Source of the DNA: an uncultured bacterium | GTDB taxonomy: Bacteria; SAR324; NAC60-12 | Assembly (NCBI GenBank): GCA_964010765.1 | Contig: CAXGMD010000032.1 | Coordinates: 1-35,337 of the forward strand | DNA length: 35,337 nt | Reading direction: 5' to 3' | Shown here: one piece after another, positions 1 through 35,337 of the stretch | Layout: every line of letters starts with the position of its first letter | Numbering within the stretch: the stretch's first letter is position 1 | Notes under the pieces: model-generated | Databases searched by the model: none | What the model saw: the letters and a program-made list of their open reading frames with translations, nothing else | What the model was told of the DNA's origin: nothing | Program-made: the position numbers and the translations under genes

Positions 1-1102
1 TCAGGATCGTGACAATGACCCCCAGCCAAATTGGATCAAAACCGAGTCCTGTGAGCAGAGGAAAGACGATCGGTAGTGTCATCACCATCAGGGACAAGCC
101 ATCGAACAGGCAACCCAGCAGAACGTAGCAGAGAATTACCAACAACAGCACCCAGTAGCGATCCCAGCCCAACTCTTCGATGGCCTCAATCAAGGCTTGA
201 GGTACCCCCAGAATACTGATCGATTGAGCGAGGATCACAGCCCCAACCACGACAAAGCCAATCGATCCATAGGTGATCGCTGCCTGACGAAAGCAGTCCA
301 CTAGCTTGCGAAATGTCAGGTCTCCCCAGAGAAAGCCCAAGGCAATTGCGCTGACAACTCCAACGCCTGCTGCTTCTGTTGGGGTAGCGATCCCCAGCAC
401 AATCGTTCCCATCACTGCAAAGACCAGCCCGGCGACAGGCCAGATGCTTAACAAATTCTTAAGCTTTTGGAGAAAGGGAATCTGCAGGTCTGGCTCTACA
501 GGATATAGACTTCGATCCCTCAGACAGCGCACAAGGATGTAGGCCATGAAACAGAGCGCCATCAACAACCCCGGAATGATTCCTCCCAAAAAGAGCTGAC
601 CAATCGAGGTTTCGGTTAGTGAACCATAAATCAACAAAGACAAGGATGGAGGAATCAGCAGACCGAGGGTTCCACCACCAGCCAGACTGCCAACTACCAT
701 TCGTCGATCATAACCTCGCTGGCTCATCTCTGGATAGGCTACGGCTCCGACAGCTGCTGCGGTTGAGAGGCTGGAACCACTGATTGCCCCAAAGACCGTG
801 CAAACTGCGATATTGGTGTGTAGCAGGTTTCCAGGAACTCGATTGAAGACAGTTGACAGGGCTGCGTAGATGCGTTGACTGACCCCGGAAGCCAGCATCA
901 CTTCTCCCATGATGATGAACAAAGGAATCGCACTCAGAGTGAACTCATTGAGGACATTCCAGACAGCGTTCAAAGCTAGGGAAGTCGCGCCATTTACAAA
1001 GAATTGAAGGATGATCAGTCCGGTCAGACCAAGCGCTGCACCGAGGGGAGCGCTACTGGCCGCGGTTGCGATCAGTGTGCTGAGAAGAGTTGTCCAAAAC
1101 AT
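1..1102 (-). CDS. dctM: TRAP transporter large permease (3' end beyond window edge)
   Basis: Not in the ORF track because its stop is outside the window. Manual translation from ATG 1102 gives MFWTTLLSTLIATAASSAPLGAALGLTGL...EFTLSAIPLFIIMGE...GGGTLGLLIPPSLSLLIYG...ATPTEAA, which are DctM motifs. It directly follows dctQ. Confidence 0.93.
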   Translation of the reverse strand, partial: MFWTTLLSTLIATAASSAPLGAALGLTGLIILQFFVNGATSLALNAVWNVLNEFTLSAIPLFIIMGEVMLASGVSQRIYAALSTVFNRVPGNLLHTNIAVCTVFGAISGSSLSTAAAVGAVAYPEMSQRGYDRRMVVGSLAGGGTLGLLIPPSLSLLIYGSLTETSIGQLFLGGIIPGLLMALCFMAYILVRCLRDRSLYPVEPDLQIPFLQKLKNLLSIWPVAGLVFAVMGTIVLGIATPTEAAGVGVVSAIALGFLWGDLTFRKLVDCFRQAAITYGSIGFVVVGAVILAQSISILGVPQALIEAIEELGWDRYWVLLLVILCYVLLGCLFDGLSLMVMTLPIVFPLLTGLGFDPIWLGVIVTIL

Positions 1103-1109
1103 TCGGACT

Positions 1110-1589
1110 TCAACCGGAGGAAGTAGGGTCGTGGGAAGAACGACGGATCTTCCAAAGGCAGAGCAGACTGGCGATGCCTGTCAAGAAGAAAGAGATGGGG
1201 AGAATGGCCATCCAGGGAAGTAGCGGAAGTCGGGAGATCTCCGTTTTGAGGTTCAGCTTCATGGCAAACTTTAGCCAGGGAATGGTCTCATAGAGCATCC
1301 ATGCAAAGAAGGCCAAGGTGACCAACTGCTTAAGAATCCTCAGTGACCAGCGAACCTTTTCAGAAGGGTGCTGCGTAAGCAGTGTGATCTGCACATGCTT
1401 ATCTTGCAGTGTCAGGTAGGGTAACATCAGGAAAAGAGAGGCAGACAGGAGCAAGCCGACTACCTCTTCGGTAAAGTTCAGCGGCGAGTTGAGAAAATAG
1501 CGCATCACTACTCCCACGCTGACCATGACAACCATTCCCAGGCCCGCCAAGGCAGCCAGCGCAACCATCCATCTTGAAATCAATTGCAC
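1110..1589 (-). CDS. dctQ: TRAP transporter small permease
   Basis: 159 aa, four hydrophobic segments, VVMRYFLNSPLNFTEE and KHVQI motifs, located between dctP and dctM. Confidence 0.92.
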   Translation of the reverse strand: MQLISRWMVALAALAGLGMVVMVSVGVVMRYFLNSPLNFTEEVVGLLLSASLFLMLPYLTLQDKHVQITLLTQHPSEKVRWSLRILKQLVTLAFFAWMLYETIPWLKFAMKLNLKTEISRLPLLPWMAILPISFFLTGIASLLCLWKIRRSSHDPTSSG

Positions 1590-1669
1590 ATGGGTTCTCA
1601 GTGAACAGTGAGAGGAGCACCAAGTACAAAGAAATCATTCGGTTGACTTCTCTCAAAATTGTTCATCAT

Positions 1670-2698
1670 TCAGCGTCCGACTGCCTTAAGGATCTTAGCC
1701 CGGTTGGCTGGGGCATTACCTCCGGCTTCTTCTGCCATGGTTTGCCATGTACTGGCGGCAGCATCAAGGAAGGCCCGCTGATCCTGAGCTGGAAAATCAG
1801 CCATCCACTTGATTCCGGCCTGCTCCAGATCTTGACGCGCCTTCTGCTCTTTCTCGTTGTCATCAGAATAGTCGGTGGAGCGTGCAAAGAGATCATCTGC
1901 TGCTTTCTTGACCGCAGACTGCATGGAAGCTGGTAGCGAATTCCACTGTTGCTCGGAAGCTCCCAGTACGTAAGGAAGACCAGCAATGGGATAGAGGTAG
2001 GAAGCGAAGCCAGTGACTTCCTGTAGGGAAACGGTCTTGGCGTACAGGGCTGGATAAACCGCGCAATCCACAACCCCGGTCTTCAAGGCAACATACATCT
2101 CAGTTTGTCCAATGATCTGTGCGGATACACCGAGCTTGTCAAATGTTTCGACCATGTCCTTGCTCCAGACACGGAGCTTCTTGGTACGTAGTGTCTCCAG
2201 CGTGTTCACTGCTTCATCACGACAAAAGATGGAAGCATAAAGAATCGGCAAGGCTAAGAATCCTGCAGGCACAATCCCCCACTCCTTCAGCTCCTCGGCA
2301 TAGATATCCTTGAGGACGGGGATTGCCTTCAGGTGCTCCTCTGTGGATCCGACAGAACCCTGAATGTAAACGGCATTCATTGCGGGGGCATCCCGCCCCA
2401 GGTAATTGGCCCAGACCAGACCCATCTCTGCTGCTCCGGTGGGCAGCCAACGCAAGACATCCTCGTTTTTCAGACCTAAGGAGCCACCATGATAAACCTT
2501 GATTTGTAGCTTGTTATCGGTGGCTACGCCGACATCGTTGGCAAAGCGGTCAAGTTCCTTGGATTCGTTACGATTTTCAGGGAGGCCATTATTGAATTTC
2601 CAGCTGAACTCCTGCGAGAAAACCGGGGTGGAAAAAAGCAGTGTTCCTGCAAGTACTGCTGTGACCGAACGCTTGATGAATGGAAGGAAGCTTTTCAT
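1670..2698 (-). CDS. dctP: TRAP transporter periplasmic substrate-binding protein
   Basis: Signal peptide, IKVYHGGSLG, KKLRV and EMYVALKTGVVD motifs. ATG 2698 has an AAGGTGAG RBS and is preferred over the ORF-track start at 2752. Confidence 0.92.
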   Translation of the reverse strand: MKSFLPFIKRSVTAVLAGTLLFSTPVFSQEFSWKFNNGLPENRNESKELDRFANDVGVATDNKLQIKVYHGGSLGLKNEDVLRWLPTGAAEMGLVWANYLGRDAPAMNAVYIQGSVGSTEEHLKAIPVLKDIYAEELKEWGIVPAGFLALPILYASIFCRDEAVNTLETLRTKKLRVWSKDMVETFDKLGVSAQIIGQTEMYVALKTGVVDCAVYPALYAKTVSLQEVTGFASYLYPIAGLPYVLGASEQQWNSLPASMQSAVKKAADDLFARSTDYSDDNEKEQKARQDLEQAGIKWMADFPAQDQRAFLDAAASTWQTMAEEAGGNAPANRAKILKAVGR

Positions 2699-3027
2699 GA
2701 ACTCACCTTTACTGGATGATTGAAGAATTAAAAGAAATGTGATCGAAAACAATAGAAGGCTAGCTAATTACTGGGGGATGTTCTGCAAGACAAGTCGATT
2801 CTGATTTTAAACGATTTGCAAAACTATTCACTGTGCTGATTTCAGATAACAATTTGCAAAATATTATCAATTGTAAATGCAGCAAGAAGATCAACGAAGA
2901 AATCAGTTTAGTAAAAATTCAGTGAGTGATGTAGTCTCGTGATTATTTGCAATTATAAACTAATCTGATGGCTGGTAATTTGTCGGTGTGGGTATGTGGC
3001 TTAGCAGAAGAATGTAAAGTTTTAGTT

Positions 3028-4227
3028 TCACAGATAGGATGTCAACTTGATTTGGACAAAGTCATCTGAATCAAATATGTAGGATGGATCTGAAGTTTGA
3101 GCCCCAGAAAATTCTGTTACCGAAACTTGAAGACTAAAGTTCTCATATATTCTTGTTTCATATTCTAGAAAAGTGGTTGAGTTGTACCTGCTCGTGTCAT
3201 AGATAGTTCCACCCAGAAAAGAACTATCGGACATGTCGTTAAGAGTGATTCGATATCCTGCAAAAATATCTTGATCAGAAAGAGTTTGGGGTTCGAGTTT
3301 AGACCTGCCATCATGCTGATATTCAAATAAAATTGAAAAATCAGAATCAGAATCAAAGATCTGGTAAAAGGTATATTCGAAACCAGAGACAGCCGCAGCA
3401 TATGTCTCTGAAAATCCGTCTCTCACAATGACTTCGGTTTTGAGAAGCAAGTCTACGTATGTGTATTGGAAGTCCAAACCCATCTGACTAATTTGTCCAT
3501 AATAAGGAAATAATTCAGCTGCTGAGTTTGGTAGAATGAGGGGCTCTCTGCTGGTTCCCTTGAAGTAGCTCAGACCAAAATCTATGTCAGCAAAGTAGTG
3601 ACTATATCGAAGAGCAACATCTAAGTTATGTAGTGCATCTGCAGATTCAAATTCTGAATCGTTTTTTTCAATTACTGTAGCTCCTCTAAATCGTCCTTCG
3701 TATCCCGAGAAACTTCTCTCTCTAAAGTAAGGTAGAAGATAGAAAGAAAATGTTCCGTACTCTGGAAGAAACTTAAGATTTATCATTGGTTGACCTAATT
3801 TTTGGTCCCCAGAGAAGTCTCCAGCATCAGTCTGATTGATAACATCAACTAGGTTAATCGATTCGGTAACACCCCAAAAAACGGTGTCGACACCAACCAA
3901 AACTTCGATTAGATCAGATTCAAAGAGCCAGTACCCCTCCCTGACATCAAGAAGATCTCTGTTCTCATCGATCTCATCTTTTCTGAAGAAAGGGTTGATG
4001 GTGACAGAGTGATTACTATCTAGAGGATAGAATACTTCAAAAAATCCTTCGACAGAGTTTTGAAAATCGTCAGTAGATTGTCCAGCCCACTTTGGAGGGT
4101 TCTTAAAATATCTAGTCTCAACCCCCAAAGATAGCCGGGTATCAACATTTTCGTTAGCAAAAAGACTGCTGGTAATGAAGCAGAGAAAAATTAGGTTTGT
4201 GAAGATAAGATTAGAAAATGAAGACAT
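3028..4227 (-). CDS. Outer-membrane beta-barrel protein associated with MMPL/LolA-like modules
   Basis: Signal peptide, aromatic/Asp-rich amphipathic strands, VFWGVTE..NLVDVINQ motif, C-terminal beta-signal-like FVQIKLTSYL. Last gene of the operon. Confidence 0.78.
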   Translation of the reverse strand: MSSFSNLIFTNLIFLCFITSSLFANENVDTRLSLGVETRYFKNPPKWAGQSTDDFQNSVEGFFEVFYPLDSNHSVTINPFFRKDEIDENRDLLDVREGYWLFESDLIEVLVGVDTVFWGVTESINLVDVINQTDAGDFSGDQKLGQPMINLKFLPEYGTFSFYLLPYFRERSFSGYEGRFRGATVIEKNDSEFESADALHNLDVALRYSHYFADIDFGLSYFKGTSREPLILPNSAAELFPYYGQISQMGLDFQYTYVDLLLKTEVIVRDGFSETYAAAVSGFEYTFYQIFDSDSDFSILFEYQHDGRSKLEPQTLSDQDIFAGYRITLNDMSDSSFLGGTIYDTSRYNSTTFLEYETRIYENFSLQVSVTEFSGAQTSDPSYIFDSDDFVQIKLTSYL

Positions 4228-4230
4228 AAA

Positions 4231-5049
4231 CTAGCGAATCCGACTCAGTTTCCCTTTTTCAAAAGCGTTATCAGTCAATCCAGTTTTAAACTGATAATCT
4301 TCCCAAATTAAGTCCGTTTGCTTCTTCGTTTGTACATTTTTCATGGCAAACCTGTGAGAGCGCCAGATACCATCTAAATACTCTCTGTAATCAGATGCTT
4401 CCAGGACCTTCAGCAATTGACCTCTACGGTCATAAAACTCTAATTTTCTTAGTTGAAATATTGATTGGTCAATCCAGCTGACTTGTTTGGAATATCCTGA
4501 CTTTTCGTATAGAGGTATTCTTTCCAGAACGTCGCAAGTTAGCTCACCACACGGCTCTTCCCTCAAAAATTTATATGAGAATTTCTTGAGTTCTGTAGCT
4601 GTAAAATCCTCAAAAGCGAATTCTGATCCTACAAAGGGACCAGACTTGTTGCTCGAAGAAATCCTCTTTACCCTTTTTAAGGCTGGCAGATAAAGCCACT
4701 GATTATCAGGTTTTAGAATCTGTGCATGGGAAAGAAGAGCGGTTCCTTTGATGTCCTGAGGTGTGTTAAAGAGCACAAGGCTTTTGTCTCCAACCTCCTC
4801 ATTTTCTCTTTCCAGAGTGGTAAAACTGATTGATCTTGTCGTTTCGTCTCCTGCAGCATTTCTCAAAATCATTGTCATTTCTACTTTGCTGTCTCCATAA
4901 CCGTTGTCGGATCGATCTGATCTTGCGGCTATTTCGTAACCTTTGTCCTCGGGTGATTTGCCAAAGGCTGTTACAGAAAGAGAAAGCAGAAAGATTAATG
5001 AAATGATCAAAAAAGTTTTTGAGTGATTTTCCATTACGTTGATTGACAT
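4231..5049 (-). CDS. Outer membrane lipoprotein-sorting protein (LolA-like family)
   Basis: P.DIKGTALL, QWLYLPALKRVKRISS.NKSGPFVGSEFAFED and FYDRRG.LLK family motifs. ATG 5049 has an AAGGAG RBS just after the MMPL stop. Confidence 0.9.
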   Translation of the reverse strand: MSINVMENHSKTFLIISLIFLLSLSVTAFGKSPEDKGYEIAARSDRSDNGYGDSKVEMTMILRNAAGDETTRSISFTTLERENEEVGDKSLVLFNTPQDIKGTALLSHAQILKPDNQWLYLPALKRVKRISSSNKSGPFVGSEFAFEDFTATELKKFSYKFLREEPCGELTCDVLERIPLYEKSGYSKQVSWIDQSIFQLRKLEFYDRRGQLLKVLEASDYREYLDGIWRSHRFAMKNVQTKKQTDLIWEDYQFKTGLTDNAFEKGKLSRIR

Positions 5050-5059
5050 GGTGCGCTCC

Positions 5060-7426
5060 TTATACTCTAGAAGTTGCGGGATGGACAGTATTGACATTTT
5101 TACTGTTGGAAACAGCAAAATCATTTTTGAAGAGAAGAATGGCAGGTAAAAGTAGAAAATCTAGAATGAGTGCAAAGACAATTGCCAAAATGGTCATCAG
5201 TCCCATGTCCACATTTAATTTGAATGTAGAGCTAGTCAATACCCCGAAACCCACAGTTAATATGAAAGTGTTGATGACAATGGCCATTCCGACGTTATCG
5301 AAAGCATATCGAATCGAATCTTCAACACTTAGTTGGCGATCTTCTCTTGCTCGAACATATTTCGAAAGGAAATGAACAGTATCATCGACTACGATTCCGA
5401 GAGATATTGAGGCTACTGTAGCGACCGAAAACCCGACATCACCCACTAGGATTGCCCAAGCCCCAAAAGTGGTAAGGATGGGTAGTCCATTTGGAATTAG
5501 ACTTAACAATCCCAATTTCAAGCTCCTCAAAGCGACAATCATCATCAAAGCAATTGTAAAGATTGCTATCATCGTCCCAGTAATCATATTACTGACGTTT
5601 CTTTCGGTAATGTAGGTGAACATTACGCTGGCGCCAGTCGGTTTCGTTTGCATGTAATTAGGGAAATTTTTCTTCATCCAATCATCAGTCTGAATAAGAA
5701 AACTCTTCAGCTCAGCAGTTGTTAATCGACCAAAGGTAACTGTCACCCTTGAAGCACTCTTATCAATGTTGATTCTATCATTTAGGTCTAGTCCATACGG
5801 TAGTGAAAGCTCATATAAAAGAAGATATTGAGCAGACAAATCTCTTTCTTCTGGGATTTTGTAGTAACTTTGATCATCACCATGCATATTTTTGTTTAAT
5901 CTCTTCATAATGTCTGAGATTGAATACACATGCTCTACATTTTCGATCCCACGTAAATATACAATGAATTTCTCTATATTTTGTAGGTATTCAGGTTCAC
6001 TGATACCTCCTTCTGATTTGGCTGGAATCGAATATTCTATTGGATAAACTCCAAAATTATCTAAAACAACATCAGAGTCACTTCTAAATTTTACAGATTC
6101 GTCAAAATACTCAACCCACTGATCGTCAAATTTAATTGTTGGAATGAAGCAGATAATAATAAGTGTTGTTACACTAGTTCCGATAAATACTTTCTTGTGA
6201 TTATCAATAACAAAATTTGCTAACTTCAGCATAACACTTTCATTCTTTTCTTTTTCTGTTACTACCTTAGTACCATAAGGTAGCAAGCTTATAATCACTG
6301 GTAAAAGCGTGATGGAGAATAACCAAGCAGCACCAATGCCCACTGCTGTGATATTGCCAAGATGCCAATAAGGTGGTGAGTCAGAAAAATTTAGAGCGAG
6401 GAATCCAACAATCGTAGTTGCAGATGTTATTGTCACAGGAAGAAAATTTATCTTCAGAGATTCTACAATTGCTTTTTGTTTGACCATTCCTTCTTGCATC
6501 AAACTTTTCAAGGTGATGTAGATGTGTATTGCGTCTGCAACCGCTAATGTCAAAATCACTGTCGGTGCAGCCATTGATATTGGTGTTAGTTCGATTCCAG
6601 CATATCCACCAATCCCCATGCCGACAATTGTAGATAAAATGATCAAAATTAGAACTGCTACCGTTGGACTCCAGGCTCTGATTATTAACCCAACCATTAT
6701 AAATATCATCAGGAACATAATCGGAGTGATTGTTCCCGCGTCCTTCATTCCAGCTTCTGCAAAGGCGTTATTCAGTGCTGCAACACCAGAAACATATACT
6801 TCGAGATTAGGATAATCAGCTTCAATTTTTCTTTCAATATCCAGTGCAAAATTGATAGCTTGTGGAACTTCCATCAAATCTTTTTCCGCAAATTGTAAAA
6901 CAGCATTTACCGCAGATACTTTTCCGTCTTTAGAGATGGACTGATTCAGTAGCAAAGGCTCTTCCAAGGCAATTTTGAGCCTGCTTTGATAATACGCTTC
7001 TTCTGCATCTGTCTTATTAATAAGATCTTCAACAACTAGGTCGTCTTTAATAGCGCTGGTGTGTTGAAAATTTGTTACTGAATCAACCCGTATTACATAT
7101 GGAATTTGCCAAGCCTGCTCAGTCAGTTCTTTTATCGCTGATAAATCACTATTATTAAAAATACTACCTGAGCCTTTCTTCTTAATAACAAAAAGTACAT
7201 TATCATTTTTGGTATATGTGCTTTGAAATGATTCAAATGCTTTAAGCTCAGGGTTACTATCAGAGAAAAAAACTCTGTAATTTGTAGAAAAAGCTAGATT
7301 TTTGGCACCATATCCACAAGCTATTGTAAATAACAGTGTTAAAAGTATTGTTGTCCACTTATTTCGTATTACTAATTCAGTTAATTTAACTGAAAATTTG
7401 TCAATTTCTTGGAAGTAATTATTCAT
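5060..7426 (-). CDS. MMPL/RND family inner-membrane transporter
   Basis: 788 aa with two repeats, AVADAIH and GIVVDDTVH TM4/TM10 motifs, TSATTIVGF, and two periplasmic loops. Confidence 0.93.
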   Translation of the reverse strand: MNNYFQEIDKFSVKLTELVIRNKWTTILLTLLFTIACGYGAKNLAFSTNYRVFFSDSNPELKAFESFQSTYTKNDNVLFVIKKKGSGSIFNNSDLSAIKELTEQAWQIPYVIRVDSVTNFQHTSAIKDDLVVEDLINKTDAEEAYYQSRLKIALEEPLLLNQSISKDGKVSAVNAVLQFAEKDLMEVPQAINFALDIERKIEADYPNLEVYVSGVAALNNAFAEAGMKDAGTITPIMFLMIFIMVGLIIRAWSPTVAVLILIILSTIVGMGIGGYAGIELTPISMAAPTVILTLAVADAIHIYITLKSLMQEGMVKQKAIVESLKINFLPVTITSATTIVGFLALNFSDSPPYWHLGNITAVGIGAAWLFSITLLPVIISLLPYGTKVVTEKEKNESVMLKLANFVIDNHKKVFIGTSVTTLIIICFIPTIKFDDQWVEYFDESVKFRSDSDVVLDNFGVYPIEYSIPAKSEGGISEPEYLQNIEKFIVYLRGIENVEHVYSISDIMKRLNKNMHGDDQSYYKIPEERDLSAQYLLLYELSLPYGLDLNDRINIDKSASRVTVTFGRLTTAELKSFLIQTDDWMKKNFPNYMQTKPTGASVMFTYITERNVSNMITGTMIAIFTIALMMIVALRSLKLGLLSLIPNGLPILTTFGAWAILVGDVGFSVATVASISLGIVVDDTVHFLSKYVRAREDRQLSVEDSIRYAFDNVGMAIVINTFILTVGFGVLTSSTFKLNVDMGLMTILAIVFALILDFLLLPAILLFKNDFAVSNSKNVNTVHPATSRV

Positions 7427-7475
7427 TAAGCCTTTTCTATTGGTACAAATTTGCGATAGTTCTTGGCCGAATTTT

Positions 7476-7513
7476 GGTCTGCCCTTTATTCAACCACGGA
7501 TCAAGAGCAGACC
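7476..7513 (-). promoter_or_regulatory. Intercistronic stem-loop between the small secreted gene and the MMPL gene
   Basis: The minus-strand RNA GGUCUGCUCUU...AAGGGCAGACC forms an 11-bp stem with a G-U pair that works only on the minus strand. No U-tract follows. Confidence 0.55.
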
Positions 7514-7537
7514 TTAAAATGGATCTAGTTCGTTAGT

Positions 7538-8016
7538 TTATTTTGGTGTCATATGATAAATACCTGAACCATCAGGCAGTTGTCCAATGAACCCGCCAGT
7601 AATTTCCAAACCAACGTATTTCTCATAAACTCCAGTCCCCTGTGCCATTGTTGCGCTGTAAACACCGTCTTTGCCAAAAGTACCGTAGAACAGGCTCACA
7701 TCGCCATTGGGATCTACTGATTCACATACACCATTCCACCCAGCATTGATCCGCCAGAGTTTGTGACTACCGTATTATGGCAAGTAGCTTTGACCACTCT
7801 TGGCATTCCTTCTGGTGCTTTTGAATAGTCCCAAATGTCAGTTGATTTCATGTGTGTGATAGAACCTGTCTTTCCGGTAACTGTTTCACTAGAAATGGGT
7901 ATTTGGGTACCAGTAGCTTCCCAACCTTTCATGTGTCCACCTGCGAACACTGAATTTACTGGGATTGTAACTAGCAATGCTACAGATAGTTTCGCTGCAA
8001 TTTTCATCATACTCAT
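7538..8016 (-). pseudogene. Secreted small beta-barrel-like protein (~159 aa) interrupted by a 1-nt frameshift near 7734
   Basis: AAGGAG RBS and signal peptide. Adding one A at GGAATG continues the frame as GGNGVCESVDPNGDVSLFYG...AQGTGVYEKYVG...MTPK to TAA at 7538. Confidence 0.75.
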
Positions 8017-8287
8017 TTGAACACTCCTTGAAGTAAGATAATTTTATATCAATGACTTTTTTGTGAAGTCCAAAATACTCTACATATACTTTGAAAAAGA
8101 TTCTACCTTTTAATTGGACGAAACTTTGTTTTATATGATACTTTTCTGTCGAACAGGATGGGGTTGGGTAAAGAAAATTACAACCAAAAGTCTCCAGTGA
8201 AATCCCTCAGAATTTTCGATAGAGTACTAAAAAACGAGTTTAAGAATTGGTCGACAGTCATCTGTCGAAAACATTTTCACTTACTGC

Positions 8288-9871
8288 TCAATTTGGGACA
8301 CATGCATTAAGGCTGGGTAAACTTTGAATTCCCCTTTGGGCGCGTTCGCTCAATTGATCCATTTCCAAACGGATGCTCTTGAGGGCGCTGTTTTGCTCAT
8401 TAGAAAATAGCTGAATTTCCCGTACCATTGCGGTGGTCTTGGTGATTTCAGGCACATAGTTCTGTAATTCAGCAGTCGCTTCCTCGGCAGTCGCCAAGCA
8501 TTTTTTGGCGATTTGTTGGATATCCTGTGCAGTGAGCTTACTCTGAGTCGCCAGATTGTTGACTTCCTGTGCGACGACTCCGAAACCCTTACCATGCACA
8601 CCTGCTCTTGCAGATTCAACCGAGGCGTTGAAGGCCAACAACGTTGTCTGCTTCGCAATTTCTTGAACTTGCGCAACATTGTCATGAATCGAGTTCATCG
8701 CTGTGTGTAGCTTTTGAATCCGCTGAACATTCATCTGGGTGCTTTCCAGGGCTTGATTCATCATATTGACAGCCTCTTCGGTGTACTTGGCGTTATCTTC
8801 AACCCGTTGGCTGACTTGAGTCACCGCCACTGAGACCTCCTCTACCGTTTTTGCCTGATTTTGTGTGGTTTCAATCATCTGTCCAACCAGATGCCGCAAA
8901 GTTTCGACAGTTTGATTAACTCCATGGCTCATCGTTGAGAACTCTCCTGCTGACAAGACTTCCACTCTGCCAGAAAACTTTCCCTGTTTTAGGTCCTGCA
9001 TCGTGCTATTGATATCGTTCACCAACTCCTGCATGTATTGCATAGAGCTATTGAGAGAGTCCTGAACTTCCCGAATATCCCCTTGATCTTCAGTTTCGAT
9101 TCGTTTACTGAGATCTCCTTTTTGCAGAGCGAAGACCATCTTCTGCACTTGCCCAAACAACTCAGAAATGGTGTCCATCAGAGTATTGTAATGCCGAATT
9201 GGCGAGTCTGGATTAGGATCGATCAGTTCAATGCGTCCTTTGAATGAGTGTGTTTGACTGACTTCAAGCATTGATTGAACAATTGCGCTGCTTTCGCAAA
9301 AATTCTTAGTGTTGTCCACAATGATGGAGGTCAATACTCCTGCTTGAACCACGACAAAAACAGCATGCAGCAGGAAGATGTCAAATCCGGTTCCATAATC
9401 AAAAATAGAGACGGGCATACCGGCAACTGTCCAGCCGGCTTGTTGACAGTAATTCCCAATCAGATGATGCAGGGCTATTACGGTGGCAGCGGTCAGTACT
9501 GGGATTGGATCTCGATAGCGAGGCAGAAAAGACATCGAGACAAAGACGTGAAAGTGCATCTCGATGCGACCCAATCCTTGCTGAATCATGATTGCTGAAA
9601 ACAACATGAGACTGGCCCCAACAACCATCCGACAAACTACGGTGCCCCTGAAGAAAAGATAGGCTAGGCCGACCAGTAAAGTGACGATTCCACCGGCGAT
9701 GAAGCCAAACAAATAAGTCCCCGTTGGCAGAGCAGTTGCGGTACTAACCAGTAACCACTGAACTACAGTCAAAATTAGGAACAGCCGATCTGCTTTGATG
9801 AAATCTTCTTGCAGGGCCTGCTTTACGGATTCAGAAATGTGAGATGAAAACGCATGAAAAAATATTCTCAC
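8288..9871 (-). CDS. Methyl-accepting chemotaxis protein with His-rich multi-TM sensor domain and tandem HAMP-like segments
   Basis: MCP hairpin IAKQTTLLAFNASVESARAGVHGKGFGVVAQEV; N-terminal TM region with EMHFH, LHH and LHA; GAGGAG RBS before the GTG start. Confidence 0.92.
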   Translation of the reverse strand: MRIFFHAFSSHISESVKQALQEDFIKADRLFLILTVVQWLLVSTATALPTGTYLFGFIAGGIVTLLVGLAYLFFRGTVVCRMVVGASLMLFSAIMIQQGLGRIEMHFHVFVSMSFLPRYRDPIPVLTAATVIALHHLIGNYCQQAGWTVAGMPVSIFDYGTGFDIFLLHAVFVVVQAGVLTSIIVDNTKNFCESSAIVQSMLEVSQTHSFKGRIELIDPNPDSPIRHYNTLMDTISELFGQVQKMVFALQKGDLSKRIETEDQGDIREVQDSLNSSMQYMQELVNDINSTMQDLKQGKFSGRVEVLSAGEFSTMSHGVNQTVETLRHLVGQMIETTQNQAKTVEEVSVAVTQVSQRVEDNAKYTEEAVNMMNQALESTQMNVQRIQKLHTAMNSIHDNVAQVQEIAKQTTLLAFNASVESARAGVHGKGFGVVAQEVNNLATQSKLTAQDIQQIAKKCLATAEEATAELQNYVPEITKTTAMVREIQLFSNEQNSALKSIRLEMDQLSERAQRGIQSLPSLNACVPN

Positions 9872-10041
9872 AGGGACTCCTCAATTTTTGGAGCTAGGTT
9901 AGTTGGTTGATTGAAATCCTGATATCTGTAGGGTTCCTATGCGGTCCCTTTACAATTTGTGTCAGTGAGGTTGAACATACTTAGAAAATTGAACCGTGAA
10001 TACTACTGCGAGTCATAAAATAATTGCAAAATTTATCGATC

Positions 10042-10584
10042 ATGTTTGAAAGCAATCACAGACGTCTTTGGTTGGGAGGCACAGTGCTGATTGGGGCAAT
10101 GCTAGGGCTATTGATTGCGCTGCCGTGGTTCCCGATGGCGAGCTCGGGCAAGACAGTCCAACTGGAATTCCTGCAGAGTGAACCTGATCAGGCTTTGCTC
10201 TTCTTTGGATTTCCAGGCTGTGGGGAGATTTGTCCAATCGCGATGGAGCAGCTTCATCTGATCAAGTCGAATGGGGGGTTCCCGGTCCCGATTCAAGTGG
10301 GGTTGGTGAACATAGCAGCAGATCTTCCAGCTTTTACCGTTTCAGAGTATGCCCATTCTTTTGATCCTGAGTTTGCCGGATACCACCTGGATCTTGGAAA
10401 ACTGAGGTCACTGGCTCAAGACTTGGGATTGAACTTACCTGCGACAGAAGGTGGAATTTCAACCAGGTTTTCTCATCCTGATGCCTTGTTCTTACTTCAG
10501 CACGTTGAGGATGAATCTTGGAGTCTGAAGCAGATTTTCTCTGCAACCCGTCTGACCAGACAACAGCTATTGAAAAGTTTGTAA
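10042..10584 (+). CDS. SCO1/SenC-family copper-binding protein
   Basis: N-terminal TM anchor, FFGFPGCGEICP (CxxxC), YA..FDPEF.G and a distal His (FSHPD.LFL). ATG 10042 is preferred over TTG 10024. Confidence 0.87.
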   Translation: MFESNHRRLWLGGTVLIGAMLGLLIALPWFPMASSGKTVQLEFLQSEPDQALLFFGFPGCGEICPIAMEQLHLIKSNGGFPVPIQVGLVNIAADLPAFTVSEYAHSFDPEFAGYHLDLGKLRSLAQDLGLNLPATEGGISTRFSHPDALFLLQHVEDESWSLKQIFSATRLTRQQLLKSL

Positions 10585-10625
10585 AGCTTTCTGAATTCAA
10601 CTTTAGTGAGATTGGTAAATTCCAA

Positions 10626-11696
10626 TTACCTGTCTACTCCGAATCTTTGACGATAGTTAGCAAGCTTCTTTTGCCAACTAGGATGTTCAAGCACTGCTTG
10701 ATTGACCAGTCCAATGGGGGCCTGGCCCTGCATCACAGCTAGAACGGCTTGTACATCTGCTGCACCAATCCCTGCAAAACATTGATCAGTCCAGCACAGA
10801 GCATGAGGTGTGAGGATCACGTTGTCTAACTGCAGAATAGGATCTTCCAACGGGGGAGGCTCCACCTCCAGCACATCAAGTCCAGCCCCAGCAATTCTTT
10901 GCTCCTGGAGAGCTTTTGTCAGAGCAGTTTGATCGACAACAGGACCCCGTGCAGTGTTGATCAAATAGGCGGTGGGTTTCATCAAAGATAGCCGCTCTGC
11001 GTTGACGACGTGTCGAGTACTTTCAGTGAGTGGACAGTTGATCGAAAGTATGTCTGATCGTTGGAACAAATTTTCGAGAGAGACCAGTTCCACGTTTAAT
11101 ACCTGAGCTTTTGTCTCAGTAAGATATGGATCATGGGCAATAAACTTCAGATCGAAGGGAGTCGCCAATCGAAAAAGCTCTGCCCCGATGTTTCCTACTC
11201 CAAGTGACCCCAACGTTTTACCCATCAAACCCACTCCCATGTGCTCAGAGCGCTTTGCAAAACCTGCTGCGCCCAGTCGCGTCAGTTTGTCTTTCACCAT
11301 CAACTTGCCTGTTAGCGCCAACATCATGGTGATGATAGATACCGCTACGGGACGTCGGACTCCATTCGGAGTGATCGCCAGGCCAATGCCTGAGTCCGTA
11401 CAGGCCTCAACATCCACGGAGTCGTAGCCAACTCCGAAGCGTGCCACTAGTGACAACCGGCCTTCAGGATCAATGCTTTGGCGCGAGAATTTGGAGGATA
11501 AGAGTATCAGCGCATCAAACTCTTTGAGTGCCTCAGACGACATCTCTCCATTCACTGGAGCGATATATTCCAGCTGGATGCGCACATCCTTTTGCAGCGG
11601 AGAGAGGTCAAACATCGGATAGGAAGGACTACCGTCGGCTTGCAGAAAATCAGCGCTCAAGGCGATACGAAATTGATCTACATTCGATTCGGACAC
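10626..11696 (-). CDS. D-isomer-specific 2-hydroxyacid dehydrogenase
   Basis: RFGVGYD, GSLGVGNIG Rossmann motif, LINTARG, GAGLDV.E.EP, LTPH. Probable GTG start at 11696 after GGGAGA. Confidence 0.93.
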   Translation of the reverse strand: MSESNVDQFRIALSADFLQADGSPSYPMFDLSPLQKDVRIQLEYIAPVNGEMSSEALKEFDALILLSSKFSRQSIDPEGRLSLVARFGVGYDSVDVEACTDSGIGLAITPNGVRRPVAVSIITMMLALTGKLMVKDKLTRLGAAGFAKRSEHMGVGLMGKTLGSLGVGNIGAELFRLATPFDLKFIAHDPYLTETKAQVLNVELVSLENLFQRSDILSINCPLTESTRHVVNAERLSLMKPTAYLINTARGPVVDQTALTKALQEQRIAGAGLDVLEVEPPPLEDPILQLDNVILTPHALCWTDQCFAGIGAADVQAVLAVMQGQAPIGLVNQAVLEHPSWQKKLANYRQRFGVDR

Positions 11697-11857
11697 GTCA
11701 GATTCTCCCAACAAATTGTAGTTTATTGCTTCAATCTTTTTTTAATCTTTCAGAAAGGGATGATGAGACACAAAAATCACTGGTAACAAACCTGACAAAC
11801 TCATTTGCCAGAATTCTTTATAACTGTGTGACCCAAAATACTACATTGCAAGTATCA

Positions 11858-12724
11858 TCAGAGCTTGTAAATCGCTTCAATTTGGCCTACATGTGCTGAA
11901 GCAAATTTGAAGACACACCCTGCATCTGGTTGGCTTGATTTAGAAGTTTCATCTAAATTGGCCCAAGCTGAGGTCACGCGCAATTCAGTACAATTCGCAC
12001 CACCAAAAGCTGGACAACTAACCTGACTGGCTGAAGCATGAAGCTCGGTAAGCAATGATCCGTCAGGACGATATGCTGCTACTTTGGAGGCTCCCCAAAG
12101 GGCTATCCAAACGTTACCTTGTGAATCAACAATAGCACCGTCAGGTATAATATTTGGCTCAAAAGAAATAAAGACATGACGTTCAGATAAAGGTAGTCCT
12201 GTCTGAGGGTTTAATTCTACACGCCAGACTAAATTTAGCGCACTGTCTGCAAAGTAACCGGTGGAACCATCAGGTGTAAAACAGATTGAATTGGGTATAG
12301 TGACGCTGGAATAAAGTAATTGAATTTTACCTGATCTGACATGATAGATAGACCCTGCACCTCGTTCAGCATTGTGAGCCATTGTCCCGAACCAAAAAGA
12401 CCCACTTGGATGAACTCTACAATCGTTACTACGTGTCAGAGAATTCTCGGATTCAATCTCTAAATAACTCTCCCAACTTTTGCTCTCAAGATCCAAAATG
12501 TGAAGACCATCCTCAACTGCAACAAGAAGTCGATTAGTGTCAATCCGCGCAGCCGCACTTGCCATACCAGGACAATCAATTACCTTAACCGATTGATCAT
12601 CAGTTTGTTCGTAAAACTTAGAATTAAGAATATCAAACCAGCAAAAACTATGACGCTCAGGATGCCAAAAGATACCCTCCCCTAATTGACAGATAGGTCC
12701 GTCACACACTTCCATCAATTTCAT
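11858..12724 (-). CDS. SMP-30/gluconolactonase/LRE family sugar lactonase
   Basis: LGEGIFW, RSND, IPNSICF, PDGA.VD..G and CPAFGG motifs. Confidence 0.92.
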   Translation of the reverse strand: MKLMEVCDGPICQLGEGIFWHPERHSFCWFDILNSKFYEQTDDQSVKVIDCPGMASAAARIDTNRLLVAVEDGLHILDLESKSWESYLEIESENSLTRSNDCRVHPSGSFWFGTMAHNAERGAGSIYHVRSGKIQLLYSSVTIPNSICFTPDGSTGYFADSALNLVWRVELNPQTGLPLSERHVFISFEPNIIPDGAIVDSQGNVWIALWGASKVAAYRPDGSLLTELHASASQVSCPAFGGANCTELRVTSAWANLDETSKSSQPDAGCVFKFASAHVGQIEAIYKL

Positions 12725-12833
12725 ATATATCCCTAAAGCAGATGAACTAGGAAGATTTGGTAAAAACCTAAATTAAAATGTCTAGGTTTCGTTAATACGG
12801 AATCAAAGGGAATCGACAAAATAAATATCACTC

Positions 12834-13889
12834 TCAAATTATTAAGTTTGGAGCTATCCACATTCTTTCAGTATTTGATTTCTCCATTGCGATTGCAACT
12901 TTCATCTCCCCCAAAGAGTATTCAGCACTAGCATCTGGAGTTTTTCCTGAGACGATACAAGAATAAAAGTCATGAAACTGATGATAAAAGGAAGACACGT
13001 ATCCGTGTCTGTCAAACAACTGAAACCCATCAGGATGTTCTTCATCAAAAACATATACTCCATAACCTTCAGGCCCAACCATCACCTCACCACTTGTGCC
13101 TGTAATTCTGAATGGGTAATCTTTTGAGAACATAGTCTTTTCAGTAAGTATACCTTCAAAAATTGCTGTTATAGAATTGTCAAAAGTAAATATTGCCTGA
13201 GACAAACTTTCTCCTTCCATCAGGGGATGAGGATAGGAAAATTTAGAAAATAGTTCTCTAATTTCACCAAACCAAAATCTTAATGGACGAATCCAATGTG
13301 CGCCACCATCAATTGTGATTCCACCTCCAGTAGCTGCTAAAGAATATCTCCAAGCCTTGGTTGGAGTGTCATCCTGCAAAACACTATAACTATTAAAAAT
13401 ATCTTTATCAGCTGCCTGTCTAAATGAGGCTTTTGCGGTAACAATCTCACCAATTATACCCTCTGAAAGCAAATCTTTAACTTTTAAGATCTCAGGCCAA
13501 TATTGGCTATTCTCAGCAATCATAAGGACTTGATCAGAGCTTCTTGAACGCTCCAATATTCTTTGTGCAGAATCAAGGGTATGAGCCAAAGGCTTTTCAA
13601 GAAGAACATTAAGTTTTTGACTAAAAGCTCTAGTAGCAAGTTCTTCGTGCAAATAATGGGGAACAGAAATAATTACGGTATCCAAAGCCGTCTCATGGGC
13701 AGCTTCTTCGAGTTGAGTGAATATTTTGCAGGACAACTTAAATGATTTTTTAAATTTTTCAGCATTCAAGAGACTGGTGTCAATTAGTGCAACAATTTCA
13801 ATCTTGTTATTTGTCTCTAAAACATATTTAATAATTGACTCAGCATGTACAGAAGCTATTCTACCACATCCAACAAATGCTAACTTCAT
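12834..13889 (-). CDS. Gfo/Idh/MocA family oxidoreductase
   Basis: VGCGRIA, EKP motif, GGG..IDGGAHWI. Confidence 0.92.
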   Translation of the reverse strand: MKLAFVGCGRIASVHAESIIKYVLETNNKIEIVALIDTSLLNAEKFKKSFKLSCKIFTQLEEAAHETALDTVIISVPHYLHEELATRAFSQKLNVLLEKPLAHTLDSAQRILERSRSSDQVLMIAENSQYWPEILKVKDLLSEGIIGEIVTAKASFRQAADKDIFNSYSVLQDDTPTKAWRYSLAATGGGITIDGGAHWIRPLRFWFGEIRELFSKFSYPHPLMEGESLSQAIFTFDNSITAIFEGILTEKTMFSKDYPFRITGTSGEVMVGPEGYGVYVFDEEHPDGFQLFDRHGYVSSFYHQFHDFYSCIVSGKTPDASAEYSLGEMKVAIAMEKSNTERMWIAPNLII

Positions 13890-13909
13890 AAAGGACTACT
13901 AATGAAAAA

Positions 13910-14884
13910 TTATATTCGAGAAAGAAATCGCTGTTTTTGGGCGTCGATAATGAGAGCTAAAAGAATTATAAAACCCCTGACTGCATTCACCCAATAAGGA
14001 TCAACATTCATCAAATTTAATGCATTATTAATAATTGCAAGTAGAAGAACTCCAGCAAGAGCTCCAATTAGAGAACCTTCCCCACCTTTGAGACTAACTC
14101 CACCAATCACTGCAGCTGCTACAACGTTCAAAGTAAGTTCAGCTCCAAGATTCGGAACCGATGTTTCTAACTTACCAAGAAGCATCCATCCTGCAAAGGC
14201 AGCAAGGAAACCACTTACTGCATAAACAAAAAGAACAATTCTCTTCTGATCGATACCAACTGTTTGGGCAGTCTTGATATTGCTACCTACGAAAAGAACC
14301 TGTCTTCCAATAGTTGTTTGCTTTATAAAGAAGTGAAAAATCAAAAACACAATAATCGTCGTGATGATTGGCATTGGAATTCCGTAGATTTGGCCTCCAC
14401 CAAGAAAATTAAATGAACTTGGTGTTCCGGGCATCACAGCACCCTCACTAATCACATAACCAAATCCTCTCAGAACAAGTTGCATTGCCAGAGTGACGAT
14501 AAAGAAATTCATACCAACATAAGCTATTAATAGACCATTAATAAAACCGAAAAATGTCCCTAAAGTAAGCATAATTGGAACAACTAAAACAGGTGCTAGT
14601 TCGACGCCCAGGCCACCTGCTTGTGCAAAGGTAGATTCTGCTGCTGGCAACATCAACCATGCAGCAATTACAGTTACTATAGAGACATTGCCTTCTGCAG
14701 AAAGGTCTAAATTTTTTGCAAAAAGGCAGAGAGCTTGGCCTATCACCATAATTCCTAGAACGCTTCCACCGATAAGGATATTCTGAACATTAGTTGGGGA
14801 AGAGAAATTCGGAATTAAAAGTGAGAAGCAAAGAAAGGTGGCGATTAAAACATACCAGATGAAGTATTTAAACAAATGTTGCAT
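13910..14884 (-). CDS. Sugar ABC transporter permease (RbsC/CUT2 type)
   Basis: LDLS, FIVTLAM and AAAVIGGVSLKGGEG motifs. Confidence 0.92.
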   Translation of the reverse strand: MQHLFKYFIWYVLIATFLCFSLLIPNFSSPTNVQNILIGGSVLGIMVIGQALCLFAKNLDLSAEGNVSIVTVIAAWLMLPAAESTFAQAGGLGVELAPVLVVPIMLTLGTFFGFINGLLIAYVGMNFFIVTLAMQLVLRGFGYVISEGAVMPGTPSSFNFLGGGQIYGIPMPIITTIIVFLIFHFFIKQTTIGRQVLFVGSNIKTAQTVGIDQKRIVLFVYAVSGFLAAFAGWMLLGKLETSVPNLGAELTLNVVAAAVIGGVSLKGGEGSLIGALAGVLLLAIINNALNLMNVDPYWVNAVRGFIILLALIIDAQKQRFLSRI

Positions 14885-14908
14885 AATTTATTGAATTGGT
14901 CAGCGAAC

Positions 14909-16399
14909 TTATGAGTTTACTTGTTCCATTGATAACATAATCTTTTCAAATGAAAAATTTTCATGTGTAAATTCTTCCACCAATCTATTTTCATTCATCA
15001 CAATTATACGGTCACAAATATTAATCATTTCTCTTATTTCTGAAGACGCAATTAGAATACTAATTTTATCCAAAGATAAATCTTCAATAATTCTATAAAT
15101 ATCATTTTTTGCATTCACATCAACGCCTTGTGTTGGCTCTTGCAACAGCATTAATTTAGGATTAATTACAGATAACCTACCGAAAATGATCTTTTGCTGA
15201 TTACCTCCACTGAATAAGTCAATGGGTTTTTCAAAATCAGGAGGGTGAATTTTTAATTTTTCAATTTGATCAATAGCTATTTTTCTTTCCTTTAAATTAC
15301 TAATCAGCGTTAAATTTGAAATTTTATTCATAATAGAAACAGTAATATTTTCTGCAAGAGAACGAAAATTGATTAATCCATTTTCATGCCTATCATGAGT
15401 TAAGTATGCGACACCTTGTTTCATTGATTCTGAAGGTTTTCTGCTCTGAAAATCTTTTCCTTCAAGCTTAATTTCACCAATGCCTCTTCTATCCATCCCA
15501 TAGAGACTTTGCATCAACTCATTCAAGCCCGAAGATCCAAGGCCACAAATACCCAAAATTTCTCCTTCATAAATATTAAAGTTTATGTTCTCAAAGTAAC
15601 CGCGCCTCGTTAAATTTTTAACCTCCAAAATCTTTTTCTTGTTACTAATATAATTTTGCCTCTCATACGAACCTATATTTTTTCCAATCATTAAATTTAT
15701 TAATTTTTCTATGTTTAATTCACTTACTTGGTGTGTCCCTTTGCTTTTCCCATCTACAAGCGTGGTTACCTTGTCGCAAATTTCGAAAATTTCCTCTAAA
15801 TGGTGAGAAATAAAGATGAAGCTTATCCCTTTTTGTTTTTGCTGATTTATGAATTTGAATAATAAACTTCTTTCTCTTTTATTTAAAACAGCAGTTGGTT
15901 CATCTAAAATTATTATTTTTGAATCGTAAAGAACTGCCTTAGAAATGATCAGCATTGTTCTTTGCTCAACACTTAGCTCTTGGACAGAAATTTTACAATC
16001 GAGATCAAGCCCCATACTACTCAGAGCTTCATTTGCCCTTTTATAAACTTGCTTCCAGTTAATGATTCCATACTGATTCCTTGGGAGATTTCCACAGAAT
16101 AAATTCTCTGCCACAGAGAGAGTATTTAGCATTCGGAGCTTTTGTGGTACGAAAGTAATTCCCAGTTCAATCATAGTTTTCGGCTGTGCATTTTCAATCT
16201 TGTTATCCTTGAATACAATTTCCCCTTCATCAGCATCGATGATACCCATAACAATGTTCATTAGTGTTGATTTCCCTGCACCATTTTTACCAACGATTCC
16301 ATGAATTTCATTCTCATAGAATGTAACTGATACCGTGGATAACGCTTGATTACCAGGGAATCTCTTGCTGATATCGACTAATCTTAAAATTTCTTTCAT
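14909..16399 (-). CDS. Sugar ABC transporter ATP-binding protein (RbsA type, two NBDs)
   Basis: GKNGAGKST, LDEPT, FSGGNQQK, EPTQGVDV. Confidence 0.94.
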   Translation of the reverse strand: MKEILRLVDISKRFPGNQALSTVSVTFYENEIHGIVGKNGAGKSTLMNIVMGIIDADEGEIVFKDNKIENAQPKTMIELGITFVPQKLRMLNTLSVAENLFCGNLPRNQYGIINWKQVYKRANEALSSMGLDLDCKISVQELSVEQRTMLIISKAVLYDSKIIILDEPTAVLNKRERSLLFKFINQQKQKGISFIFISHHLEEIFEICDKVTTLVDGKSKGTHQVSELNIEKLINLMIGKNIGSYERQNYISNKKKILEVKNLTRRGYFENINFNIYEGEILGICGLGSSGLNELMQSLYGMDRRGIGEIKLEGKDFQSRKPSESMKQGVAYLTHDRHENGLINFRSLAENITVSIMNKISNLTLISNLKERKIAIDQIEKLKIHPPDFEKPIDLFSGGNQQKIIFGRLSVINPKLMLLQEPTQGVDVNAKNDIYRIIEDLSLDKISILIASSEIREMINICDRIIVMNENRLVEEFTHENFSFEKIMLSMEQVNS

Positions 16400-16402
16400 T
16401 TG

Positions 16403-17467
16403 CTAACTGTATTTCCAGTAGAATTGATCTTCTTGGCCAACTTTCGATCTAGAGAATTTGTTGATTGTGAGAATTCTTTGCTGGTATTTATTTCTCAATG
16501 CTTCAATTAGTACAGCTAGTAGTAAGAGAAGGCCCCTACTTACTTCAATCCAGAATGGTGAAACACGCATGATATTGAGGCCTGTATCTAGAATTGCCCA
16601 TAGCAAAACACCTCCAAAGGCTCCCACAACATTCCCTCTTCCTCCATAAATACTCATCCCACCAATAATTGCTGCAGCATGAACCGTAAATATTATGCCA
16701 TGCCCCATTGTTGGTGTAGCACTATTTAATCTTCCAGCTATTATTATTCCTGCGATTGCAGCACATAGTCCCGCTATCATGTAGACAATGATAACAGTTC
16801 GATCCACGTTTATTCCATTATTCCTAGCGATCTCTTTATCAGCACCGATCGCATACATATTTCTTCCAAACTGGGTGTACCTTGTATGAAAGTATGCAAG
16901 TATAAATGCTAAGATGACTAATGTTCCTGAAACTGGTATTACTAATTTTCCTCGGAAACCTTCTAAACCGAATTTTATGATTGAATCATTGCCTAACCAC
17001 CTAAACCCATCAGGGAAAAAGCTGATTGTTGTTCCGGGTGAAATTCCATATGTTAAACCCCTCAACAGAAATAACATTGCAATGGTAACAATTAGATTAT
17101 TAACTTTTATCTTTGTTATTAAGTATCCATTGAATAAACCAATCTTTATTCCAATGATGAGCATGATCATGATTGCCCACAGATAGTTTATTCCAATTCC
17201 TAGTCCTCCGTTTTCTGACGTTACCATTAATAAAGCGGCGACCATTGCAGTAAAAGCCAATGTGGATTCAACTGATAAATCAAAGTTCCCTGTAATAAAT
17301 GTGTACGATTGACTTAAGACTAGAAATCCAAGAGCAGAAATACTGATTAAGATATTACTGATAGTAACAGGATTGAGGAATCTATCGGAGGCGATTGAAA
17401 AGAAAATAAATGCTGATAAGACCAAGAGCCAGATTAAATTATTTAATATTAAGTTGAGGAATCTCAT
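16403..17467 (-). CDS. Sugar ABC transporter permease (RbsC/CUT2 type)
   Basis: FDLSV, T.FGR..YAIG, AAAIIGG.S..GG.G. Confidence 0.92.
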   Translation of the reverse strand: MRFLNLILNNLIWLLVLSAFIFFSIASDRFLNPVTISNILISISALGFLVLSQSYTFITGNFDLSVESTLAFTAMVAALLMVTSENGGLGIGINYLWAIMIMLIIGIKIGLFNGYLITKIKVNNLIVTIAMLFLLRGLTYGISPGTTISFFPDGFRWLGNDSIIKFGLEGFRGKLVIPVSGTLVILAFILAYFHTRYTQFGRNMYAIGADKEIARNNGINVDRTVIIVYMIAGLCAAIAGIIIAGRLNSATPTMGHGIIFTVHAAAIIGGMSIYGGRGNVVGAFGGVLLWAILDTGLNIMRVSPFWIEVSRGLLLLLAVLIEALRNKYQQRILTINKFSRSKVGQEDQFYWKYS

Positions 17468-17508
17468 TTGGTGTAATGTTGTGAGTTATTATTTTTCCCC
17501 TTTAATTT

Positions 17509-17543
17509 GAGCACTGGTCCGGAATGTATCCGTTCCAGTACTC
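17509..17543 (-). promoter_or_regulatory. Stem-loop downstream of the binding-protein gene (likely mRNA stabiliser)
   Basis: The minus-strand RNA GAGUACUGG-AA-CGGA-UACAU-UCCG-GA-CCAGUGCUC folds with a G-U pair specific to the minus strand. Confidence 0.55.
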
Positions 17544-17556
17544 TTGATTCCAACAC

Positions 17557-18561
17557 CTACTTAATATTACCCCAAAGGGCCGGGTTATATACATTCGCGG
17601 AAGTGACATTAGATGTCGCTAGATTTAGCATTAATCCCGTGTCGCTTTCGAAAATCCTTGCTGGGGACCAGGGCGCACCCTGCTGGATCACACTTCCTGT
17701 TTGAATCTTCTCATTGTTCAGTTCCTTCTCGATCCAGTTGACTATGATTCCGAAGTCCGGCAATGGCTGGCTTGAAGCTTGGTCACTCCAGCCGTCTTTG
17801 ATTGCCTGCAATCCATCACTGCAACCGTCTACAGCAACTCTAAAGATGTGATCTTTGTGTCCTCTTTTAAAGTTCTTGTTCAGTTGATCCAGTGCTGCCG
17901 AGATTGGTCTCGTTCCCACACAATCTGAATGGTAATAAATCCCATCGATAGCATTTGAACCGACAACATCCAGAGTCGCTTGCCCAAAATTTTCAGCTTG
18001 CCACTGTGTTGGTTTGCTGATCACTTTGATTTCGGGATGCTTTTTCATTACATCATTAAATCCACCTCCTCTTAATTGGGCGACATTCTGACCCATATTC
18101 CCCTGCAGTTCCAATACTGTTCCCTCGGCTTTTGAATACTTGACCGTGAGGAGTCTGACTAATTCTTCGGCTGCCTGCTGGCCTGCTAAATAGTTGTCAG
18201 CCTGTACAGTCATATTCACCTTACAACCAATGGTCGACCGGTCTATAGTGTAGAAAAGAATTCCGGCATCTTGGGCTCTTTCAACTGAGGAACAAACCGC
18301 TTTACTATCTACTGGTACTGTGACAATTGCATCGACACCTTGTGCGATGAAATTGTCCAATTGGTTGGCTTGCTGTTGTGCATCGGAATTAGCATTTGAT
18401 ACAACTACTTCCCAACCTTTTTCCTCTGCTTTTGAGACAAATCCATTCATGATGGCTCTTTGTCCGCCATCAAGAGCCGGTGCACCGAATCCGATCAATA
18501 TTTCCGCATGAGCTACTGTACCGATAACGATACTTGCCATTGCTAGTATGAAATTCCTCAT
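17557..18561 (-). CDS. Sugar ABC transporter substrate-binding protein (RbsB-like)
   Basis: Signal peptide, IAQGVDAI, IDR, DNYLAG, R.GGF, VDG. Confidence 0.92.
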   Translation of the reverse strand: MRNFILAMASIVIGTVAHAEILIGFGAPALDGGQRAIMNGFVSKAEEKGWEVVVSNANSDAQQQANQLDNFIAQGVDAIVTVPVDSKAVCSSVERAQDAGILFYTIDRSTIGCKVNMTVQADNYLAGQQAAEELVRLLTVKYSKAEGTVLELQGNMGQNVAQLRGGGFNDVMKKHPEIKVISKPTQWQAENFGQATLDVVGSNAIDGIYYHSDCVGTRPISAALDQLNKNFKRGHKDHIFRVAVDGCSDGLQAIKDGWSDQASSQPLPDFGIIVNWIEKELNNEKIQTGSVIQQGAPWSPARIFESDTGLMLNLATSNVTSANVYNPALWGNIK

Positions 18562-18627
18562 TTTATACCTCTATTAAAAAATTATTATTAAAATTATTGA
18601 CCTTTAGCTTGTATTACATATTTCCTC

Positions 18628-19404
18628 CTATTTTAAATGTTTTATCATTTCTATTCCATCCTTTAATGCCTTTTGGAAAACTAATACTTCATGCCCATAA
18701 CCAAGTACCGAAAAACCTAATTCTCTAAACTGTTCTAGCATAGCCTGATTTATGTCCAGAAACCCAAGTGGTTTGTTTGTTATTTTACCCGCCTCCGAAA
18801 CCTTTTTTATACTTTCAGTAAATAACTCTTGTTTGAAATCTCCTAACGACCCCAATGAATCAGTTAAGTCAAAATGACCCAGCCAACCCATGTCAATTCC
18901 TTCAACTGAGAAAATTTCTTCGCAATTCTGAACTCCTTCTGCGCTCTCGATCATTGCAATGAGAATATTATTTTTATTTGCTTCTCTAATCTTTTTTTCT
19001 GGATCATCTTGGCTGTAATGGTCGTGTGCAACATTGAAAGCGATTCCTCTCTCACCAATTGGCCTATACTTAGCTAGTTTTACAATTCTTTTTGCTTCTT
19101 CAGCAGATTTGACATTCGGCACCATGATGCCTTTCACACCTGCATCTAGGTATTGTGAAATTGAATTTTGATCTAAACTAGGCACTCTGACGATTGGATA
19201 AAGATTTAATTCCCTTCCTGCAGCAATCATCATTTTGACTGTTTCTATGCCCACACCGCTGTGTTCGGTATCATAAATCACAAAATCTGCACCACACTCT
19301 TTAAGAATTTTAGGCAGACCAGGATTAAAAAATTCAAAAATCATTATCCCAGTAACTAATTCTTTTGATTGTAAATTCTCTAAAAAGGAATAATTTGAAC
19401 TCAT
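18628..19404 (-). CDS. HpcH/HpaI class II pyruvate aldolase family protein
   Basis: DFVIYDTEH, VRVP, LDAG..GIMVP, P.G.RG, MIES..G, G.FDL. Confidence 0.92.
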   Translation of the reverse strand: MSSNYSFLENLQSKELVTGIMIFEFFNPGLPKILKECGADFVIYDTEHSGVGIETVKMMIAAGRELNLYPIVRVPSLDQNSISQYLDAGVKGIMVPNVKSAEEAKRIVKLAKYRPIGERGIAFNVAHDHYSQDDPEKKIREANKNNILIAMIESAEGVQNCEEIFSVEGIDMGWLGHFDLTDSLGSLGDFKQELFTESIKKVSEAGKITNKPLGFLDINQAMLEQFRELGFSVLGYGHEVLVFQKALKDGIEMIKHLK

Positions 19405-19462
19405 ATTTAAATTTTATTTAATGAATTGAATAACAGCAGTATAGAATTAGTTATTTTGGTAC

Positions 19463-20196
19463 TTAAAAGCTTTCCCTTCTATTGGTTATTTCCCAATAGA
19501 CTTCAGCAACTTGATCGAGATGTCTTTCCATTAGATTTTCAGCCAAATCTGCATTTCGACTGATGATTGCTTCAGCAATTTCCTCGTGTGCCCTATAAGC
19601 AATTTTATTTTCACCAGGTGAGCTTAAGGCTATGTGTCTTTGGTCAATTAACCATTTAGAAATAGCAGCATGAATTCCTCTAAAGATGGTATTTTTTGGA
19701 ATCACTGCTAAGACATAATGAAAATCCACATCTGTTTGAGCAAACATTTTGGAATTATTCATTGCATTCTTATTGACTTCCAACGCTCTCATCAACACTT
19801 GAAGATCATCTTCTGTTGCATATTTTGCTGCATATCTTACCAGGCCACATTCGAAGAACTTTCTGGCTGCTTGAAAGTTCTTTACTCCGTCAGGATATGC
19901 TAGCCAGTGGCGGGCTGCGGTCGACAATGATTCAACAATGTGTTCCGCAGTTGGTTCAATGACACGAGTTCGCCCTCCCCCACTTACTGAAACAAATCCA
20001 GCTTTCTGCAAGGTAAGCAAAGCTTCTCGAATTGCTGGTCTTCCCACTCCATAAATTTCCATCAGTTCTCTTTCTGATGGTAAAGAGTCTCCCGGTCGAA
20101 TCTCACCTGAATGAATCAGCTGTTGAATTCTTTCAACAACTTCCTCGTAAAGTCGTTTCCTTTTAATAGGATTTTTTTAAGCGGTATACTTGTCAT
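19463..20196 (-). CDS. GntR/FadR-family (NanR-like) regulator with an apparent 1-nt frameshift in an A7 tract at 20172-20178
   Basis: The HTH KRLYEEVVERI...IRPGDSLPSERELM..YGVGR.AIREAL lies in frame upstream of the ORF-track start but has no standard start codon. ATG 20196 joins it if A7 were A8. FCD domain with D..FH. Confidence 0.85.
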
Positions 20197-20200
20197 ACCA
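20190..20200. promoter_or_regulatory. Putative FadR-subfamily operator TTGTCATACCA overlapping the regulator start codon
   Basis: Imperfect palindrome resembling FadR-subfamily TxGT-N3-ACxA boxes; TTGACA on the minus strand at 20226-20231. Confidence 0.5.
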
Positions 20201-20302
20201 GGTTTTGTATTCGAGTCGGTTAGATTGTCAAGGATTTTGTGTAACAAAATTAAACCAGAGAGCCTTTACCTCTCTTTTAGCGTTGTGCGACTCTCTTACT
20301 TT

Positions 20303-20632
20303 TCATGGATGAACGTTCTTGGAAAATAACTGAATGACGCCAACCCCAGCGATGATCAGGGCCATCCCGACAATGGCAGCCCAGTCGGGGACCTGTTTGT
20401 AGAGAAAGATCGAGATGACAGTAACCAGCACAATCCCAATCCCCGACCAGGTAGCGTAAGCGATCCCCACAGGAATCACCTTCAAGGAGAGGGTTAGGAA
20501 GTAGAAGGCGGCACCATAACCAAGCAAGACAATCAGGCTGGGCCAGAGTTTGGTGAAGTCTTCTGTGGCCTTGAGAAAACTGGTACCGATCACTTCACCC
20601 AGGATCGCCAGCGCCAGATAAAAATAGTGCAT
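20303..20632 (-). CDS. SMR family multidrug efflux transporter (EmrE/Qac-like)
   Basis: 109 aa, four TMs, membrane Glu in LAILGEVIGT, AYATWSGIG. Confidence 0.92.
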   Translation of the reverse strand: MHYFYLALAILGEVIGTSFLKATEDFTKLWPSLIVLLGYGAAFYFLTLSLKVIPVGIAYATWSGIGIVLVTVISIFLYKQVPDWAAIVGMALIIAGVGVIQLFSKNVHP

Positions 20633-20641
20633 AATCAGAAA

Positions 20642-21286
20642 TCATCCTTGCTTACTGGCAATCCAAGTGACTGTGGCTTTGCGTGCTTCCTGAAGAGTTT
20701 CTGAAACAGCGAGTACCTTCTGAAGATTCTGGTGCCATTCTTTGAGTCGTGGTGGTAGATTCCAGGGCATTCCAAAGCACTCCCACATCAACTCTCCTAA
20801 TAACAGGGTTGGAGCATACCCCACATCAGCTAGTGACATCTCTGAAGTCAGCAAGAAAGGTTGGGACTCTGCCAACTCAGCCAACATGGTTAGTTGCTTT
20901 TGGAGTTCAGTGGCTTTGGCCTGTAAGACCTCCGCGTTTCGAGTCTGGGGAGCGACTTGCCCAAATAGAGATCGGATGATGGGCTCCACTGCAAGATCAT
21001 GATGCCTAGAGAGTTGCCGAATCATAGCCCGTTTTGCAGGATCTCCCGGCAGCATTACAGGATTCGGATACTTTTCCTCCAGATACTCGTTGATGGCTTC
21101 CGATTCAGAGAGTACCAATTGATCATCCACCAGTCCTGGAATTTTGCCGGTCGGGACGATCTGCTTGTATTCAGCTGACCCATACCCACTGGGTGGCGGT
21201 AGGATCTGGTGAGGAATCTGTTTGTGCCGGAGGACAATCGTAACCTTACTACAGAAGTTACTGATGGGGAGCGCGTAGAGAATCAT
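20642..21286 (-). CDS. Glutathione S-transferase family protein
   Basis: SNFC N-terminal motif, PTGKIP.L, LSES.AI.EYLEE, SLAD. Confidence 0.92.
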   Translation of the reverse strand: MILYALPISNFCSKVTIVLRHKQIPHQILPPPSGYGSAEYKQIVPTGKIPGLVDDQLVLSESEAINEYLEEKYPNPVMLPGDPAKRAMIRQLSRHHDLAVEPIIRSLFGQVAPQTRNAEVLQAKATELQKQLTMLAELAESQPFLLTSEMSLADVGYAPTLLLGELMWECFGMPWNLPPRLKEWHQNLQKVLAVSETLQEARKATVTWIASKQG

Positions 21287-21484
21287 GAATTTCCAGTCTG
21301 AGTAAAGGGATGGAACTGGTGTCGCTCAACAACACTTGTTCCTTGTGAAAAAGGGGTTCAATCTTGAAAATTGCAAATGCAATCGTATCTAGTGGCAGGT
21401 TCTTGCTTTTGCGTAACTCACGCAAGAGAGAAATGGATCGGTTCCTAAATTTTCAGAAAATTCTTTGCGGCATAGTTCAATATC

Positions 21485-22375
21485 ATGAGTAAGAAATCGA
21501 CCTTTGCAGAAGGCTTTGAAGCAGTTCGGCTTCAGACCCTGGGAGCGGAAATCAATCTTGTTCACGGAGGGGCTGGGAAGCCACTGCTGTTGATGCATGG
21601 CTATCCACAGACTCACATGATGTGGCACCGAGTGGCTCCACGATTGGCTGAAGAATATCACGTCATCTGTCCAGACTTGCGTGGCTACGGAGACAGCTCC
21701 AAACCAGAATCTTCAGCTGATCATGCACCCTACTCCAAGCGTGAGATGGCCAACGACATGGTTGAGGTGATGAAGGAGCTTGGCTACCAGCAGTTTGCCG
21801 CAACTGGACATGATCGTGGAGCTCGGGTATTGCACCGGATGATTCTAGATCATCCAGAGCGTGTGGAACGGGCCTGTGTGATGGACATCGCTCCAACTCA
21901 TCACATGTTCAAGACGACAGATCAGGAATTTGCGACCGGCTACTACCACTGGTTTTTTCTGATTCAGCCCAATGGCCTACCGGAGCGTCTGATTGGGGCG
22001 GATCCCGAATACTACCTCACTGAGAAGATGGGACGTTGGAGTTCTCCTGATTCCATCTTTGCCCCAGAAGCCTTTGACGAGTACCTGCGCTGCTTTCGTA
22101 AGCCGGAAACTATTCATGCCTCCTGTGAGGACTACCGAGCAGCTGCGAGCATTGACTTGGAACATGATGCATCCGATCTGGATCGAAAAATAGAGTGCCC
22201 CCTTTTAGTCCTTTGGGGAGACAAGGGCCTCGTGCATCGTAAGTATGAGGTTCTCGAAGTTTGGCGTGAACGAGCCAACCATGTTAGTGGTACCGCCCTG
22301 AAATGTGGACACTACTTACCAGAGGAATCCCCAGAGCAAGTTCTTGATGAACTGCTCCCATTCCTTCGTTCCTGA
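21485..22375 (+). CDS. Fluoroacetate/haloacetate dehalogenase (alpha/beta hydrolase)
   Basis: HGYPQ, GHDRGARV (nucleophile Asp and two Arg), YYHWFF (His-Trp), CEDYRA (Tyr), CGHY.PEE (catalytic His). Confidence 0.88.
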   Translation: MSKKSTFAEGFEAVRLQTLGAEINLVHGGAGKPLLLMHGYPQTHMMWHRVAPRLAEEYHVICPDLRGYGDSSKPESSADHAPYSKREMANDMVEVMKELGYQQFAATGHDRGARVLHRMILDHPERVERACVMDIAPTHHMFKTTDQEFATGYYHWFFLIQPNGLPERLIGADPEYYLTEKMGRWSSPDSIFAPEAFDEYLRCFRKPETIHASCEDYRAAASIDLEHDASDLDRKIECPLLVLWGDKGLVHRKYEVLEVWRERANHVSGTALKCGHYLPEESPEQVLDELLPFLRS

Positions 22376-22434
22376 TCCAGAAATCGCTTTTCTATCTCCG
22401 TTTTTATTTTCCTTTAGCAGGAAACCCCTCGCGC

Positions 22435-23679
22435 ATGAGTCTTTTTGCTCGTCCTGAGCGGACGCCTTCCCTACCAGAATTTGTCGGTTTGATGGCTCTG
22501 ATGCAATCTTTGGTGGCTTTGACCATTGATGCCATGATCCCTGCCCTGCAGGAACTCGGTGTCACTCTTGAGATTGCTCATCCTAACGACGCACAGCTCG
22601 TGATCAGTTTGCTGTTCCTCGGATTGGCAATCGGACAACTCCTCTTTGGCCCTCTGTCCGACAGCATTGGACGCAAACCTGCGATTCAACTGGGGATTGG
22701 TCTGTTCAGCATTGGCTGCCTGCTCTCGGTTTTCTCAACAAGCTACACAATGATGCTCTTTGGTCGGTTTTTGCAGGGGGTTGGCTTGGCAGGGCCAAGG
22801 ATTGTCAGCATTGCGCTGATCCGAGATCTCTATTCTGGTGATTCGATGGCGAAAGTAATGTCCTTCGTGATGTCGGTGTTCATTCTTGTGCCCGCGATTG
22901 CACCAGCTGTTGGTCAGGGGATCCTGCACATCTGGAATTGGCAGGTGATCTTTGCTCTCTTTCTTGGGCTAGGGGCCATCGTCTCAGTCTGGTTTGGACT
23001 GCGTCAACCCGAGACCCTGAAACCGGAAAGGCGGATTCCCTTCACACCTCAAAGACTGATTGCTGGTGTTAAAGAGGTTTGCCGGAATCGCCACGCCTTT
23101 GGACACACGATCGCAGCTGGGCTGATTTTTGGTCCCTTTGCCGCCTACCTTTCAATGTCTCAACAGATCCTGCAGATTCAATATGGTCTCGGAGAAGATT
23201 TTCCACTGTACTTCGCCCTGTTGGCTCTTTCGGTCGGGGCGGCGTTCTTTGCAAACTCTCGCTTGGTGATGCGTTACGGGATGCGCAGAATGATTGGCAT
23301 TGCCTGTCCAGCCATTTCCATCTGGAGTTTGTGCTTTCTTGGTGTTGTTTGGTTGTATGATAGTCAACCTTCTCTGCTGCTGTTGATTCTCTACCTACAG
23401 GTGACTTTCTTCTGTATGGGCATTCTCTTCGGGAACCTGAATGCGATGGCGATGCAGACATTGGGTCACATTGCTGGCATTGGAGCCGCTATCGTAGGCT
23501 TTCTCTCTACGACGATCGGTGTTACTTTCGGATCGGTAATCGGGCAAATGTATGACCAATCGATTGCTCCTTTGGTCATTGGCTATATTCTTGGAAGCAC
23601 ACTCTCCATCCTGGCAATTCACTGGTCCAATCAAGGCGGTGTCCCGTCAACTAGAGTTGAAGTCGTTCCAGCAAAGTGA
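22435..23679 (+). CDS. Bcr/CflA-family MFS efflux transporter
   Basis: IDAMIPAL, GPLSD..GRKP, RDLYSG..MA, PETL motifs. Confidence 0.9.
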   Translation: MSLFARPERTPSLPEFVGLMALMQSLVALTIDAMIPALQELGVTLEIAHPNDAQLVISLLFLGLAIGQLLFGPLSDSIGRKPAIQLGIGLFSIGCLLSVFSTSYTMMLFGRFLQGVGLAGPRIVSIALIRDLYSGDSMAKVMSFVMSVFILVPAIAPAVGQGILHIWNWQVIFALFLGLGAIVSVWFGLRQPETLKPERRIPFTPQRLIAGVKEVCRNRHAFGHTIAAGLIFGPFAAYLSMSQQILQIQYGLGEDFPLYFALLALSVGAAFFANSRLVMRYGMRRMIGIACPAISIWSLCFLGVVWLYDSQPSLLLLILYLQVTFFCMGILFGNLNAMAMQTLGHIAGIGAAIVGFLSTTIGVTFGSVIGQMYDQSIAPLVIGYILGSTLSILAIHWSNQGGVPSTRVEVVPAK

Positions 23680-23823
23680 ATCTCTATTTGTGCCTCTCTG
23701 AGTGAGAGTTTCTAGATATTGTTTGACAGATTTCAGTTGACTTTCCCTTATGATCTTTCTACAAGAAAAGCGCTTGTTTTATAGATTATTTTGAATACTC
23801 AAATGTAATAAGGAGGGGGAGCG

Positions 23824-24294
23824 ATGAAAAATCTTCTGAAAGTTATGCTGTTGGGAACCGGCTTAATCCTAGCGATGTGGTCAAGCGCCTTGGGCTACGG
23901 CAAGCAAAAAGTTGCCTATCATATCAATGGGGACAATCCACAACAGAACGCAGGCGCCTTGCGCAATATTCAAAATCACATCAACGCAGTTGGTGCTGAG
24001 AACATGGATATCCGCGTGGTAATGCACGGGAATGGGCTTGCGGTGTTGATGTACCCAGATGAAGTGGAAGGCACCAAGATGAAGCGGGGGAATGCAAACG
24101 AAGATATGCAGACTAGAATCACAGGCTTGAAAAATCAGGGAGTGCGCTTTCATATCTGCGCAAACACACTGAAGAGTAAGAATGTAAGTCTTGAAGAAGA
24201 TCTCTATGATGCCTCTCAGGATGATGTTGTCCCAAGTGGTGTTGCAGAACTCTCTAACCTGCAGATTCAGGGCTACACCTACATCAAGCCCTGA
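23824..24294 (+). CDS. Exported DsrE/DsrF-like protein
   Basis: Signal peptide, KVAYHIN, LRNIQNH, V.HG.G, ICANTL, VPSGV.EL..LQ..GY.YIKP; strong AGGAGG RBS. Confidence 0.85.
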   Translation: MKNLLKVMLLGTGLILAMWSSALGYGKQKVAYHINGDNPQQNAGALRNIQNHINAVGAENMDIRVVMHGNGLAVLMYPDEVEGTKMKRGNANEDMQTRITGLKNQGVRFHICANTLKSKNVSLEEDLYDASQDDVVPSGVAELSNLQIQGYTYIKP

Positions 24295-24328
24295 TTTTTC
24301 TGTCGAAAGAAAACCTTTCTGCTTTGCT

Positions 24329-24353
24329 GGCTGCTCTCATGGGGCAGCCTTCT
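24329..24353 (+). terminator. Possible intrinsic terminator between convergent genes
   Basis: GGCTGCTCT-CAT-GGGGCAGCC stem followed by a short TTCT tract. Confidence 0.35.
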
Positions 24354-24387
24354 CCAGACCGCCTCGCTCTACTACTTCCCTAAAATC

Positions 24388-25332
24388 TTACCTATGAAAA
24401 AGCCACAACAGCGTCGACAGGGTGATCGGAGCCAGTAAAGTGGTGATGAGCATTGCGTTGCTGGCCAGAGCGACATTGACCTGATAACGAGAAGCGAACA
24501 GATAGGGAGTCACCCCAACGGGTTGAGCCGCAATCAGAATCGCCACATGCACCCAGAGTCCGTACTCCAACTGAAAAACTACTAGTGCTAGGAAAGCAAC
24601 AATCATTGGTTGCAGGAGTAGTTTTGCCAACACCACCATCCCCATGTCCTTCCAGCGTCCAGCTATCTGAAACCGAGTCAGTGTCGCCCCCAAAGCAAAC
24701 AGCGAGCATGGAGTAACTGCATCCCCCATTAATTCGGCGACAGGATCCAGTGGCTCCGGTAATTGGAGGTTGAACAGATTCATCAGAATTCCGGAGACCA
24801 GGCTCAGGATGATTGGGTTGGTGGCAATACCCCGCAGGGCATTTCGGGTAACTTTGGAGAGCGAGGCATTGCGCCCCTTGGCAATTTCCATCAAAGTCGT
24901 GATCACCGGCAGGAGTAACGTCGAATGCAGACTGATGATCAGGAACAAGGGCACGGTTGCCTCTTCACCAAACGCCATTAAGACTACTGGGATGCCGAGC
25001 AAAACTGTGTTTGGAAACGTGCTTGTGAAGCCGTGCATTGCGCTGTCTCTAAAATCTCGTCGTAGCAAAGTCCGACAGCTTAGAAAGCCCAGTGTCATTA
25101 CGCTAAACGAGGCTCCATAGTAGGAGAACAGAAAGGCCCAAGGTACTTGGTCAGGCAATGAGGAGCGGGAGATCGTCTGCACCAACATCACCGGAACCGC
25201 AAAGTGGTAGGTGAAATCACTCAGACCATCCACGGTAGATTCCTTGACCCAGTTGAGCTTGGATGCACCATAGCCCATACCAATGATCGCGAAAACCGGG
25301 AAGATGACGTCAAAGATGGGATTCAATCGCAC
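24388..25332 (-). CDS. AEC (auxin efflux carrier) family transporter
   Basis: FPNT..LGIP, NPII, P.SLF.LG, KLLLQP motifs; about 10 TMs. Confidence 0.9.
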   Translation of the reverse strand: MRLNPIFDVIFPVFAIIGMGYGASKLNWVKESTVDGLSDFTYHFAVPVMLVQTISRSSLPDQVPWAFLFSYYGASFSVMTLGFLSCRTLLRRDFRDSAMHGFTSTFPNTVLLGIPVVLMAFGEEATVPLFLIISLHSTLLLPVITTLMEIAKGRNASLSKVTRNALRGIATNPIILSLVSGILMNLFNLQLPEPLDPVAELMGDAVTPCSLFALGATLTRFQIAGRWKDMGMVVLAKLLLQPMIVAFLALVVFQLEYGLWVHVAILIAAQPVGVTPYLFASRYQVNVALASNAMLITTLLAPITLSTLLWLFHR

Positions 25333-25436
25333 AACCTTAGGGAAGTTAGTCTGGGGGAAGGGCTAACTAGTTCTGGCGAACTTTCAAACTATGGTTGCTG
25401 GAAGAGTAGACAACAATCGGAGAATTTACAAAGGGA

Positions 25437-26507
25437 TCAAGTGTTTTTGGTTAGCGCTTTCCCCTCTGGATTGAAGAGATGAACATATTCAGGAAGAAAT
25501 CGCATGCGGACCTTGGTTTCTTCTTCTAAGAAAGAGTTGCCATTCTGGCGCACCAGGACAGTGGTTCCTGCTTCCAGATCCACATGCAGAAAACTGTCTG
25601 CCCCAAGACGTTCCACCACAGCGATTTTTCCGTGCACTGGCCCTTCAGAATCCAGTTCGATGTGTTCTGGTCGAATACCCATTTGGACAGCACTTTCTGC
25701 TGCTCCTGTCAGAGTTCGATCGGTCTTCAACTCAGAGCCGTCTTCCAGGCGAAACTGCCCTTCACCGAATCCTTTTCCGCTGAGAATGTTCATCATTGGA
25801 GAACCAATGAAGGTCGCCACAAAAAGGTTTGCAGGGTTCTCATAGAGCTCCAATGGGGGTCCAATTTGTTCGATTTGCCCCTCTGAGAAAACCACTATCC
25901 GGTGGGCCAAGGTCATCGCTTCCACCTGGTCATGAGTGACATAGACCATCGTGCTGCGTAGACGTCGGTGTAGACGAGCAATCTCTACGCGCATCTGTAC
26001 CCGCAGAGCCGCGTCCAGGTTGGAAAGAGGTTCATCAAAAAGGAAAGCCAGGGGAGCCCGTACAATCGACCGTCCGATAGCAACACGCTGACGTTGACCA
26101 CCCGAGAGCTCCTTGGGTAGACGATCAAGCAGGGGTCCCAGCTGCAATACATTGGCGGCTTCCTTGACAGCAGCAGCCACTTGTTCCTTTGGCTCCCCAG
26201 CCATTTTCAGAGGGAAGCCCATGTTGTCACGCACTGTCTTGTGAGGGTAGAGGGCATAGGATTGAAAAACCATTGAGAGGCTTCGTTCTGCAGGGGGCAA
26301 TCCGGTGACGTCTTGATCTCCAATGATGATCTGTCCTTCTGTCACTTCTTCGAGGCCCCCGATCAAGCGGAGCATGGTAGACTTGCCGCATCCAGAAGGT
26401 CCAACGAAGACAACGAATTCACGGTCTTCGATTTCAAGATCGACTCCTCTTATGACCTCAACTTCCCCAAAACTTTTGTGTACATCACGCAACACAATGC
26501 CTGCCAT
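25437..26507 (-). CDS. Carbohydrate ABC ATP-binding protein (MalK/UgpC type)
   Basis: GPSGCGKST, LSGGQRQR, DEPLSNLDA, GIRPEH. Confidence 0.95.
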   Translation of the reverse strand: MAGIVLRDVHKSFGEVEVIRGVDLEIEDREFVVFVGPSGCGKSTMLRLIGGLEEVTEGQIIIGDQDVTGLPPAERSLSMVFQSYALYPHKTVRDNMGFPLKMAGEPKEQVAAAVKEAANVLQLGPLLDRLPKELSGGQRQRVAIGRSIVRAPLAFLFDEPLSNLDAALRVQMRVEIARLHRRLRSTMVYVTHDQVEAMTLAHRIVVFSEGQIEQIGPPLELYENPANLFVATFIGSPMMNILSGKGFGEGQFRLEDGSELKTDRTLTGAAESAVQMGIRPEHIELDSEGPVHGKIAVVERLGADSFLHVDLEAGTTVLVRQNGNSFLEEETKVRMRFLPEYVHLFNPEGKALTKNT

Positions 26508-26560
26508 AAAGCCTCAAGAAAAACGATTCAAGAAAGTCATTTGGAACTTTTTCATTAACC

Positions 26561-27793
26561 TCAACCCTTCACACTACCAGCTGTCAAACCCTTGACCAGA
26601 AAGCGTTCGGCCCAGAGGAAAAGAATCAAAATAGGCACGGTGGAGATCACGGCTCCAGCCATCAGGTGCTGTCGGGGAACTTCTGAAGAATTCAACGAAA
26701 CAACTCCTCGAGGGAGCGTGAAGATGCTCGGATCATCTAAAAACATGAACGCAAACAGAAATTCATTCCAGGCAATCATGAACACGTATAACCCCACTGA
26801 AGCTAGTGCCGGTATGCTCAGGGGCATGGTTACCTGTCGGATAGCGACCATGCGCGAACAACCGTCCATCAAGGCTGCTTCTTCCAACTCTGGCGGAATG
26901 CCACGAAAGTAGCCCTGCAGCATGTATAACGCTACAGGTAGCGTGGTCGCAGGGTAAACGATCAATAGCCCCAGTAAGCTGTTTCGTAGGCCCAATTGAG
27001 AAAAAATCACGTAGAGCGGGATCACCAAGACAATGGCTGGGACCAAATAAATCAGCAGAATGGAGCGGGAGAGCACCTTGCGCCCTTGGAAGCGTAGCCG
27101 GGCCACAGCGTAGGCCCCCGGTATGGCAAACAGCAGCGTCAGTGCAACCGTAGCCAGTGAGACAATCGCAGAAACCCCAATGTAGCGGCCAAAATTGAAA
27201 TCTCTGAACAATTCAACGTAGGAACGGAAGATTGCCCAGCCGTCCTGTCTCCAGTTAGGCATCAAATCCAGTGGATTCATCAAGAGCGCTTGCTGTGACT
27301 TCAGGCTGGTCATCAGCATCACATAGAATGGCAGCACTACAAGCACTGTAAAGAAGAGAAAGCCAAATACCTGAAGGCTGGAGAGGATGCATAGCTCCCA
27401 GCGTCGTCGATTGAGAACACCCGGACCCAATGTACGAAAACTGAAGACCAGCACCATCACCAACAGTAAAGATCCCAGCAGAGCTCCCAGACTTTGCAGC
27501 AGCGGATTTGCTTCCGAATTTTGAAATGGGGTATCAGTAGCGAGCAAGTGGAAGAGCAGAGAGATGCCAAGTATGAAGCCTCCAATCAAACCGCGAGTTC
27601 TACGTTCTATGGGAATCAGGCCCCATATCCCAGCAACCAAACCGCAAATGGTGATCTGAGCACTGCTAGGTACTAGCCCTGTTCCTTCAAACAGCGAGAG
27701 CCCTGCGGCCAGGAGCGCAAAAATCAAGAAAGCCCAGATGACCCCAAGTCCCAGACTTGTGAACAGCAGCGTCTGCCACTGACGAGCAGTCAC
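26561..27793 (-). CDS. Carbohydrate ABC permease (MalG-like) with an N-terminal hydrophobic extension
   Basis: EEAALMDG EAA loop, AWNEF; about 125 extra N-terminal residues with several TMs. Confidence 0.92.
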   Translation of the reverse strand: MTARQWQTLLFTSLGLGVIWAFLIFALLAAGLSLFEGTGLVPSSAQITICGLVAGIWGLIPIERRTRGLIGGFILGISLLFHLLATDTPFQNSEANPLLQSLGALLGSLLLVMVLVFSFRTLGPGVLNRRRWELCILSSLQVFGFLFFTVLVVLPFYVMLMTSLKSQQALLMNPLDLMPNWRQDGWAIFRSYVELFRDFNFGRYIGVSAIVSLATVALTLLFAIPGAYAVARLRFQGRKVLSRSILLIYLVPAIVLVIPLYVIFSQLGLRNSLLGLLIVYPATTLPVALYMLQGYFRGIPPELEEAALMDGCSRMVAIRQVTMPLSIPALASVGLYVFMIAWNEFLFAFMFLDDPSIFTLPRGVVSLNSSEVPRQHLMAGAVISTVPILILFLWAERFLVKGLTAGSVKG

Positions 27794-29076
27794 AGGCCCT
27801 CCTCCGCAGGCAAACTACGAAAATAAGCCAAAGCAAACAGGCCTAACAAAAATGAAATCACGACTGCCACCGCGCATCCAGCACCGAGATTGTTGATCGC
27901 AAAAGCCTGTTCATAAACACTGACGGTCAGAGTGCGTGTACCAGCTGCTCCCCCGGTCAAGAGAAAGATGTCGTCAAATTTGTTGAAGGTCCAAATGAAG
28001 CGCAACAAAAATAAGACCGCCAGGATTCCGGCTAACTGAGGTAGCCAGAGTTCCCAAAACTTTTGAAAGGGGGTTGCTCCATCCATTTCTGCAGCTTCAA
28101 ACATATCCTGTGAGACGGATTGCATCCGAGCTAGAATGAAAAGAAAAGAAAGAGGGAAATAGCGCCAAACTTCGAAGGCGATGACCATCAACAAGGCTAG
28201 GGGAATGGGTAGATTCAACCCAAAAAGCTCCACTTCGGTCCAGCGAATCCCAAAGAAATTGATCGGAGTCTCTATGGCGCCCATTTGAAGGAGTAAGGCA
28301 TTCAAGGCTCCTGAATTGGGATCCAGCAGCACCAGCCAGGTGAAGGCCATAGCAATCACGGGTGCTACGTAGGGAAAGAGAAAGAGTCCCCGAAAGATCA
28401 TGCGCCCAGGGAAAGAGAGGTTGAGCAATTGAGCCGCAAACAGACCCACAACAATTGCTCCCAGTGTTCCCAGGACCGTATAGGCGAAAGTCACCAGCAA
28501 GATGGCTTCAAACTCACGCATCGCGAAGACGTCCATAAAGTTTTCAAGCGTAAAGTTACTGCTGAGCAACTTGTTTGAACTCTCGCCGGTAATGGTCGGT
28601 GGAGTCTTACGAGGATCTTCTCTCTCGGCAAGCCAGTCCGCTGTGATCTGAGCTTCTAAGCGCAATTTTTCATTTTGTGCTGGTTCCCAGTCACCCAACT
28701 CACAGTGTAGCGCACGTCCAGCCAATTGGCAGCGGTTGTCTAATTCTGCGATCAGAAGTCCCTTGGGCAGGTTATCTTTCAGGACCACCTTACGCACCCA
28801 TTCTGTTTGGGAGGAATTTCTTAAGCGATATTCCAAGCGAAAGGTCTCTCCGGCAGCCTGAATGTCTTTTAGGCTCCGAGTGCGCTCTCGGACAAAGATT
28901 TCTGGGGGGCGAAGATCTGCGAGGGTAACAGGCTTGAAGCTGATCCAGAACGTAGCCAGCAGTGGGAAGAGAACAATCGCAAAAACAATAAGAACAGTAG
29001 GGAGCAACAACCCCAAGGCGAGGCGTTGCTCCCTTCGGGCCAGAGGCCCGAGCTTGGATTTACTCAGTACTGACAC
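27790..29076 (-). CDS. Carbohydrate ABC permease (MalF-like) with a DUF11-like Ig insertion
   Basis: EAAEMDGA EAA loop; periplasmic insert YRLRN...VVLKDNLPKGL...C...LHCELGDWEP. Confidence 0.9.
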   Translation of the reverse strand: MSVLSKSKLGPLARREQRLALGLLLPTVLIVFAIVLFPLLATFWISFKPVTLADLRPPEIFVRERTRSLKDIQAAGETFRLEYRLRNSSQTEWVRKVVLKDNLPKGLLIAELDNRCQLAGRALHCELGDWEPAQNEKLRLEAQITADWLAEREDPRKTPPTITGESSNKLLSSNFTLENFMDVFAMREFEAILLVTFAYTVLGTLGAIVVGLFAAQLLNLSFPGRMIFRGLFLFPYVAPVIAMAFTWLVLLDPNSGALNALLLQMGAIETPINFFGIRWTEVELFGLNLPIPLALLMVIAFEVWRYFPLSFLFILARMQSVSQDMFEAAEMDGATPFQKFWELWLPQLAGILAVLFLLRFIWTFNKFDDIFLLTGGAAGTRTLTVSVYEQAFAINNLGAGCAVAVVISFLLGLFALAYFRSLPAEEGL

Positions 29077-29095
29077 AGGGTCATTTCTCGATTGG

Positions 29096-30457
29096 TCAGT
29101 TAATCTGAGCCAATTCCTGGTTCATGAGCTGGACAGTTGCTGTGGCACTGCGCTCTCCGTCAATGAACTCTCGTACCAAGCGGTTGAGCACCTTGGCGTT
29201 GACGATTCGTGAAGCCAAAGCCAACTGTCCCTCACGAACGCCCCAGCGGTTGGCAGTTTCCAGACCGGCTGCAATCGAAGAGATGACTTCTGCTGGATAG
29301 AGATCAGCCAGCGGTGCCTTGCGGTCAACTCCCACAGGTAGTTTGGACCAGGCATCCAAGTAAAGCCCCGGATTCTTGGAATCACCACGGCGAACAGGAA
29401 ACTTCCCTTCTGGGGCGATGCTCAGCGTCTGCACATAGCCGTCTGTCATGCTGAATCGTACAAAGTCCATTGCATTGTCAGTGTCAGCGTCTGCAGTGAT
29501 GCCGAAGTATCGAATATCCGCCCAGGCAGCACCATCAGGATTGGACGGACCAGCTAGAGTAGTGATCACACCCGTCTTGGAGGCAAGTTCCTTACTGGTT
29601 GGGTCACTGTTGATGGTAGGCGGAGCGCTGTCGCGCAGTCCAGCCAACTCGTCAAGAATGAAGGGAGACCAAATGATCATGGCCGCTTCGCCTGCGAAAT
29701 ACATTGCCCTGGACTGCTGCCAGTACAATTCTCCTTCAGGAGAGGCATCCTGAATTTTTTTGTAGAAATTCAAGACCTCGACGGTGGCCTTCTCATCAAG
29801 TTCCTGTAGTCCTTGTTGGTTCACAGGACTCACTCCATTAGATAAGAAGACATGCTCCAACACCTGGCTCATGAAGGCTTCGTCAATCTTGTTTGGCGCC
29901 ACAAAGCCATACATCGAAGGTGGGTTGTGCAGTTTCTCAAGTGCTGCCTCGATGTTGGCATAGCTGTTTGGTGGATTCAGACCATGGGCTTCGAAGAGAT
30001 CTTTACGGTAGACCACCAGCTGTGTCCAGCCATCAACAGGTACAGAGGCATAACCACCACGAATTGCGGCCATGTCCAAGGCACCCGGAGAGAAGGTACT
30101 AGCGCGAAGACCATAAATGACCTCAGTTGCAGCTTCTGTATCTAACAACCCAGACTCCGCCCAAGGCAAAGCATATTGAAGAGGGTGATAGATCACATCT
30201 GGCAGATCACCAGCGGCAAAAGCAGCAGTCGCTCGGGTCCCTAAATCTTTTTCTGAGATGGGAATTACCTCAACGCTCACCCCTGTTTGACTTTTGAAAT
30301 CAGCTGCCATTTGCTCTTGCTTGGCTAGTCGATCTGGTTGTTCTTCAGTGGTCCAAAAGCGCAGGCTCTGAGCGAAGGCTTCTCCACTGAGTAGGAAGGT
30401 TCCTGCCAAAATTGCCAGGGCACTTTGGCTCCCTCTGCGAATCCATGTTTTCATCAT
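29096..30457 (-). CDS. Carbohydrate ABC substrate-binding protein (CUT1)
   Basis: Signal peptide, AAGDLPDV, YRKDLF...GL.PP, F.AGEAAM. Confidence 0.92.
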   Translation of the reverse strand: MMKTWIRRGSQSALAILAGTFLLSGEAFAQSLRFWTTEEQPDRLAKQEQMAADFKSQTGVSVEVIPISEKDLGTRATAAFAAGDLPDVIYHPLQYALPWAESGLLDTEAATEVIYGLRASTFSPGALDMAAIRGGYASVPVDGWTQLVVYRKDLFEAHGLNPPNSYANIEAALEKLHNPPSMYGFVAPNKIDEAFMSQVLEHVFLSNGVSPVNQQGLQELDEKATVEVLNFYKKIQDASPEGELYWQQSRAMYFAGEAAMIIWSPFILDELAGLRDSAPPTINSDPTSKELASKTGVITTLAGPSNPDGAAWADIRYFGITADADTDNAMDFVRFSMTDGYVQTLSIAPEGKFPVRRGDSKNPGLYLDAWSKLPVGVDRKAPLADLYPAEVISSIAAGLETANRWGVREGQLALASRIVNAKVLNRLVREFIDGERSATATVQLMNQELAQIN

Positions 30458-30619
30458 GTTACTCTCTCAAGAGGTGTTTAGGGTCAACTTAGACCCAGTC
30501 AGAGATCTCTCCGCTATACTCCTGAATGATTACGGAGAGCACGATTGTTCGTTGCTTGGTCAACGAAGCACGAACAGAGAATTAGAGCCCAATGGCTCTA
30601 AGACATCATTAGCCACTTG

Positions 30620-31735
30620 TCAGTTTCTCAACGATTTTTCAGTCATTCTGTGAAGTTTCTCCTGAGATGACAGCAGCCGTTTACGATTACGGATGAAAGT
30701 CGCCAATTCAGTGGAGTTGAAACGGACTGGCCCATCAGAGCCCCGCTCCAGCAACACCGCCATGGTCAGCGTTCCAGAAACCTTGGCCCCTTTTTCGTGG
30801 ATTAACTGCATCAATTTGACTCCACATTGGAAGCCGGCCTCATATTGATCCACTTCAAAAGTGGTCAAACCCGGTTCGCTGAAGTCTCCCTCTGGAATTC
30901 CTTCGTATCCGATCACGGAAACATGCTCACCAGGGATCAAGCCCAGTTGCTTTGTAGCTCGAATGACTCCAAGTGCAGAGAGGTCCAAGGCACAAAGGAA
31001 ACCCGTTGGAGGTTGTGGGGATTTCAGCAATCTTATCGCGCACTCCAACCCATCTGGCACCGTGGTGATGTTCTCAAAAATTTGCAGTTGAACTTCCTCT
31101 CGTTCGAATTCCTGGATGCCGAGTTCCACACCCTTTCTACGGAGGCTGTTATAAAATAGCGGAGCATCCCCTCCCAGAAATGCTAAGTGTCGGTGCCCAA
31201 AAGCCAATAAGCGGGCTGTTGCTCTGCGGAAGCACTCGACCTGATTGATATCAAACCAGGAGTACTGGGTTAGGTTCTCTGTTTGTCCATAAAGCACTAG
31301 AGGAGCCTTCAATTGATCAAGGATCTGAATGCGTGGATCGTCATGCATCGTTCTAGGCAGGATGAAGCCATCGACCTTGCGTTGAACAAACAGATCACGA
31401 TGAAGCTCAACCATTTCTGCATCAGATTGTGCAGTTGCCACCGTCAATGTATAGCCCTGCTTGGCAATCGAAGTGGAGATCCCATTGATGAACTGCATTA
31501 AGAATGGACGACTCGCAGCCCGAGATTTTGGCAGCAGGATCAAGCCAACTGAGCGAGCCAAACCCGTTTTGATTCCCTGGGCTACCGCGGAGGGTTGATA
31601 GCCTAATTTCTTTGCAGCTTGCTGAACTCGCGCTACCGTCGAGGCAGAAACATCAGCGTAGCCCCGTAGTGCTCGGGAAACCGTCCCTTTAGAAATCCCT
31701 AAATGATCTGCAAGATCTTGAATGGTGACTTTCAT
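30620..31735 (-). CDS. LacI-family transcriptional regulator
   Basis: TIQDLA..LGISKGTVSRAL HTH, LGYQPS..A, VSVIGY. Confidence 0.94.
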   Translation of the reverse strand: MKVTIQDLADHLGISKGTVSRALRGYADVSASTVARVQQAAKKLGYQPSAVAQGIKTGLARSVGLILLPKSRAASRPFLMQFINGISTSIAKQGYTLTVATAQSDAEMVELHRDLFVQRKVDGFILPRTMHDDPRIQILDQLKAPLVLYGQTENLTQYSWFDINQVECFRRATARLLAFGHRHLAFLGGDAPLFYNSLRRKGVELGIQEFEREEVQLQIFENITTVPDGLECAIRLLKSPQPPTGFLCALDLSALGVIRATKQLGLIPGEHVSVIGYEGIPEGDFSEPGLTTFEVDQYEAGFQCGVKLMQLIHEKGAKVSGTLTMAVLLERGSDGPVRFNSTELATFIRNRKRLLSSQEKLHRMTEKSLRN

Positions 31736-31753
31736 AATCGCTAATTGAGTTGC

Positions 31754-31767
31754 CGAAACCGGTTTCG
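31754..31767. promoter_or_regulatory. LacI-type operator 1 (CGAAACCGGTTTCG)
   Basis: Perfect 14-bp palindrome with central CG, just upstream of the LacI gene. Confidence 0.8.
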
Positions 31768-31781
31768 TGAAAAGTGACTTC

Positions 31782-31795
31782 CAAAACCGGTTTTG
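31782..31795. promoter_or_regulatory. LacI-type operator 2 (CAAAACCGGTTTTG)
   Basis: Perfect 14-bp palindrome overlapping a minus-strand TTGACA at 31794-31799. Confidence 0.8.
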
Positions 31796-31889
31796 TCAAC
31801 CAAAAAAATCATAAAAGTGAAAAAGTTTATTTACGGATTTAAGCTAAAGATCTGCTAGCTTTTGAAATTGTGGAGATCTGCTAAAAGGG

Positions 31890-32720
31890 CTATGGACTCT
31901 TGGGAGAGCTGGTAGCGGGTTTGGTTTCCTCGTTCTCTTTGGGTTCCTCCTTCGATTCTTTTGCACTCAAAGTAGGCTCAGGTAAATTTCTTCTTGTTTC
32001 GAAGTAAGCAGAGGCAATGATTCCCGAGGGTACCGCAAAGACACCGATACCGAGAAGTGCTACGAGAGAGCCCAACAATTGTCCAAGGAAACTCGTTGGG
32101 GTAGCTCCACCAAATCCTGCTGTAAATGGCGTGCTGACAGCCCAAGACATAACTCTGAGAATGCTTCCAAACGCATCTGGATTTTCATGACGTTCTGCAT
32201 AGTACATCATGCTGGATACGACAAAGAGCAGGCAAATCATCACAATCAGTGACTTAATGATTTCCAGTAATTTTTCTCTGAGTGTTCGCTTGAGATCATC
32301 AAAGGCCCTGGCGTAATGAAATCGCCGATAGATGCGAAGCAAGCGAAGTATTCGTAAAAACCGTATATCGGCAATGCCGTGCAGAAAAAAAGGTAGAATT
32401 GCCAAGAAGTCCATCAAGGCATAGGGGGTCAGTAGGTAGCGGATGCGCCCATGCTGACTAGCAAACTTTGTAACTGCAGGGCAGGCGTAGAGTCGAAGCA
32501 AAAATTCTAAGGTAAAAATAGTGACGGAAAAGGCATCAAACCAGAAGAAGGTGTCCCCGTATTCTGCTTCAAACTCACTGTCCGTTTCCAGTACGTAGAT
32601 CAGCAGGTCTAGTCCGATCAGGACAATTACCAGCCGATCCACCCACTTGCCAACGGGGGTCTCATGGTTTTCCAGGATTCTCCAGATCAGTTGCTGCCGC
32701 TTTTTGACTTCTTCATCCAT
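31890..32720 (-). CDS. 6-TM voltage-gated K+ channel-like protein with a degenerate filter (TAGFGG)
   Basis: S4 RFLRILRLLRIYR, MYYAE...P..FGSI, pore region WAVSTPFTAGFGGATP. ATG 32720 follows GAGGA. Confidence 0.85.
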   Translation of the reverse strand: MDEEVKKRQQLIWRILENHETPVGKWVDRLVIVLIGLDLLIYVLETDSEFEAEYGDTFFWFDAFSVTIFTLEFLLRLYACPAVTKFASQHGRIRYLLTPYALMDFLAILPFFLHGIADIRFLRILRLLRIYRRFHYARAFDDLKRTLREKLLEIIKSLIVMICLLFVVSSMMYYAERHENPDAFGSILRVMSWAVSTPFTAGFGGATPTSFLGQLLGSLVALLGIGVFAVPSGIIASAYFETRRNLPEPTLSAKESKEEPKENEETKPATSSPKSP

Positions 32721-32754
32721 CGTCAATTCCTCTACTGATTGTTGGCGATCTATT

Positions 32755-33470
32755 TCAATCTAGTGTTTGTCCACAGTGTCCACAGATTTTCTGGGAGGTC
32801 TTCTCTGAGGTTTTGGTAGATTCGACAGGTTCATGTGACTCTGCAAAGCCTGCAGCCAGAATTCCAGTAGGAATCGCAAACAGACCAATCCCAATGATGG
32901 CTGAAGTGGCTCCTAGGAAGCGACCCAGAGTAGTAATCGGAGTCACATCCCCATAACCCACAGTGGTCAGTGTAGCGACTGCCCACCAAATGGACTCGAC
33001 GATGCTACCAAATTTATCGGGTTGTGCTTCGTGCTCTGCATAGTACATCAGGGTTGAGGTGAAAAAGAGCAGGGAGAGCATCACGATCAGCGAAGAGAGC
33101 AACTCTTCTGATTTGCCAGCAAAAATCTTGGTCAACCTTTGTAGAGACCGTGAGTAGTGGAAGCCTTTCAAAAATCGCAGGACCCTGAGGATTCTCAAGA
33201 AACGAGCCTCGAAGGCAAAGAAGCTAAAGATCAATTGCAGATAGAAAGGCAGAATTGCCAATAAATCGACCAATCCATGCAGAGAGAATAGGTAGCGTAA
33301 CCTTCCAAACTTGCCGGAAAATCGCTGTTCTGATGGACAAGCATAGAGTCGAGCAGCCAATTCAACCGTAAAAATGCCAATGGAAATTGCGTCAAAGGTG
33401 CGGAACCAATGACCGAATTCGGCAGCAAGATCAGGATCAGTTTCCAAAACGAAGGCAATCAGGTTCAGAC
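32755..33470 (-). pseudogene. 6-TM voltage-gated K+ channel with canonical TVGYGD filter, 5'-truncated within S1
   Basis: WWAVATLTTVGYGDVTP, S4 repeat, C-terminal CGHCG. The frame extends upstream as LNLIAFVLETD to about 33470 and then runs into unrelated sequence and a stop. Confidence 0.82.
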
Positions 33471-34727
33471 GAATTCATCTTCGCACCCAGTACCCTGACC
33501 TTCACGACAAGTGACTGGAACACGGCCCAAACCGTTTATGTCTTTGGCGGTCTTCAAGATAATACAACCGATGTTGGCACGACAGAGACTTTGACACTGA
33601 CTGCCAGTTCCTCGGATGGGGGCTACCATGGCATGACAAAGACTGTAACGGTCAACATCACAGATCAGGACCCACCGTACCCGCTGAGCCAACCAAATCT
33701 GACAGGCGCCACAGGTGCTCTTCAACAAGTATCTCTGTCGTGGAATGCAGTGACGCGAGCGGACTACTACCGGATTTTCTGGAAGAAAGATGCAACCAAC
33801 AACTACGATGGCTTTGATGTCAATGACAACAACACCTACGACGGGGTGATCAGTGTTGGCAATGTGACGAGCTATGTTCATGCGGGTCTGTCATCAGGCA
33901 ATCCCTACCACTACACGATTGTTGCGGGCAAGGTCGGCTACGAACACGCCGAAACTGCTAGAAGTAATTCAAGGCAGGCAAGCTCAGTGACTGATTTTAC
34001 CACTGAAACGTTGGGGACAGACAATGATGCAGATCTAGTGGTCTATTATGACTTTGATTCAGGTGGTAGTGGATATCTGGCGAACAAGTCTCCCAACACA
34101 GGTGGTGCCTATAACTTGACAGCAGTTGGTTCTGAGATTGTAGTTGCTGGATCACGCTTCACTGGCAACACGGCAGCATATTTTGATGCCGCAGAGGGCT
34201 ATGCCTTTGCCAATGATGTGAACGACTCGAACATCACCGAACTTTCCAATACAGGCAACTTTACAATCGCAGTTTGGATTTATCCTGATCAGGACATGAG
34301 TAACTTCAGTTCTATCATGAGTACAGGTGATCAGGCCGGGAAAAACGCAGGAGCATTTCAGATTTCCCAGATAAGTTCTTCTCCTAATCCCAACAAGATT
34401 GGCATGTACGCACAAAACACTGATATCAAGCTAGAAGGCCCAACCATTCTGGACAACACTTGGTATCACGTGGTCTTCACGAAAGAGCAGAATGGTGTGG
34501 ATAATGGGACAGGAACTTTCTATGTGAATGGAGTGCAAGCGGACAATGAGACGAATTTCAAGACAGGCTTCTTAAAGCTGAAGATTGGCATCAACCGAGT
34601 CAGCCAGAACAACTGGAAAGGCTACATTGATGAGTTCAAGATCTACAAGCGAGCGTTGGACAGCACGGATGTCTGCGATCTCTTCAAAAACGATGGTCCC
34701 CTCAATGATGGTGCGACTTGCCCTTGA
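33465..34727 (+). pseudogene. C-terminal part of a surface/adhesin-like protein: Ig/cadherin-like + fibronectin III + LamG domains, 5'-truncated
   Basis: P.TLTFT..DWNTAQTV; VSLSWNAV..A..Y.I.W...SYVH.GL..G..Y.Y; LVVYYDFD...FTIAVWI...WYHVV...YVNG...G.IDEFKIY.RAL. No signal peptide. The ORF-track N-terminus is antisense channel DNA. Confidence 0.8.
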
Positions 34728-34760
34728 TCCCAGCCATTGCATGTTGCCTTCTCCCTGAGG

Positions 34761-34778
34761 CATGAGTATCTACACATC
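34761..34778. repeat. Putative IS terminal inverted repeat
   Basis: CATGAGTATCTACACATC overlaps the transposase stop. The partner end is outside the window. Confidence 0.6.
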
Positions 34779-35337
34779 CTTGGAGCAGAGGTTTTGAGCG
34801 ATTTTTCGAAAACGCTCTAGTTCGTGTGGAGAATAACTCTGCATGAGTTCGAACAGGGAGAGGAACACCCAGAGTCCGGCCAATAAAGCCGGATGGGTGA
34901 CGGTCTGCTGATGTCGCATTTGTCGTCCACTAAGTTTGACCAAAAACCCTCTGAGTTCGGCAACCTCCTGGCTTTCGTCGGCAGCAATGGCCCAGACGGT
35001 CACACAAGCCATGCTGGCAACCAATCAGCGTTTGGCAATCGCTAGGGCCGATTCCTGTTGCCACGCTTCCAGTTGGTGACCAGCCGATTTCATGAGTTTG
35101 AAGAACGTCTCGATTTTCCAGCGCCAGTAATACCAAAGCGCAATCGTCGAGGCATCGATGTCTTTTACATTGCTCAGCAACAACCATTCGGCCTCGACCT
35201 CTCCGAGGTTGGACAAGATGCGAGATACCACCAGGCGAGCCATCACGGGGGGCCCCGGAACGGGCGTTCTTTTGCCGTTCTTTGAATAGGGTTTGGCTGG
35301 CCGACGAAGGGTCACCTCGGCTTCGGCAATCCATAGC
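34761..35337 (-). mobile_element. 3' end of an IS4-family insertion sequence with a nonsense-interrupted transposase
   Basis: Y..RW.IE.FFK..KS motif; in-frame TGA at 35025-35027 (KR*LVAS); end sequence CATGAGTATCTACACATC resembling IS50-type ends. Continues off the window. Confidence 0.88.

Follow-up and report, generated by a model that had tools for sequence, protein, structure and literature searches.

In the DNA of an uncultured SAR324 bacterium, a chemoreceptor gene whose membrane-embedded input domain carries five conserved histidines lies head-to-head with a gene for a SCO1/SenC-family protein, and the products of this conserved gene pair probably constitute a copper-dependent two-protein bacterial sensor. 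The six-helix, five-histidine membrane domain is undescribed; neither the domain nor an SCO-receptor pair was found in the literature searched, which lay largely outside subscription journals. No part of bacterial signalling is less well understood than its membrane-embedded input domains, and the way in which sulfur-oxidisers, magnetotactic bacteria, Leptospira and others locate oxic-anoxic interfaces is largely unexplained. The pair occupies the following positions in the window, by which is meant the whole 35,337-nt stretch of DNA analysed.

8288..9871, minus strand: chemoreceptor gene of 527 aa, encoding a 6-TM five-histidine sensor domain followed by a pair of HAMP domains and the MCP signalling domain (ORF and Pfam)
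9311..9871, minus strand: N-terminal membrane sensor domain, residues 1-187 (AlphaFold2 model, relatives and positive-inside analysis)
8894..9187, minus strand: HAMP_2 domain, residues 229-280, and HAMP domain, residues 285-326 (Pfam)
8321..8770, minus strand: MCP signalling domain, residues 368-517 (PF00015, 90.3 bits)
9548..9562, minus strand: E104-M-H106-F-H108, where TM4 begins on the periplasmic side (conservation in alignments)
9464..9469, minus strand: H135-H136, in TM5 (conservation in alignment)
9365..9367, minus strand: H169, close to where TM6 begins on the periplasmic side, in the motif LHAxFV (conservation in alignment)
9872..10023, no strand: divergent intergenic spacer of 152 nt (longest-ORF starts)
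10024..10584, plus strand: SCO1/SenC-family gene of 186 aa, encoding an N-terminal membrane anchor and a periplasmic thioredoxin-fold domain (PF02630, profiles and AlphaFold2)
10219..10233, plus strand: C66-G-E-I-C70, the CxxxC copper/thiol motif (invariant in the partner alignment)
10474..10476, plus strand: His151, the third, distal ligand of the copper site in Sco proteins (invariant; aligned to the DH motif of 2k6v)

The ORF translations placed E104 to H108, H135-H136, H169 and CGEIC exactly where the earlier, sequence-only reading of this DNA had located them, but the head-to-head gap that it gave as about 170 bp is 152 nt when measured between longest-ORF starts. The HAMP-like segments that it saw after the transmembrane region correspond to the two Pfam HAMP domains, the intact CGEIC and distal histidine ascribed to the SCO protein were found as C66, C70 and H151, and a scan of 24 further large ORFs and six ORFs agreed with it that the window holds no che or oxidase gene. 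Its description of the receptor as an orphan is correct within the window and incorrect genome-wide, where seven CheW-domain matches were found in three CheA/CheW clusters, all on other contigs. Its MCP and HAMP domains, and the Che pathway encoded elsewhere in the genome, give the protein the features of a methyl-accepting chemotaxis protein. Residues 1-215 gave zero Pfam matches even at E ≤ 10, and no NCBIfam model exists for the membrane domain. An Rfam scan of the window returned zero matches, and a promoter and terminator scan of positions 8100-10700 found no consensus sigma-70 promoter in the spacer and no more sites over the whole region than in shuffled sequence.

The AlphaFold2 model of residues 1-215 (pLDDT 95.6, pTM 0.90) consists of six helices (14-43, 53-74, 78-98, 103-119, 122-144 and 163-207) with no extramembrane domain, which bears out the earlier claim that the receptor lacks a large periplasmic ligand domain. 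Lysine and arginine are enriched in the N-terminus, in loops 2 and 4 and in the segment after TM6, and by this positive-inside analysis both termini of the sensor domain are cytoplasmic. Because the output domains must be cytoplasmic, the conserved histidines are placed in the periplasmic leaflet, and the outer half of the bilayer, towards the periplasm, holds the conserved residues Q97, R102, E104, H106, H108, H135, H136, Q143 and H169 together with M89 and M105. A Foldseek search of the PDB with the sensor model gave nothing at E ≤ 1e-3, and a wide VIA-align search matched generic 6-TM signalling bundles only; the 6-TM bundles of ImcA (8wcn) and of membrane adenylyl cyclases (8sl3, 6r3q) are among the nearest known systems. 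The closest ESM Atlas clusters consist of hypothetical proteins without a name, and the named clusters HAMP, MASE11, MASE7 and 6TM_PilS, which score 0.75-0.80, serve as leads only.

In an alignment of 72 sequences, H106, H136 and H169 are invariant (H169 in 72 of 72), as are E104 and F107, whereas H108 and H135 are kept in 71 and 68 sequences, respectively (94-99%). Conservation of at least 90% was found for each of Q97, R102, D28, Y119, Q143, H108 and H135, and a nearly invariant block, FSAIxIQQxLGRIEMHFHVF, surrounds the start of TM4. In a Pseudomonas aeruginosa plasmid homologue, serine replaces H108. The same pattern of histidine conservation was repeated in the separate alignments A1, A2 and A4, and, on the strength of these alignments, the sensor-domain histidines are not there by chance. 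The alignments show no invariant cysteine in the sensor domain.

To judge from its relatives, the sensor domain is a large modular input domain with four kinds of output, PP2C phosphatases included. A phmmer search with the domain against 1.84 billion representatives returned 2586 proteins at E ≤ 1e-3, of which 664 reached E ≤ 1e-10 and 108 reached E ≤ 1e-30. The 71 word-indexed homologues carry MCP, HisKA-HATPase, GGDEF-EAL or SpoIIE outputs, and among 86 representatives 37 carry MCPsignal, 27 HisKA and HATPase, 4 GGDEF, 4 SpoIIE and 2 EAL domains, with no Pfam model lying over the membrane part in any of the 86. Named hosts include Sulfurimonas, Sulfuricurvum, Thiomargarita, Parabeggiatoa, Magnetococcus and Leptospira, and are largely gradient-dwelling organisms.

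Of 80 loci taken from species-representative genomes, 69 have an SCO-like gene next to the sensor gene, lying directly upstream on the same strand in 62, divergently in 5 and convergently in 2; by longest-ORF calls, 25 of the 62 same-strand pairs overlap by 4 nt. For a distant subgroup of MCPs of about 505 aa, SCO adjoins the sensor in 61 of 80 metagenome loci, which are not independent because near-duplicate contigs are included. Within the phylum of the window, the two genes are adjacent in 11 of 15 places and in three different gene arrangements (10 of 14 counting other genomes only). Upstream, downstream and divergent orders of the pair have all been seen. Named carriers of the pair are Campylobacterota, Gammaproteobacteria, Balneolaceae and one MAG labelled Deltaproteobacteria/MYXO, and on the Marinobacter nanhaiticus plasmid pD15-8W the gene directly upstream of a homologous MCP is independently labelled "SCO family protein" by RefSeq. 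An adjacent SCO gene was absent from 11 of the 80 genome loci (3 with less than 500 nt of upstream DNA), from 19 of the 80 metagenome loci (5 with 300 nt or less upstream) and from 4 of the 15 places in the phylum, and no alternative conserved neighbour was found at such loci. No SCO-sensor fusion was seen, as PF02630 did not occur in the Pfam columns of the 71 homologues or of the 120 listed of 751. When neighbours at the 80 genome loci were clustered, the sensor itself was recovered in 80, SCO in 69 and the next cluster in 17; SCO is the only conserved neighbour of the sensor gene. The central proposal of the sequence-only reading, that SCO and receptor form a two-gene module, is thus supported on both counts: the pairing is kept far beyond close relatives, and all five histidines are conserved across homologues.

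Adjacency might also reflect regulation, with the sensor controlling genes for copper homeostasis or oxidase assembly and sco being co-regulated cargo. SCO genes commonly occur dispersed in respiratory and metal operons, which would suit this explanation. It is nevertheless highly improbable: the same pair occurs with chemotaxis, kinase, c-di-GMP and phosphatase outputs, and outputs so varied cannot all regulate sco transcription; no other copper or oxidase gene is conserved nearby; and the SCO protein of the window is itself a divergent paralogue that exists beside a canonical one. The latter, encoded in the same genome, scores 143.7 bits on PF02630, compared with about 24.6-24.8 bits for the window protein against a cut-off of 22.8, and from this comparison the window SCO is taken to be dedicated to the receptor.

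Despite that weak match, the partner is, by its profiles and its predicted structure, a true SCO protein with a thioredoxin-like Sco fold and an intact Cys-x3-Cys...His copper site. Every one of the 68 partner sequences keeps G62, C66, C70 and H151, and PF02630 was matched by 39 of 39 partners (best E 2.1e-16). A profile of the partners gave 15 matches to solved Sco proteins, the best being Thermus Sco (2k6v) at 2.8e-26, with the CxxxC and distal histidine of the partners aligned to the same motifs of 2k6v. The AlphaFold2 model of the window protein has a pLDDT of 90.8, and its Foldseek ranks 1-19 are occupied by Sco proteins or Aquifex aq_2194 (E 3e-7 to 1e-4; two entries within these ranks were left out as duplicates).

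The preferred reading, which we consider about as probable as all others taken together, is that the two genes encode a copper-dependent membrane sensor and its dedicated SCO chaperone or co-sensor. SCO would pass copper to the histidine cluster, or share or exchange copper with it, and the resulting metal centre would be the sensing site. TM6 would shift when this centre changed, whether through a ligand (O2, sulfide, NO or CO), through a redox step between Cu(I) and Cu(II), or through copper itself being loaded or lost. As TM6 is predicted to continue straight into the HAMP domains, such a shift could control how active the MCP signalling domain is and, through it, one of the three CheA/CheW systems of the genome; in other organisms the same input module drives histidine kinases, c-di-GMP enzymes and PP2C phosphatases. 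Copper delivery from an SCO protein to a membrane histidine site has precedent, since cbb3 oxidase depends on SenC for its all-histidine CuB centre and NosZ depends on SenC2 for its CuA site (PMC7558416). The same review adds that SCO proteins can be thiol-disulfide oxidoreductases rather than copper donors (PMC7558416). A thiol-reductase role toward the sensor is unlikely here, judged by the alignments, because the sensor domain has no invariant cysteine.

If copper is indeed the cofactor, the receptor would represent a new class of SCO chaperone client beyond oxidases and NosZ, would show bacteria using a new chemistry to sense gases or redox state, and would account for the "extra" divergent SCO paralogues present in many genomes. 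A domain with thousands of representative members and a near-obligate SCO partner leads to a concrete cofactor hypothesis, and even with a different cofactor the two-gene module merits definition as a family. In its widest form the proposal is tentative, being possible rather than probable: the window receptor would be the first example of a widespread class in which a dedicated SCO paralogue installs one or two copper ions in a membrane histidine cluster, and O2, sulfide or some other small molecule binds reversibly at that site. Such receptors would be the copper counterpart of heme and hemerythrin gas sensors, and would steer chemotaxis, two-component and c-di-GMP signalling in sulfur-oxidising and microaerophilic gradient organisms.

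A different division of labour between the two proteins must be weighed. The SCO-like protein could be the primary periplasmic sensor, either of free Cu(I)/Cu(II) or of the thiol/disulfide state of its own CxxxC motif, and the 6-TM domain mainly a transducer that reads SCO by contact, with the histidines serving as a surface for docking or relay instead of holding a cofactor permanently. The tight 1:1 operon coupling, with its 25 four-nucleotide overlaps, is more in keeping with a co-receptor needed in equal amounts than with a chaperone that acts catalytically, adjacency holds through three gene arrangements, and the redox roles reported for SCO proteins point the same way. A distant branch of the sensor family pairs instead with a different anchored protein, DUF6436, which bears a CxC motif; this suggests that the constant feature is a periplasmic thiol protein plus a transmembrane domain. 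By hhalign (0.2%), DUF6436 is not detectably homologous to the SCO partners, and it is absent from both locus sets and from the phylum sample. Five near-invariant, membrane-buried histidines and a glutamate, however, exceed what a docking surface usually needs, and some sensor genes have no adjacent partner at all.

Complex prediction bears on both of these readings. The sensor domain and SCO scored 0.52 (runs of 0.65, 0.45 and 0.52), compared with 0.00 for the best of 3 controls, and the runs share at least 62% of contacts with an SCO pLDDT of at least 74. The mark applied to this score is passed by 116 of 157 solved complexes and by 2 of 215 mismatched pairs, and passing scores of 0.60 or less came from only 18 of the 157 solved complexes and from both mismatched pairs that passed. 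The predicted complex thus lends weak support to an association of the two proteins, and to SCO as the sensor, but no contacts or interface were reported with it. Sensor and SCO sequences also co-diverge (Mantel r 0.70, reached by 0 of 999 permutations), to which no weight is given for binding because co-divergence is expected for any two linked genes. Taken with the points above, a sensing role for SCO with the membrane domain as its transducer is rather unlikely.

Five histidines in one leaflet could equally hold heme or another metal as copper. In the specific form proposed for Htr8, the membrane domain would bind heme b through pairs of conserved histidines and sense O2, NO or CO directly, leaving SCO as an accessory redox or assembly factor only. 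HtrVIII (Htr8), the aerotaxis transducer of Halobacterium salinarum, is like the window receptor in having 6 TM segments, no extracytoplasmic ligand domain and an MCP output, a likeness of architecture. It is listed with 6 TM and with O2 as attractant (PMC3579733), and its TM segments likely bind heme (PMC13401364). Unlike the window receptor, Htr8 has no SCO link in the literature examined, and no haloarchaeal protein name occurs among the 71 homologues or the 120 listed of 751, most of which are unnamed. The shared architecture and the gradient-dwelling habit of the named hosts speak for heme. On the other side, the conserved neighbour is a copper-site protein with no known heme-handling gene conserved nearby, the five histidines, as judged from the model and topology, all lie in one leaflet, unlike those of transmembrane di-heme cytochromes b, and homology to heme-copper oxidase subunit I is undetectable. 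Direct heme sensing is accordingly quite unlikely.

The undetectable homology to subunit I also concerns the "oxidase-subunit-I-like" character suggested in the sequence-only reading, which as a statement of homology did not survive: hhalign of the domain profile against COX1 of the same genome gave a probability of 0.2%, and a profile search of all PDB sequences with the sensor domain found no oxidase at E ≤ 10. Together with the Pfam search at E ≤ 10, these comparisons rule out homology to COX1 (PF00115) at the sequence level. No oxidase stood among the best 50 VIA-align matches or the Foldseek matches listed, an absence with which a shared fold is compatible. The sensor domain has 6 helices compared with 12 in heme-copper oxidase subunit I. 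The H-F-H and H-H of its helices echo the ligand motifs of COX1 helix X and helix VII, and their order is reversed relative to COX1.

Three further systems are related in concept. The MHYT domain (PF03707) is a membrane-embedded, His/Met-bearing signalling input proposed to be a copper-binding gas sensor and predicted to bind a metal near the outer face; both it and the sensor domain are His/Met-bearing membrane inputs, but their motifs differ, the Pfam search of residues 1-215 at E ≤ 10 gave no match to it, and no SCO protein dedicated to MHYT is known to us. In the ethylene receptor ETR1, a membrane domain of three TM helices with Cys/His ligands needs copper from dedicated trafficking, by the P-type ATPase copper pump RAN1, before it can bind its small gaseous ligand; ETR1 and the sensor domain are unrelated in sequence. 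The RegB/PrrB - SenC/PrrC - RegA/PrrA arrangement of Rhodobacter likewise links an SCO-family gene to a multi-TM sensor. Its SCO protein has been implicated in the copper assembly of cbb3 oxidase (PMC7558416). A part in signal flow to the kinase has also been ascribed to it. To our knowledge, the histidine-rich motif set GRIEMHFH, HH and LHA is not a feature of RegB. In three kinase members of the sensor family, NCBIfam matches cover the kinase core only, none beginning before residue 173, and the best 25 listed include no RegB/PrrB model. Unlike the RegB/PrrB locus, the window-type module also serves MCP, GGDEF/EAL and PP2C outputs.

The receptor and SCO genes stand head to head across a 152-nt spacer, and the features of the pair are as follows.

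8288-9871, minus strand: receptor gene, an ORF of 527 aa
Receptor residues 229-280, minus strand: HAMP_2 domain (Pfam)
Receptor residues 285-326, minus strand: HAMP domain (Pfam)
Receptor residues 368-517, minus strand: MCP signalling domain (Pfam, 90.3 bits)
9548-9562, minus strand: EMHFH motif of the receptor
9464-9469, minus strand: HH motif of the receptor
9365-9367, minus strand: H169 of the receptor
10024-10584, plus strand: SCO partner gene, an ORF of 186 aa
10219-10233, plus strand: CGEIC motif of the SCO partner

The positions of the three motifs and of H169 are exactly those given by the sequence-only reading, and a Pfam scan of the window ORFs bore out its claim that che and oxidase genes are absent from the window, the remainder of which carries transporter genes and sugar and organic-acid genes. 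The genome (3.86 Mb in 266 contigs, 92% complete) contains one COX1 gene, and its seven CheW-domain matches, which fall into three CheA/CheW clusters, all lie outside the window. A 100-aa ORF (7714-8016, minus strand) with a signal-peptide-like N-terminus and without a Pfam match is found between an MMPL transporter gene and the receptor gene.

NCBIfam models match the C-terminal half of the receptor only, and residues 1-215 match zero Pfam families even at E<=10. Used as the query in a word-indexed search, these residues returned 71 proteins, each with the domain at its N-terminus, in which the outputs were MCP, HisKA-HATPase kinase (some hybrid), GGDEF-EAL and PP2C/SpoIIE phosphatase. Run exhaustively against 1.84 billion cluster representatives, phmmer gave 2586 proteins at E<=1e-3, of which 664 reach E<=1e-10 and 108 reach E<=1e-30. 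When 86 of these representatives were scanned with Pfam, MCPsignal was present in 37, HisKA with HATPase in 27, a receiver domain in 14, GGDEF and SpoIIE in 4 each, EAL in 2 and HD in 1, and none had a Pfam model over the membrane part. The N-terminal region is a large, modular sensor domain; neither it nor the SCO–receptor pair is described in the full-text literature searched, which takes in few of the subscription journals.

Homologue alignments contain, in order, the recurrent blocks FSAIxIQQxLGRIEMHFHVF, RYKD, HHLxFNYxQ and FNYGxGxDIxxLHAxFV. I96, G101, E104, H106, F107, F110, H136 and H169 are invariant, and conservation reaches 90% or more at D28, M89, S92, Q97, R102, H108, Y119, H135 and Q143, so that all five histidines picked out by the sequence-only reading are kept across homologues; no cysteine is invariant in these alignments. 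For a membrane domain, such conservation is extreme. Decayed copies were seen at two homologous loci, one with an in-frame stop within the domain (L032:5001-5570) and one with the receptor broken into three ORFs (L084:4995-6527).

An AlphaFold2 model of the sensor domain from a 50-sequence alignment (pLDDT 95.6, pTM 0.90) predicts six helices (residues 14-43, 53-74, 78-98, 103-119, 122-144 and 163-207), the sixth extending into the HAMP region. Because basic residues cluster in the N-terminus, loop 2, loop 4 and the segment after TM6, and the output domains are cytoplasmic, the topology is deduced to be N-in, six TM and C-in. This places H106 and H108 at the start of TM4 on the periplasmic side, H135 and H136 in the outer part of TM5 and H169 in TM6, six residues from the periplasm, and thus all five histidines within the outer leaflet; the invariant QQxLGRIE falls in the short periplasmic loop 3.

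The partner is a true SCO, though a divergent one. The protein from the window matches PF02630 at a borderline 24.6-24.8 bits (cut-off 22.8), and 39 of 39 aligned partners match the family, with a best E of 2.1e-16. A profile of the partners matches 15 solved Sco sequences, including Thermus 2k6v (2.8e-26), plant, human and yeast SCO1/2, Bradyrhizobium ScoI and Bacillus YpmQ. The AF2 model (pLDDT 90.8) consists of an N-terminal helix (residues 6-35) and a thioredoxin-like domain, for which the best 19 Foldseek matches listed (ranks 1-19, two duplicates left out) are Sco proteins or Aquifex aq_2194. All 68 partners compared have G62, C66, C70 and H151. The genome also encodes a canonical SCO on another contig (G000:C75; L089:1420-1986), which scores 143.7 bits to PF02630; a BLASTP alignment of the canonical and sensor-linked proteins spans just 21 residues, around the CxxxC.

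Scanning species-representative genomes for the motif GRIE[MW]HFH yielded 361 relatives that were confirmed; of their loci, the best 80 were searched by tblastn with the SCO protein from the window. A SCO homologue adjoins the sensor gene in 69 of these 80 loci, with sensors 38-52% identical to that of the window. The pairing reaches well beyond close relatives. The SCO homologue lies directly upstream on the same strand in 62 (overlapping the sensor start by 4 nt in 25, by longest-ORF calls), is divergent in 5 (the three close relatives of the window and two Campylobacterota loci) and convergent downstream in 2; of the 11 SCO-less loci, three have <500 nt of DNA on the upstream side. The hosts with names include Sulfuricurvum, Sulfurimonas, Sulfurospirillum, Thiomargarita, Parabeggiatoa, Ca. 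Venteria, Woeseiaceae, Balneola, Aliifodinibius, Rhodohalobacter, Fodinibius and a MAG labelled MYXO. All-against-all clustering of neighbouring ORFs at the 80 loci left SCO as the sole conserved neighbour (present at 69 loci; the runner-up cluster is found at 17, all of them Sulfuricurvum-type). For a distant subgroup of ~505-aa MCPs (Salicola and Leptospira type), 61 of 80 metagenome loci (the best 80 of 332 relatives) have a SCO-like ORF immediately upstream by an HMM of the partners; these 61 are not independent because many of the contigs are near-duplicates; five of the 19 SCO-less loci have <=300 nt upstream. In an unselected sample, the 88 species genomes available for the phylum of the window, 13 genomes carry the domain, at 15 places, and SCO adjoins it at 11, in three arrangements: divergent (the window's genus), upstream on the same strand and downstream on the same strand. 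That adjacency survives rearrangement is the best indication that the two genes are functionally linked, and co-regulation alone is a very improbable account of the pairing. RefSeq independently labels the gene upstream of a homologous MCP on Marinobacter nanhaiticus plasmid pD15-8W a 'SCO family protein'; there the pair is followed by a Crp/Fnr-family regulator and a GGDEF-EAL gene (L172:5220-6008), a possible sign of an oxygen or redox setting in that species. The nearest system-level precedent is the gene arrangement of the regB-senC-regA (prrBCA) locus; NCBIfam models give no hint of a RegB-like membrane part in kinase members of the sensor family.

No substitute conserved neighbour was found at the SCO-less loci. 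On P. aeruginosa plasmid p3 (L173:2249-3948), a 315-aa protein is clearly homologous to the sensor domain (hhalign 99.7%) and reads EMHFS for EMHFH, with Ser for the second His of HFH. It is preceded by a DUF6436 protein (PF20029, 147 bits) that carries a membrane anchor, a CPC motif and, at its C-terminus, CFC. In Pseudoalteromonas sp. CF6-2 (L175:2423-4388), a DUF6436 gene lies 14 nt downstream of the MCP gene. Homology between DUF6436 and the SCO partners is not detectable, and DUF6436 is the partner of a more distant sensor branch. Since this branch pairs with DUF6436 instead of SCO, the constant theme may be an anchored periplasmic cysteine-motif protein together with this membrane domain.

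Partners evolve faster than sensors (mean pairwise distance 0.76 versus 0.54), and their distance matrices correlate (Mantel r 0.70, reached by 0 of 999 permutations), which demonstrates co-inheritance and not binding. A complex predictor gave the sensor domain and SCO 'weak support' at 0.52 (runs 0.65, 0.45 and 0.52; best of three controls 0.00), on a scale where 116 of 157 solved complexes reach the mark, as do 2 of 215 mismatched pairs, and where just 18 of the 157 and both passing mismatches reach it at 0.60 or under. Contact agreement between the runs was at least 62% and partner pLDDT at least 74, and the predictor reported no interface. Given the strong synteny prior, the prediction is no more than mildly favourable to direct contact.

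The sensor H-F-H and H-H resemble the motifs that supply ligands in helices X and VII of COX1, in reversed order. Homology to oxidase subunit I was considered and rejected: hhalign gives 0.2% against the genome's own COX1, and a PDB profile search returned noise only at E<=10. The two-gene module proposed by the sequence-only reading is real, and its oxidase-like sensor does not hold as homology. A table in PMC3579733 gives HtrVIII 6 TM and O2 as attractant, and its TM segments are likely heme-binding (PMC13401364); the six-TM architecture is shared, with Htr8 a candidate relative of the sensor, and an Htr8-like heme-binding sensor with SCO as accessory seems unlikely.

The module joins a divergent SCO with an intact copper site to a six-helix sensor with five conserved outer-leaflet histidines, and is modular and widespread. 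We read the sensor as a probable membrane input domain with a metal cofactor and a SCO partner of its own. The chances are about even that the His cluster holds copper supplied by or exchanged with SCO, and that this centre would be the sensing site, acting through TM6 and the HAMP domains on the output. Alternatively, SCO would itself be the primary periplasmic Cu or redox sensor and the membrane domain its transducer, which is possible but rather doubtful. The review PMC7558416 reports that SenC is needed for the all-His CuB centre of cbb3 oxidase and SenC2 for the CuA site of NosZ, and that Sco proteins may also act as thiol oxidoreductases. The ecology of those hosts that have names, which are sulfur oxidisers and magnetotactic and microaerophilic bacteria, invites the speculation that the signal is O2 or sulfide. 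The main interest of the module lies in a cofactor hypothesis that is directly testable.

Elsewhere in the window, a low-GC block at 12000-20000 (GC 0.34-0.39, against 0.44-0.52 in the flanks) contains a GFO/IDH/MocA oxidoreductase, a sugar-type ABC transporter, an HpcH aldolase and an FCD-family regulator, and may be an acquired catabolic island. Tandem Ion_trans (voltage-gated-type channel) genes of 278 and 230 aa are found at 31890-33447 on the minus strand.
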